The notes: a model not told the origin generated them from the letters alone. Positions 1-64,000 are shown, counted from the first letter of the stretch. The stretch: DNA of 64,000 bases from an uncultured delta proteobacterium (GCA_963803975.1 CAWDOY010000001.1:64001-128000), one strand, 5' to 3'. Numbers and translations are program-made.

Positions 1-2
1 AT

Positions 3-134
3 GACGGGCTCATGGCGCTTCTCAGAAAACGGCTCACCGACGGGGAGCTTAACGAAATCTTCTCGCTTGTGAGCAGGCTTCTGCAAAGCCACCTCGCGGA
101 AGAAGAGTACCATCGCTATTTCATAAAAGAGTAA
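3..134 (+). CDS. 3' end of a small conserved cytoplasmic protein (truncated by window start)
   Basis: Open frame DGLMALLRKRLTDGELNEIFSLVSRLLQSHLAEEEYHRYFIKE* ending TAA at 132-134, immediately upstream of the next gene. Confidence 0.65.
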   Translation, partial: DGLMALLRKRLTDGELNEIFSLVSRLLQSHLAEEEYHRYFIKE

Positions 135-154
135 TGCCGGGAAAACTGCAGGCT

Positions 155-817
155 ATGAAAATAACTGATCATGTCTGGCAGGTAGGCGGAGACAGCCTGA
201 CCGGTTCCGGCGATGCCGCGATTTATCTGCTGGCCTTTGATAACGCGGCTGCTCTCATTGATGCCGGGTGCGGGAATGGCCACCAGCAGCTGGTACAGAA
301 TATTTCTCAGTGCCTGCCGGCAGCCGCAAAGATAGAATACCTTTTCCTCACCCACTGCCACTATGACCATGCGGGCGGCGCTGCAGCAGTCCGGAAGCAT
401 TATGGCTGCGCCATTGCAGCGCATGAACGTGATGCAGAGTACCTTGAATCAGGTGACAGCAGGGTAACTGCCGCACAGTGGTACAACGCGTACCTGGAAC
501 CATTAGCAATTGACCATAAAATAAAGTCAGCAGAGGAGACCTTCAAGCTCGGCAGCAACAGCATCATTGCGTATCACTGTCCCGGTCATTCGCCCGGCTC
601 CATGGTGCTGGTAACTGAAGTAACGGGGAAGAAGGTTCTCTTCGGACAGGATATTCATGGCCCTCTCCATGATGACCTTCTTTCCAACCGAAGGGACTAT
701 ATAACGTCTCTGAAGTTTCTCCTGGGCCTTGAGGCGGACATTCTCTGCGAAGGGCACTTCGGTATTTACAGAGGCAAACAGGAGGTGCGGGAGTTCATAC
801 AGTCATTTCTGCGCTGA
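155..817 (+). CDS. Metallo-beta-lactamase-fold hydrolase
   Basis: THCHYDH (HxHxDH), PGHSPG, GQD and CEGH metal-binding motifs; alternative start at 134. Confidence 0.9.
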   Translation: MKITDHVWQVGGDSLTGSGDAAIYLLAFDNAAALIDAGCGNGHQQLVQNISQCLPAAAKIEYLFLTHCHYDHAGGAAAVRKHYGCAIAAHERDAEYLESGDSRVTAAQWYNAYLEPLAIDHKIKSAEETFKLGSNSIIAYHCPGHSPGSMVLVTEVTGKKVLFGQDIHGPLHDDLLSNRRDYITSLKFLLGLEADILCEGHFGIYRGKQEVREFIQSFLR

Positions 818-889
818 AGAAGAGAGAGGATGAAAAATTAATTGCAGCAAGGGCTCTTTTTTAGTACATTTCACGTTCTGATAAATCAC

Positions 890-1046
890 TATCAGGTTGT
901 TGAAAAAGTAGTTTTTTCCAGGCTGGTCAAAAACATACAGATGCAAGGCGCGCGAAATCCTGAGGAATGAGGCGTACTGTGCTGTACGCCGCAATGACGA
1001 GGGATGAGCGCAACGAAGCAGATGGATGTTTTTCAACAGCCTGCTA
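890..1046. mobile_element. MITE-like non-autonomous element with terminal inverted repeats
   Basis: TATCAGGTTGTTGAAAAA (890-907) matches the reverse complement of TTTTTCAACAGCCTGCTA (1029-1046) at 16/18; a partial inverted copy lies at 27022-27080. Confidence 0.75.
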
Positions 1047-1090
1047 TACAATTCACCAGTACCGCTACCAGCGGATAAAAGGAGGCACGT

Positions 1091-1738
1091 ATGAAAATCA
1101 TTCTGTTAGGCTCACCGGGAGCAGGCAAGGGCACCGTATCCAAGCTGCTGATCGCCCATGACGGCTCAGCGCATATTTCAACCGGAGACATGCTGCGCAA
1201 TAACGTGAAAGAGGGCACCCCTCTCGGCAAAAAGGCAAAAGAGTATATGGACCGCGGCGACCTCGTTCCTGATTCCCTGATCATGGACATGATGGAAGAG
1301 CGGCTGCAGGCGCCTGACTGCAAAAAGGGTTTTATCCTGGACGGGTTTCCCCGCACCATTCCCCAGGCCGAGTCCCTCGGCGGGCTGCTGAAGAAGCTGA
1401 ACCTTGCCATTGACCTCGTGGTCAACATGGAGATCGGCAAGCAGGTGGTGCTGGACCGCCTCACCACCCGGCGCACCTGTTCCAACTCGTCATGCCAGGC
1501 AATCTATAATGTGAAGACAATGCCGTCCAAGAAGGAAGGCATCTGCGACAAGTGCGGCAGCCCCACCATCCAGAGAAGCGATGAGACCGAGGAGGCAATC
1601 CTGAACCGCCTTGCGACCTACAACAGGCAGACCGCGCCGTTAATCGACTATTACAGCAAGAAGGGCAACCTGCTGACTATTGAAGCAGTAAGCAGTGATG
1701 GCGTGGTAAAAGCTATTGTTGGTGCTTTGCCGAAATAG
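1091..1738 (+). CDS. adk: Adenylate kinase with Zn-binding LID
   Basis: GSPGAGKGT P-loop, HISTGDMLR, GFILDGFPRT, LID Cys motif CSNSSC...CDKC; GGAGG RBS. Confidence 0.97.
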   Translation: MKIILLGSPGAGKGTVSKLLIAHDGSAHISTGDMLRNNVKEGTPLGKKAKEYMDRGDLVPDSLIMDMMEERLQAPDCKKGFILDGFPRTIPQAESLGGLLKKLNLAIDLVVNMEIGKQVVLDRLTTRRTCSNSSCQAIYNVKTMPSKKEGICDKCGSPTIQRSDETEEAILNRLATYNRQTAPLIDYYSKKGNLLTIEAVSSDGVVKAIVGALPK

Positions 1739-1763
1739 CCATAGTATTGAATGCTTGAAGTTC

Positions 1764-1809
1764 TGAGTTTGAGGGCCAGCGCGGGTCTAATCCCTGGCCC
1801 TCAAACTCA
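1764..1809. other. Perfect 16-bp intergenic stem-loop
   Basis: TGAGTTTGAGGGCCAG (1764-1779) / CTGGCCCTCAAACTCA (1794-1809), 14-nt loop, no U-tract. Confidence 0.7.
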
Positions 1810-1821
1810 TCATCACGGAAC

Positions 1822-2304
1822 ATGAAGAGCGCGAGGCTGTTTATGAAAGATACTTTGAAACCGGGACTGTCCCTTGAATTCAAATATACGGTTCCGGAAA
1901 ATAAAACCGTCCCCTTTCTGTTTCCCGAAGCCCCGGAGTTTCTGGTCATGCCCAATGTTCTTGCCACCGGGTTCATGGTCGGGCTTTTTGAGTGGGCGTG
2001 CATCAAGCTGCTTACCACCCATCTTGACTGGCCTGATGAGCAGAGCGTTGGCACCGGCTTTACCCTGAACCACCTTGCCGCGACCCCTCCCGGGCTGACG
2101 GTGAACGTGAAGGTGAAGCTGGAGAACGTGGAAGGCAAGAAGCTCTCCTTCTCCATTGTGGCGGATGACGGCGTTGATAAAATATCCGAGGCCACCCACG
2201 AGCGGTTTGTGATTAATGCCGAGGGCTTCAATAAGAAGGTTGCAAAAAAGCGCGCAGAGGTTTTTGAAAAGTTCAGTAACTTCGGGTTGCCGCCAAACCG
2301 GTAG
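1822..2304 (+). CDS. Hot-dog thioesterase, fluoroacetyl-CoA thioesterase (FlK)-like
   Basis: VLATGFMVGLFEWAC, SVGT...HLAATPPG and HERFVI give the Thr/Glu/His signature of FlK-like enzymes; start may be 1843. Confidence 0.85.
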   Translation: MKSARLFMKDTLKPGLSLEFKYTVPENKTVPFLFPEAPEFLVMPNVLATGFMVGLFEWACIKLLTTHLDWPDEQSVGTGFTLNHLAATPPGLTVNVKVKLENVEGKKLSFSIVADDGVDKISEATHERFVINAEGFNKKVAKKRAEVFEKFSNFGLPPNR

Positions 2305-2314
2305 GCCCGGGACG

Positions 2315-2818
2315 CTACCAGTAACGCCCCAGGGGAACGTAGCGGTACTTGTACAGATCTGAATTGGTATCAATATCATAGCCGTTGTATTTAAGGCGGT
2401 TGAGATCAAGCCCGTCTTTCATGAGGTCGCCCCGGGCTGTCACATCCCCTCCCCGCGCCCGTGCCGACAGCGCCAGATCAACCGCGGTGGGGTCCGGATA
2501 GATCCGGTACTTGTGCTCATAGCAGCGCAGCTTTTTCCCTTCTTTTTCCAGAAGCACATACCAGGTATAGAACCCGCTGCTGCCGTAATAGGTAAGCGGC
2601 GCGGACAGCTCAATCTCCCTGCCTTTATAGCGGTCGAAGTGCTCTGCGATATCTTTAAGTGTTGCTGTAATTACAACGTGCTTGTCTTTATACTGCTGCT
2701 GGTTTTTCAGATAGGTATCCAGGTCCACCCGCACCAGTTCTTTCTGCATGCAGCCGGTCACCGCCAGCAGCAAGATCGCTGCATAGATAGAACTCTTTAT
2801 GTACCGCACCAGCTTCAT
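2315..2818 (-). CDS. Hypothetical lipoprotein
   Basis: Signal peptide with lipobox-like LAVTGC; start at 2818 preferred because the upstream extension is heptamer repeat. Confidence 0.7.
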   Translation of the reverse strand: MKLVRYIKSSIYAAILLLAVTGCMQKELVRVDLDTYLKNQQQYKDKHVVITATLKDIAEHFDRYKGREIELSAPLTYYGSSGFYTWYVLLEKEGKKLRCYEHKYRIYPDPTAVDLALSARARGGDVTARGDLMKDGLDLNRLKYNGYDIDTNSDLYKYRYVPLGRYW

Positions 2819-2865
2819 ATAATCTTTCCCGGCTTTTTCACCTTCCACCTTTCTCTTTTCCCCTT

Positions 2866-3579
2866 TCACTTTCCACTTTTCACTTCATACTGTCCCAGCT
2901 CAAGAACCCTTTTGGGAGTGCCCGGGGGCCCTTCAGGGCCTTCATATTTTACCAGGTAGTGGGGGGGCGCTGCGCTGTACCACAGGTTCAGTTTCGGCAG
3001 GAACGCTCCAATGAAACTGCTCATGCCGAATTCAAGCTTGTAGCAGTCATACGTTTTATCCTTGATGGTCACTTTTTCAATGCCTTTGTCGGTGAGCGTC
3101 ATGGTGTAGCTCTTCTCGTTTCCTTCGCCGTAGTAGCCGATTTTAAGGGACGGCAGCTTGCCGAAGGGATAGCCGCGCATGAGGTACATGAGAATATTAA
3201 AGTCAGCGATCTTGATTTCCCCGTCCTTAAAGGTCTGCTTCTCGCTCACCACCTTCAGCATTGAATCAAGGGTGGCGTCAGGGTATTTGCGCAGGGTGTG
3301 AACAGAAATGAGCGCCATGGTTTTCCTGTCAAACTGTATGACCTTGTCCTGGCGCTGCGAGAGCGAGGTTATTTCATACAGCTCCCGGCCGCCTTCGGTT
3401 TTAACGGCAACCGTATTTTCTACAGTGAACTTATTGTCGCCGATCTTTGAGTCATATACTGCACGCTCGCCATTGGGGATCTGCGGGTCGACAAGGGGCG
3501 TTTCGGCCAGCGCTGTGCCTGATACCATTACAGCAGCAATGACCGCTGCAATGAACAAACGATTTTTTAAGAATTTCAT
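2866..3579 (-). CDS. Exported hypothetical protein (possibly DUF3108-like beta-sheet protein)
   Basis: Signal peptide MKFLKNRLFIAAVIAAVMVSGTALA; EKVTI..KTYDCYKL and LWYS...LVKY pattern. Confidence 0.65.
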   Translation of the reverse strand: MKFLKNRLFIAAVIAAVMVSGTALAETPLVDPQIPNGERAVYDSKIGDNKFTVENTVAVKTEGGRELYEITSLSQRQDKVIQFDRKTMALISVHTLRKYPDATLDSMLKVVSEKQTFKDGEIKIADFNILMYLMRGYPFGKLPSLKIGYYGEGNEKSYTMTLTDKGIEKVTIKDKTYDCYKLEFGMSSFIGAFLPKLNLWYSAAPPHYLVKYEGPEGPPGTPKRVLELGQYEVKSGK

Positions 3580-3644
3580 GCCGTGTTCCTTCTCCGGAAT
3601 CAGACTAAGATTATCACCCCGCAATGCCTTCCACAATGCCGGGG

Positions 3645-4171
3645 TCATTCAATTACTATGACCTGCAGCGCATCCATGATCGCTCCCGCACACAGGGCAT
3701 CCCGAATGTACCTGAGGTCTCCCTTCAGCCTGGGACTTCCCTTGACTGCAAACTGATCAAGCAGCGATACCATGTCCTCGACAGCCTGCTGCCTTATTGC
3801 TGCCTCACCGGTATAGAGCAGTGTTTCAACGGACGGCAGAAGCTCGTCCGCGACTTGCTTTTGCCTGCGGGCAAGCACAGGGTTTAATGCCAGCAGCAGA
3901 GACAGCTCCAGCGAGTTGTCGTAGAGCCGGTGCGTAATTTCCCTGCCGGCCTCAGTGTTGTTTAGGACCTCGTTTCTGAAGGTTCTGAGCAGCAGAGGTT
4001 GGCATCCTTCTGTTCCCCCCAGATTTTTGCGTATGACTGCGGCCAGAAACTGGCAGTGGCCTGGGTAACAGCATCTACGCCTGCCTGCGTATGCAGAGGA
4101 GACAAAAGCGGCGAGACCATGATGGTCATAAGCGCCAGCAGGATAATTCTGTAACGCACAGTGCTTTTCAT
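3645..4171 (-). CDS. Exported protein with CFI-box-CTERM-like domain, frameshifted near 3995
   Basis: Joining frames gives signal peptide + WPQSYAKIWGEQKDANLLLRTFRNEVLNNTEAGREITHRLYDNSLEL..., resembling the LRxFRDxxL motif. Confidence 0.6.
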
Positions 4172-4225
4172 AACAGCTCCTTTATACAATCAGTTAGAAC
4201 CACGGCGACCATTTCATCTTGACAG

Positions 4226-4504
4226 CTATTTGTTTACTTCAACCAGCGTGCCGCTAATGAACTTGTGAATTATGCTGGAAACGTAGGTCTGATACGGAAG
4301 CCCCTCTTTGACCGCTTTTCTCTGCAGTTCAACAAGGTCCCTTTCGGATATCCGTATGTTCAGCCGCTTATCCTTCTTCAGGGTATTCCGGGCATACTGG
4401 ATCAGTTCCTTTTTCCTTTTCGTGCTGTCCGGCGCCGAAACCCATTCTCCGTCCTCAAAACTTTTAAGGATTTTATTTTCTTCTTTTGACCGTTTCGCCC
4501 TCAC
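4226..4504 (-). CDS. BrnA/CopG-like antitoxin (RHH domain)
   Basis: KDKRLNIRISERDL...EGLPYQTYVSSIIHKF; GTG start after GGAGG; only a toxin C-terminal remnant (SIASRKATEKYFGG) upstream. Confidence 0.8.
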   Translation of the reverse strand: MRAKRSKEENKILKSFEDGEWVSAPDSTKRKKELIQYARNTLKKDKRLNIRISERDLVELQRKAVKEGLPYQTYVSSIIHKFISGTLVEVNK

Positions 4505-4800
4505 GTGGTCCTCCAAAATATTTTTCAGTTGCCTTCCTGCTGGCGATACTTTTCTTAAATTATTACATTGTGAGCATTTTAGCAACAAACATGTTACTGC
4601 GGATTATCAGTGGGTTGATTCTTGTGTGGTCAAAGATGGCGGGGTGAAACTGTTCCAGCGCCCTGCAGGAAGAAATAATCCAGTAGCAGATTTGATTCCC
4701 GTTGTTTATCTGACACATGAAGACGTGACTCCGCCATTCCTGCATGCAAAGTATGCATGGCTACGTCTCTTTAATGCTGAATTGGAAAAGAGTGGACAGT

Positions 4801-4930
4801 GGGTGTGTTGAAAAAGTATCCTCCTGGTCAAATTTAAGGATATTAACATTATGTCAAACGAGGAATAACGACCAGTTAGAGATTCTTCGCTGACGCTCTT
4901 AATGATAGTTCGAGGTTTTTCAACAGGCCC
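4801..4930. repeat. Second MITE-like element of the TGTTGAAAAA end family
   Basis: GGGTGTGTTGAAAAA (4801-4815) and TTTTTCAACAGGCCC (4916-4930) are inverted repeats at 13/15; internal GAGATTCTTCGCT motif. Confidence 0.55.
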
Positions 4931-5148
4931 ACAGGCATCTATTAATAGGCTGTCGCTCCTGTTTTACTGAAATGTATGCAAATATTATTATTGACTCCCA
5001 TTATAAGCCAACCTATAACCTTTTTACCATATTAACCGGGATTTTTAACTTAATCGAACCAATCGTCATATATAGCAGCTTCGACATAATGCAAACCCTG
5101 TTCTTATGTTAGTCCTGTCGTGAATCATAGTAAGGGTATCAACTATTA

Positions 5149-7536
5149 ATGAAAACTACACCACTGACACGCGCACTCCAAGTGTTCTTACTGGCAATGG
5201 CTACCCTTATTCTTGAAGTGTCATTAACTCGAATTTTTTCCTTTATTACCTACTATCATTTTACCTATCTGGTGATCAGTGTGGCGATGTTAGGTTTTGG
5301 CGCAGCCGGCACCTATCTGACGATACACAAAACCGAAGACATTTCCTCCGACGGAGAGTTCCTCGCCAGCAATGCATGGTGGCTGAGCTTAAGCACGATT
5401 GCTTCAGTAGTTATTATTTCACGAATCCATTTCTATCCGGCTGATTTGTATCTTTACCGGGATTATAGCAACCTTTTCTCGCTCCTCATCATCGTTCTTG
5501 CAGCCGGCGCACCCTTTTTCTTCGGCGGAATATGTATCGGCTACATCATCAGTAATGCAGGCAGTGCCATCAACAGCGTATATTTTGCTGATCTTGCAGG
5601 AGCAGCTACCGGCTGCTTACTGGCCCTGGTGCTTATCAATTACCTCGGCGCTATTGCAAGCTGTTTTGCTGTTGCGGTCATCGCCATGGCAGTCGCAGCT
5701 TTTTCAAGCCGCCATAAGCAGCGACGGTATCTGGGAGGCTTACTCATTTCCATACTATTAACTGCTGTGATTGCGTACACAGATTTTTTTACACTATATG
5801 TGCCTCCGGATAAACATATGTTCAATTTTCAACACATGATTGAACGCATCAAGTGGCACGTGATCACCCGCCTGGATGTTTCGCAACCCATCGAAGATAA
5901 ATGTTCATTTGGTGGAGGACTATCCCTTCAATACAAAGGTGCACCGCAGAAAGTACGTTTGATCTTTCAGGATGGATCAAATTTGACCGGTATCATTAAC
6001 CCGACTCCGACACCTCTTGAGACCGCATCCTTAGGGTACTATATGCAAGGGGCACCGTATCAGGTAAAACCTCATGCTGAGGCACTGGTAATAGGATGCG
6101 GGGGCGGTGCAGATATTTTAATTGCCCTGCACTATAATGCCAAATTTGTTGTCGGGGTGGATGTAAATCCTCACATGATTGAGCTCATAAAGGAGACCTA
6201 TAAAGATTTTGCCGGCAATGTTTTCCAGCGCAGCGATGTTGAATTAAATGTTTCAGAAGGCAGACACTTTCTGAGCCGTGACCGGCGTACATTTGATGTA
6301 ATACAGCTCAGCGGAGTAGATACCTGGTCAGCCCTTTCTACGGGCGCCTATGCCCTTACCGAAAACTTCATCTACACCAGCGAGGCTTTTGATCAATATT
6401 TAGCTCATCTCAAAGAAGGCGGTATCGTAAATTTTTCACGCCCCTGCGGAGACCAGTTAACTGAAACACCGAAGTTAGCTGCTACAGCTCTCGACGCGCT
6501 CGGGCGTATTGGTGCATCCAATCCATCTCAACACCTTGTCGTGGTAAAGGGAATGGGATATGGTTCTGGCTGGCCGTGGGCTCAAACCCTGGTCAAGAGA
6601 TCACCGTTCACTCCAGCCGAGGTTGAGAAATTAACAAAATGGACTCAGTCAATGGGCTTTGAGGTGCTCTACGATCCTTACACCGTACGAAAAGGAGAAT
6701 TGGAAACCCTCATTCGGGCAAACCCCGGGGAGAGAGAACGACTTATTGCACAGCACTGGCTTAACATTCGTCCAGCCACTGATAATGCTCCCTTTTTTTT
6801 CCAATTTCATCGCTGGAGAGATGTGCTGAAAAGAAATTCTGCGGGGGGAAGACTGGCGCAATTTATTTTGCTGGCAAGTTTTGTTCAGGTCGCTTTTCTT
6901 AGTGGAATACTTATACTATATCCCCTGTATCGCAGAAAAACGATTGCCTCTCAGCCTGGAGGCCGTACAGGTATTTTCACCTTTTTTGCTGCGTTGGGGT
7001 TGGGATTCATCATTGTTGAGATTACACTATTACAGAAGTTTATGGTGTTTCTGGGCGGCCCTACCTATTCAATGGCTATTACACTGTTCACTCTTTTGCT
7101 CTTATCAGGCATCGGAAGCTTTCTCTCCCGTAATCTGTCTGAACATCCCTTTAGACTTCTCCGCGTCGTGATTCCGCTTCTGGCTGTGGTCATATGCCTG
7201 GAGGCCTTTTCCCTTGATCGTATAATGGCCAGTCTAATGAATCTCTCACCTTTGTTAAGATGTTTAGCAGTGATAATACTTATTGCACCCCTGGGGTTAT
7301 TGATGGGCATACCTTTTCCGGCTGGATTGCGATATGTTGATCAATTCAGACCCGAACTGAATCCATGGGCATGGGGAATTAATGCATGTGCAACGGTAAT
7401 GGGTTCCGGGTTTTGTATATTCATCAGTTCTGCACTGGGTTTTCGTTCAGCACTTATTTTCAGCTCAGCAGTTTATTTAACCGGCTGGTTTGTCCTGTCA
7501 ATTTCCCAAAGAAATAAGTCCCTCAAGGGACTTTAG
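5149..7536 (+). CDS. Membrane-bound spermidine synthase-like / class I SAM-dependent transferase
   Basis: N- and C-terminal TM bundles flanking LVIGCGGGAD, VDVNP, EGRHFL...FDVIQLSGVD; PATDNAPFFF; WAWGINACATV. Confidence 0.85.
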   Translation: MKTTPLTRALQVFLLAMATLILEVSLTRIFSFITYYHFTYLVISVAMLGFGAAGTYLTIHKTEDISSDGEFLASNAWWLSLSTIASVVIISRIHFYPADLYLYRDYSNLFSLLIIVLAAGAPFFFGGICIGYIISNAGSAINSVYFADLAGAATGCLLALVLINYLGAIASCFAVAVIAMAVAAFSSRHKQRRYLGGLLISILLTAVIAYTDFFTLYVPPDKHMFNFQHMIERIKWHVITRLDVSQPIEDKCSFGGGLSLQYKGAPQKVRLIFQDGSNLTGIINPTPTPLETASLGYYMQGAPYQVKPHAEALVIGCGGGADILIALHYNAKFVVGVDVNPHMIELIKETYKDFAGNVFQRSDVELNVSEGRHFLSRDRRTFDVIQLSGVDTWSALSTGAYALTENFIYTSEAFDQYLAHLKEGGIVNFSRPCGDQLTETPKLAATALDALGRIGASNPSQHLVVVKGMGYGSGWPWAQTLVKRSPFTPAEVEKLTKWTQSMGFEVLYDPYTVRKGELETLIRANPGERERLIAQHWLNIRPATDNAPFFFQFHRWRDVLKRNSAGGRLAQFILLASFVQVAFLSGILILYPLYRRKTIASQPGGRTGIFTFFAALGLGFIIVEITLLQKFMVFLGGPTYSMAITLFTLLLLSGIGSFLSRNLSEHPFRLLRVVIPLLAVVICLEAFSLDRIMASLMNLSPLLRCLAVIILIAPLGLLMGIPFPAGLRYVDQFRPELNPWAWGINACATVMGSGFCIFISSALGFRSALIFSSAVYLTGWFVLSISQRNKSLKGL

Positions 7537-7574
7537 AAGGAATAAGAGCAGCGCGATCATTTATAAAAATTTTT

Positions 7575-8040
7575 TTACCTTCCAAGGGTGTTTCGCATGC
7601 GAAAGGTGCATTTGCTGTCGCCATCGCACATCCGGCGAGGCTCGGTAAATTCTCCCAGTTCCCTGGTTACTGCTTCCGTTGTCACCTCCTCTAATGCATG
7701 ACAAAACTCATTATCAAGTCCCCTTGTTTTAGACTCTTCAAGAAACGGGCAGTACGTAACTGAATATTGAAACTCATCAGGCTTAACATAGTCCAGTCTC
7801 GGTTACAAGCCCGAACATCCGGTCTGACATTCCGGCAAAGCTCGACATGGTTTGAAACGACAATCCCTTTGCCATGTCATTAACGCGCTTGTTTCCTCGC
7901 TCAAGTATCTTTTTGAATATATCCATACCCTTGCTGCCAAGGCTCTCCTTCAGCTCCTCAAAAACATCAAGCTTGAAGCTGACTATATGTTTTTGAAGAA
8001 AAGCGACCTGCTGTTCTGCGGGAATGTCATGTGTCGGCAT
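7575..8040 (-). CDS. ATC-hydrolase/V4R-like small protein, frameshifted near 7800
   Basis: Second frame reads ..YSVTYCPFLEE..FCHALEE..RMCDGDSKCTFRM*, the CP..C..GDxxCxF pattern; GGAGG RBS before 8040. Confidence 0.6.
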
Positions 8041-8250
8041 AATCTTCCTCCATTTGTTAACCGGCTGTTGAAAAATACCCATCTGTCCCGGCATGGCCGG
8101 GATTACGCTTATTGCCGATTGCGCTACCCCCCGGTGTCCCCCCTTTATAATTGTGCCATTTGGCGATGAGGGGTCAGATTTTTTCTTCCATGAACAACCC
8201 CGAAGCCCTGCGGCAGATGAAGCAATTCTCTGGTTGAGAGAGGATTGCTG

Positions 8251-8292
8251 TTGACTCGCATGATAAAAAGGTGTACAAAAATAATGTACACC
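8251..8292 (+). promoter_or_regulatory. Sigma70 promoter with overlapping palindromic operator of the TA operon
   Basis: TTGACT (8251)-17 bp-TACAAA; inverted repeat GGTGTACA-N7-TGTACACC (8270-8292) over the -10 region. Confidence 0.7.
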
Positions 8293-8307
8293 TTTAGGGA
8301 GGCTTAT

Positions 8308-8544
8308 ATGCAGGAAATAAATGTAAAAGAGATGCGCAGTAATTTAAGTGCGCTGCTGGAACGGGTCGAGCGCGGTGAAGAAATTGTCATTACCCGCCAC
8401 GGGAAAAAAATTGCCCGGTTGATATCGGCACGTAAAACCGCGGTATCGTTACCCAGCCTTGCCGAGTTTCGTTCTACGATTAAGGTAACGGGTGAATCCC
8501 TGGGTAAAACGGTCGTTGCTTTAAGAAATAAGGAACGCTACTGA
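8308..8544 (+). CDS. Phd/YefM family antitoxin
   Basis: NLSALLERVERGEEIVITRHGKKIARL; TGATG coupling to the toxin. Confidence 0.9.
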   Translation: MQEINVKEMRSNLSALLERVERGEEIVITRHGKKIARLISARKTAVSLPSLAEFRSTIKVTGESLGKTVVALRNKERY

Positions 8545-8969
8545 TGCTGTATCTGGATACCAGCGTTTTAACAGCCTATTACTGTCCTGAGCGAATCAGC
8601 CGGAAAGTTGAAAAGATTATTCTTCACACAAAGCAACCGGCCATCAGCTATCTTACCGCAGTTGAACTGGCCTCAGCGCTATCAAGAAAAATCCGCGACA
8701 AACAATTATCTGTTGCGGATGGAAACAAAATAATAGCGCAGTTCCATGCGCAGGTTGAGCAGGGGCTCCTGCTGTGGATGCCCGTTGAATTTCAACACTA
8801 TCAAATAGCCAAGGGCTGGATCGCCCAGTTTACCACACCGCTTAGAACCCTGGATGCCCTGCATCTTGCCGTTGCTTCCCAGCATGGTCTGACCCTTTTG
8901 ACCGCTGATGTCCAGCTTGCAGAATCAGCCGGTTTTCTGGGTGTAAGCGCACAGCTAATCAGTGAATAA
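8544..8969 (+). CDS. vapC: VapC PIN-domain toxin
   Basis: YLDTS, ELASAL, LRTLDALHLA, LLTAD PIN acidic motifs. Confidence 0.92.
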   Translation: MLYLDTSVLTAYYCPERISRKVEKIILHTKQPAISYLTAVELASALSRKIRDKQLSVADGNKIIAQFHAQVEQGLLLWMPVEFQHYQIAKGWIAQFTTPLRTLDALHLAVASQHGLTLLTADVQLAESAGFLGVSAQLISE

Positions 8970-9015
8970 ACAGAAATATTCCGGGGTTTCACCTCTATCC
9001 TTGCTTAACTAACCA

Positions 9016-10179
9016 ATGCACCGCCTCAACATCCTCTTCATCTGCTGCCTGGTCATCTTCACCGACATGGTGGGCTACAGCATCATCACCCCGAGCATCC
9101 CGCTCTTTGCCAAACTCTTTAAAGCCTCTGACACGGCCATAAGCTTTGCCTTTGCCGCGTACCCGATCGCGTTTCTCATCTTCATCCTGCCGTTCGGCTT
9201 TCTGGTTGACCGGGTGGGAAGAAACCACCTCATCATCGGCCTCGGCATGTTCAGTCTTGCTGCTGCCTGCTTAAGCCTGGTGTTCGCGGAATCGATCGCG
9301 GTCTTCTCCATCGGCCGCGCTTTCCAGGGCATCGGCTCCGCAGCCTCATGGGTGGCGGCACAGCCCCTGGCCGCGCAGCAGATCGACTCCTCGAAAAAGA
9401 AGGGGCTTGAGATAAGCTCCATCACCATTGCCTATGGTCTCGGCATGATTCTCGGGCCGCTCTTGGGAAGCATCGGCGGCCTGCGCACGCCCTTTTATAT
9501 TAATTTCTTTTTAGCTGCAGGGGTCGGTCTTGTGGCCCTCATATGGCTGAAAGGCGCGGAGCTCTCCGCGCGCATGATGGAGTATGATTATCTCTCCATT
9601 ATCAGGCGGCCGGGCATTATTGTCGCCTGTCTCACCATCATGTTTCTTTACGCAAGTCTCGGCATGATGGAGGTGCTCTTTCCCCTTTACATGGATTCTC
9701 TAACGTATTCCAAGGCGAGCATCGGCATGCTGTTTCTCATTCTCTCTGTCTTTCTCGTTATCGGCCAGCCAGGCACCGGCTACTGGATGGAGCGCAGCGG
9801 CCCCTACGCGCTTATTCTGACCGGGTTCTTCGCTCTTGCCTGCTCCCTTTCCCTGATGATAGTGTGTACGAGCTTTCGCGGCTGGGTTCCGGTCTTCATG
9901 GTATTCGGCGTCTTCATCGGCGCGCTCACCTCAGCCTCCATGCTCCTAATAGCTCAGAACAGCAGGCCCGGCGAGCAGGGCGCTGCCTACGGTATATGGA
10001 ACTTTTCCTTTTCCGTCGGATATCTCTGGGGCCCGGCCCTCGGGGGGGTGCTATCTGATTTTTCCCATAGCGCTATGCCATCCATGGGGTTTAAGACACC
10101 TTTTTTCTTCTTTTCCTTCCTTATTATTTGCTGCGCTGTTTTATTCAAACTGCTGGTTCGTAAGCCAAAAAAGGGATGA
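9016..10179 (+). CDS. MFS transporter (DHA1-like)
   Basis: About 12 hydrophobic helices, motif A GFLVDRVGR, GRAFQGIG, GPLLG/GPALGG. Confidence 0.9.
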   Translation: MHRLNILFICCLVIFTDMVGYSIITPSIPLFAKLFKASDTAISFAFAAYPIAFLIFILPFGFLVDRVGRNHLIIGLGMFSLAAACLSLVFAESIAVFSIGRAFQGIGSAASWVAAQPLAAQQIDSSKKKGLEISSITIAYGLGMILGPLLGSIGGLRTPFYINFFLAAGVGLVALIWLKGAELSARMMEYDYLSIIRRPGIIVACLTIMFLYASLGMMEVLFPLYMDSLTYSKASIGMLFLILSVFLVIGQPGTGYWMERSGPYALILTGFFALACSLSLMIVCTSFRGWVPVFMVFGVFIGALTSASMLLIAQNSRPGEQGAAYGIWNFSFSVGYLWGPALGGVLSDFSHSAMPSMGFKTPFFFFSFLIICCAVLFKLLVRKPKKG

Positions 10180-10511
10180 GCCTTTTATACACTACCCGCG
10201 ATGAGCAAAAGGTATTAGAAGTACGCTCATTTTATGCTTGACAAGGAAACAAGGGTTATGTCATTTTCAAAAGAAATTACTCGACCATAAAGAATAATTA
10301 TTAGATTTTAAAAGTGCAGGGAGAAGCAAAGAAAAATTGCTGGATAGCTGCATAACAGTGTGATATAGAAGCCTCATTATTCGCGTCATTCTATTTAAAT
10401 ATTAATAGACTTCTCTTATCCACGGTGGTCCCCGCCACAATTAATTATATTATCCTTTCGGGCTTTTGGAATTTAGATCCAGGAACGGATTAACAGTTTA
10501 GGAGGTCCCTT

Positions 10512-11940
10512 ATGATTAAAGAGTTGAAAGAGATAGTGGGGGCGAAAAATGTTCTGGACGATAAAGAGACCCTGGCGCTCTACGCCGCAGACCAGAGCCT
10601 CAGCTCCCCCAAAGAACCAGCTGTCGTTGTCAGGCCTAAAGACACTGCCGAGGTGCAGGAAGTCATTAAGTTTGCCAATAAAACCCTCACCCCGGTGGTG
10701 CCGGTAAGTTCAGGAATACATTTCTGGGGCGCCACGCTGCCGGAGCAGGGCGGTATCATCCTTGATCTCAGCCGCATGAACAAGATCCTTGAGATCGATG
10801 CGCAGAACCGGAAAGTAAAAATTCAGCCGGGTGTAACCTGGCCGCAGCTCATGGAAGCTTTAAAGGAGCATGACCAGATTCCGCTGAATCCTCTTTTCCC
10901 CCATCCCAAAACATCGGCTCTTACCAGTTCACTTGAGCGTGAGCCCATGCTTATCCCGAAATATGAATACGGCGACCCGGTGCTGACCATGGAAGTGGTG
11001 CTGCCCACGGGTGATATTTTTAAGACCGGGACTGCCTCAGCCGCAAACACCCAGGAAGGCTATCCCGGAAGGCCCGGGCATTGACTTTTACCGCTTCTTT
11101 CTGGGCGCCCAGGGAACCATGGGCATTGTTACCTGGCTGAATATTAAGACCGAATACCGGCCCAAACAGCAGAAAGCATACTTTGTCGCCTTTAACGAGC
11201 TGCAGGATGTGGCAGAGCCCATTTACCAGATACAGCGAAAACTGCTGGGCAATGAATGTTTTGTTCTGAGCAGGTATCTGCTGGCGCTGCTGCTCTGCGA
11301 AGGCGAGCAGAAGGAATTCGCAAAGCTTATGACGGAGCTGCCCCCGTACACGCTGGTGCTGGTGATCGCCGGTGCCCCGCGCCGCCCCCTTGAGAGAATT
11401 GCCTATGAGGAAGCGGCGCTGATGGAAATTGCCGGCCAGCTCAATTTTGAACCGAAAAAGACCGTTGCCGGTATTGCCGGGCTTGAAGCAGCGATCCTTG
11501 AGAAGCTTCGCAACATACCCGCAAACGGCGACTACTGGAAGACGAGCTTCAAGAATTCTACGCAGGACATTTTCTTTATTACTACCATGGATCGTGCCGC
11601 GGACTTTGCTGACCTGGCCCTCACCCATGCAGCCTGCTACGGTTTTAACATCAATGAGGTAGGGATATACCTGCAGCCGTTAGAGCGTGGCCGCGCCTGC
11701 CATCTCTGTTTCTCGCTGCCGTGTGACCTGGGGAGCGAGGCGGAAAAAGAAAAGGTAACAAGCCTCTGCCTTGAGCTGAGCGAGCAGCTCATCCTTGAGG
11801 GGGCGTTCTTCACCCGTCCCTACGGCCCCTGGGCAGACATGGTGTATAGAAGGACCACCACCTACACCAGCACCCTGAAGGAGCTGAAAAAGATTTTTGA
11901 TCCGAACCATATTCTGAACCCCGGAAAACTATGTCATTAA
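10512..11940 (+). CDS. FAD-binding oxidoreductase (GlcD/VAO-type), frameshifted near 11064
   Basis: PAVVVRP, GGIILDLSRMNKI, GAQGTMGIVT, C-terminal KKIFDPNHILNPGK; removing one C from TATCCCGG joins the two ORFs. Confidence 0.88.
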
Positions 11941-11955
11941 GCATTTATATAATAG

Positions 11956-13263
11956 ATGGAGGATTACATGGCTAAGGTTAAGGAAATGCTACTCCCGAAA
12001 GATCCACGCTATCTCAAATACCCGCTCGAAGGCCCGTTTGACCAGGAAAAAGCCTACTGGACAGCCTTTAACTGCTCCCGCTGCTCAGTCTGCAAGTGGG
12101 TTGATTCATGGCGGGTGAAGAGCGCCAAGTACGCGCGCATCTGCCCGCAGCATACCCGGTATCTCTTTGATTCCCATTCCGGCCAGGGCAAATGCGACCT
12201 GGCGCGGGCCATCATCGAAGGCAAAATGAAGTGGGAGGATGACCCCGAGATCAAGAACATTCTGTTCCAGTGCACCATGTGCGGCGGCTGCGATGCCATG
12301 GACAAGGGCATCAGGGACGGGGAACTCATCAAGCTCTACCGCTGGATGAGATCCGAGTATATTAAAAAATTCGGGCCGCTGCCCGAGCATAAGGCCATGA
12401 TCGACAGCGTCAAGCAGTATGACAATGTCTGGCTTCAGCCGCGCGCCAAGAGAAATGCCTGGGCCAAAGATTTGCAGAACCTCGGCATCAAGGACCTGAA
12501 TAAGGAAAAAGCGCAGGTTCTGTTCTTTGTCGGCTGCACCTACGGTCTTTCCCAGGAACTGAAACCGACGATCTTAAATATTGCAAAGATATTAAAGCAG
12601 AACAAGGTTGACTTCGGCATTCTCGGAGACAAAGAGCTGTGCTGCGGCAGCCCTCCGGAAAAGACCGGCATGCTGGAAGAGTTTGAACGGCTCGGTGTTG
12701 CCAATATTAAACGCTTTAACGAGCTGGGAATAAAGACCCTCGTTACTCCCTGTGCGGGCTGTTACGGCACCATCCGGGTCGAGTACGATGAGCTTCCGGT
12801 GAAGAAGAAATTCGAGGTGCTCCATGTTGCAGAGTATCTTGACCGGCTGGTTCAGGACAAGAAGATAAAATACAAAAAGGAAGTACCCCTCACGGTTACC
12901 TGGCATGACCCCTGCCACATGGGACGGCTGGGGCGGCCCTATGTGCCGGGCAAAGATCTGGACGGCGTCTATGATGAGCCGCGCGCAATCCTCAAATCCA
13001 TCCCCGGCGTAGAGCTCGCGGAGATGGAGCGCATCAAGGAATACGCCTGGTGCTGCGGCGGCGGCGGCGGGGCATTCACCGGTTTCAAGGATTTTGCCCA
13101 GTGGACGGCACGCGAGCGGCTCACCGAGGCAAAGGATACCGGTGCCCGGGCCATTGTAACCAGCTGCCCCTGGTGCGAGAGCAACCTGCGCGCGGGCGGT
13201 ATTGGTATGGATGAAAAAATGGAAGTCAAGAACCTGTTTGACCTGATGATGGAAGCTCTTTAA
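11956..13263 (+). CDS. Fe-S oxidoreductase with two CCG domains (GlcF/HdrD-like)
   Basis: CSRCSVC, CTMCGGC, ELCCG, TPCAGC, WHDPCHMGR, WCCGGGG, TSCPWC; start may be 11968. Confidence 0.92.
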   Translation: MEDYMAKVKEMLLPKDPRYLKYPLEGPFDQEKAYWTAFNCSRCSVCKWVDSWRVKSAKYARICPQHTRYLFDSHSGQGKCDLARAIIEGKMKWEDDPEIKNILFQCTMCGGCDAMDKGIRDGELIKLYRWMRSEYIKKFGPLPEHKAMIDSVKQYDNVWLQPRAKRNAWAKDLQNLGIKDLNKEKAQVLFFVGCTYGLSQELKPTILNIAKILKQNKVDFGILGDKELCCGSPPEKTGMLEEFERLGVANIKRFNELGIKTLVTPCAGCYGTIRVEYDELPVKKKFEVLHVAEYLDRLVQDKKIKYKKEVPLTVTWHDPCHMGRLGRPYVPGKDLDGVYDEPRAILKSIPGVELAEMERIKEYAWCCGGGGGAFTGFKDFAQWTARERLTEAKDTGARAIVTSCPWCESNLRAGGIGMDEKMEVKNLFDLMMEAL

Positions 13264-13323
13264 GAGGAGAGATTTTAAAAGGGACTGTGTTAGTTTTATT
13301 TTGCTTTTTAATGGTCCGGTAAT

Positions 13324-13491
13324 TTAAATAATACAGTAAACCTCTTCATGTTCGCCGATATCTACAAGTTGAAATGGATTTTTGGTGAATTTCTTTATCG
13401 CGTCCCAAAAGCGCCCTTTGATCTCGTCGTTACGCACTATCTTCTTTCTGTAGATACGTTTAAACCCCTGGTCCCATACTATGTTAATCAT
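13324..13491 (-). pseudogene. Internally deleted RelE/YafQ-family toxin remnant
   Basis: N-terminus (WDQGFKRIYRK..F.KNPF) fused directly to C-terminus (LVDIGEHEEVY) with the central part missing; antitoxin-like tail YEDLEND* overlaps the start. Confidence 0.6.
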
Positions 13492-13731
13492 TTTCCAAAT
13501 CCTCATACATAGAAAGCCTTCAGGTTACCCTCAATAAGCTTGTTTAATCATGCAGTGCGCATACGGATCTCCTTATCTGATATTTCAACTTTTCTTATTT
13601 TCTTGCAGCATGATAGTTTAGTCAAGAAAAGGTTCAAGCTTAATCTTTGCCTTGCAATTTTTGAAGCCCCTTTCCCAGGTGCTCCTGCACGGCGCGGGCG
13701 AAGGCCCCTCTGTATGCCTTGCGCGGCACTG

Positions 13732-15367
13732 CTAAAGCTGTGCGCCGCAGGTCCATGTTTCCGTGAGCCCGCGGTCTTTATGCCGCAGGAAGGCCCGCAT
13801 CTCCACCAGCGGCCTTCTGTCAGGCGGGGTTTTATCAACAAGGGTCGGGTCGCTTTCAGGCTTCACGGTGAACACCAGGCGCCAGCCGTTGGTAACACTA
13901 TTTTTATATACCTGCTGCTCCAGAAGCCGTCCGCCGGAGCCAACGCTCACAATGCCTTCCACCGGGTCTCCCGCCTTCAGCTTTTCAAGCTCGCTGCCTT
14001 CAAAATCGACAATGAATTTTTTAATATCCGGCTGCTTCGGCGTTTCAGTCCTTGTTGCGACAACGCGTCCCGCGGGCGGGCGGGACTGATCCGGATAATG
14101 CCAGCTTAAGGTGTAGGCGAATGATAGCGGCTGCCCGACAGGTGCTGCTGCCGGCCGCCAGAAGGCAACGATGTTATCATGGATTTCATCATCAGTGGGA
14201 ATCTGCACCAGCTCAACCCAGCCCTTGCCCCACTTGCCTTTCGGGGTACACCAGAGGCTCGGGCGATAGTCATACCGTGCCTCCAGGTCCTGATAGTGAT
14301 CAAAATTCAGATCACGCTGGACAAGGCCAAAGCCTGCAGGGCTGTCTGCCTGAAACGCGTTGACCCAGAGCCCCTTGGGGTTGAACAGCGGCCGCCAGAG
14401 CCATTCGCCGTTTTCCATGTGAATCATGAGGCCGTCTGAGTCGTGTATTTCAGGCCGGAACCAGTCTTTGGGCCGGATATTACTATTTTCACCGTAAAAG
14501 AACATGCTGGTCATGGGAGCAATGCCCAGCTTGTCAGCGCCCTTGCGCAGGAAGATGGTGCACTGCGTATCCATCAGGGTTTCTTTGCCCGGCGTGATCA
14601 CAAATGAGTATGCCCCTGCTACCCGCGGGCTGTCAAGCAGGGCGATAGACGGTTATCGTGGTATCACCGGGCTCGGGGCGCTTCACCCAGAATTCGCGGA
14701 ACCAGGGAAACTCCTCACCCGATGGCTGCGCCGTGTCAACCGCGAGGCCGCGCGCTGAAAGGCCGTAGTGCATTGATTTGGCCACAGCCCTGAAGTAGCT
14801 TGCCCCGAGAAAAACCGCCACCTCATCCTTATAGGTTTCATTATTCAAGTTGTAATGAATTCTGAAGCCTGCAAATCCAAGGTCCTGGGGAATTTTTGCC
14901 TTAAGCTCCTGCGCGCTTTTTTCATAGACAAAAAGGTCAGTGGAAAAACTGATGGGGACCGGCCCTGCAGGCAGTATCTCATTTACTTTTACTGTGCGGT
15001 CAAAATAGAGGCCGGCATGGAAGAACTGGAGCTCAAACGGCAGGTTTTCTTTCCGCCAGTGAGACTTGTCGGGGATGAAGCGGATATCGCGCATCTGATC
15101 ATAGGTGATGTCAAGAAGCCATTGCGGCATCTTGCCCCGCGGGTCCTCATACGCCGCGGAAGAAAGCCTTTGGGCCTTCTCGACAACATCGTTAAAGCCG
15201 TACTCCGGCTTCGGCGACTGCTGCGTCTTTTTTGTCTGTTTTTCTTTTGCCCGGGCATGGATGTCCGGCGAGAAAGAAAAAAATATAAAACCAAGAATCG
15301 CGAAGAACAAAACAGTTTTTGATACACGCAGAGCTGTCGTTGATAGCGTTGTGTTGTTCATGGGCAT
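13732..15367 (-). CDS. opgG: Periplasmic glucan biosynthesis protein G/D (OpgG/MdoG), frameshifted near 14645
   Basis: YDQMRDIRF, FLGASYFRA, YGLSARGLA, GEEFP.FREFW, RPEIHDSDGL, EIHDNIVAFW; one extra C breaks VYALLDSP. Confidence 0.9.
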
Positions 15368-15508
15368 TTTCAATATCCTTTCCGTCTCCTGGTGAAGAAA
15401 CAAGAATAGCTTTTCATTATGCCGGCTATGAGCTTTCCTGCCGCAGTTATTGCTGCTCACAGCAGCATATATACTATACTAACTGTTTTTGCTGAGTCAA
15501 ATATGATT

Positions 15509-18500
15509 TTACTGTTTATCTCTCAGGGAAGACGCGTCGCTGGCACTGTCGCGTATAATTTTCCCGTCTTGCTGCGCTGCTGTATATTCCCTGCCCTTAT
15601 AAACCAGGCGCTTCACCGTGAGCGTTCCCTTTCGGCAGAAAAAGCGTATCCGGGATGACAAGGCTGCCGTTTTGCATGGTAAGACCAAGGATTTTGTATG
15701 CGGTAAAAAGCATGCGGGCTGCCGCACCGGTGTACCAGCTCCATCCCCCGCGGCCGGCGTAGCCGTAGCCATAGTAAACATCCGCCGGCTGCTGATGCGG
15801 CGGCAGGCCATAGCGGTCAATCCTCTCAGGAGTGATATCATCAAGCGGCGAAATCTTTATCCACACCTTCAATGCCCTTGCCAGATACTGCCCGGCGCGA
15901 TTTTCGTCGCCCGCAGAACGGGAAAGCTCTGAAAGTTTCACCAGGGCGTCCACAAGCCATGATGCCCCGTGTGAATACTGGCCGCCGTTTTCCCGGACCC
16001 CCGGCGGATAGTCGGAAAGCTTACCGGGATTCGGGCGAGAGCTCTCAGTGAAAGCAGGGGAGAGCAGCAGCACCAGGTTTTCCTGCTCAAGGTCCTTCAG
16101 CCCCTGCTCCACGGCGCAGGCTCCCCGGTCAAAATCAGCGGCACCCGAAATCACGGGCCAGGATGCGTTCAGGGCATCGTTTAAAACCATTTCCTCGCCG
16201 CTGTCGGTGATTGCGCGCACGTAACGCTGCTCATCACGCCACATGGCAGCGAGTGCTTTGCGCAGCTCTGCCGCCCGGTCAAGGTAGAATGTTTTCTTTT
16301 CATCGCCTTCCTTGAGCCCTGCGATGTTTGCAAAATGCGTGAGAATATCGTAGAGAAAAAACCCCAGCCAGGTGCTCTCGCCGCGGCCCCGGAAGCCCAC
16401 CAGGCTCAGGCCGTCATTCCAGTCCCCGGTGCCGATGAGCGGCAGGCCGTGTTCTCCAAGCCGCTGCAGTGTTAAATCCAGGGCTCTGACGCAGTGCCAA
16501 TAGAGCGGTTCGCGGTCACGTGACAGCCGGGGGGCAAACATCACGCCTTCCCGGTCGCGCGGAATGCGCCTTCCTTCCAGATAGGTAAGCTCTTCATCAA
16601 GTATGGTCAGATCTCCGGTTGCCTCCACGTACTGGTACACCAGATAGGCCAGCCACAGATGAGGGTCAGACGCGCGGTTGCGCGCGCCCAGACCGGTCCG
16701 GTCTTCCCAGCTCTGGTGCCACCACTGCATGACATCGCCGGCAAAGAACTGCTGCCCGGCATGAAGAAGTATCTGACTGCGCGCCATCTCAGGGTGCAGG
16801 TAGAGAAACGGCAGCAGGTCCTGCAGCTGGTCGCGATACCCATACCCTCCGCTTCTCTGGTTGGGGCCGGTTCTGCCCCACAAATGGGCGGCAAGCACCT
16901 GGTAGGGAAGCCAGTCATTCACCATGCGGTCAAAGCCCGGATCGCTGGTTTCAATTCTCATCACGGACAGGGTTTCCGCCCACCAGCGCTCTGTTTTTTT
17001 CAGAGCCGCATTGGCCGCTGATTTGTCCAGAAGACCACGGATAATTGTGCGTGCCTGATCCGCATCCCCGGCCTGACCCACAACCATGACCATGTTCTCC
17101 TCAGCCCCCGCGGGAATAGTAAGGGTTCCGCAGAAGCCAGCTATTCGATAGCCGTCATCCAACACATCCGCGCATGGTATGCCGTGCTCGACCATAAAAG
17201 GATTGGTAAGATCTCGCCCATTGCCGCCCACAAATCGGGAGCGTACTGTTTCATAGGCCAAAACCTTCAGGCTTGTTGCCACAAACGCCGTGCCCCGGTA
17301 AAAATCGTTTTGGGGGTTTGAGAAGAACAAAGCCCGGGTGCTCTCATCATATTCGGCGCTGATTTTCCCGCGCGTGTCAGATGGAATTTCCCCGAGCATA
17401 ATCTGCAGGTAGGGCACCACCCGGTACGTCATGGTCCGGGAAGATTTATTTTTTATTTTCAGCCGCCGTACTTCCGCCGGTTCGTGCGGCGGCACAAAGA
17501 GCGTGTATTCCAGGTCAACGTCAGGGGTCTCTTTCCGGTAAACAGCATACCCGCGGCCGAAGGTGATGTCGCAGGGTTCATCGGTTCTGCGAAACGGCAA
17601 AAAGGTCGGACTGTCAAGAGCGCCTGTTTCCATGTTGTAAAGATAGAGCGCCTGACCGGGGACCTGCACCGGGGCATTGTTCAGCGAAAACGGCGTAACG
17701 CCGTTCTGCTGAGAGTTGCCCATGAAGGAATAGATCTCACCCTCATTGTTGAGCACCACGCCATACTCACGCTCATTGGCAATAACATGGGTCCATGGCC
17801 GGGGCGTGTCCCAGTCCATGGAAAGCTCGGTGCCGTCAGGAGAAAAAGAGAAAAGCGTTTTTTTGCTGCCGGGTTTTGTCCCGGCCTCTTCTGCTTCATC
17901 TGTCGGAGCGCCGAAGCCGTGCAGTATCCGGCGCTTGTCAAAGGAGGCCTGCAGCGCCTTCTGCGAGCTGACCGGGAGCTTCAGATATTTTTTAATCAGC
18001 TGCTGTGCCTGCTCCATGCTGGCTGCATAGCCGTCGGCAAACACAACCTCCGTGGAGCCGTGCGGGGCAAGTCCACAGTGCAGCCGCAGGCTGGCTGCAG
18101 GGTCAAAGGTGTACAGGAGCCCCTCATCAGAGAGTCTCCGCGGTCTTTCCTGCAGGCCCGCAGGCATGCGCAGGCTGCCGTGGCCGATGAAGAACAGCCG
18201 CGAATCTTCATAGCCGGCGAGCAGAATATTGCCGCCCGGGTTCTCCCCCACCGCGTGAAAAGCGACCTCGGGTGATACTTTTCTTTGTATTGGATCAAAA
18301 TTTGAATCTTTCAGGAGACGGTTTCGGGCTATGATGGCATTAAGGCCCGGAATAAACCATGTGCCGATATGGATATTATTGAAGTCAGGATGCCGCAGAT
18401 ACGCGTCTGAGACATTCAGCGCAAACTCCCGGTAGCTGGTCAGCTCTATGGTGCGGGCCCGGCTTTCAAGGTTGGTGAGCTTCAGGGTCCACAGCTCAAC

Positions 18501-21137
18501 CGTGTCCTGGCAGTCAATGCGCACAATTGCTTCCGCCCTGATTCCGTTCCAGGTATTCACCATGCGCAGCGAAGACCGGTCAAGCTGGGTAACGCAGTAG
18601 TCCTCTCCCACCCGGCGCATGGGCTGGCAGGTAAGAGACCATAGCCGTGCAGGCGCATCAGGAGGCATATCCAGGTCTTTAAGATAGAAAAATTTGCCGC
18701 GCAGCTGCAACGGGTCATGGAGCCTGCGGGTAAGATCAATTTCATTGCCCGGGCGCACTGAGCTGAACACCCTGCTCCAGCCCCGCCCGTCAGCTGCAAG
18801 CGTCAGGGTATAGAAGCCGTTGTGTATGACAAAGGTTGTGCCGTCAAGACCCGGATTGGCTGTTTCCTGTCTCCGTGAGGCTGCCTGCTGCGGATGCGCA
18901 CCGCGCGAAGGCCGGTCTTTATTCAGCTGCCGCGCAAGCAACACAACCCCGACGAATAATGAAATTGTCAAGAATACTCCCGGGAGGAGTGCCTGCGGGA
19001 ATAGTGCCAGCGGATGAGCTTTGGCTATGGCCTCAGCACCATCCCAGGCAACATTCCAGTCACTGCCGCGGGGAATGTAAAACGGGATTAACAGCGGCGC
19101 CCACGTGGCAAACCGCCGCAGGCCCGATGGTATCACGCGCGTCCTCATTGCATGGCCGAGAAAACGCGCCGTCTTTTCATCGACCACATCCATGCCGACA
19201 AACGACAAATTCACCAGCGTTGCCACGCGCAGGCCCATGTGATCTATAAAGATGGCAATGCGCACCCAGTCGTAGGCCAGAAGATTGGTGAAGGTCTGCA
19301 GGCTCCAGGCACGGAACGCCGCGGGCGAGGAGGTGAGGCTTTTCATTGTCGCGACAGCAGTGCGCAGCGCGCCGTCCTGATTGTACCATGACGGATCAGG
19401 CGACATGCGCAGGAAGGAATAGATGATCGGCGCCATCCACAGGCCCCAGCGCTGCACGCGGAAAGCCTGCTCGACCATTGCCACGATACCCTGCCGGGTA
19501 AAAAGGTTTTTCAGCGGCGCCGTGCTTCTCTGGACCAGCGCGGTCAGCGCCACCAGGTTGATGCTGAACAGGGGCGCCGCGATCGACCAGTTGATGACGC
19601 CGGAGAGCGATTCGTTGAAGAAAAGGCGCACGCCGCCGGTCACCGCGCCGAGGTTCATCGCGCCCCACTTGCTGAACAGCGGGTAGATCACATAGTCCTC
19701 GACTTTAATCCCTGCGGAAGCATAAAAGAGGGTTGCGTAGTTTTTAAATTTTGCCGCCACCACCGCCGCCTGCATGGTGTCAAAGTACCAGCAGAGCGCC
19801 CCGCCCGCAAGGCCGCCCATAATCGCCTCGGTGATGTAGATTCTCGGGGCCTGCACGCGCAGCCGATTCCCAAGGAGCGTGACGTTCAGCACATCACGCA
19901 GCAGGTTGACGGCAGCGTAGGCCGCGGCACCAGCCGCGATTCCATAGAGGAAGCGGGCTGCAGGGGCTGCGGCGGGCAGACCCTCGCGCACGGCAAAGGC
20001 AACTACCGCACCGACAACACCGCCGCGCAGGCAGTGATCCCAGCGGGAATAGTTGCTTCTGAGGCGCATGACAAACGGCAGGCTGCCTTCAAAGCTTTCA
20101 ATAATATTTTTAATGAACGGGAAGATGATGACGCCGGCTATGCCGGCACAGCTAACAGGATAAGCTGTGAGCAGGGTCCGGACGCCCGGAACTGAGAGCG
20201 CTCCGGCAGCCGCGTGGATCAAGCCCATAAACACCGCGCTGTACACAGCGCCCTGGGTGAAGCCGCTTTTATAATGTCCCGGCCCCCAGTACCAGGCGGG
20301 GTGCTTAGAGTGCAGGGAATCCATAATAAGCCCGGTGAGCAGAAACGTCTGCCCCCACAGGCCTGCCTGCGAAACAGTCGCCGCGGCAATGGCTGCAAGC
20401 GCGCCGACGACAGGCGGAAGAGCTGCTACCCCGGCCCCTGAGCCGAGGCCCGCGATCGCGGGAGTGGCGGATGAGAACAGGGCACTCGCGAGAAGAAGCG
20501 CGTGCATCCGCGCATCCGTAAGGAGCCTTCCCGCGAGCAGCAGGGTCAGGCCGTTAGCGACCGCTTCATTGATAACGATAAGAACAGCCGCTTTCCCCAT
20601 CCACTGCAGCACATCAGGGGTAAGCTTTGCGTTGAAGGCAAAAAACCGCCCGATGCTTTCAAGCATTATTGGTGACTGCAGCACGAGCAGGCAGTTGAAA
20701 AGCAACGGCACTGCCAGGGTAAAGCTGCCGGCAACAGGAGAAACATGGCGGCCTTTGGAGGAAGCACAGTAGGCAATGATTAAAAGATAGCTGATACATG
20801 CTGCTGCCGCGGCTGGGCTGGTTATGGAAAACAGCTCATGCCAGGCAACAGGCGCCTGCCATATCTTCAAATCTGGGGCGGCAGCGGCTGCCAGCGCGCC
20901 GGCTATAAGAGCATCCTGCAGGGCTTCAGGCATGGTAAGGTGGCAGCGCGTAAAGCCGTATGTTATTATCTCGGCAGCAAGCATGCCCAGCAGGGCAGCA
21001 ACAATAATAGTCGGCGCAGTTCCCCCCTGCTGCACAGCAATGGCAGCGGCAGCAATCGCGCAAGCGCCTGCCACATATAATAATGTCTGAGCCAGTAATC
21101 CTTTATTGTTTTCCAGTATACTGTCTGCCTGCTGCAT
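15509..21137 (-). CDS. Polytopic membrane domain fused to a GH94 glycoside phosphorylase (Cgs/NdvB C-terminal-like); frameshift near 15627
   Basis: About 740 hydrophobic N-terminal residues, two GH94 beta-sandwich regions, SGGYGYRDQLQD, IGTGDWNDG, YPPGVRENGGQYSH, GRGGWSWYTGAA. Confidence 0.88.
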
Positions 21138-21411
21138 ATTGGTCCACGTCCTGGCTGAATACCTTGTTTGAATAACCCCTGTCTTACTGCATTATAGTTA
21201 TAGTATTGTTATCGGTAGTATTGTTATCGGCGAATGCGGCCAAGTGTCAAGTTAAAAAAGATATAACGGCATGTTAGTCTGTTGAAACGCATAAATACCA
21301 TTAAGCAAGCATCAATGCAGCATGTTGCATGAGATGGCTTTTTTTGTTTGGGAGGAAAATTGTATGGAAACCGTCAGAGATTTTAAACAGTTTAAAAAAG
21401 ACAGCAATAAT

Positions 21412-21446
21412 AAAAAAGGGCAGGGCCATTACCTGACCCTGCCCTT
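21412..21446 (-). terminator. Rho-independent terminator
   Basis: AAGGGCAGGG/CCCTGCCCTT stem followed by a T-tract on the minus strand, downstream of the gene ending at 21499. Confidence 0.75.
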
Positions 21447-21498
21447 AAAAAAACCTGCTGGATATTATGCGCAATTTTTTATTTTTGTAACGCTTCGT

Positions 21499-21961
21499 TT
21501 ACTGGCCGGCCGTTGTATTCTCCTCGCCAAAACAATTTGACAGATTGAGTATCACCGGGATAAACTTTGGCAGAGAACACGCCCGGTCCTCGCCGCAGGT
21601 CGCCCTTATTTCCGCTACAGCCACTATGGTATTAGATATACAGGCAATATAAGGCAAGATTCGGGTCATCCGGATTGGTGCATACCACAGTATCCAGCAG
21701 CGCATCCAGAAGTATTGCTGATCTGCATACTATATCTTCACCACATGCATCGAGTTTACCGAGATTCTGATTAGCCGCACTGAGAATGCAGAGGCCCACG
21801 GCTAACCCATCTCCTGATGCCTGGGGTGAGATTTTTGTGTTGAGCGCTGCCAGCTGTTTAAGGTTAACAGAAGCTGACTGTGCCTGGGGCAGTCCGGCTA
21901 TTGCTAAAACTGCCAGTAAAACTGCCAACATAACGATCGATTTAGTTTTTCTGCTTTTCAT
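21499..21961 (-). CDS. Secreted Cys-rich hypothetical protein, frameshifted near 21655
   Basis: Signal peptide; joined frames give two CGEDxxC units (CGEDIVC, CGEDRAC); GGAG RBS. Confidence 0.6.
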
Positions 21962-22026
21962 AATTACTCTTCTCCTTTTACGTCTGTGTTTGTTGTTATT
22001 ACCTACTGTGCCTCATGAAAAAAGTT

Positions 22027-22326
22027 TCAGAAAGGCGCTGCTGGTTGGTGTCCAATGCTGGTCTTGTGCCGACGCCCGGTTTTAGAACTTTTAATAACAG
22101 TGTCAGCGCAGGAGCGGCACAGGCCGCGGGTTGAATCTTCCGGTGGCGGTGCAATCATTCGTACCGAGCAGTGCTTGTAAATACCCGGCATTGTATCTTT
22201 GCAGTCATCACAGGTAAGGGCTTTGCCTGTGTAGAATACACAGCCAAATACATGGTGGGGTCGGTTACATTTTTTATTAGCGCAAACTTTTACCATGACT
22301 CTCCTCCCGTAGAAGTCATAAAACAT
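22027..22326 (-). CDS. Small Cys-rich putative metal-binding protein
   Basis: CANKKC, CDDC, CRSC motifs; GGAGG RBS favours a start near 22297; sigma54 site upstream. Confidence 0.55.
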   Translation of the reverse strand: MFYDFYGRRVMVKVCANKKCNRPHHVFGCVFYTGKALTCDDCKDTMPGIYKHCSVRMIAPPPEDSTRGLCRSCADTVIKSSKTGRRHKTSIGHQPAAPF

Positions 22327-22388
22327 GAACCTGTTTCAGTTGGTTGCTTCTCTTTAGCGCGCGCTCTTTTTTTCTAACATTCAGTTGA

Positions 22389-22403
22389 GCAACGACTGTG
22401 CCA
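22389..22403 (-). promoter_or_regulatory. Sigma54 (-24/-12) promoter
   Basis: Minus strand reads TGGCAC-AGTCG-TTGCT, matching the TGGCAC-N5-TTGC consensus. Confidence 0.75.
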
Positions 22404-22723
22404 TTTGCAGAGATACTGCCCATTTTACCGGCAAGAATAAAAAGATGTATCTAATTTCAATGTGTTATTAAATTATTTTTGAGAAAATTCCAACAGGCAC
22501 CCTCGGGGATACACTCAAGGTTAAGGCTGTTTTCAACCAATTGCTTTGCGTGGACGATCACTAACTGGTTATATTGGAACGAGGCATTTGTGAAATTAAA
22601 ACTGTTTGTTTGCTCTGTACCTTCCGTGTTCAGGAAGGTGAATTGTGCCCTCACGAACCCCCAATTTATTAATCATTACCTGATAGAGAAGGAAACTTTA
22701 TATAAATTTTATATAGTTTTTTA

Positions 22724-22752
22724 TTGACTATCCTTTTTTATTAGGTTAGGCT
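22724..22752 (+). promoter_or_regulatory. Putative sigma70 promoter
   Basis: TTGACT-17 bp-TAGGCT in AT-rich DNA upstream of the serine hydrolase. Confidence 0.45.
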
Positions 22753-22928
22753 TTTCTGGGTTTTTAACAGCTTCCTTTCTCTGGGCAGCTATGTCTGAGC
22801 CGCTATTTTATTATAATTGGAAGCATTCGCATTTAATTTATTCTGCACCATATAGAGTATCACTTATTCCGGCTTTTTCCATGGCAGGGTAATCAGCCGG
22901 AGTAGATACCAATAATAACGGGAGGAGT

Positions 22929-24146
22929 TTGATGCAGAGAGTCATAGCAGCAGGGAAGACTTTTTTACTGATACTCTCTCTTGTCCTTATCTCTCCGCTG
23001 GCGAGCGAGGGGGCCAAGCCCCAGGAAGTGGCCGCTCCCCCGTCCCCTGAAAAGATTCAGACCGCCGCATCTGCAGCAAACAGCCAGAATAAAAAAGCCG
23101 CGATAAAAAAAACAGCGTATCGGAAACACCGCGCTAAATCTGCGTACCACAGGCAGGCAGCTGCCCCGCAGCGTGCTTCGAAGATTTCCAGAAAAATATG
23201 CCGGCCTATTTATGCACGCAGTCTTGAAGAGCTTCAGGGCCCGCTCCCGGAGATTGTTGCTGCGGAAATCAGTAAATTGCGGAATAACCGCCACCTGCTC
23301 AATAGCGACGACATATCAATACATATTCACGACTTGAAAAAGGATGAGACGGTGGTCAACATAAAGGCTGACCGGATACGCAATGCCGCAAGCCTTATCA
23401 AACCGCTTGTCATGCTTACCGTGTATGATCTTGCCTTTCAGAACAAACTCTGCCTCACGGATTCAATAGAAACGCATATATATAAAATGATCACCGTAAG
23501 CAACAACGAATCCACCAACAGCCTGATTCGCCTGGTCGGGGACGGCAGTACGGTGCGGGGGCTGGAGAAGATTAATGCTACTGTCAGGAAATACGGTTTC
23601 CGGGACACCTATCTTGTGGAAGCTATTCCTGAAGGCGGCAGGACCTACCGCAACCGGACATCTGCCTATGACCTGAGCGAATATTTCCGGAAGATTTACA
23701 AGCGCAGCATTATCTCGCCCCATTATTCCCAGAAGATGATCGATGTTCTGCTTGATAACCATGTGCGCCGCATCAAAACAGCGGTGCTGGTTCAGGACGG
23801 CGTGCCGGTTGCGGACAAGACCGGGTATGTGTGCGGGACGAACGGTGACAGCGGCATTGTTTTCCTGCGCAATATCAACCGGAATGCCTCTGACTATGTC
23901 ATTTCCATCATTATTGAAAATCCATACCGGCCGACCAATGGATGGGGAAGGCGCAAGACCGAGGTAATCCGCCATCTGTCAAACGTCATCTATTCTTATT
24001 TCAGACAGCAGCAGGCAGCCCAAACCGCCCGTAGCCGCGACCAGCAAGGGATAGCGCTTTCCTGTGCACCATCACCCCGCCTGATACGCTGCGATCAATG
24101 CGTTAATCTTTTCTTCTATTATCAATTCAGCCGCAATAACATCTGA
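22929..24146 (+). CDS. Exported serine hydrolase, class A beta-lactamase/PBP-like fold
   Basis: ASLIK (SxxK), SNN (SxN), DKTG (KTG); signal peptide and basic low-complexity linker. Confidence 0.85.
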   Translation: MMQRVIAAGKTFLLILSLVLISPLASEGAKPQEVAAPPSPEKIQTAASAANSQNKKAAIKKTAYRKHRAKSAYHRQAAAPQRASKISRKICRPIYARSLEELQGPLPEIVAAEISKLRNNRHLLNSDDISIHIHDLKKDETVVNIKADRIRNAASLIKPLVMLTVYDLAFQNKLCLTDSIETHIYKMITVSNNESTNSLIRLVGDGSTVRGLEKINATVRKYGFRDTYLVEAIPEGGRTYRNRTSAYDLSEYFRKIYKRSIISPHYSQKMIDVLLDNHVRRIKTAVLVQDGVPVADKTGYVCGTNGDSGIVFLRNINRNASDYVISIIIENPYRPTNGWGRRKTEVIRHLSNVIYSYFRQQQAAQTARSRDQQGIALSCAPSPRLIRCDQCVNLFFYYQFSRNNI

Positions 24147-24887
24147 CGCAGTTTTAAACTCAGAGGCAAGGCTTACGAGGATTTTGTCAAACCGGGAGGG
24201 CTTTATCGCCCAGCTCTTCTCATATTCAATGCGCGCGATATGATATTCTGCCCGTGAAAAATAGTACTTGCCGAGCCGGCTCCCGCGGGAAGCAAATTTC
24301 CAGCACGCTTTCAACTGAAAATAGTCCTGCAGGGCCTTCTTTATTGCCGGCTTTGTGAACAGCTCGCGCTTGAGACTCTCACCGAGCCGGTTCTGGACAA
24401 TGCTGAAAAATTCCTTGATAAAATCAATATCCGTAATAACCAGCCCGTACAGGTACCAGTCATCAAGTGCTGCAGCCGCGGCAGCCTGTTCCGCCACCGT
24501 TAAATAGCTGTAGCTGGGACAGAAGTGTCCGTCACACATCTCAACTCCGTAGAATGAGCAGCCTCTCAGGTCAACGCCGTGATGAAGGGCAGGGTGCAGC
24601 AGGCAGCCGATATTTTTTCTGCTTTTGTCCAGAAAGCCGATGAACTCGCAGTTATAGATTGTGTCGCAGAGTTTATGCTGAGGCGAAAACTCGCTGCGCA
24701 AATCAAGGTACACATCAGGGTCGGGGGTTTCGCCGAGAGAAAAGAACAAGCTGGTATTGCTCTCAAGAAGTAAGGTGAGCGTTTCTTTTGAGTGGTCTAA
24801 CCAGTTATAGAGGCCGCAGCAGGCGCCGCAGGATTTTGTATCATCAGGCTGGCAGAGATGGATGGGATATCTGGCGGGCTGCTCCAT
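24072..24887 (-). CDS. Cys-rich hypothetical protein
   Basis: LCQPDDTKSCGACCGLYN, C.F.GFLD..GCLLHP, C..YG...C.GHFCP; co-oriented with udk. Confidence 0.75.
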   Translation of the reverse strand: MEQPARYPIHLCQPDDTKSCGACCGLYNWLDHSKETLTLLLESNTSLFFSLGETPDPDVYLDLRSEFSPQHKLCDTIYNCEFIGFLDKSRKNIGCLLHPALHHGVDLRGCSFYGVEMCDGHFCPSYSYLTVAEQAAAAAALDDWYLYGLVITDIDFIKEFFSIVQNRLGESLKRELFTKPAIKKALQDYFQLKACWKFASRGSRLGKYYFSRAEYHIARIEYEKSWAIKPSRFDKILVSLASEFKTASDVIAAELIIEEKINALIAAYQAG

Positions 24888-24894
24888 ACGACTT

Positions 24895-25182
24895 TCATTT
24901 TTTAAAGATGGTATCCAGCGGGTTCTGCTTTTTCTGCTTGAGGCTATCCGATGCCGCGGTGTCTGAAGAATCCTTAAAGGAGAAATACTCGCAGAAATTT
25001 CCCCGGTCCTTGTCGAGCACCCTCTCAGCCTGCGTTTCCCGGCACTGGTTAGAAGATTTTGGATCGTAGAAACGGCAGTTGAGGCAGCAGCGCACATCCG
25101 CTTCACAGTGCGGGCAGGTCTCGCTTCTGCCCGGCTTTTCTACGACCGGGATCTGCTTTTTGCAGGAGTAACATACCTTCAT
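24895..25182 (-). CDS. Small Zn-ribbon protein
   Basis: CYSC, CPHC, CLNCRFYD, NFCEYF motifs. Confidence 0.75.
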   Translation of the reverse strand: MKVCYSCKKQIPVVEKPGRSETCPHCEADVRCCLNCRFYDPKSSNQCRETQAERVLDKDRGNFCEYFSFKDSSDTAASDSLKQKKQNPLDTIFKK

Positions 25183-25213
25183 GAAGCTACTATACACTAT
25201 CAGGGCATGCAGT

Positions 25214-25840
25214 TCAATGGGTGCCGGGCCGCCTGGTTGTCTGCAGCTCCCGTATTGCCGCAATGACGATCTGCCAGTTATCTCCCGGTTTTAAAATAAT
25301 ATCCGCTTTCTCTTTTGATGGCTCTATATACTTCAGGTGCATGGGCCGGACTGTTTCAAGGTACTGCTGTGCGACGGATGCAACCGTTCTTCCCCGTTCC
25401 TGCACATCACGTGCTATTCTTCGCAGCAGGCGGATATCTGTTGCTTCATCAATAAATATTCGTAAATCAAAAAGCCGGCATAGTTCTTCAATGGCAAAAA
25501 TAAGGATACCGTCGACCACTACTATTTCTCCGGGCTCAATCCTGACGGTTTCCCGTTTCCTGGTGTGGGCAGTAAAATCATAGACCTGCTTTTCAATGGA
25601 CTGCCCCTTCCGTAGAAGCTGTAGGTGTTTTATGAGCAAAGGTATATCAAGCGCATCAGGATGATCAAAATTGAAATGGTGCCGCTCATGCAGCGGTATA
25701 TGGGACCGGTCACGATAATATGAGTCGGTGTCAATCAGCTTCGCGCGCGTTTCACCAAAATCGGCAATAATCTTTTGTGCCAGGGTTGTCTTTCCTGAGC
25801 CGGTACCGCCGCAGATGCCGATAAGGAGGGGAGAGAGCAT
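25214..25840 (-). CDS. udk: Uridine kinase
   Basis: GGTGSGKTT, DSYY, NFDHPDA, RRIARDVQERGR, YIEPSK..AD. Confidence 0.95.
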   Translation of the reverse strand: MLSPLLIGICGGTGSGKTTLAQKIIADFGETRAKLIDTDSYYRDRSHIPLHERHHFNFDHPDALDIPLLIKHLQLLRKGQSIEKQVYDFTAHTRKRETVRIEPGEIVVVDGILIFAIEELCRLFDLRIFIDEATDIRLLRRIARDVQERGRTVASVAQQYLETVRPMHLKYIEPSKEKADIILKPGDNWQIVIAAIRELQTTRRPGTH

Positions 25841-25952
25841 AATTTACCCTTAAGAAAAGATGACAGATAGACAGGCAACAGGCAATAGACTAAAAACTTT
25901 GAACCTTAAACGTTAAACTTTAAACTCGAAACTTTAAACGCCCCCGGTTTTT

Positions 25953-26453
25953 TTATTTATCAGAGACGGCTGCAAAAAAGATAAACGGAATTTGTTGTGT
26001 CAAACGGCCTTCTTCAATGTATTCCCTTAAGGTAAAGAGCCCTATGATATAGGTATCGAAAAGATACAACCCTTTGAAATGAGAGCTATAACGGTACGTC
26101 CCGGCTTTTTGCATGGTGAATTCCCAGTCAGCTTCAAATAGATAGTCAGTAATGGTGTATTTGCCGTGCGGGGTGATAGGCGTCTCACGTTCCATTTTGA
26201 TTTCCAGGGTTCCCCGGTCGTATAAAAATATGGTTGCGGGGCCCACAGAATGCTCTTTTTTCAGGCTGAAAAACTGCACGCGGAATGCTTTCCCGGAGCT
26301 TTCCTTTTTATTCTGTTCCTGCTTCGGCTTTTCATGTGATCTGGTGGTGCTCACGTTTGAAAAAGCGGGCGTAACAGCACACAAAAAAAACGTGTACAAA
26401 GCACAAAATAATGTGTAGTGAAATGACTTATAATAATATTTATTTTTCAACAT
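25953..26453 (-). CDS. Exported hypothetical protein
   Basis: Hydrophobic N-terminus ending ..PAFS, followed by a beta-rich soluble domain. Confidence 0.55.
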   Translation of the reverse strand: MLKNKYYYKSFHYTLFCALYTFFLCAVTPAFSNVSTTRSHEKPKQEQNKKESSGKAFRVQFFSLKKEHSVGPATIFLYDRGTLEIKMERETPITPHGKYTITDYLFEADWEFTMQKAGTYRYSSHFKGLYLFDTYIIGLFTLREYIEEGRLTQQIPFIFFAAVSDK

Positions 26454-26559
26454 ACTTAAAAGCCATTGCCATGGATCCCGGCTGGCGGGAGGGCGAAGCA
26501 ATCGTTCTTTATGGGCAGATTAATTATATATCCCTAACGAATCTTAAACAAGGAGATTT

Positions 26560-27024
26560 ATGATGAACAGCCCGGCATGGAGAAGCACGTGCAATAGAAG
26601 AGCAGTGATGGTACTCGCGGGTCTGGTCCTTTTAAGCGGTTGCGCCCGGATACCCGCAGTCCGCATTAAAAACCAGAAAGGCGCGGTGCTGAGCGTGGAG
26701 GTTGAAATAGTACGGAAACCGGCCGAGAGAAACCTCGGGCTCATGTATCGAAAGTCTTTGGCTAAAGACAGCGGTATGCTCTTTATTTTTGAGGACGAGA
26801 TTAAACATACGTTTACCATGAAAAATACTTTTATCCCGCTGGATATGATTTTTATCGGCCGGGATATGCGCATCGCCGGCTGGGTGGAAAACGCAAAGCC
26901 CCTCTCTCAGGAGCAGTTTTCGATTGCCCGGCCCTCGCAATATGTGCTTGAGGTGAATGCCTTTTTCTGCCGGGATCAGGGGCTGACAATAGGTGATGAG
27001 GTGACGTTCAAGAATATAGATTAG
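26560..27024 (+). CDS. DUF192 family lipoprotein
   Basis: GLMYR, GMLFIF, MKNTFIPLDMIFI, YVLEVNA; lipobox LSGC. Confidence 0.9.
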   Translation: MMNSPAWRSTCNRRAVMVLAGLVLLSGCARIPAVRIKNQKGAVLSVEVEIVRKPAERNLGLMYRKSLAKDSGMLFIFEDEIKHTFTMKNTFIPLDMIFIGRDMRIAGWVENAKPLSQEQFSIARPSQYVLEVNAFFCRDQGLTIGDEVTFKNID

Positions 27025-27080
27025 CAGGCTGCTGAAAAACACCCATCTGCTTCGTTGCGCTCATCCTTCGTCATTGCGAC
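27022..27080. repeat. Partial inverted copy of the 890-1046 element
   Basis: TAGCAGGCTGCTGAAAAACACCCATCTGCTTCGTTGCGCTCATCCTTCGTCATTGCG is the near-identical reverse complement of about 990-1046. Confidence 0.85.
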
Positions 27081-27304
27081 ATTTTACCCCGGCGCTGGCA
27101 TCCTTCGGAGTTGTTCATGAAAGAACAAAGTTTCTCAGGATACGCCTCACATTCCCCTTGCCATAATGGGGGGATCAGGGGGCGCATTGCATGCATGAAA
27201 CCTCGGCACAATGCTTTTGAGTTGAACAATACTCTTTCAGGAGTTCCGTTTAACGGGAAGCGGCAATACGCTGCTTGTAAACAGTAATTAACCGGGGATA
27301 TAAA

Positions 27305-27964
27305 ATGCTGCGAGCCGTTATTTTTGACATGGATGGCGTCATCATAGACAGCCAGCCCTATCACTTTGCCGTCGAGGAAAAGATTTTCCGTGAATTAGGC
27401 GTTGCTGTCACGGAGGAAGAAAGTCATTCATTTGTCGGCATGGCAGGCGACCGGATGTGGTTATATGTCAAAAATAAATTTGGCTTGAGGCAGTCACTAA
27501 AAGAGCTTGTGGAATATGACAACAGGATTCGCATTGATTATTTTGCGTCACTTGCAAAGGTAACACCAATTCCCGGCATTGTGGATTTGCTGGAGGAGCT
27601 TAACCGGAATAATATCAAAATTGCTTTAGCTTCATCATCATCCGTTGAAGTCATCGAAATATTCATTTCAAAATCAGGACTCAAACATTACTTTCAGCAG
27701 ATCATAAGCGGGGACTTTGTAGAGAAGGGAAAGCCTGCCCCGGACATCTTTATCCATACAGCGCAAGCGCTACAGGAAGCTGCTGCAGACTGTGTTGTGA
27801 TAGAGGATTCTGCCAATGGGGTGAAAGCGGCAAAAATGGCTGGCATGAAATGCATAGGCTTCAGCAACGCAAATTCCGGTGACCAGGATTTGTCATTGGC
27901 GGATATGGTGATTGATGATTTTACAAAAGTTAATTTAGAAATATTTGAATCACTGTATAATTAA
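27305..27964 (+). CDS. HAD-superfamily phosphatase (beta-PGM/CbbY-like)
   Basis: FDMDGV, ASSS, GKPAPDIF, IEDSANGVKAA. Confidence 0.92.
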   Translation: MLRAVIFDMDGVIIDSQPYHFAVEEKIFRELGVAVTEEESHSFVGMAGDRMWLYVKNKFGLRQSLKELVEYDNRIRIDYFASLAKVTPIPGIVDLLEELNRNNIKIALASSSSVEVIEIFISKSGLKHYFQQIISGDFVEKGKPAPDIFIHTAQALQEAAADCVVIEDSANGVKAAKMAGMKCIGFSNANSGDQDLSLADMVIDDFTKVNLEIFESLYN

Positions 27965-28063
27965 ACGGAAATAAGGAAAATTTGTTGGACATCTGGAAGA
28001 AAAACTGAGTAAGATATTGCAACGCAAAAAGATAGGAGACCTAAGAAGAAAAACTAGTATGGT
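27771..28063 (+). repeat. Direct repeat copy 1 (HAD 3' end plus downstream DNA)
   Basis: Aligns end to end with 32418-32714, with scattered substitutions. Confidence 0.9.
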
Positions 28064-28556
28064 GTTTTCGGATTTGGATTTGGGATTTGGGGGATTTGGG
28101 GAATAAGCTTGGCACGTTTTTCATTCCGGCCTATGTCTATGTCGCCCGGTCGGTTCATGCCAAAAGTTGAGCAAGACGGACGAAATGAACAGGAAGATAC
28201 TTTTGGTACTGTCAAAAGTTTTATGAAAAGAGGATGAGATATGGAACCACAGAGTTCACGGAGAAATTCTCGTGGTCTCAATGCTATAAAATCGGGAAGG
28301 CAATAAATTAAGAATTTACCGTTTTTTATCTTGGGGAGTTCCTGAATTCGAAATGCTTTATCCTTTTTGTTTCGCGGTGGCCTTCCAGGTACCTGGTTAT
28401 GGAACGGGGGGTTGAATTGAGGATACAGAGGATAACAATAGCGAGAACACAGAGGGGAGGGAACAGAATTTCTGTTAACTTCTTGAAATAAAATATTTTC
28501 TCTGTGAGCACTGTGGTCAATTTTTGACAAAACGATACTTTTCAAAAGGAGGCCAC

Positions 28557-28862
28557 ATGAAGAAATGCGGGGTTAGGGTTTTTCTAATGATTTTTATCAG
28601 TGCTTTTTTTGTACTGATTGGCAGAGTTTTGTGGGCACAGGATAGAGGCATACCGACAGAGGCAATCAAGAACGCTTACCAACAGATACTCGCCGGTGCC
28701 GACAAGAACGGCGACGGCAAGATCAGCACGCAGGAATGCACGGCCATGTCAACGGCCAAGGAGATGGAGAAGAACTGCAAGTACTGGGATGCCAACGGCG
28801 ACGGGGTCATTACAGAGGACGAGTATGTGCAGCAGGTCAAGAAGATTGGGAATAGGAAGTGA
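28557..28862 (+). CDS. Secreted EF-hand Ca-binding protein
   Basis: DKNGDGKISTQE and DANGDGVITEDE canonical EF loops; signal peptide; AGGAGG RBS. Confidence 0.85.
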   Translation: MKKCGVRVFLMIFISAFFVLIGRVLWAQDRGIPTEAIKNAYQQILAGADKNGDGKISTQECTAMSTAKEMEKNCKYWDANGDGVITEDEYVQQVKKIGNRK

Positions 28863-29223
28863 GGACTTGGGGACATTGTTTCTTTGGAATGGGGGATAGG
28901 CACCTAATTTTAAAATGAGAGGATTGGCTGCATCAAGCGGTCACGTTCCAGGAGTATGCTGCCATGGATTAGTTTCGCTGCTATCCCTACACCACCAATA
29001 TATTTTTCTGCAAGCTGTTCTGGAAGAGGGATTTTCCGGGAGCTTTCCGATATAACCTTTGTACCTCATACATATCCTTTTCTTTTTTTACTAAATCAAA
29101 ACCGATGACTATCCTCATTATTTATGTTATCTAATATATATAAGGAATAGTAACGATTTAAAAAAGTCAGTATAGGATTATCACTGCACGTTACAAATGA
29201 ATTACCCTTTAAAAGGAGGATAT

Positions 29224-30978
29224 ATGACAAGACGAGACCTAAAAAGCACACTGTCAATCTTCACCGTCTGTATTATGACCGCTGCAGTTTTTTTAGTGTA
29301 CACCGGGTGTACAAAGCAAAACAATATCCCGGAAGCACTTGATTCGGTCACAGGTGAAGACGGAACTACCTGGGAGCGCGTCACCGAGCCTGGCTTTGGC
29401 AATGGTAACAATATTTCTGTGGCAGCCATTGGAGAATACAAGGGCCGTATCTATGCAACGACCCGTAATGATGTTGAAGGAGCAGAGGTATGGAGAACCA
29501 ACGGTAACGGCTGGGAACAGGTAGAAATAGTCGCGGGATTTAAACACGGCATCTATGGCAACACCATGCTTAACAATCTGTGGAGCAAGATGGTCGTTTT
29601 CAAGGATAAACTGTATGTCGGTTTTTCCGCAGGCCTGCAGGGGACCGTGCTGCAATCATCAGGCTGTGAAATCTGGAGTTATGATGGGAAAACCTGGGAA
29701 CCGGTTGTGTCTGACAAAAAAGATATTGATGAAGCTGGTACCATCACTGCCATTGCCGGATGTGAGGATAAGGATGCGGAAATCACTGCACAGTTTACTG
29801 ACAGTGCAAAGAACTGGACCGCTAACGAATGGGCTGGCGGCGTATTACAAATCACTTCCGGTCAGGGAGCATACCGCAGGTTTGATATTGTGAGCAATAC
29901 TGCCAACACCCTTACCATACAGCAGAATGAAACCACCGGTGATTACGGGAAAGAATACACGGTGTGCGGCACAAAACATTATTCTAATCCCTTCCCTGTA
30001 TATGAGTATGACCTTGGCCCAATAAAGCTCGGTGATAGTTATGAAATAGGTATCGGGACTGATGAAAATGGTTTTGGCGACTACTGGAACAAGACCGTCA
30101 CGGAAATGCTGGTATTTGATGACAAGCTCTATGTAAGCACCGGCCTCAACTATGACAATGGCGCCCAGGTATGGTTTTCGGAAGATGGAGAGACCTGGCA
30201 GGTAACCCAGCCGCCCAACAGCTTCGGTAATTACCATGATGATCCAAATTATAAAGATGGCAAAAAGGCCGTCAGCAGCAGCATCAGCGATATCGGTGTG
30301 TCTGACGTGTCAGGAAAGCCGGTGCTCTATGCAGCAGGCACCGGTACCACGGGAGCCAAAGGCCGCTGCACCCGCATGGCAAAGCTTACCAGCACCGGGT
30401 GGGAGCTCATTGTTGACTCAGATGTTGATGCAAATGACACCGGCACCAACGAAAACGGCTTTGGCGATGGCCTGGGGTGCACCATGAATAACGGTAATTT
30501 CATGGGCTGGAGCCTGCAACATTTCAAAGATAAATTGTATGTCGGCATCAATTCACTCGGCGGCACCAGGGTACTGTATACGCCAAACGGCAGTTCCGAA
30601 GATGGCAACTGGTTTTTCAGTGTCGGTCCGGGCACCCCGTATCCCATAGGCTTTGATGGCCAACTGCTGCAGACAGATGACCCTAACTTCATCGGCACCT
30701 ACAGGAATATAGCCAACAACCTCTTCGTGTTTGATGATGTACTGTATGCCGGAGTTATTGACCAGAAGAGTGAAAAGGTTGAGACCGGGATACCGCTCTG
30801 GAAAACCCCTGATGGGATAACCTGGACCAGGATAACTGACAACAGTTTTGGTCAAACCGCAGCGCTGGCCTTTGAGGGTTTTGCCACATGTTTCGACGCT
30901 ATGTACGTAGGAGTGAACAACGCTTCTTCTTCCCAGTCAAATACCGGAGGCGCAACGATCTTCCGGATGGCTAAATAA
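29224..30978 (+). CDS. Lipoprotein with repeated beta-propeller-like units
   Basis: Lipobox YTGC; recurring F.DKLYVG / G.E.W...G..W / NGFG motifs; AGGAGG RBS. Confidence 0.75.
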   Translation: MTRRDLKSTLSIFTVCIMTAAVFLVYTGCTKQNNIPEALDSVTGEDGTTWERVTEPGFGNGNNISVAAIGEYKGRIYATTRNDVEGAEVWRTNGNGWEQVEIVAGFKHGIYGNTMLNNLWSKMVVFKDKLYVGFSAGLQGTVLQSSGCEIWSYDGKTWEPVVSDKKDIDEAGTITAIAGCEDKDAEITAQFTDSAKNWTANEWAGGVLQITSGQGAYRRFDIVSNTANTLTIQQNETTGDYGKEYTVCGTKHYSNPFPVYEYDLGPIKLGDSYEIGIGTDENGFGDYWNKTVTEMLVFDDKLYVSTGLNYDNGAQVWFSEDGETWQVTQPPNSFGNYHDDPNYKDGKKAVSSSISDIGVSDVSGKPVLYAAGTGTTGAKGRCTRMAKLTSTGWELIVDSDVDANDTGTNENGFGDGLGCTMNNGNFMGWSLQHFKDKLYVGINSLGGTRVLYTPNGSSEDGNWFFSVGPGTPYPIGFDGQLLQTDDPNFIGTYRNIANNLFVFDDVLYAGVIDQKSEKVETGIPLWKTPDGITWTRITDNSFGQTAALAFEGFATCFDAMYVGVNNASSSQSNTGGATIFRMAK

Positions 30979-31007
30979 AACCAACCACCGTACATAATTT
31001 TCTCAAT

Positions 31008-31041
31008 AAAAAAGCACCTGTACTTTTACAGGTGCTTTTTT
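31008..31041. terminator. Bidirectional rho-independent terminator
   Basis: AAAAAAGCACCTGTA-CTTT-TACAGGTGCTTTTTT between convergent genes. Confidence 0.9.
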
Positions 31042-31158
31042 CAATTGGGCTCATAGTAGGCTCTTATTTTAAATGGCCCCTTTTGCGGCAATCGTTACAG
31101 CAAATGCAGACGTTGCAGTAACAAAAAAATATCTGCATTAATTAGTAGTTTTAAATCC

Positions 31159-32142
31159 CTAATCACTCCACACTTCCACATTGGGGTCAAGTTCCTTCCC
31201 GGTCTTATTGATATACGTGAACGCTTCTTTGTCATGTAAAGCATAGGCTCGCAGAAACAGTGCAGTCCATCGCGCATAGGTCTCTATGGATACCTCCCGA
31301 TCAATAGTGGGTTCTGCTGAGTCCTTCCCCGGTCCTGGAGGATTATTCATATCACACATGCCAAAATGATTTGCACCCTTGACCTCAACGAGCATTTTCG
31401 GCGGATCATCAATCATGCCATAAGATGTTATGCTGACATCATACACGGCACGGGTTTCTATGGCGCCGTTTATAAACGCAATGGGCATTCCCATGTCGTG
31501 GGTATCCCTGATTGTTGTATCTCCGGGTACTCCGTATGGCTTTGTGTTGATACCGGTTAAGGCGATTGCTTTCAATTCTTCCGGCCTGGTAAAAGTCTCT
31601 CCGGCAGGGCAGAAGGTTGGCTCACACAAATTCTGAATGGCATTTATGGTACATGCAGCACCGTATGAGTGCCCCAACCCCACGAGCGTTGAGGTATCAA
31701 TTAGCCCTTTAATGGGCGAATCTGCGCTCCCGTTTTCATCTTTCATAAATTCTAATACATCATAGAACTGCTTCTGCTCTGAAAACAGGCCAGAAGCATT
31801 AAACCCCGGTATGGCGATTGTAGAAAAATGATTGGGCACCACAACTATGAAACCATAGCTGGCAACATAATGCGCATATTTTGAATAATATTGCTTATCA
31901 ACCCTGCCGCCCTGTAAAAACAGAGCAATCGGAAATTTGCAAAACCCTTTTGCTAAACCTTCAACAACCGGGTAATAAATGTCTGCAGGGTCATCATGCT
32001 GCGGCATTGTTGTTTCAAATGATGAGGTATTTTTAAAGAGAGGTTTTGGTGTTTCAGTTTTAAGACATCCTGAAATTGCGATTGAACTTATCAGGCAACC
32101 TGCTAACAGAGAGTACCAAGAAATTTTTAAACTGTTGTGCAT
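31159..32142 (-). CDS. Alpha/beta hydrolase lipoprotein (chlorophyllase/cutinase-like)
   Basis: ASYGFIVVVP, GHSYG nucleophile elbow, GANHFG catalytic His; lipobox ISGC. Confidence 0.82.
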   Translation of the reverse strand: MHNSLKISWYSLLAGCLISSIAISGCLKTETPKPLFKNTSSFETTMPQHDDPADIYYPVVEGLAKGFCKFPIALFLQGGRVDKQYYSKYAHYVASYGFIVVVPNHFSTIAIPGFNASGLFSEQKQFYDVLEFMKDENGSADSPIKGLIDTSTLVGLGHSYGAACTINAIQNLCEPTFCPAGETFTRPEELKAIALTGINTKPYGVPGDTTIRDTHDMGMPIAFINGAIETRAVYDVSITSYGMIDDPPKMLVEVKGANHFGMCDMNNPPGPGKDSAEPTIDREVSIETYARWTALFLRAYALHDKEAFTYINKTGKELDPNVEVWSD

Positions 32143-32417
32143 GACGTTCTCCTTTTATGTTGTTGATTGTTTAATCACCAGTAACTACCAGTCTATGGGC
32201 TGTAGTAAATCTATTTCAGGTTATGCACCTCATTATCATCGAGCAAAGTAAACCCGGCTCTGGTGAGCACTGATACTGCTTCAGGCATTTCTTCTACATC
32301 TAAAATCATCAATGCCCATTTATTTAATAGTATGTTTCACTTTTTCTAAAATAGCTCTAAATATTTTCATCAACTCATTGATCCCCTGTATCAGCCTTTC
32401 CTTATTCCTTGTGGCAT

Positions 32418-32714
32418 TACAGGAAGCTGCCGAAGACTGTGTCGCCGTAGAGGATTCCGCCAATGGCGTTATGGCGGCAAAGGAGGCGAGCATGAAATGT
32501 ATAGGTTTTAAAAACGCGAATTCCGGTGAACAGGATTTGTCACTGGCAGATATGGTGATTGATGATTTTAGAAAAGTTAATTTAGAAATCATTGAACCAC
32601 TGTATAATTAAACGGAAATAAGGAAAATTAATTGGACATCTGGAAGAAAAACTGGGTAAGATATTGAAACCGCAAAAAGGCGGGAGACCGAAGAAGCAGA
32701 AAAACTAGTATGGT
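32418..32714 (+). pseudogene. Direct repeat copy 2: truncated HAD 3' fragment plus downstream DNA
   Basis: LQEAAEDCVAVEDSANGV..DLSLADMVIDDF..LYN* without the N-terminal two-thirds. Confidence 0.85.
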
Positions 32715-32927
32715 CCCCTGATTTCCTGATTTCTGTTTTCGTCCCCTGATTTCAAAATCCTCGAAGCACTCTACAAATAGCCCCGCTCTTTTATCTATTC
32801 CTATTGCTTCAGGCATCTTTTATTCCGCAACCCCGAATCCCCAATCCCTATCTTCTATTTTCTATGAGGCAATTAGGGACGGGCTTCTATTATGTAAATT
32901 AACGTCGATATTATCCTTGTTTTGCCT

Positions 32928-35718
32928 CTAAACGCTTTTAATTTTGTGCTTTCTTTTAATGACTTTCTCCGAAGCATGCGTGATTGGATTAATGTACTTT
33001 TGGTAAAGGTCAAAAAGAAACTCAAGCCGTTCAAGTTCAGTTTTAAAAGATTTTGAGCGGTAGCAGACATCAACAGCGGCGTCTAATGCCTTGTGCGCAT
33101 CAACAAGCGCCTTGGGCATGGTGTTGGGATCATACAGATCAGCAAGTGTAGAATCGTGAAACTTGGCGCGGCTATCTAAAACCTTCTGAGCTGCCTCTTC
33201 CACTCGCTGCTTCTGTATCGGGGTGAGTTGTTCGGGCCAGGGGAAATTGTTATATACGATGTTGTTTGAATAACGATAACGGGCTTCAAGCCGCCCACAC
33301 ACCTGCCGCATCCAAGCCATATGCATAGAGGATTGCAGTATGCCGAAATGATAAAGGGTCGCGTTGGGCAACATGGCACAAGAATTATTAGCAATATAAT
33401 TTTTATCAAAAAACGACATAGGAACAAAACGACTATTTTCCGAGGAATGCAGAGGTATTAAAACATAGTTACTTTTGGGTTGACGGATTTCTCCAAACAA
33501 ATATGGGGTGCTTGCGAGGCCAACGGTTTGAGCTTTTTTGCTGTCTTTACGAAAATTAATACTCCTTCAACTCTTTTCATGATTTCTAAGAGTTTGCGAA
33601 ACTCAGAAGGTTCTGCATCTGCCAGCCAAACACACCATCTTTTTTCGCCATTAATAAACTCGTGGGCGCTTATCAGCGGCTTAATAAATTTATCTGCAGC
33701 TGGTTCCTTTGAAAGCAGCTCTGCTTTTTCATCATCAGCCAGCAATAAGAATCCGCCATCAGTGGGTTTGCTTCCATACACCATTTTAGGCGCATCACAT
33801 ATCGGCTTACTTCTGCTGACAGCCATTACATTTGCCGCATCAACCAAATACGGGTTGATATTACGGACAATTATTTCATGTGGCTCCGCATCAGGTTCAG
33901 CGTAATCATATAACCGTTTGGGTTTTGCATCTTGGAGACCAAATCCTATAACCACACAAAACACCGCTGCTTTACCACGCGCGTCGTTTGACCATCGAAA
34001 CGTGCGATGCGCAAAATGGATTTTTACCCCCTGGTCAATAAGCCATTGCCACAAAGCCCCGACCTGCTCACCTTGAGTAATTGAATTTGTGGATACGAAT
34101 GCAACTTTAATTTGTGTGCTCTCGATAAACTGCGTTGCCTTCACATACCATGCGCATACATAGTCAAGCATTCCTGAGTTTGGTAATGGCGCGCAAGCCA
34201 GTTCCATATCCGCATTTTGCGAAGTATTGCGAAGATGTTTGCCTATAAACGGTGGATTGCCGAGAATATAGAGAGAAGTGTCGCTTGAGTCATTCGGCTT
34301 GGAAACTATAGCAGCCCAATCAAGCTGCAAAGCGTTGCCGTGTTTGATATTGGCAGATTTTTTAAGCGGCAACCTGACAAAGCTCTGCCCGAACTCTTCC
34401 GAAAGCTGCATGTTCATCTGGTGGTCGGTAAGCCAGAGCGCAACCTCTGCAATGCGGACGGGAAATTCCTCGATCCTCTATCCCATACATTGCATCAACA
34501 TCGATTCGGGATATAATCTTTATATCAACCACAAGCTGGTGCGAAGCTCTGCCGGATAAGGTGCGGAGCTGTTTAAGAATGGCGATTTCAAGAAGCCGCA
34601 GTTCGCGGTAAGTAATAATCAAGAAATTGCCACAGCCGCAGGCGGGGTCGAAAAACCGTAGTTTGGCGATCCGCTCATGCAGTTGCTTCAACTTCCTTTC
34701 ATCAAACTTTGATTTTTCAAATTTGCTGCAACTCATCCAGAAACAGCCCGCGCACGACCTTTAAAATGTTTTTCTCAGAGGTGTAGTGCGCGCCCAGATT
34801 GCGGCGCTTGTCTTTATCCATAACCGACTGAAACATAGAGCCGAAAATGGCAGGAGAAACTTTGCTCCAGTCGAAAGCGCAGCATTCCGATAGAACAGCC
34901 CGCATTTTTCCATTAAAGGAGGGAATGGGAAGACTTTCGTCAAACAGCGAGCCATTGACATAGGGGAACTGTTGCAGCTCCTCGTCGGAGGTTCTCTGCC
35001 GCAGTTCCTGGGGCCGGTTTAATGTCTGAAATATGTGGGCTATAATGGCGCCGGTGTCTGAGCCGTTTTCACTGGTTCTGGATCTCGATAAAATATTTGA
35101 AATGATCTTTGGGGAAAATGCCGGTATCATCGGCAAAAAGGCAGTAGAGCAGACGAACCAGAAATATTTCCAGTTCATGACCTGCATAGCCGCTCTCTAA
35201 AAGAGCGTCATGCAGCTCACCCATTTTTTCTGCAACTTTGATATTAACGGGATCTTCGTCAGTGTAGGTTTGCTTTGTATAACCTGAGATGAACCCGAAT
35301 AAATGAATTTTATTAGGTAATTGGGATAGTGTGAAGCTGGAAGCATCATTAGTTTCCAGATTGTAAAGATAAAAGTCTGTGAAATCGGATACCAGCACAT
35401 ATCTGCGGCAAGTCCTGCTCGCTGATGCCGGTAAAATAATCAAGTGCCTGTTCGTATGCCTTGTTTAAATCTTTGCCCCTGGATTTATGCTCGACTATCA
35501 GCGTGCCTTTCCAGAGCAAGTCTATTGACCCGCGATTAGCACCGCAGTTTTTTTGCCGGCTCTTCAAATGAGGCAACCCGCCTGCGGGTGAGGCCGAAGA
35601 TGTTAAAGAATTCATTCCAAAACGTTTGAGCTTCGGCTTTCTCGCTGGTTGCACCTTCCCACTCTTTTGCAAAGGCCCGTGCGCGATCTCTTATTTCTTG
35701 CTGGCTAAGGAGAGGCAT
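32928..35718 (-). pseudogene. MmeI-like Type IIL restriction-modification enzyme in seven frame fragments
   Basis: AQTFWNEFF, IDLLWKG..VEHKS, LGAHYTSE.NI, DPACGCGNFL, GNPPF, GRLEARYRYSN..VYNNFPWP, LADLYDP..MP. Confidence 0.9.
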
Positions 35719-35877
35719 ATGGTTTCTACATTAAAATAGTTTGTGGAAAATAATGGAAACCGTTGGGAAACATGCGGCCTAATTTTCATATGGCAATTTA
35801 AGGCCGACAATATTCATGGGAAAACCATTCCCTTTATTTTAATAAATGTAAACAAAACCTCAATCATCAATAACAAC

Positions 35878-37038
35878 CTACCTGCTATACCTATCCATCA
35901 CCTTTCTCACTGCATCTATCACATCCTGCACATCATCATCAGTAAGTTTCGTCGACAGGGGCAGGGAGATGGTGCGCTCGGAAACATAGAGGGCTTTGGC
36001 GAAATCATCCGGCTTGAATCCATAGCGTTCGCGGTAATACTCGTGCAGGTGCAGGGAAATATAATGGATGCCGGTGCCGATATTTTCTTCATGGAGCGCC
36101 TGCTGGATGGTGTCACGGTCTGCCTTGACGTCTTCAAGCTTCACCAGAATGGTGTAGAGGTGGCGTGCGTGACGGGTATTTTTCTCTGGAGGGGCAGGGG
36201 TCACGACTGGCAAATCTTTGAAAGCCTCATCATAGCGCTTCCATAGTTCTTCCCGGCGCGCGAGTCCTGCTTCAAGGCGCTTTAACTGATGGATGCCCAG
36301 TGCTGCCTGAAGGTCCATCATGTTATATTTAAATCCCGGGAAAATAATCTGGTAGTGCTTGAACCCCTCGTCGGAATATCTGCGCCAGGCCCCTTTGCTC
36401 ATGCCGTGCAGCCCGTAGGTCTGAATTTTTTCCGCGTATTCGTCATTATCCGTTGTCACCATGCCGCCTTCGCCGGTCACCAGGTTTTTCGTCACATAGA
36501 AGCTGAACACCGCCATATCACCGATGGTGCCAATCTTTTTGCCTTGGTATTGTGCTTCTATGGCATGGGCAGCATCCTCAATGACAAGCAGGTTATGGTT
36601 TTTTGCTATTCCCATAATGCGGTCCATATTGCATGGCCTGCCGCAGAGATGCACCGGGAGAATTGCTTTTGTTTTTGGAGAAAGTTTTTCCTCGATCAGC
36701 CCAGGGTCTATAGTCATGGATGATAACTCTATGTCAACGAAGACCGGGCTTGCGCCGGTGTGCAGGATGGCGTTCGCTGTGGCGGCAAAGGTCATGGGCG
36801 TGGTAATGACTTCATCGCCGGGCTTCAAGCCGGCAACAATCATCGAGAGATGGAGGCCAGCGGTACAGGAGTTAAGCGCAAGAGCATGTTTTGAGCCGAT
36901 ATACTGTTTAAACTGTTCCTCAAATTGAGCGACCCGGGGCCCGGTGGAAATCCATCCCGAGCGCAGGCAGTCGACAACCTCTTTAATTTCATCTTCCTCA
37001 ATCTGCGGATTGCCAAAAACTAAAAAATCTTTACGCAT
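35878..37038 (-). CDS. DegT/DnrJ/EryC1/StrS sugar aminotransferase
   Basis: NSCTAGLHL, IEDAAHA, FSFYVTKNLVTGEGG (PLP-Lys). Confidence 0.93.
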   Translation of the reverse strand: MRKDFLVFGNPQIEEDEIKEVVDCLRSGWISTGPRVAQFEEQFKQYIGSKHALALNSCTAGLHLSMIVAGLKPGDEVITTPMTFAATANAILHTGASPVFVDIELSSMTIDPGLIEEKLSPKTKAILPVHLCGRPCNMDRIMGIAKNHNLLVIEDAAHAIEAQYQGKKIGTIGDMAVFSFYVTKNLVTGEGGMVTTDNDEYAEKIQTYGLHGMSKGAWRRYSDEGFKHYQIIFPGFKYNMMDLQAALGIHQLKRLEAGLARREELWKRYDEAFKDLPVVTPAPPEKNTRHARHLYTILVKLEDVKADRDTIQQALHEENIGTGIHYISLHLHEYYRERYGFKPDDFAKALYVSERTISLPLSTKLTDDDVQDVIDAVRKVMDRYSR

Positions 37039-37152
37039 GGTGCATATTCCTTTCGTATCATGGGACGCAGATAAATGCTGATATTAAGAAGCGCAGTATC
37101 AGCAACTATACCATAGAAATGAAATCTGCAGGTATCTGCGAAAATCTGCGTC

Positions 37153-38100
37153 CTATCTGTTTTTTCTCAGGCCCCAGGAATCCGGGCACAGCAGCAGGTG
37201 CCACCAGAGCAGATATGCATAGATTGCAGTTTTCTCACGGAGCCTCTGGCTGGCGCCAAACGTAAGGCAGAGGCCTGCCAGGTTAAGGACGCAGTTAATA
37301 ACCAGCTTTATAAAGCGAACAATTCTAAGTAGAGCATAGGACACAATCGGGCGGTTTTTCTTAAAAAACAGATACAGGGACCGGTAATATTCAATGCGCG
37401 CTTGTGCCGGCCGGCGCTTTTTGCTCTGTCCCTGGAGGTGCATGATTTCAGCCGCAGGATGATGATACATTTTCCACCCGGCTGCGCGCAGGCGAAAACA
37501 CCAGTCGGTCTCTTCAAGAAAGAAAAAGTAATCCTCATCAAGCGGGCCTACCTGCAGTATTGCATCACGCCGTATCGCCATGCAGGCCCCGATTATGGAA
37601 TCTACCTCAAAAGGCTCGGACGCGAAAGAATTTTTCCCGGCGTATTTCTCCGGGAAAAGGGCCCGCAGCAGGCTTTTGTTGAGCAGCTCTGTTGTGAGTG
37701 ACGGGAAATTGTCATAGCTGTTTTGCAGGGACCCGTCACTGTCAATCATGCGCGGCCCAATTGCTGCCGCGGCTGGATTGTTTTCCAGAAACGCTATAAG
37801 CGTGCTGATTGCGCTTTCTTGCAGCACGGTATCGCTGTTCAGCAGAACTATATACCTTCCCTGAGCAATCTTCAATGCCTGGTTGTTTGCCTGAGCAAAA
37901 CCCCGGTTCTCACTGTTTTCAATGAGGGTTACCTGTGTGCCGAACTGCTCCTTTACTGCACCGACACTCCCGTCGGTAGACCCGTTATCCACCACAAAAA
38001 TCTCATAACTGCATCCGGTTACCGTATTGGCAATGGAGCGCAGGCAGTCAAGCAGCAGTTTGCAGGTATTCCAGTTCACAATGATAAAGGATATATCCAT
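37153..38100 (-). CDS. Glycosyltransferase family 2
   Basis: IIVNWN, VVDNGSTDGS, N.GFA.ANN, LLNSD, FFFLEETDWC. Confidence 0.92.
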   Translation of the reverse strand: MDISFIIVNWNTCKLLLDCLRSIANTVTGCSYEIFVVDNGSTDGSVGAVKEQFGTQVTLIENSENRGFAQANNQALKIAQGRYIVLLNSDTVLQESAISTLIAFLENNPAAAAIGPRMIDSDGSLQNSYDNFPSLTTELLNKSLLRALFPEKYAGKNSFASEPFEVDSIIGACMAIRRDAILQVGPLDEDYFFFLEETDWCFRLRAAGWKMYHHPAAEIMHLQGQSKKRRPAQARIEYYRSLYLFFKKNRPIVSYALLRIVRFIKLVINCVLNLAGLCLTFGASQRLREKTAIYAYLLWWHLLLCPDSWGLRKNR

Positions 38101-38248
38101 AAAAACATGCAACCCTTACGCTTAATTTATGAGGGGAATATCACAAGCAGGGTAATTGTCAAATAATTTTGAAATCATTATCAGGTGCGGCTTTTCTACA
38201 GAGCGGTTCAGCGATTGGGCTGAGAGCTGTTTGGCAGGAGCAGTGAAG

Positions 38249-38710
38249 TTAGTAGGTTTCCCTTAAGATTTCACGGGCGGTTATATGAAGCTGAGACCCG
38301 GGAGTTTCGCGAGACACAATGTTAATGCGGAGGAGGAGTGAAAATTCTTCATCCTGATTATCGTTGTTTGTGTCTGTCGTTGTGTATTGAAGCCAGTTTT
38401 GAAGCCCGAGGCGCGCAGGGTCATCAGGCAGGTCCGCGCCATGGGGATTGCAGACTGCCACCAGCTGTGACCATGAGGTTATGTCACTCTCCGCAGGAAA
38501 CACCCCGTATCGCGTGACGGTCGAGTAGCTTATAAGGGATGCCTGAATAGAATGCGCTGAGGCCAAGCTTGCTGCTATGGAGGATTTTTGCCGGTAGGAC
38601 ATGAAGAGAAGAGTGGCAACCGCGGCCAAAATGCCAATGATTGCAACCGTTATCATCAATTCGATGAGCGTAAAGCCCGAATGTTTATCCTTACCCTTAT
38701 ATGCTGTCAT
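38249..38710 (-). CDS. Type IV pilin-like protein
   Basis: Class III signal G|FTLIELMITVAIIGILAAVA; start uncertain (38710 or upstream). Confidence 0.88.
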   Translation of the reverse strand: MTAYKGKDKHSGFTLIELMITVAIIGILAAVATLLFMSYRQKSSIAASLASAHSIQASLISYSTVTRYGVFPAESDITSWSQLVAVCNPHGADLPDDPARLGLQNWLQYTTTDTNNDNQDEEFSLLLRINIVSRETPGSQLHITAREILRETY

Positions 38711-38848
38711 GCGCTTTACGAGTGGGCCAATATCCTCATGTGTATACCTATTACTTATGTATCTATACATAATACTTATAATAGTCAACTAATTTGTAAA
38801 TATTTTTAATTTATTATAGTTTTTAATTACTTCCCCCGGGATGGATAG

Positions 38849-40354
38849 CTAATTCCTTGATGATGCGCGGATGGCTCGCTCAAATGCCCAGGTTCTTATG
38901 TGGTTCATCTGTTCCTTCATGGTCTTTGAGAGCGGCACAATCTGCTTGCAGGAAAAAAACAGGTCATTGTTATCGACAGAACGGTCGTTCAGCTGTGCAG
39001 ATACGAGCGCCCCGATAACGCACTGCTCCACTTCAGCCCCGGTCCAGCCGTCACTCAACTTTGCAAACAGCTCCATATCAAGGGTGTCAGGGTTGACCTC
39101 GCGCTTGAGCAGATGAATCTTCAGGATCTCAACACGCTCTGCCGGTGTTGGCAGGTCGATGAAAAAGACCTGGTCAAAGCGTCCTTTGCGGAGCATTTCA
39201 GCGGGGAGCAGATCAATGCGGTTGGCCGTTGCTGCCACAAACAGGCCGGGCGTCTTTTCCTGCATCCAGGTGAGGAAGAAGCCGAAGATCCGGCCGAGCA
39301 TGCCACTTGCTGTTGCAGAATTGCTGGAAATTGAGGTTTCAATCTCATCGAACCAGAGCACAGCAGGGGCTATTTCCTCCATGGTTTTACATGCATCGAC
39401 AAATGCCCGCTCCGGGTTGGAACTGGCGGAAAAAATCTGAATCATGTCTATGCGGTACAGCGGAAGCTCAAAACTGCCGGCGATGACTTTCACCGACAGG
39501 CTTTTGCCGCAGCCTGATATTCCCATCATCAGAACCCCTTTGGGAATTATTTCATGGCTGATGCTTTCGCGCTGCTGAAACAGCTTGCGCCGCTCCTGAA
39601 GCCATCTCTTAAGATTGTCAAGACCTCCCAGATCGCTGAGCGGAATATTGTCAGGGATATATTCGATGAGCCCTGTTTTGCTGATGAGGAGACGCTTCTC
39701 TTCCAGCAGGATGGGAATTACCCCGGTGCTGAGGGTTTTACCCCGGGCCGTTGCGCGGCGGATGGCATGGAGGGACTCGTTGAAGGTGAGGCCCTGGAGC
39801 GCGCGGGCAAGCACATAGGTTTTATCCTCATCCAGATCAACCGAGCCGCCATCGGCGGCAATGCGCTCTGCCTCTGCATGAAGAAGCATCTGCAACTCCC
39901 CGACATCGGGAATCGGCAGCGCCAGAAACAGCAGTTCGCGACTTATCTCATCGGGAATGGCCTTGACGGGCGAGACCATGACCACGAAAATGTTGCGTTC
40001 GAGGCCGGCATAGTATATATCGCGCAGCCGCCGCCTGATCTCCGGGACCGTCTCTATAAGCCCATGAAAGTCCTTGAGGAGAAAAAGGGCCGGGCCGGGC
40101 TGTGCAATAATAAAATCAAGCAGCGCGTGCGGCTCTCGGGGCAGGTTTTCCGCCACAATGCCATGCTGCTGCAACCCGTCAGTGATACTCCAGGTAAAAA
40201 ACGGGACGCTTTCCCTGAAATATGTTTCAGTGGCCGATTGCAGGAGGCGCACTACCCGCTGTTCTTCAGATGATTGAATGTATATGAGCGGCCGATGCGC
40301 ATCAAATGCATCACAGATGGCGGATAGTGATTTGCTTTCAGCCTGCTGTGCCAT
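38849..40354 (-). CDS. AAA+ ATPase, Ycf46-like
   Basis: GGLDNLK.WL, GISGCGKS Walker A, LWFDEIE Walker B, ATAN..LP.E.LRKGRFD. Confidence 0.9.
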   Translation of the reverse strand: MAQQAESKSLSAICDAFDAHRPLIYIQSSEEQRVVRLLQSATETYFRESVPFFTWSITDGLQQHGIVAENLPREPHALLDFIIAQPGPALFLLKDFHGLIETVPEIRRRLRDIYYAGLERNIFVVMVSPVKAIPDEISRELLFLALPIPDVGELQMLLHAEAERIAADGGSVDLDEDKTYVLARALQGLTFNESLHAIRRATARGKTLSTGVIPILLEEKRLLISKTGLIEYIPDNIPLSDLGGLDNLKRWLQERRKLFQQRESISHEIIPKGVLMMGISGCGKSLSVKVIAGSFELPLYRIDMIQIFSASSNPERAFVDACKTMEEIAPAVLWFDEIETSISSNSATASGMLGRIFGFFLTWMQEKTPGLFVAATANRIDLLPAEMLRKGRFDQVFFIDLPTPAERVEILKIHLLKREVNPDTLDMELFAKLSDGWTGAEVEQCVIGALVSAQLNDRSVDNNDLFFSCKQIVPLSKTMKEQMNHIRTWAFERAIRASSRN

Positions 40355-40396
40355 AAAAGCTCCTTTGTTGTATGGACATCAAACAGCATCCGCCGG

Positions 40397-41479
40397 TCAC
40401 TGCTTATTACCGGCAGTGGTAATGGATAGACGGTATGAGTCTTCTTCAGGTATATAGCTAATGTTTTCAGCGTGCTCAGGGGCAAGCAGGAACTTAGCGG
40501 TAACCAGTTCATTAAGAGATGCGGGGTACCGGCCATTTCTTATTTTATACACGTCAAGCGCGTGTTCAATCTGCAGCAGCGCCTGGTTTTTTTGATATTC
40601 TGTAAGATACGGCTGTTTTACCAGTTTCGGGTTGCGCAGCAGGATATTTTCAGGGAACGAGGTCGGTAAAAGCATGACCATGAAAAGCACCAGCCCCAGA
40701 GCAGCATAGTGAATGGCAGCGCTGAACTTTTGCGTGATCATGGCAATCAGCGCCCTTGCAGGGGCGGCAGCAGGTGGTGCGGCCTCTGTTATGTAGCCGG
40801 CCCGCAGCAGTTCTGACAGTATCTTGCAGGTGTTGAATTTGCCCAGAAGGCTTTCATCAATAAGCTCCTGGGTGTTACGCCGGCCATCCAGGAGGTTGTA
40901 CACGAGCAGACCGTCATCTGCCAGATCTGCCGGAAAGATGCCCGGCATCGGTTGAAACGTCATCTCAAACGAAGGAACAAACCGTTGGACATTAGGCCAT
41001 TCATCAATCATGCGCAGGACATCAAGAAGAATTGATTGAATATTTATGAGCTGATAGAGGGGTGATTTTACTTTGACTTCTTTCGGGTTGAACTGGTACG
41101 AACCCTCTTTCCACTGAAAAATATCATAAAACGTTCCATATATCTGGATTTGAATAGCCCGCTTCAGGTCTTCCCGGGTAATAGCCCCCTGTTGTATAAG
41201 GATTTCACCAAGCTGCTCACCGGTTTGTTTTTGCATGACAAGGGCGGCCTGCAGCTGCCCGGGAGATATTAATTTTGCTTTTACCAGAAGAGTGCCCAGG
41301 TTATCTCTTCTGGATCCGGTGGTGGCGTGCGCAGCAGAAATGTTGCCTTCCTCAAGATATATTTCAACGTTAGCCCCCCTTGATTCGACCATGAGGGCGC
41401 CGGTTTTCTGCTGCTGACATATGAGCTGTAATATATCAGCAACCCCGAACTCTTTGATGGTGCCTTCTAACCCTGGCAT
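40397..41479 (-). CDS. DUF4388 protein with MshEN-like repeat, TM helix and pseudopilin-like C-terminus
   Basis: LEGTIKEFGVADILQL..KTGAL, LGTLLV..LGEILI repeat, W.EG.Y.F, C-terminal IEHALDVYKIRNGRYPASL.EL. Confidence 0.82.
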   Translation of the reverse strand: MPGLEGTIKEFGVADILQLICQQQKTGALMVESRGANVEIYLEEGNISAAHATTGSRRDNLGTLLVKAKLISPGQLQAALVMQKQTGEQLGEILIQQGAITREDLKRAIQIQIYGTFYDIFQWKEGSYQFNPKEVKVKSPLYQLINIQSILLDVLRMIDEWPNVQRFVPSFEMTFQPMPGIFPADLADDGLLVYNLLDGRRNTQELIDESLLGKFNTCKILSELLRAGYITEAAPPAAAPARALIAMITQKFSAAIHYAALGLVLFMVMLLPTSFPENILLRNPKLVKQPYLTEYQKNQALLQIEHALDVYKIRNGRYPASLNELVTAKFLLAPEHAENISYIPEEDSYRLSITTAGNKQ

Positions 41480-41485
41480 AGCGTG

Positions 41486-43441
41486 TTATCCCTTTACGAT
41501 GGCAGCTTTATGGTGCGGCGCAGAACGTTTTTTTGCTGCAGCCGCCGGCGTCCCTGCGGTCATATCCAGTTCCTTACGGCGATGGGCAGCGCCTATGACC
41601 ACGACGCCGCAGAGGAGAATAAATCCCAGGCCGATACGAGATAGCCCCGGCGCGGGAGGGAGCGTGATGTCCCATGAATACGTCATAACAAACCCATGCA
41701 AGACCGTAAAGAACAAAAAAAAGGCAAATAGCACGGTGCACAGTAATCCCGGGACAAGATATCCTTTTCGCAGCAGGCCGGCACCGGGGAACAAGAAGGT
41801 GAAAAACGTGGTGATGGTTTTTTGCCGACCCTGATATTTTTTAATAGTAAGCATTTTCATTTCCCTGAGCGCTGGATCGAGCCCCTCCTGCTTTCCCAGA
41901 ATATTTGTGCACTGGGTACAGGACCGGGTTTGGTCAGAGACGCGCTCACATCTCCTGCAGAATGATCTTCCGCACGTCATGCAGCGCTTTGCAAGGGCAA
42001 AGCGTTTATATTTTACCACCAGCAGGGCGCAGATGATAAAAGCACCCGGCGCTGCCCATCCATACGCAAAGGGAATTCCTCTGCAGGTAACATCCCAGAG
42101 CTGCTGCGCAAGCAGCCTGTTTTCAGGCGTGGAGGAGAATGCTTTCTGCCAGATCTCCGCCCGCGGCAGCGGCTCATCAATAAGCAGCCGGTTGGGGTTT
42201 TCAGCATACGTGACCAGCAGATAGGTTACGGCTGAGCTGTCCAGATGTTTAGCCTTCATGAACTCAGCTTCACTCTCGGTAAACATAAATTTTTGCAGAT
42301 AGGCACGGCTGAGGTTGAAATGCGCTGCTGCGCTTGATGGCTTGAGCGCCAGAGCCTGCTGGTACTGCTCAATAGCCTGGTCCGGTTTTTTTATGGCGCA
42401 GTAGACATTTCCCAGGTTGACACGCGCCAGGGAGTTTTGCGGGTTACGCTCGAGAACTTTTTGATAATAGCGCTCTGCTTCTTTGTAATCGCCCTCTTTT
42501 TTAGAGATGAGACCCAGGGTGAACAGGCTTGCGGTGTCCTCGGGATGAGCCTCGCTGTAGCTCTTCAGATAGACAGCATCCCGGTCCTGCCAGCTGCCAT
42601 AATTTGCGGTCCAGAGTGTTTTAACCAGCGGTGACTGTGGTGCCGCCAGCATCGTGGCAGTAACAGCCAGGAATTGAGGGATGAGCGATAAAAAAAGCAT
42701 CAGGCAGATGGTGGCCTTCTGCTCCTGTTTAGTTTGATAGCTGAACATAAGCAGCAGCCAGTAACAGAGCACCCAGCAGAGGGAAAAATTAAAAAACAGG
42801 GGCACACAGAAGATACACAGTGCCCATCCCCGTGAAACTGCGTGCGGCATGCTGAGCGGGAAGATATGCTTCAGATCGTGATAGGCGCGCGGGAGATATT
42901 TTGCCAGCAGCGCCAGACAGAACAGAGCCAGGGTCAGCAGAAGAGCGCCAGCGAGTGAGAGCATTGCTGCCGCAAGAAACCGTGCCGGCGGCTCAAGCAC
43001 ATAGAGTTGTTTGCAGAATGAGGTTAGCTGCCCCCATATCAGGTGATGGAAAAATAACTTATTCCGGACCCAGCGGGATTGTGCCAGTGCAGCTGTCGCA
43101 GCGGGAAGATCAGGTGAGAGCTGTTCTGCATATTCGGATAACAGGAGTGCTTTATCATACTGTCCCGTATCAAGGGCGGTATAGCATTCCCTGATGAGAG
43201 CAAAAGAATAGGGATAATAATTTTTTATTCCCCGGTCCAGTGACTGCTGGTACATGTTTTCTAAAAATGGCTTGAGGGTTTTGACACTGTTGAGGATATC
43301 ATCAGAGAGAACAGCGGGGGCGGAATCTGCGGCACGTGCCGGACTTCCTGAAGAGTACTGGCTCAACAGGGAAACAAGTAACATAATGATGATGATGAAG
43401 GTCTGTGCGCGTGGAAGAAAAAAGGGGTTGTTTTTTATCAT
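41486..43441 (-). CDS. Membrane TPR protein with Cys-rich Zn-finger
   Basis: Several TM helices, tandem TPRs (LGLI..AERYYQKVL..P; NLGNVY; FNLSRAY), CMTC..CRRC..CTQC. Confidence 0.82.
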   Translation of the reverse strand: MIKNNPFFLPRAQTFIIIIMLLVSLLSQYSSGSPARAADSAPAVLSDDILNSVKTLKPFLENMYQQSLDRGIKNYYPYSFALIRECYTALDTGQYDKALLLSEYAEQLSPDLPAATAALAQSRWVRNKLFFHHLIWGQLTSFCKQLYVLEPPARFLAAAMLSLAGALLLTLALFCLALLAKYLPRAYHDLKHIFPLSMPHAVSRGWALCIFCVPLFFNFSLCWVLCYWLLLMFSYQTKQEQKATICLMLFLSLIPQFLAVTATMLAAPQSPLVKTLWTANYGSWQDRDAVYLKSYSEAHPEDTASLFTLGLISKKEGDYKEAERYYQKVLERNPQNSLARVNLGNVYCAIKKPDQAIEQYQQALALKPSSAAAHFNLSRAYLQKFMFTESEAEFMKAKHLDSSAVTYLLVTYAENPNRLLIDEPLPRAEIWQKAFSSTPENRLLAQQLWDVTCRGIPFAYGWAAPGAFIICALLVVKYKRFALAKRCMTCGRSFCRRCERVSDQTRSCTQCTNILGKQEGLDPALREMKMLTIKKYQGRQKTITTFFTFLFPGAGLLRKGYLVPGLLCTVLFAFFLFFTVLHGFVMTYSWDITLPPAPGLSRIGLGFILLCGVVVIGAAHRRKELDMTAGTPAAAAKKRSAPHHKAAIVKG

Positions 43442-43474
43442 AACCGGTAATTACTGGCTCAGCTGAAAACATAT

Positions 43475-44614
43475 TCAACGGGGTTCTCGCATAGTAAAAT
43501 TATCAAAGGAAATAGTGATATTAATCAAGCACTCCTTATTCAATTCGCTGATTTGAAATATAAGAGGAACCTTAATGGATGTTGCGCTTTCTTTTTGCGG
43601 CTGCCCACAGGCAATTATTTTAAACTGAGCCTCCTGCTCCGGCTCTATTTCAGCTGAGATCGTCAGCGACTGTATGGAGGCCGCAGCGCTGCCGGCTGCC
43701 AGCAGGGTTCCGGAATCAGGCGTTGCAGCATCTTGTGTAAGATTGAACGGCCCCTGCGGTACTTCATCGCCTGCCGGGATTATATCTGCAACCGTGGATG
43801 GCGGTCCGGCGGGCAGGTGCAGGGTCGCCGGCTGTTCAGGAGGAGAGGACATCTTAAACGGAATCGTTTCGGGCGGTTCTGCGCTGAGTGGCTCATCGGC
43901 AATGGCTTCGCTGCTGATCCGTATAACCGGACCAGTTCCTGCCGCCGCTTCTTCCTGCTGCTGCAATACCGAAGCAGCATACGGGGCAGGTTCTTTGAAT
44001 ATTCTTATGAGCGGCCCTTCTTTTTTTACTGAGCTCTCATCAAGCTGTTTTAAAATCAGTTTGCAGCAGGCGGTGAGTGTTTCCAGAACGCCGGGACCTT
44101 GAACAGCACTGGCCTCAAAAAAAGGGAACTGCAGCTTATTGAGGGCGGTATTAATCTCATCCACGGGCATGATATCGGGTAAATCCCGCTTATTATACTG
44201 TATAACAACAGGCGTAGAGAGTATGTTCTTTTTATAGAATTTAAGATTTTCTTCCAGGTCTTTGAAACTCTCAAGATTTGCTTCCATTTTGTCTTTTTGT
44301 GAGTCAGCAACAAACACCACTCCGTCAACATTGGTTAACACCGCTCTTCTGGTTAATGCATAATATACCTGCCCCGGGACCGTATAGATGTGAAATCGAG
44401 TTTTAAACCCCTTGACGTTACCAAGCTCTATAGGGAGAAAATCAAAAAACAGGGTTCTGTCATCTTTGGTGGCCAATGAAACCATTTCCCCGCGCTGATG
44501 AGGAGCGAGTTTTTCATGGATGGTCTGTACATTGGTCGTCTTGCCACATAAGGAAGGACCACAGTAGACAATCTTGATGTTGATCTCTTTTTTTGCGCTA
44601 TTAAAAACAGCCAT
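43475..44614 (-). CDS. mglA: MglA-family small GTPase with long C-terminal extension
   Basis: KIVYCGPSLCGKTTN, DRTLFFDFLP, YTVPGQVYY, DGVVFVADS, QYNKRDL; Pro/Ala/Glu-rich tail. Confidence 0.88.
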   Translation of the reverse strand: MAVFNSAKKEINIKIVYCGPSLCGKTTNVQTIHEKLAPHQRGEMVSLATKDDRTLFFDFLPIELGNVKGFKTRFHIYTVPGQVYYALTRRAVLTNVDGVVFVADSQKDKMEANLESFKDLEENLKFYKKNILSTPVVIQYNKRDLPDIMPVDEINTALNKLQFPFFEASAVQGPGVLETLTACCKLILKQLDESSVKKEGPLIRIFKEPAPYAASVLQQQEEAAAGTGPVIRISSEAIADEPLSAEPPETIPFKMSSPPEQPATLHLPAGPPSTVADIIPAGDEVPQGPFNLTQDAATPDSGTLLAAGSAAASIQSLTISAEIEPEQEAQFKIIACGQPQKESATSIKVPLIFQISELNKECLINITISFDNFTMREPR

Positions 44615-44655
44615 ATCGAGCACCTGCCCTTGCGATTAATTACGGCATATCTTTA

Positions 44656-45675
44656 TCAAGGCTTTTCTTTATTTGTATGCTTTTTAAAAAATCCAAAAAG
44701 ACCGCCTTTGCCGCCCTTTGCTTTTCGCACATCTTTCAACTCATCGCGCAGGCTCTTTATTTCATCTTCTGTCAGAAAATCAAGGGCAAGGGCCTGGTTG
44801 ATGTATGCTTCTGCTTTCTCCAGATTATTCAGGGCCTGGCAGCAGTGAGCCAGCTGCAGGTAGCTGTGAGCGACTTTCTGCTTATGCTCTATGGCCTTTT
44901 CAAATTCTTTCATGGCTTCTTCCAACGCGCCCAGGCGCTGCTGTGCCATGCCCAGCTCATAATGTAAATCAGGGGCTGCTTCATCAGGCGCTGCTTCCGC
45001 TTCCGTCTTAATCTGGGTGAAAATGTCATCATAGGGCTGCTGCTGTGCAGGTGCGTCGCGGTCCTGTTCTGCCGGGGCTGATACATGTATTGAGCTGTCA
45101 CTCTCCAGAGCAGCCTCAAGATCAAAAAAAACTGATGATGGCTTTTCTTCCAGCGGCTTTGTAACCGGTTGCTGCGTTTCAGCACCTTCAGGTTCCGTAT
45201 CAGAGCGGATTCCTGCGCTCTCATAAAACCTGGCTACTTTTTGCCTGAACTGCTCATTTGACGGGTCTATTTCAAGAATTTTCTGGAGCACTTCAGCGGC
45301 CTTATTGCTAAAACCGTTCTGATGATAGTAGACAGCTAATTTTCCCAGCGTGGCAACAGCATCTCCCTTAAACCCGCTTTTCTGATGAATGTCCGCCAGG
45401 GTGGTATATACGGCTGTCTGGCCAGGATCAAGTGCCAGGATGTGATTGTAGATTGAAATTGCGATCTGAAAAAGCTTTTTCTTCTTATAGGTGTCGGCAG
45501 CATACAGATATTCACTGATGGCTTTATCCTTGTTATTCGTCTTAAAATAAAGCTCAGCAATTTTTATGTGAATACGTATGTCATCCGGATTTTTTGCAGC
45601 AGCATCCAGATACGCAGCCAAGGCTTTTTCAAAAGCTTTTTGGGGAGATATTTCTCTGGCAAACGGTACTTTCAT
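44656..45675 (-). CDS. TPR protein
   Basis: N-terminal TPR array, acidic linker (FFDLEAAL), C-terminal HYELGMA TPRs. Confidence 0.82.
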   Translation of the reverse strand: MKVPFAREISPQKAFEKALAAYLDAAAKNPDDIRIHIKIAELYFKTNNKDKAISEYLYAADTYKKKKLFQIAISIYNHILALDPGQTAVYTTLADIHQKSGFKGDAVATLGKLAVYYHQNGFSNKAAEVLQKILEIDPSNEQFRQKVARFYESAGIRSDTEPEGAETQQPVTKPLEEKPSSVFFDLEAALESDSSIHVSAPAEQDRDAPAQQQPYDDIFTQIKTEAEAAPDEAAPDLHYELGMAQQRLGALEEAMKEFEKAIEHKQKVAHSYLQLAHCCQALNNLEKAEAYINQALALDFLTEDEIKSLRDELKDVRKAKGGKGGLFGFFKKHTNKEKP

Positions 45676-45792
45676 AAACAGCGTCTAATGACTGGTTTTA
45701 TGCCTAAAATTCCCGGCACCGATCCCGGATACTTTGCAGTTACGGGATGGGAGGGGAGCTTCTCTTGCTGCGTACCATACAGCCGCAGTTTT

Positions 45793-45938
45793 GACAAAGT
45801 CGTAAAAAGTCCCCTGCTGTCATTGCGAGGAGGAGTGAAACGACGAAGCAGTCTCATGGAATGTCAGAAAGCGGTGAGATTGCCGCGCTTTGCTCGCAAT
45901 GACAAATTGTTCGTTTTACGACTTTTTACGACGTCAGC
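45793..45938. mobile_element. MITE with TIRs, target-site duplication and internal palindrome
   Basis: GTCGTAAAAAGTC (45799-45811) / GACTTTTTACGAC (45920-45932); flanking direct repeat AGTTTT; inner TGTCATTGCGAG / CTCGCAATGACA. Confidence 0.85.
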
Positions 45939-46443
45939 AGTTTTAATTTAAAAATTTACTATCTATTCATCGGCAGCGCCAATAAAAAGATAATTAAAAT
46001 AAAGTCAATTAAATGAGTTAAAGCTGCCCAGGGCGCCGTATAGCGGCAAAAAAATCTGTTTAATAATAAATGCAGCAGCAGGTTCTTCTGCTTCACTCAA
46101 TCAAACATATTGACCTTACCAGCTTTTTTCGTTATTCTTTGTGTCATAATATCACAAATGAATTAAAATTTATAGCAAATCCATTTGAAAAAGGGAAACT
46201 TTTTCACCGGGCTATTCTGTTTCGCTGTCATAAGCATAGATACTGCCCTATAATTTGTTGGTACTTAGTGCTTCGATTCGCAAATACGGTGACGTATGGG
46301 ATCCAAAGAAATGCCATGCAATGCTCACTCAGCCCTTCGAAAAGAAATTTCCGCGGGGAAATTGATCGATAAAATTCGACACAAGTGCCTTACCTGAGGG
46401 AAGGGAAACAGATACAACATTACATAAACGGGGATCATGGGCA

Positions 46444-47079
46444 ATGAACAAACAGCGACACTATCTGCGGGTTACCTTGTTGAAAACAGTACTGTCAGTT
46501 CTTATATTGTCATGCGTGTGCGGGTGTATGTTTTTTCGGCAACCCAAACGCCAGGACGTGAATAAAGCGTTTAATGAGTTTAAAAAGCAGGACCGGGCCG
46601 CACTGGATGAAGCGCCGCAACTGCTTATAGCTGATTACCGTGATATGAAAGAAGATGACCTCGTAGCATGGGTGTGGTGGATGCCTGGTTTTGAATTAGG
46701 GCTTTGCCGGTCATTTGAAATTGATCCGGTGATCAACAACAGCACTTTTTCATATCCCTGGGCTGAAGCAAAAGTCGCCCAGGGATTACAAAAGATATTC
46801 AATGCCAGCGTTAATAAAGGTCAGGGGACGATAAACGCTGAAGTCAAATGTGCCATTGTTGACATGAGGCCGCGCAAGAAGCTCACCAGCAGGCTGCTCC
46901 CCTTTGAGGAGGATTTTGTTTATATTGAGATGCAGCTCGTTATACTTGACAAAAGCTCAAAGGAAATTCTGTGCAAACTAATCCATGGTAAAAGAACCGA
47001 GGATTTCAAAACTGCCGTCGATGGCATGATGAAAGATGTAGAACAGTACTTTGCAAAAAGTAAGCTGCAGAAACAGTAA
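46444..47079 (+). CDS. Hypothetical lipoprotein
   Basis: Hydrophobic N-terminus ending VCGC; 211-aa ORF heading the plsC-trpF-secA run. Confidence 0.65.
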   Translation: MNKQRHYLRVTLLKTVLSVLILSCVCGCMFFRQPKRQDVNKAFNEFKKQDRAALDEAPQLLIADYRDMKEDDLVAWVWWMPGFELGLCRSFEIDPVINNSTFSYPWAEAKVAQGLQKIFNASVNKGQGTINAEVKCAIVDMRPRKKLTSRLLPFEEDFVYIEMQLVILDKSSKEILCKLIHGKRTEDFKTAVDGMMKDVEQYFAKSKLQKQ

Positions 47080-47107
47080 CTATACCGCAGGAAACCTGAG
47101 CCGGGTT

Positions 47108-47755
47108 ATGCTTACCAAAAGGAGCTTTAAAAACAGTATCTATTTGACCATTCGTCTTGTTTTTAAAGGATTAGCGAAAGTTTTTTTAAAATTTGAGGTG
47201 AGAGGGGCTGAACACATCCCCCGTACCGGGGCCGCAATCATTGCCTCAAACCATGCCAGCTACCTTGACCCGCCCCTGATCGGCATGGCGATACCGCGCC
47301 CTATTTTTTATTTTGCCAAAGAAGAACTGTTCCGCACTTTTTTTGGTACTGCCATAAGAATTGTTAATGCCATTCCGGTCAACCGGGATCAGCTTGACCG
47401 GAAAACCCTGCGGATTGTTTTAGCGGTATTGGCACGGGGGGAGATGATACTCATGTTCCCCGAAGGAACGCGCACGGAGACCGGCGATTTACAGGCGGGC
47501 AAGCCCGGCACCGGCTTCATAGCCTATCACGCAAAAGTCCCGGTCATTCCTGCCTGCATCAGGGGGAGTTTTGAAATACTGCCGCGGGGCGGAAAGTTTT
47601 TTCATTTCAGAAAATGCACGGTGACCTTTGGCCCTCCCGTTGAGCTTGATCAGTTTTATGCTGCGGCACGGACAAAAGATATGTATGAGCGCATGAGCCA
47701 GGAAATCATGCGAAGTATTGCACAATTGAGAGGCTTACATGGGCATCCAGGTTAA
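47108..47755 (+). CDS. plsC: 1-acyl-sn-glycerol-3-phosphate acyltransferase
   Basis: NHASYLD (HxxxxD), AKEELF, FPEGTRT, VPVIP. Confidence 0.88.
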   Translation: MLTKRSFKNSIYLTIRLVFKGLAKVFLKFEVRGAEHIPRTGAAIIASNHASYLDPPLIGMAIPRPIFYFAKEELFRTFFGTAIRIVNAIPVNRDQLDRKTLRIVLAVLARGEMILMFPEGTRTETGDLQAGKPGTGFIAYHAKVPVIPACIRGSFEILPRGGKFFHFRKCTVTFGPPVELDQFYAAARTKDMYERMSQEIMRSIAQLRGLHGHPG

Positions 47756-48410
47756 GATCTGCGGGATTACCCGCGTCGAGGATGCCCTGGCTGCAGGAGA
47801 AGCAGGCGCAGACTTTATCGGGGTTATCGTTGAAATTGGCGGCTCTCCCCGCTCGGTTTCACCCGCAACAGCCCAGCGCATAATCGCAGCGTCACGTGCG
47901 CCGGTGGTGGTGCTGCTGGAAAAATCGCCGGCTGAAATAGAAAAAATTGCGGACAGCTTGCAGCCCTACGCGGTGCAGCTGATAGGAGCGGCAGCGCCCG
48001 GCATGGTAGAGAAGCTTGCCTCGCGTATTAGTGCCCGGATCTGGAAGACGGTGCAGGTGCCGCAGCGAGGGGCAGAGGACGCGCACCTGGCTGAGTTACA
48101 GACAGTAATTGAGCAGTACCACGCTGCAGGCGTCGAGGTGGTGGTGCTTGATACCCTGGTAAAACTGCCGGATAGACAATACAAGGGCGGCACCGGGCAG
48201 GTGTGCGACTGGGAAACCGCACAGCGGCTGGTGGCTCAATCGTTGCTGCCGCTTTTTTTGGCAGGCGGAATAACCCCGTCCAATGCGCGTGAGGCAATCA
48301 CGTCGGTGCATCCTGCTGGTATAGATTTATCAAGTGGTGTTGAAACATCACCGGGCAGGAAAGACCCGCACAAGATATTGGAATTGATGGGCATTGTGCG
48401 CACTATTTAA
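47739..48410 (+). CDS. trpF: Phosphoribosylanthranilate isomerase
   Basis: VKICGITR, GAD.IG, SPR.V, GGTG...DW, LAGG, DLSSGVE..PG.KD. Confidence 0.92.
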   Translation: MGIQVKICGITRVEDALAAGEAGADFIGVIVEIGGSPRSVSPATAQRIIAASRAPVVVLLEKSPAEIEKIADSLQPYAVQLIGAAAPGMVEKLASRISARIWKTVQVPQRGAEDAHLAELQTVIEQYHAAGVEVVVLDTLVKLPDRQYKGGTGQVCDWETAQRLVAQSLLPLFLAGGITPSNAREAITSVHPAGIDLSSGVETSPGRKDPHKILELMGIVRTI

Positions 48411-48442
48411 TATACTATTAGGACTATAGACAGGAGCTGCAG

Positions 48443-51373
48443 GTGTTTGGAACATTGCTGAAAAAAGTATTTGGTAGCGATAACGAGCGGGAGCTGAAAA
48501 AACTCGGGCCGCTGGTGCAGGATGTCAATGAGCGTGAGCCGGAACTCAGAAAAAAATCGGATGATGAGCTGCGCGCCATGACCAGCGTGTTCCGCGAGCG
48601 GCTTGGCCGCGGTGAAGCGCTGGACGACATTCTAGCCGAAGCATTTGCCACCGTGCGGGAGGTTGCCCGGCGCGTGCTTGACATGCGGCACTTTGATGTC
48701 CAGATTATCGGCGGCATCGTTCTGCATCAGGGAAAAATTGCTGAAATGGCGACCGGCGAAGGGAAAACCCTGGTTGCCACGCTGCCAGCCTATCTTAACG
48801 GATTAACCGGGCGCGGCGTGCATATCGTCACCGTGAATGACTACCTGGCCAAACGTGACCGGGACTGGATGGGGAAAATTTATGAATTCCTTGGCCTGAC
48901 GGTCGGTGTCGTACACCATGACATTACTCAGGAAGAACGGCAGCAGGCGTATGCCGCTGATATCACCTACGGCACCAATACTGAATTCGGGTTTGATTAT
49001 CTGCGCGATAATATGGCCGTTACTTTTGAAGGGCAGGTGCAGCGCAAGCACTACTATGCAATTGTCGATGAAGTTGACAGCATCCTCGTTGATGAGGCGC
49101 GCACGCCGCTTATCATTTCCGGGCCTATCGAGCGGTCTGAGCGCCATCACTTCGGCGAGCTGAAGCCGCACGTTGAGCGGCTTATGCAGGGCCAGAGCCG
49201 CCTGATGAGCCAGCTTCTCACCGAAGCGGAAAAGCTCGCGGAGGAGGGCAAGGAATACGAGGCGGGGGTTAAACTGCTCCAGGTGAAGCGGGGCTCGCCC
49301 AAGAACAAGCGCTTCCTGAAAATGATCAAAGACGGGAAGCTGAAAAAGGTGATCGACGGCATCGAGCTCGATTACATCCGCGACAAGCGCCTGGGAGAGC
49401 TCGATGAGGAGCTCTACTTCAGCATCGATGAAAAGTCAAACATTATTGACCTCGCCGATAAGGGGCGCCAGCTTCTTTCTCCCAATGATCCGGATTTTTT
49501 TATCCTGCCTGACCTGAGCATGGCCGATGATCAGAGCCTGCCCGACGAAGAGCGCAAACAAAAGCTGACGAAACTGGAGCGGCAGTTTTCCGAGACCAGC
49601 GAAAAGATCCAGACCATAACCCAGCTGTTAAAGGCCTATTCGCTCTTTGAAAAGGACGTGAACTACGTGGTGCATGAGGGCCAGGTGCAGATCGTGGATG
49701 AGTTTACCGGCCGGCTCCTTCCCGGCCGGCGCTACAGCGATGGCCTGCATCAGGCGATTGAGGCCAAGGAGGGGGTGAAGATTGAGGGCGAAACCCAGAC
49801 CTTTGCCACCATCACCATCCAGAACTATTTCCGCATGTATGAAAAGCTCGCCGGCATGACCGGTACTGCCGAAACAGAAGCGCCGGAATTTTTCAAAATT
49901 TATAAGCTGAACGTAGCTGTTATCCCCACCAATGAAGCGGTGCGGCGGGTTGATTACACTGATATGGTGTATAAGACCAAAAAGGAGAAATATAAGGCGG
50001 CCATCAGGGAAATAGTGGACATGAATGCAATGGGGCGGCCCGTGCTGGTGGGGACCGTTTCCGTAGAAACATCAGAGCTTTTGAGCAGGATGCTGCCGCG
50101 GAATATAAAACATTCAGTGCTCAATGCCAAGCGCCACAAGGAGGAGGCCGAGATCGTTGCCAATGCCGGACAGCCGGGCGCGGTCACCATAGCCACCAAT
50201 ATGGCAGGCCGCGGAACCGACATCAAGCTCGGGCCGGGTGTGGTCAAATGTGCCGCCATGTGCTGTATCATCTGTGACCGGGAGCGGGCCGAAGGATGCA
50301 AAAACTGCCCTGACCCGCAGAAGCAGGGAAAGAAAAAGACCGAGTGTTTCACCAATGTTCCCTGCGGCCTCCATATCATAGGAACCGAGCGCCACGAGGC
50401 GCGCCGCATTGACCGCCAGTTGAGAGGCCGCAGCGGCCGTCAGGGGGATCCGGGCTCGTCACGGTTTTATATGTCCCTGGAGGATGACCTGCTGAGAATC
50501 TTCGGCGGCGAGCGCATCTCAAATATTATGGACCGCTTCGGCATGGAGGAAGATCAGCCCATAGAGCACCCCCTTATTACCCGGGCGATAGAGAACGCCC
50601 AGGCGCGGGTTGAGGGGCACAACTTTGATATCCGCAAGCACCTCCTCGAGTATGACAATGTCATGAACAAGCAGCGGGAGATCATTTATGAGCTGCGCAA
50701 CCGGGCGCTGCGTGACGAGAGCCTGGAAGACCTGGTCACGGAATATACGGAAGAGTTTGCCGCGGGCATTGTGGACACCTTCTACAGCAAGGACATTCAC
50801 CCTGAGGACATGGATGTAAGAGGCTTTAAGGAAGCGGTATTCAGGCAGTTTTCGCTTCCCCTGTGGCAATCGGCAGATGACATCAGAAAGCTGCAGGGTG
50901 ATGATGCCGAGCAGCTCGTTATTGATGAGGCGAAAAAGCTGTATCTGAAAAAGGCCGAAGAATTTACCCCGGAGATGCTGCACCGGCTGGAAAAATGGAT
51001 TTACCTGCGGGTCTTAGATGAGCGCTGGAAAGAGCACCTCCTGGACCTGGACCATGTAAAGGAAGGCGTCGGGCTCAGGGGCTATGCCCAGCAGGACCCG
51101 CTTCGCGAGTATCAGAAGGAGGCATACGACCTTTTTACCGGGCTGGTGGACCGGATTAAGGGAGAGTTTATTGAAAAGCTCTACATGGTGCAGCTGGCAA
51201 AAGAAGAAGAGGTGCGCGTCCCGGAGCAGCGGCCGCAGCAGTTTGTGCTCAACCGGGGCGAGGAGGACGTGAAGGGCAAGACCGTGACACGTGACGCGAA
51301 GAAGGTCGGCAGAAACGACCCCTGCCCGTGCGGCAGCGGCAAGAAATATAAGAAATGCTGCGGGGCAAAGTAG
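48443..51373 (+). CDS. secA: Preprotein translocase ATPase SecA
   Basis: MATGEGKT, VDEVDSILVDEARTPLIISG, ATNMAGRGTDI, QLRGRSGRQGDPG, C-terminal GRNDPCPCGSGKKYKKCCG. Confidence 0.98.
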   Translation: MFGTLLKKVFGSDNERELKKLGPLVQDVNEREPELRKKSDDELRAMTSVFRERLGRGEALDDILAEAFATVREVARRVLDMRHFDVQIIGGIVLHQGKIAEMATGEGKTLVATLPAYLNGLTGRGVHIVTVNDYLAKRDRDWMGKIYEFLGLTVGVVHHDITQEERQQAYAADITYGTNTEFGFDYLRDNMAVTFEGQVQRKHYYAIVDEVDSILVDEARTPLIISGPIERSERHHFGELKPHVERLMQGQSRLMSQLLTEAEKLAEEGKEYEAGVKLLQVKRGSPKNKRFLKMIKDGKLKKVIDGIELDYIRDKRLGELDEELYFSIDEKSNIIDLADKGRQLLSPNDPDFFILPDLSMADDQSLPDEERKQKLTKLERQFSETSEKIQTITQLLKAYSLFEKDVNYVVHEGQVQIVDEFTGRLLPGRRYSDGLHQAIEAKEGVKIEGETQTFATITIQNYFRMYEKLAGMTGTAETEAPEFFKIYKLNVAVIPTNEAVRRVDYTDMVYKTKKEKYKAAIREIVDMNAMGRPVLVGTVSVETSELLSRMLPRNIKHSVLNAKRHKEEAEIVANAGQPGAVTIATNMAGRGTDIKLGPGVVKCAAMCCIICDRERAEGCKNCPDPQKQGKKKTECFTNVPCGLHIIGTERHEARRIDRQLRGRSGRQGDPGSSRFYMSLEDDLLRIFGGERISNIMDRFGMEEDQPIEHPLITRAIENAQARVEGHNFDIRKHLLEYDNVMNKQREIIYELRNRALRDESLEDLVTEYTEEFAAGIVDTFYSKDIHPEDMDVRGFKEAVFRQFSLPLWQSADDIRKLQGDDAEQLVIDEAKKLYLKKAEEFTPEMLHRLEKWIYLRVLDERWKEHLLDLDHVKEGVGLRGYAQQDPLREYQKEAYDLFTGLVDRIKGEFIEKLYMVQLAKEEEVRVPEQRPQQFVLNRGEEDVKGKTVTRDAKKVGRNDPCPCGSGKKYKKCCGAK

Positions 51374-51432
51374 CGCTGCATCTTACCGCCTCTTTGCCGG
51401 GCAAATGTATCTGAAAAGAATAATTAAACTCC

Positions 51433-51465
51433 GGGAAGCCCCGCCTTTTAGGCGGGGAGCTTCAC
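51433..51465 (+). mobile_element. IS200/IS605-like right-end hairpin remnant (may also act as a terminator)
   Basis: GGGAAGCCCCGCC-TTTTA-GGCGGGGAGCTTCAC resembles the subterminal hairpin ending in TCAC of this family; no tnpA/tnpB seen. Confidence 0.55.
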
Positions 51466-51561
51466 TAATATAATCCTCCCAAACGTAGAATTAGTATAAA
51501 AAACAATGTTAGACGGGCCAAGGCAACGAAACCATACATTATTTTTCAGGAGGGACATTCT

Positions 51562-51855
51562 TTGAGTGAGCATAGAGGAGGAGGGAAGTTTGGGAAAGTG
51601 CAAAATTCCTGGCCGTTCGTGAAGTTGACGATAAACGAAGATGGCATTTCGATGAGAACCATCATCCAAGAGGTTCAGCTGAAGCGTGAATCCATCCGGG
51701 CGATCATTCTACATAGAGGTTTTCTCAACAGTCGCTTTGTCTTCAAACATGACGACTCTACGATCAAGCAAGAACTCGAATTTTGGACGTTTTCGCCTGA
51801 TTCAATAGCAAACGCTCTAAAATCACAAGGGTATTCCATTTCAGAAGGAGAATAA
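51562..51855 (+). CDS. Small hypothetical protein, possible gene-cassette relic
   Basis: 97-aa ORF (NSWPFVKL..EFWTFSP) bounded by GTTAGAC (51508) and GCCTAAC (51865); start uncertain. Confidence 0.5.
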   Translation: MSEHRGGGKFGKVQNSWPFVKLTINEDGISMRTIIQEVQLKRESIRAIILHRGFLNSRFVFKHDDSTIKQELEFWTFSPDSIANALKSQGYSISEGE

Positions 51856-52850
51856 GACAGTTCCGCCTAACAAGACGTTACGATATATAGTGCTTACATC
51901 TAAAATCAAAAAGTAATGCTATCTGCTATCATTTTATTCCTGCCACTTACGCTTTGCAAAAGAAGTATGCAATGAATTTAAGCTGCTAAACTACTCTCTC
52001 TGCTGATACATAAGCTGCACTTTCCTGCCTGTAATACACACCACAAGATGTTGATTTTTGTCCGGACAACACGTGTCCATATCTTACGACGGATTCTTTA
52101 TTGTCGTACAATCTCTCCACTACTATACTTCCATCATCCGAAAGCGAGTCTCTATCAATAAATAATTCATTGGTCACAAAGAACCACTGATAATGTTTTG
52201 TGCTGTTTGTTTGGTCAATCAAAGCCAATAGTTGTGCTGATTATTTTACATGTATACATTAATTTTGCCACGACATAACTTTCAAGTTTTAAATTTACTT
52301 CGCAATTTTTTATATTTTCAGAAATCGCAGTCATTATTTAATTTTGGTATCTAACTTGAATAAACTTATTTTCAAAATGCACCTTATTTAAAAACCCATT
52401 CATAACGCCGGGGCATCCCATGGTTTGGGATAAGAAGAGGGTGACACCGATGAGTATTTGGGGATACTTATCAAGACAAGTGAATATAGTTTTTAGTGAA
52501 GAATACAAGAGACCGTCTTCAGGTTGCATAATAGACCTGCAGGCGGTTTTCTGTTTAAAGGGGGAGACAGAAGAAAAGAAACAGCATCGCATCCAGAAAC
52601 GCCAAGAGTCCAGTCAATTCAGTTAATCAACAGGCAATAGACGCCTTTCAGATAAATTCCGGACTACCGCCTTTCCATCAACCTCCGACACTTGATATTG
52701 AATTTCACCGTCAGTATGATTGAGACTGAGCAATAATGACAGCTCATGAAAATAAGAATGACTCGGCAGGCCATAGCGACAATTATCCCGTGTCGAGCCC
52801 TATGCTCCAATAACGGAGACTGCATACATATAAAAAAGGAGGGGTTGTTT

Positions 52851-54686
52851 ATGGGAAAATATTTCATAGTTTACAACCCGGCCACCTATGAGTTGATGAA
52901 CATAGACAGGGACAAATGCACGTCGCCTCTGGGGCTTATCACGTATCTCACGAATCGCGACGCGTCCCATCTCAACCAAGAGAACTATCTCGACTTCCTG
53001 TATTTTGATCTGCACAAACGCAGGGTCGGCATGGTGGAGACCTTCGGCATTGAGAACGGCGCTGCAATCTATATCGGCAATCAGATTGCAAGGCTGGCAC
53101 CCGACACCCAGGTGATCCAGGCGGATGACAACCGGGCGGCGCTGCGGGAAGCCATAGAGCGTCAGGGAACAAAGCCTGCCGCAGTGTTCATGACCTCTAT
53201 CAGCTCAAACTTTCCGGGCGCTGTTGCGGCAGCTATCGTTCTCAACCATGCCCATATTCCGGTGGTGCTGGGCGGGATTCATGTTTCCACATCCCCACAG
53301 GATGTAGATCTGTTTATACGTGCCTTCTGCCCCTATCCAGAGCTGGTCATTCAGGTACGGGGGCCCGGTGACTCCCCGGTAATCGGTGGCGTGCTGCGCG
53401 ACCTGGAGCAGGGAACGCTGCAGAGCCAGTACGAGGGCCACATCACGATTGAAAATGGGGTATGGAGGACGCCGGAGAATGTCCTGCCGCTGCCGCCGAT
53501 GTCAATGAGAACCCGCGGCAAAGTCTCCTTCATCGGGCAGTTTCTGGAGCATAAGGTGCGGCTGATCCCGGTGGCTCCGCTGCTCGGCTGCCCGTATTCC
53601 TGCAGCTTTTGCTCTGTATCCACTCTGCCCTTAGGTCAGCGGCGTCTTACCATGCGAACGCCCGGTGATTTTCTTGATGAATTGGAATCGTTACAGGATA
53701 CCAATGCCGACGTTACCTTCCCGATATTTTTGTTCTGCACGGACAATCTCCTTCTGGGAGGAAACGTGCTGGATGAGATGCTGGCAGGAATGATTGAGCG
53801 CAAGATAAAGGTGCCGTTCATGGCGCAGATTTCCATTGAGGTGGCGTCACATGAGGATCTGTTAAAACGCATGCGCCAGGCCGGGGCGCTGCTCTTCGAG
53901 ATCGGGTTTGAGAGTTTGGACATGCAAAACCTCGAACACATCAACAAGCACTGTGTACACGACATCAGGAAGAGCAAACTGTCCGTGCCTGAGTATTACG
54001 CACGGCAGATACAGAAAATACTGGACCACGGCATTGCCATTCAGGGCTCTTTCATATTCGGACTCCCCTTTGACCGGTTTGATTCGCTTGAAGATAATAC
54101 CGGAACCGAGGTTACGCAGTTCTGCCTGGACACGCACATCAGCTTGATGGCGGGCTGCTTCTGCGCCTCGCCCGGCGCGCCAGACTTTGAGGCAAGCCTT
54201 CAGGCGGGTACGTTCTTGTATGGCAGGCCCGGGACCATGGAGTATTTGCGGTCGTTATGCATTGCGGACCATTGTGAGATGAACACGCAGCCGCCGGAGG
54301 GCCTGAGAAAGAGCCCGCTTTTGGTGGCGATCATGGCCATTGAAGCTCTGCGGAGGGTAGGGATAAAACGCCGCAGTATAAGGAATGCGGCTTACATGGG
54401 GCGCAAGGCCTTTGCGTATCCCACGGCGCGTGGTCGTATTTCGTATCAGGGGCACGCGATGGACTATATAGCTGCATTTGCGAATCATCTCATCACAACC
54501 AGCCTGTACCGGGAACAGGGAGTGCGCCTGGCTACTTCACGGAACGGTCTTAGGGGAGTACTGGAGAGACTCTTTGAGGCAGAGAAGGACCCGGAAGTAC
54601 AGAAGCTCTGCAGAGATTATGTGGCGGGGTTCATCAAAAAGGAACGACAGCCGCTGATGCCGGAAACGATAGCTTCTCCAACCTAA
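52851..54686 (+). CDS. Radical SAM protein with B12-binding-like N-terminal domain
   Basis: VVLGGIHVS, GCPYSCSFC, DN, IGFES, GSFIFGL; AAGGAGG RBS before 52851. Confidence 0.88.
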   Translation: MGKYFIVYNPATYELMNIDRDKCTSPLGLITYLTNRDASHLNQENYLDFLYFDLHKRRVGMVETFGIENGAAIYIGNQIARLAPDTQVIQADDNRAALREAIERQGTKPAAVFMTSISSNFPGAVAAAIVLNHAHIPVVLGGIHVSTSPQDVDLFIRAFCPYPELVIQVRGPGDSPVIGGVLRDLEQGTLQSQYEGHITIENGVWRTPENVLPLPPMSMRTRGKVSFIGQFLEHKVRLIPVAPLLGCPYSCSFCSVSTLPLGQRRLTMRTPGDFLDELESLQDTNADVTFPIFLFCTDNLLLGGNVLDEMLAGMIERKIKVPFMAQISIEVASHEDLLKRMRQAGALLFEIGFESLDMQNLEHINKHCVHDIRKSKLSVPEYYARQIQKILDHGIAIQGSFIFGLPFDRFDSLEDNTGTEVTQFCLDTHISLMAGCFCASPGAPDFEASLQAGTFLYGRPGTMEYLRSLCIADHCEMNTQPPEGLRKSPLLVAIMAIEALRRVGIKRRSIRNAAYMGRKAFAYPTARGRISYQGHAMDYIAAFANHLITTSLYREQGVRLATSRNGLRGVLERLFEAEKDPEVQKLCRDYVAGFIKKERQPLMPETIASPT

Positions 54687-54887
54687 AATGCGACACAAGG
54701 AGAATCAGTGCCCACGCCTGACGACTGCGCTTTCGCTGCGCCAGTAGAACAGAAAAAGGCACATGATGGCAGATAGTGACCCTGCATTTTCTTTTATCGT
54801 TTAGCACCTATATGTTAGTAGTGGTTAAAATGCGCGACTACTGCTATCTATTAGATTCTCATATTTATATAAAATAATTTAATTATC

Positions 54888-54915
54888 TTGACACAGACAT
54901 ATAAAGGCGTAAAAT
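54888..54915 (+). promoter_or_regulatory. Sigma70 promoter of the surface-protein gene
   Basis: TTGACA (54888-54893)-16 bp-TAAAAT (54910-54915), AT-rich upstream DNA. Confidence 0.6.
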
Positions 54916-54966
54916 CGAATTAATGGCTATCCAACATAGCATAAATTTTATAAGGTTGTTACAAGA

Positions 54967-55074
54967 GGCAACAGCGATGGGTGCCGGGGTGATACTCTTT
55001 AAAAGCATAGTTGCCGAGTACTGTAAGAATAAGTAACCGTCATCAGCAGCAGACTATGCCTGAGACGGTTTTTT
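54967..55074 (+). promoter_or_regulatory. Structured 5' leader with intrinsic terminator (attenuator/riboswitch candidate)
   Basis: GGCAAC/GTTGCC helix, then AACCGTC..GACGGTT plus T-tract about 95 nt before the ATG. Confidence 0.5.
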
Positions 55075-55169
55075 ATTTTGCTCAAGGAACTGAGGAAAAA
55101 AATTAAAAAACTGACAGAGGTTTTGCATAGCAGCTTTATTCAACTGCTACTGTTTTTCAAGGAGGCGTT

Positions 55170-58100
55170 ATGAAGAAGACAAGAGTTATCTTCTTATTAT
55201 GCATAGGTATTGTTTTTGTTACTGGTAATGGATTTGCAGCAGACTGGTCTGCCATGACCAGCGGCACGACGAATAATCTCAATGGACTCTGGGGGAGTTC
55301 CGGCAGTGATGTTTTTGCCGTGGGTGACAGCGGCACCATCCTCCACTATGACGGCACTGCCTGGTCTGCTATGGCAAGTCCTACAACAGATAATCTCAAT
55401 AGCATCTGGGGCAGCTCTGCTACCCATGCATTTGCCGTGGGTGATAATGGCACCATCCTCCACTATGACGGCTTAAACTGGCTTACGGTACCAAGCACGA
55501 CAACAAATAATCTCAATAGTGTCTGGGGCAATTCAGACCAGTAATGTGCTTATGCAGTGGGTGATAACGGCACATTTCTTTACTACAATGGGAGCTGGTC
55601 TTCCCCCATGCCCCCTGGTACATTCAAAACCAATCTCAACGCTATCTGGGGTCTCTCAGGTTCAAATATTTTCGTAGTTGGCGATGGCGGCACCATAGGT
55701 CACTTTGGTGGCATTCCCGGCGGTTTCATGGACAGCGGGACGACTGAAAACCTCAAAGATATCTGGGGCCCCTCAAGCAATAGTGTTTATGCGGTGGGCA
55801 GCAATGGAACGTTTCTGATCTACAATGGGTATAGCTGGTCTGATCCCATGGCAGGTCTTTTTACCTTCAATTTCAATGCTATCTGGGGAAGTTCCGGTTC
55901 AGATATTTTCGTAGTTTGTGATGGTGGTGCCATAGGGCGTGTCGATGGCAGGACCCCGGGCGGGCAAATGGACAGCGGGACAACTGAAAACCTCAAAGAT
56001 ATCTGGGGCAGTTCAGGGCATGATGTTTTTGCTGTGGGAGAGAACGGGACCATACTGCACTACCACCCGGCATACTGCAGCGCTGTTAATCCGCAATATG
56101 GTTATAAAGGGCAAACCCTTGATGTAACAATTACTGGATTGAATACTAATTTTACAGATACTGACTCCATTGTTTCATTTGGCTGCAGTGGCATTACCAT
56201 TAACAGTACGACGGTTAGTTCTGCGACCCGGGTTACAGCCAATATTACCATTGCCCCTGATGCCCCGCCGGGAATTTGCGATGTGACAGTAACCACCGGC
56301 GAGGAGATCATCACCTGTACCGATGCATTTGCTTTGCAAGGCAGCATTTCGGGGACGGTGACTGACGCTGTAACGGGTGAGGCGCTCTCCGGCATAGAAG
56401 TGACGGTTTATGATGCAACAACTGGTAACTATGTATCATCCGGTTATACTGGCACTGACGGCACCTACACCGCAGGAAGGCTGCAAAGCGGGAGCTATAA
56501 AGTTCAGTTTCATGATCACAACGGCATTTACTTCGATGAATGGTATAATAACAAGGCAGATTTTTGCGCTGCATATGATGTAGCGGTAACAGCGCCCTCT
56601 ACCACGATTGTTAACGCTGCGCTTGATCGTGGCGGCAGCATTACCGGGACGGTGACTGACGCTGAAACAGGTGAGGCGCTCTCCGGCATAGCTGTGGCGG
56701 TATATGATGCAACTACTTATAGCTATGTATCATACGGTTATACTGGCACTGACGGCACCTACACCGCAGGAAGGCTGCAAAGCGGGAGCTATAAAGTTCA
56801 GTTTTATGCTAACAACGGCATTTACTTCGATGAATGGTATGATGACAAGGCAGATTTTTATACTGCAGATCTTGTATGGTTAACAGCGCCCTCTAACACG
56901 ACGGTTAATGCTGCGCTTGATCGTGGCGGCAGCATTATCGGGACGGTGACTGACGCTGAAACAGGGGAGGCGCTCTCCGGCATCTATGTGGAGGTATATG
57001 ATGCAACTACTTATAGCTCTGTATCATCCGGTTATACTGGCACTGACGGCACCTACACCGCAGGAAGGCTGCGAAGCGGGAGCTATAAAGTTCAGTTTCG
57101 TGCTGACAACGGCATTCACGCCAGTGAATGGTATGATGACCAGGCAGATTTTGAAAGTGCAGATCCTGTATGGTTAACAGCGCCCTCTAACACGACGGTT
57201 AATGCTGCGCTTGGTCATGGCGGCAGCATCACCGGGACGGTGACTGACGCTGAAACAGGGGAGGCGCTCTCCGGCATCTATGTGAACGTACATGATGCAA
57301 CTACTGGTAACTCTGTATCATACGGTATATACTGGCACTGACGGCACCTACACCGCAGGGGGGCTGCAAAGCGGGAGCTATAAAGTTCAGTTTCATGCTT
57401 ACAACGGCATTTACTTCAGTGAATGGTATGATAACAAGGCAGATTTTTATACTGCAGATCTTGTATGGTTAACAGCGCCCTCTAACACGACTGTTAATGC
57501 TGCGCTTGATCGTGGCGGCAGCATCACCGGGACGGTGACTGACGCTGCAACGGGGGAGGCGCTCTCCGGCATCTATGTGAAGGTATATGATGCAACTACT
57601 GGTAACTCTGTATCATACGGTTATACTGGCACTGACGGCACCTACACCGCAGGAAGGCTGCGAAGCGGGAGCTATAAAGTTCAGTTTCATGCTGACAACG
57701 GCATTTACGCCAGTGAATGGTATGATAACAAGGCAGATTTTGAAAGTGCAGATCTTGTATGGTTAACAGCGCCCTCTAACACGACTGTTAATGCTGCGCT
57801 TGATCGTGGCGGCAGCATTACCGGGACGGTGACTGACGCTGCAACGGGGGAGGCGCTCTCCGGCATAGATGTGGCGGTTTATGATGCAACAACTGGTAAC
57901 TATGTATCATACGGTTATACTGGCACTGACGGCACCTACACCGCAGGGGGGCTGCGAAGCGGGAGCTATAAAGTTCGGTTTTATGATTACAACGGCATTT
58001 ACCAGAGTGAATGGTATGATGACAAGGCAGATTTTGAAAGTGCAGATCTTGTATGGTTAACAGCGCCCTCTAACACGACCGTTATTAATGCTGCGCTTGG

Positions 58101-59235
58101 TCGCGGCGGCAGCATTACCGGGAGAGTGACGGGAGCGAATGGATCTGGAATATCCGGTTCAATAGGGGTGTATGATACTGATCACCAACAGATAGCATGG
58201 GGTTATACAGATGAAAACGGTTATTACACGGTGGGCCTTCCAAACGGAATCTATAAAGTAGTTTTTTACGGCCTTTGCGGAGAGGCATGGTATAATAACA
58301 AGAACAACTTCGACAACGCTGATACAGTACTGGTAACAGCCCCAAATCCTACAACAGGTATAGACATAGTATATCCGCCGACATCTGCAAATGACAGTGA
58401 TGGTGACGGTGTGCCGGATACTATCGACAACTGTCCCAACACAGCAAATCCTGACCAGAAAGATTCTGATGGTGATGGGGTCGGTGATGCATGCGATGGC
58501 TGCCCGAATGACCCATTAAAGACAGCCCCCGGTATATGCGGCTGTGGCGTAGCAGATACTGACAGTGATGGTGATGGAACACCGGACTGTATTGACAAAT
58601 GTCCCGCTGATCCGAAGAAGACAGATCCTGGAATTTGCGGCTGCGGCGTAGCTGATACTGACAGTGATGGTGATGGGGTGCCGGACTGCATTGACAAATG
58701 TCCCACTGACCCCAAGAAGACTGACCCGGGGACCTGCGGCTGTGGCGTAGCTGATACTGACACTGACGCAGACGGAGTACCGGACTGCAAGGACAACTGC
58801 AAGACTACCTCAAATCCAGATCAGAAAGATTCAGATGGAGATGGTATTGGCGATGCCTGCGAGCAGCCGACTCAATCATACCTGCCATTGGCAGTTGCAG
58901 CAATAGATGATGCGGTTAATCTGGAAACTCAGGCAAAAGATACCATGAAAAGTTCTGCTATTACCGTGCTGAAGGCTTTGCTTGAAAGTTCAAAAACAAA
59001 GATAGGAGAAGCATTAACCAGCATCGCAAAAGCAAAACAGAATGGCGAGCTGAGCAAACTAACCAGGGCAGATATAGTTACTGCTCAGTACTCACTTGAG
59101 ACTGCCAGGGCATTAGATAGCACAGCGATAAGTCTGCTGAAAAAGGATAGCAGTCAAACAAGGAAAGCTGCCCAGGAATTGATAAAGGCTGCCATCTCCC
59201 TAAAATTGTCAGCCAAGAAAATTATAACGAAATAA
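55170..59235 (+). CDS. Large exported surface protein: WG-repeat propeller, Ig/TIG-like domain, 7 carboxypeptidase-regulatory-like repeats, TSP type-3 repeats; interrupted near 55543 and 57328
   Basis: Signal peptide; L..IWGSS..DVFAVG..GTILHY repeats; GSITGTVTDA.TG..LSGI.V repeats; DSDGDG.PD..D.CP repeats. Confidence 0.85.
56341..58108 (+). repeat. Six near-identical about 294-bp intragenic tandem repeats
   Basis: GCAGCAT..CGGGACGGTGACTGACGCTG recurs at about 56341, 56635, 56929, 57223, 57518 and 57812; a diverged seventh unit starts near 58109. Confidence 0.92.
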
Positions 59236-59254
59236 ACAGCATAGAGAAATTAGT

Positions 59255-59295
59255 AACCAGAGGCAGGGTCAGCAGTGGCTCTGCCTCTGGTTTTT
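59255..59295 (+). terminator. Rho-independent terminator
   Basis: AACCAGAGGCAG / CTGCCTCTGGTT stem plus T-tract after the stop at 59235. Confidence 0.85.
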
Positions 59296-59369
59296 ATCTA
59301 TAGGTAGCGGCTGAGCATTATTCACAAAAAGTCACTCTTTGCTGCCGTAAAAACTCGCGACTGATGCTG

Positions 59370-60551
59370 CTATTTTATAAGATAACCTTTCATCCTCTGC
59401 AGGGCTTCCTCAATATTCTCTTTTGAGTTCGCGTAGGTGAAGCGCAGATAGCCTTCGGCGTTCTTGCCAAAATCAATCCCCGGCGTGCAGCCGACTCCCG
59501 CACCCTCAAGGATATCATAGGCAAGCTTGAGTGAGTTTCCCCCAAAGCGTTTGGCATTGGCCAGAATGTAGAAAGCTCCGGTCGGCTCGACGGCAATGCC
59601 GAAGCCCAGTGCACGCAGTCCATCCAGCAGCACCATGCGCCGCTCATTATAGAGCGCCTTCATCTCTTCCACCTCTTTTTGGCACTCTCTGAGAGCAGTG
59701 AGTGCTGCCCTTTGGACAAATGAGTTTGCAGAGATGAAGAAATTCTGATGCAGGGTCTGCAGCGCCCGCATGTACTTAAGCGGCGCAATCAAATAGCCGA
59801 TGCGCCAGCCGGTCATGGCATAGAGCTTGGAAAAACCGTTAATGACAAAGGCATTGTCAGTATATTCAAGGATGCTGTGCTCTTTTTCTTCTCCGTAAAC
59901 CAGTCCGTGGTAAATTTCATCTGAGATTATGCAGGGGCCCAGACCGCTCAGCTCCGCGAGAGTTTTTCCGGAAATTACGGTCCCCGCGGGATTTGACGGG
60001 GAGTTAACGATGAGCGCTTTGGTGTTTTCGGTAAGAGCCTGCGTGACTTTATCAACCGTATACTGAAATCCATCCTGTTCATCGACGTTAACGTATTGCG
60101 GTTGCGCCCCGACATAACAGAGGAAATTGGGATAGCAGGGATAGTGGGGGTCGGAAAGGATGACTTCATCTCCCCGGTTAAGAAGCACCGAGCAGATGAG
60201 AAGCATGGCGGGCGATGTGCCTGAGGTTATGACGACGCGGTCGGCCGTAATGCTCACGCCGTATTTCTCAAAATAATGCTCGCAGATTGCCTCGCGCAGC
60301 TCCAGCAATCCCAGGCTGTGGGTGTAGCGGGGCCGGGTTTCCTGAAGCGACCTCATGCAGGCCTCTTTGATGCGCAGCGGCGTGTCAAAATCAGGCTCGC
60401 CGATCTCAAGGTGTATGATGTGTTTACCTGCTGCTTCAAGCTGCTGCGCCCGCTCCATTATTTCCATGGCAAGAAACGGCTTCAGGCATTGAATGTGGGA
60501 CGGAAGGCTTACTTCGTTCTGTTTTTCTATCAGGCATACGGCCTCTTGCAA
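59370..60551 (-). CDS. Class I/II PLP-dependent aminotransferase (aspartate aminotransferase-like)
   Basis: LEIGEPDF, NSPSNPAG, SDEIYHGL, GFSKLYAMTGWRIGY; start may be downstream. Confidence 0.93.
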   Translation of the reverse strand: MQEAVCLIEKQNEVSLPSHIQCLKPFLAMEIMERAQQLEAAGKHIIHLEIGEPDFDTPLRIKEACMRSLQETRPRYTHSLGLLELREAICEHYFEKYGVSITADRVVITSGTSPAMLLICSVLLNRGDEVILSDPHYPCYPNFLCYVGAQPQYVNVDEQDGFQYTVDKVTQALTENTKALIVNSPSNPAGTVISGKTLAELSGLGPCIISDEIYHGLVYGEEKEHSILEYTDNAFVINGFSKLYAMTGWRIGYLIAPLKYMRALQTLHQNFFISANSFVQRAALTALRECQKEVEEMKALYNERRMVLLDGLRALGFGIAVEPTGAFYILANAKRFGGNSLKLAYDILEGAGVGCTPGIDFGKNAEGYLRFTYANSKENIEEALQRMKGYLIK

Positions 60552-60635
60552 TTGTTTCTCTCTGTAGAGTATGATACTTTCTAAATCCAGACTCTGTCAG
60601 GAGCAGATTAACAGGATTTATTTTCTTTTACAATT

Positions 60636-62071
60636 ATGAAAGTACTGCTTGCCTATCTCTGCCATTACCAGGACCGGCATGATTATTTTCTCTCCCTGAT
60701 GCCGGTGGGGCTGGTGTCAATAGCCGCGTGTCTCGAGAAAGAGGGCCATGATGTAACGCTTGCCAATTTCTCTTCCGCTGGTCTTCGTAAAGCTCTCAAG
60801 CAGATTGTGGACATAAAGCCTCGAGTGATCGGGCTCTCGCTTTTTACCCATAACCGGGTTGACACGTTGAAGCTCATTCAGGAGATACGGAAAGCTTTGC
60901 CCTCTGCAGTCATTGTGCTGGGCGGCCCTCATGCAACATTTCTTGCTGAAAAGATTATCAGGCGTTATCCGGCGGTTGATTATATAATTCAAGGTGAGGG
61001 TGAAGGGCCTTTTTCTAAACTGCTGAAGAAGTTTGCCGCGGGAAAGAAGCCTGCAGATAAAATTATTTCTCGCGGAGACAGTTGATAGCCTTGATGACCT
61101 GCCGGCTCCCGGGCAATTCTCCGGAAAGCTCGTTGGTGTTAATCCCGCTGACCAGTTTCAGTTTATCATCACCTCCCGCGGCTGCCCGCATGAGTGCGTG
61201 TTCTGTTCTTCGCCTAAGTTCTGGCAGCGAACGGGTCCGCTACCGCAGCCCGGAAAGCATATTCCGCGAAATTAAATATCTCTATGACCGCTACGGCATC
61301 ATCTATTTTTCCGTGCGGGATGATAACTTTACCCTGAGTAAAAAGCGGGTCCTGAAATTTACCCGGCTTCTGCGCAACAGCGGCATGTATATCATGTGGA
61401 ACTGCCAGGGCCGGGTGGACACGGTGGATGAGGAGATGCTCGTCGCCATGAAAAGGGCAGGGCTTGAGCATATTCAGTACGGGGTAGAGTCCGGGTCAGA
61501 AAAAATTCTCAGTCAGTATGCCAAGCACATAACGCTCAAGCAGATAGAACATGCCGCGGCCATAACAAGAAGGGTGGGGGTCTATCTTTCCATTTATCTC
61601 ATGACCGGCATGGAAGGAGAAACACAGCGCGACACTGATGCAACCAGGGCTTTAATAAAAAGAGTTCTCCCGTCAGATGGTATCGTGTCGCCGGTGGCCC
61701 TGTACCCGGGGACCGCGCTGTATGAGCAGGCAAAGAACGAGAGACTGGTGAGTGATGCTGTCTGGTTTGAAAATAAAAACGCAGGCGTTTTTCTCAGGGA
61801 TGACGGGCAGGTAAAGAGATGGATGAATGAGCTCCTCTCCGAACTCGCTTCAATCAAGAAAAAATCTCAATATCGGGAAGAAGATTTCAGGAAGCACCGG
61901 CAGGTTGTTGGTGATGACTGCTGGGTTACGGATATCATGGAAGGTGATTATTCTCTTACGAGAAGGCGCTATCGGAATGCTGAGGAATGCTACCGCAGGG
62001 TTATTACAAAATATCCTCAGAATCCCTGGGGACATTTGAGAATGGATACATTGAAATTGAATAGTTGCTAA
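60636..62071 (+). CDS. B12-binding radical SAM protein with C-terminal TPR, frameshifted near 61071 and 61230
   Basis: IVLGGPHAT, GEGE, TSRGCPHECVFC (middle frame), R.RSPE, DDNF, GVESGS, YPGT.LY; two +1 insertions. Confidence 0.87.
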
Positions 62072-62134
62072 ATGCGCTGACCCTTATTTGCCACCAAGCC
62101 TTGTGGTAACTGACCGCGTCAGGCACCGGCACCC

Positions 62135-63235
62135 TTAGAAGTCCCAAACGTCCCCGTAGCGGAGCTCGTTATTGGCCAGCATCTCGGGTATCATGGCCTC
62201 GATCTCGGCGTCAGAATGTCCCCTCAAACTCACCAAGCGCGGGGACCAGCTCAGGGTAGCCTTGTAGAGGCCGGACGCACGGCATGTATCCACGTAGCGC
62301 ATAAGGCTTGTTTCACTGGTATCACCGTCCCGCACTGCAACGGCGGCGGCCTCACCGGCGTGACGGCCAGAGACAATCCCGTGGGTAATGCTGGTGAAAC
62401 CGGCGGCGTCACCCACCAGTATCAGGCTGGACTTAACGGGCCTCTCCAGTTTGACACTGGCCGCGGAACCCACCATGTTGCCGAAGATCTGAACCGGACG
62501 CGCGTCCTTGAATTTACGCCCGGCGAAGGAGTCGCCGCTCAAGAGCTGATGGTACCCCTTCATACTCCCGAAGCCCATGAGCCCCGAATGCTGATTTTTG
62601 GTCCAGAGGACGCTGATGCCCATCTCGAAAGCCGCGCCCAGGTAGGTCTCGATCACGCCGGGATCGAGGTCGCGAATGCCCACCAGATCCACCAGGAAGC
62701 CGCCGAAAGAGGTCTCGCCGGGCTGGGTGAGCCCTTCCTGCTTGGGGATTCCGGAAAGTCTGCCCTTGGTGCCTGAAGCGGCGATCACCACCTGGCCGTG
62801 CACCACCGGCATATCGCCTGAGGCCGTGGTCACGCCCCGGATACGGTCCTTCTCTTTATAGAGGCCGGTGACCCGTGTATTCAAAACGATCTCGGCTCCG
62901 GCCAGTGCTGCCTGCCGCGCAAGCTCCCGGTCAAACTCGTCACGTTGCACCTGGTAGACGCTGCCGGGCGGCAGCGCTGTCTCCTTGATTACCCTGCCGG
63001 AGGGCGCGAAATAGCGGCGGCTCCGGTATTCGCAGACGATGACACGCGGGTCCAGGTCCTCGAGGATTTCCCGCGTGAAGCTGGAGCTATGGAGCCTGCC
63101 GGGGCAGTGTCGCGGGGCCCCGATGACCGGGTGCTCCTCGATCATTATAACACTGGCACCTTGCCGACTCGCTGCTTTGGCCGCGGCGCAGCCCGCTGGC
63201 CCGGCACCGACCACGATAACGTCATATTCTTTCAT
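62135..63235 (-). CDS. Geranylgeranyl-reductase-family flavoprotein
   Basis: YDVIVVGAGPAG, R..FDRELA..A..AGA, LVGDAAG, GI.SG..A. Confidence 0.85.
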   Translation of the reverse strand: MKEYDVIVVGAGPAGCAAAKAASRQGASVIMIEEHPVIGAPRHCPGRLHSSSFTREILEDLDPRVIVCEYRSRRYFAPSGRVIKETALPPGSVYQVQRDEFDRELARQAALAGAEIVLNTRVTGLYKEKDRIRGVTTASGDMPVVHGQVVIAASGTKGRLSGIPKQEGLTQPGETSFGGFLVDLVGIRDLDPGVIETYLGAAFEMGISVLWTKNQHSGLMGFGSMKGYHQLLSGDSFAGRKFKDARPVQIFGNMVGSAASVKLERPVKSSLILVGDAAGFTSITHGIVSGRHAGEAAAVAVRDGDTSETSLMRYVDTCRASGLYKATLSWSPRLVSLRGHSDAEIEAMIPEMLANNELRYGDVWDF

Positions 63236-63380
63236 TGCTACACCCCTTCTGGTTTTACAACTCCTGGTCCCAATTGATAATTATTGATATTGATCTGGAC
63301 TGCACCCCATTAATTGTTTTTTATGATCAGCCGGTACTATCGATTCAAACTCCTCCGGGGCAATAAAAAATCAAATTGGT

Positions 63381-64000
63381 TTAAATATTAAGGTGCCAGT
63401 AAAAAAGTATGATTGACGTGGCAATCGCTGCGTTGAGGGATTCTATCTCTCCGCTTATGGGGATAGAAATTGAGCTGGCTTTCAGAGCTTCCGGGATTCC
63501 CTGCCCTTCGAGTCCGGGCAGCAGAATGAATTTCGCAGGGAAGTGAAAAGACTCTATTGGCGTTCCCGCCATATCAAGAGCGATAATATTCAGCTTGCGC
63601 TGGTCACAAATTGTTTTCAGTTCATTGATAGACGGGCCTCTGCATAAATGAGCATTATACGACCTCTGTTCCCCCTCCTCTTTAATCTCCTCCCGCCAGG
63701 GGAGGGAGAGAACAGTTCCCTCTCCCTTGTTGCAGATATTGCTTGCGATGATGGGAGCGGGGCAGGGTGAGGGTGTATAAATCTAAAGACTGCTCCGGCT
63801 GATGCCCTGATGCTTCTGGGGTGAAAGGGATGTGCCGCCTCTTTGAGCATGATGATTTTTCTTACGCCGAACCCGGCGGCAGAGCGAATGACCGCGCCAA
63901 CATTCACCGGGTCCTGAAACGGAATTAATAGATTGCAGCCTTCTGCAAGGCCGTAATCCCATTCAGGCAGGTCCGGAATTTGAATGACGAGCAGCGGGGC
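63381..64000 (-). pseudogene. TrmH/SpoU RNA methyltransferase (5' end beyond window) interrupted by a 126-bp insertion
   Basis: FQDPVNVGAVIRSA..FG, RASAGAVF, G.EG.G, IPISG.IESLNAAIA; frame restored by removing 63658-63785. Confidence 0.85.
63658..63783. mobile_element. 126-bp REP-doublet-like insertion with TA duplication
   Basis: Flanked by TA at 63656-57 and 63784-85; contains CCCTCTCCC..GGGAGCGGGGCAGGGTGAGGG and CCTCCCGCCAGGGGAGGG palindromic units. Confidence 0.8.

Follow-up and report, generated by a model that had tools for sequence, protein, structure and literature searches.

Three described systems come closest to the locus that we analysed. In the OpgGH pathway, the GT2 synthase OpgH is accompanied by the GH186 glucanases OpgG and OpgD, and D361 of E. 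coli OpgG is the general acid (excerpts of PMC10514313). Cgs, which synthesises cyclic beta-1,2-glucan, is an inner-membrane protein with 6 transmembrane (TM) helices, a GT84 domain, a GH189 cyclase, and a cytoplasmic C-terminal GH94 phosphorylase of GP1-GP2-GP3 layout, in which D2393 and D2528 are the residues that were mutated to inactivate the phosphorylase (excerpts of PMC10901819). Finally, the soluble GH94 enzyme SOGP (Lin1839/LpSOGP) works with an ABC importer: beta-1,2-glucooligosaccharides are taken up and then phosphorolysed in the cytoplasm (excerpts of PMC3960220). GH94 enzymes act at the non-reducing end of the chain (excerpts of PMC11842490). The available parts of PMC11842490 and PMC10514313 describe no salvage component for the OpgGH pathway, and those of PMC11842490, PMC10901819, PMC12369401, PMC12102758, PMC10514313, and PMC3960220 do not describe turnover or reclaiming of periplasmic beta-1,2-glucan. 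By term counts, the available part of bioRxiv 10.1101/2025.04.21.649730 mentions neither GH94, OpgH, nor gene clusters.

The locus lies in a stretch of 64,000 nucleotides from an uncultured delta proteobacterium (CAWDOY010000001.1:64001-128000; hereafter, the window) and encodes a fusion of a polytopic membrane domain to a GH94 phosphorylase. By its domains and active site, the fusion is a member of GH94 and is neither Cgs nor OpgH. Our search of the literature, mostly outside subscription journals, found no description of this architecture, and supplements of GH94 surveys (e.g., PMC9052796) could list members. This uncharacterised family of fusions is widespread, adds to OpgGH, and most likely serves glucan recycling. 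We lean toward the view that it is a salvage importer, which would bring periplasmic beta-1,2-glucan into the cytoplasm; a coupled importer-phosphorylase was one of two options offered in a first-pass annotation of the window, and it is the one that we support as the best reading.

Architecture of the fusion protein

The features of the locus are:

15509..21137 (-): fusion gene (with a one-base assembly insertion taken out, it encodes about 1,875 aa)
18903..21137 (-): polytopic membrane domain (residues 1-745), with 18 predicted TM segments and both termini predicted to be cytoplasmic
19038..19685 (-): most conserved core (residues 485-700), with predicted periplasmic loops and four low-hydrophobicity TM helices
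17979..18866 (-): first GH94 beta-sandwich, GP1-like (residues ~758-1053)
17076..17819 (-): second GH94 beta-sandwich, GP2-like (residues ~1107-1354)
15690..16985 (-): GH94 catalytic domain
15473..15500 (-): promoter-like sequence TTGACT-16-TATAGT (sigma70 type, by consensus match only) that separates the fusion gene from opgG
13732..15460 (-): opgG (GH186 family), with an N-terminal hydrophobic signal-like stretch

As assembled, the open reading frame of the fusion gene covers 15597-21137 (-) and encodes 1,846 aa. One extra base near 15627-15633 is absent from independent contigs of two other runs (X1 and X3), and the shifted-frame tail (15509-15844) aligns to the C-terminus of a close homolog (P0001), so the gene truly spans 21137-15509. 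Similarly, opgG is read as two pieces in the window (14633-15460 and 13732-14601), with one extra base at ~14644-14646 that the X1 and X3 contigs also lack, so opgG should be intact in nature. Both frame breaks are most likely assembly errors, and we rejected pseudogene status because neither extra base is present in the contigs of the other runs. (An RNA run, X19, covered 27 of 30 bins, but by divergent contigs. The source genome is 98% complete.) With the two bases removed, the first-pass annotation was right about the size of the protein (it gave about 1870 aa) and about opgG lying downstream on the same strand. The motifs that it quoted are where it placed them (YPLFSKWG at residue 485, QRWGLWMAP at 562, WYNQDGA at 584, DHMGLRVATL at 632, and WNDG at 1573). 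It had also described a Cgs-type phosphorylase at the C-terminus with an intact WNDG motif and an N-terminus with no recognisable glycosyltransferase, and both descriptions agree with the following comparisons.

The C-terminal part contains two GH94 supersandwich stretches and a GH94 catalytic domain according to Pfam (PF06165, 260 bits, and PF17167, 237 bits; cut-offs 23 and 27). Its best match in the PDB is the C-terminal part of Cgs (8RF9/8RF0, E = 1e-130), and matches to cellobiose and chitobiose phosphorylases are far weaker (E = 1e-42 to 1e-46). The alignment begins at residue 758 of the fusion and comprises two stretches that correspond to residues 1530-1804 and 2047-2760 of Cgs in 8RF9; the fusion has no counterpart of the Rossmann-like insert in Cgs, and its linker has 54 residues instead of ~243. 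D1436 (16830-16832) and D1575 (16413-16415) align to D2393 and D2528 of Cgs. The catalytic motifs are kept in a set of full-length homologs (RDxxQ in 109/109, DW(N/D)D in 108/109, and ENxxQYxH in 109/109). The family comprises two subgroups (the separating branch has support 1.0), and a comparison of long homologs, 53 from one and 56 from the other, also found the motifs kept, with one D-to-N exception. That both subgroups keep these motifs counts in favour of the importer that we propose. The closeness to Cgs and the gene neighbours suggest that the GH94 part carries out reversible phosphorolysis with beta-1,2 specificity. SOGP resembles the fusion only distantly (5H3Z, E = 0.0014 in a search with the fusion-family profile). 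As an importer, the fusion would work like the Listeria pair of SOGP and ABC importer. Unlike SOGP, it joins an unclassified membrane domain and a phosphorylase in one chain, and subgroup-1 loci have no consistent ABC flank.

Fusion proteins carry the database name "cyclic beta-1,2-glucan synthetase", which is a misnomer. The fusion lacks the GT84 domain and the GH189 cyclase of Cgs (PF10091 was not found in the fusion protein or in the assembly), and its membrane domain, with 18 predicted TM helices rather than 6, is unrelated to Cgs in sequence and fold (no match by sequence, PDB profile, hhalign, or Foldseek). For this reason, and because the membrane domain runs on into GH94 in full-length homologs, we rejected a truncated or mis-assembled Cgs. 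OpgH does not match the membrane domain either (hhalign probability 0.2%, and no match by sequence or Foldseek). The domain is conserved far above chance: residues 440-745 are matched by 1,141 proteins and residues 1-740 by 447 representatives after clustering at 50%.

The AlphaFold2 model of the membrane domain is confident (pLDDT 90.2, pTM 0.89). We found no family or fold for it with Pfam (nothing significant in residues 1-740), NCBIfam (no match for the fusion protein), PDB sequence and profile searches, Atlas, Foldseek (with the whole domain and with the core), or VIA (with the whole domain; its rows spanned mainly residues 171-513), and hhalign found no internal repeats. So the TM prediction and the AlphaFold/Foldseek comparison proposed with the first-pass annotation give a confidently predicted 18-helix fold that matches no known synthase domain, or anything else in the searches that we ran; that it is a new fold is a possibility, not proven. 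The content of lysine and arginine per 10 aa is 1.36-2.94 in inside loops and 0.27-0.92 in outside loops and alternates over all 19 loops, which predicts that the GH94 part is cytoplasmic. Mean column conservation is 0.75-0.80 over residues 501-700 of the core. The core seems to consist of periplasm-facing loops and polar, Trp-rich helices, with invariant W, N, R, D, and H residues in its four low-hydrophobicity TM helices: D632, H633, R637, and N643 are invariant and all in one predicted TM helix, and W584-Y585-N586-Q587-D588 is invariant and in a predicted periplasmic loop.

On grounds of conservation and polarity, residues 485-700 are a candidate path for the glucan. A phosphorylase inside and a conserved core that partly faces the periplasm, as predicted, are what a salvage importer would need. 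However, comparisons by structure and by profile turned up no match between the membrane domain and known transporters (such as MFS, ABC permeases, or PTS IIC), so the channel is putative. A different explanation is that the membrane domain is an enzyme or a sensor, either an intramembrane transferase that uses Asp632-His633 or a sensor of periplasmic glucan that regulates the phosphorylase. The helix with D632/H633/R637/N643 and the W584-D588 loop have a density of invariant residues that is typical of active sites, but we consider this explanation quite unlikely.

Co-occurrence with OpgGH

The first-pass annotation took the system to be without OpgH or GT84. There is indeed no opgH in the window, but a search of the whole genome found opgH together with a second opgG on another contig (C49, the only contig with a match to the OpgH model NF003956), and the end of contig C18 carries a C-terminal fragment of cgs that is 91.6% identical to the Cgs of a genome from the same genus. 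The annotation had named opgH elsewhere in the genome as counting against its idea, and this is what we found, while the link to opgG is conserved (see below). To survey other carriers, we scored 50 genomes from 80 subgroup-1 loci, chosen to include all 16 with adjacent opgG: opgH is present in 48/50 and opgG in 50/50. Both genomes in which opgH was missed are among those with adjacent opgG (the other 34 genomes all have opgH), and one of these has an opgH fragment next to the fusion, at the edge of the contig. Cgs-length PF10091 frames are present in 11 of the 50 (12 if one partial frame is counted). An importer would require a source of glucan, and OpgH and OpgG would provide one in these genomes.

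The same dependence appears in three samples of genomes, which overlap and in which related genomes are not independent. The fusion is present in 11 of 41 relatives, each of which also has opgH; none of the 20 relatives that lack opgH carry it, and opgH is also present in 10 of the 30 non-carriers. In a sample of the phylum, 4/201 genomes carry the fusion, all within the 8/201 with opgH. In a sample of the class around genome G081, 4/351 carry it, all within the 54/351 with opgH. The fusion is not tied to Cgs rather than OpgH, as none of the five genomes in the class sample with Cgs but not opgH carry it (a small number). Thus, the subgroup-1 fusion occurs alongside OpgGH and is an optional add-on to it: most opgH genomes do not have the fusion (it is in 4/54 and 4/8 of them in the class and phylum samples), as expected for salvage.

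We rejected a pathway that replaces OpgH, as opgH is on C49 and in 48/50 carriers and the fusion is nested within opgH genomes in all of the samples. Specifically, a synthase that stands in for OpgH is unlikely because both are found in the same genome. Another possibility is that the fusion is an accessory of OpgH, a membrane-anchored, Cgs-like length control that trims nascent OpgH chains in the cytoplasm and transports nothing. The GP domain of Cgs has exactly such a role (excerpts of PMC10901819), the fusion is strictly nested within opgH genomes, and opgH is within 10 kb of the fusion in 3/80 subgroup-1 loci. Nevertheless, 18 helices and a strongly conserved core that is partly periplasm-facing, as predicted, exceed what an anchor needs; opgG is a commoner neighbour than opgH (16 versus 3 of 80 loci); and subgroup 2 keeps the core motifs beside other glucanases, with no opgH nearby. 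We consider a role as an OpgH accessory unlikely.

Glucanase neighbours in the two subgroups

Going by the titles of the records, subgroup 1 is found in Thermodesulfobacteriota, Alpha-, Beta-, and Gammaproteobacteria, and Myxococcota. The opgG of the window is a member of its family: its two pieces match PF04349 (MdoG) with 231 and 335 bits, the residue at the position of D361 of E. coli OpgG is Asp (14176-14178), and it is nearer OpgG (1e-75) than OpgD (1e-52 to 1e-59). The link to the fusion recurs, with opgG in 16/80 subgroup-1 loci (9 of 31 clusters after dereplication), or in 13/62 of the loci with downstream room. OpgGs encoded next to the fusion do not form a single clade (supported branches in a tree of 38 rows force at least 5 label changes), which contradicts a dedicated OpgG clade for fusion partners; instead, the pairing looks to have been recruited repeatedly. 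Two observations are awkward for the importer: 64 of the 80 loci have no opgG within reach, and in the window a promoter-like site separates the fusion gene from opgG, so their co-transcription remains putative.

Subgroup 2 comprises longer homologs from metagenomes (80 loci, contigs only). None of these loci has opgG or opgH within reach. Instead, 23/80 contain a secreted GH192-like family whose profile matches EeSGL1, a beta-1,2-glucanase of GH192 (8XUJ, E = 7.5e-8). (A 24th match, in L167, is divergent and was left out of this count.) The catalytic D149 and E221 of EeSGL1 align to invariant D246 and E333 of the family. Another 8/80 loci contain glucanase-like genes of PF10091 (GH144-like), of which six were confirmed by Pfam and those in L125 and L133 were identified by tblastn. 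Altogether, 31/80 subgroup-2 loci have a neighbour of one type or the other (16/34 clusters after dereplication). We found no GH192-like partner in the 50 subgroup-1 genomes, in a search run without a positive-control genome. In both subgroups, then, the neighbour that recurs is a beta-1,2-glucanase outside the cytoplasm, although its family changes, and this favours an importer. This pattern does not fix the direction, however, as synthases pair with periplasmic glucanases too (OpgH with OpgG).

The core membrane motifs are kept in 52-76 of the 80 subgroup-2 fusions. Most of these fusions (69/80) also have N-terminal repeats of ~150 aa in 1-5 copies, which are not present in subgroup-1 loci. 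A signal-like stretch before the repeats (62/66) and an extra TM helix after them (66/66) predict that the repeats are periplasmic, which would suit an importer. They are possibly glycan-binding: this is a lead from Atlas, in which the nearest clusters with a family are galactose-binding-like, CBM30, and Lyase_N (0.90-0.92). A CBM identity is not supported by Pfam, by a profile search of the PDB, or by two hhalign comparisons with CBM11-type neighbours. Three loci (L173, L129, and L125) contain ABC sugar permeases, a solute-binding protein, a ROK-family gene, a CBM11 protein, and a stand-alone GH94. These uptake-type clusters resemble the catabolic cluster of Listeria (excerpts of PMC3960220). 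They also count somewhat against the importer, which would be joining an ABC importer that is already there.

A possible mechanism and its direction

In the salvage importer, linear beta-1,2-glucan chains would come from a periplasmic beta-1,2-glucanase (here OpgG). They would enter the cytoplasm through the membrane domain, and the cytoplasmic GH94 domain would phosphorolyse them from the non-reducing end to form glucose-1-phosphate. Phosphate is normally above glucose-1-phosphate in the cytoplasm, so each cut could draw more of the chain in, with no need for ATP. A chain threaded through the domain and phosphorolysed step by step could then be ratcheted inward, as by a processive synthase that runs in reverse. 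If phosphorolysis powers uptake, transport would be coupled to energy in a new way. More tentatively, the family might represent a transporter class of its own: importers of polysaccharide that have a new fold, are ratcheted by a phosphorylase, and provide the recycling branch so far missing from the metabolism of periplasmic glucan.

The same parts could also run the other way: the GH94 domain would extend beta-1,2-glucan from glucose-1-phosphate and push the chain out, and the glucanase would release or size it. This would be a glucan synthase that does not need nucleotide sugars. The geometry is that of a processive synthase, SOGP polymerises beta-1,2-glucan from glucose-1-phosphate in vitro (excerpts of PMC3960220), periplasmic glucanases pair with synthases, and the absence of opgH and opgG within reach of the subgroup-2 fusions would fit as well. 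Nevertheless, synthesis and export seem fairly unlikely because nearly all genomes with a subgroup-1 fusion already have OpgH to make the polymer, this genome also has the cgs fragment, the subgroup-2 neighbourhoods include uptake-type clusters, and the excess of phosphate over glucose-1-phosphate favours phosphorolysis.

As a salvage importer, the fusion family would be a single-gene candidate for the reclaiming of periplasmic beta-1,2-glucan. Its cultured hosts include Roseiarcus fermentans, Lichenibacterium minor, and Lichenifustis flavocetrariae.

Secreted GH192-like proteins in subgroup 2

The secreted proteins encoded at L104 and 22 similar loci had no Pfam matches. They (alignment A6) are distant relatives of the GH192 beta-1,2-glucanase EeSGL1, with both catalytic acids invariant. 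Unlike EeSGL1, they have an additional C-terminal domain. The family is a candidate new subfamily of beta-1,2-glucanases.

L104:11709-13763, secreted GH192-like family member, about 700 aa (22 similar loci in A6)

Other neighbours of the fusion

Among the 80 subgroup-1 loci, the gene directly 3' of the fusion (a predicted membrane domain joined to a Cgs-type GH94 phosphorylase) encodes a membrane H+-pyrophosphatase in 10, all of them alphaproteobacterial. A phosphate-based link between the two proteins is conceivable, and synteny among related bacteria is an equally probable explanation. An MFS transporter gene lies directly 5' of the fusion in 5 of the 80 (L041, L054, L057, L058, and L059).

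L089:5030-7345, membrane H+-pyrophosphatase, directly downstream of the fusion (nine similar alphaproteobacterial loci)
L041:7844-9046, MFS transporter, directly upstream of the fusion

Four subgroup-2 loci (L173, L129, L125, and L133) are large beta-1,2-glucan clusters in which the fusion is accompanied by a stand-alone GH94, a CBM11 protein, PF10091 glucanases, a TPR protein, ABC permeases, and a ROK gene.

Other genes in the window

Upstream of the fusion is a short Cys-rich ORF, followed by a strong terminator-like hairpin (21416-21446). Neither this ORF nor a 593-aa secreted-looking protein had any Pfam matches. The two-frame break in an FAD-linked oxidase is probably an assembly indel.

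21632-21961 (-), Cys-rich ORF, 109 aa, signal-like start
10512-11940, FAD-linked oxidase in two frames, adjoining a CCG/Fe-S protein gene
22929-24146 (+), Beta-lactamase2 (PF13354) family protein, N-terminus long and of low complexity
29197-30978 (+), secreted-looking protein, 593 aa

Glucan synthesis genes elsewhere in the genome

Outside the window, the same assembly encodes part of a canonical Cgs (91.6% identical to the Cgs of G041, a genome from the same genus) and a canonical opgG-opgH cluster (L103). This opgH is split by a frameshift, probably another assembly indel.

C18:33197-34345, Cgs, C-terminal 383 aa, truncated by the contig end
C49:35339-39419, opgG, small ORF, and opgH
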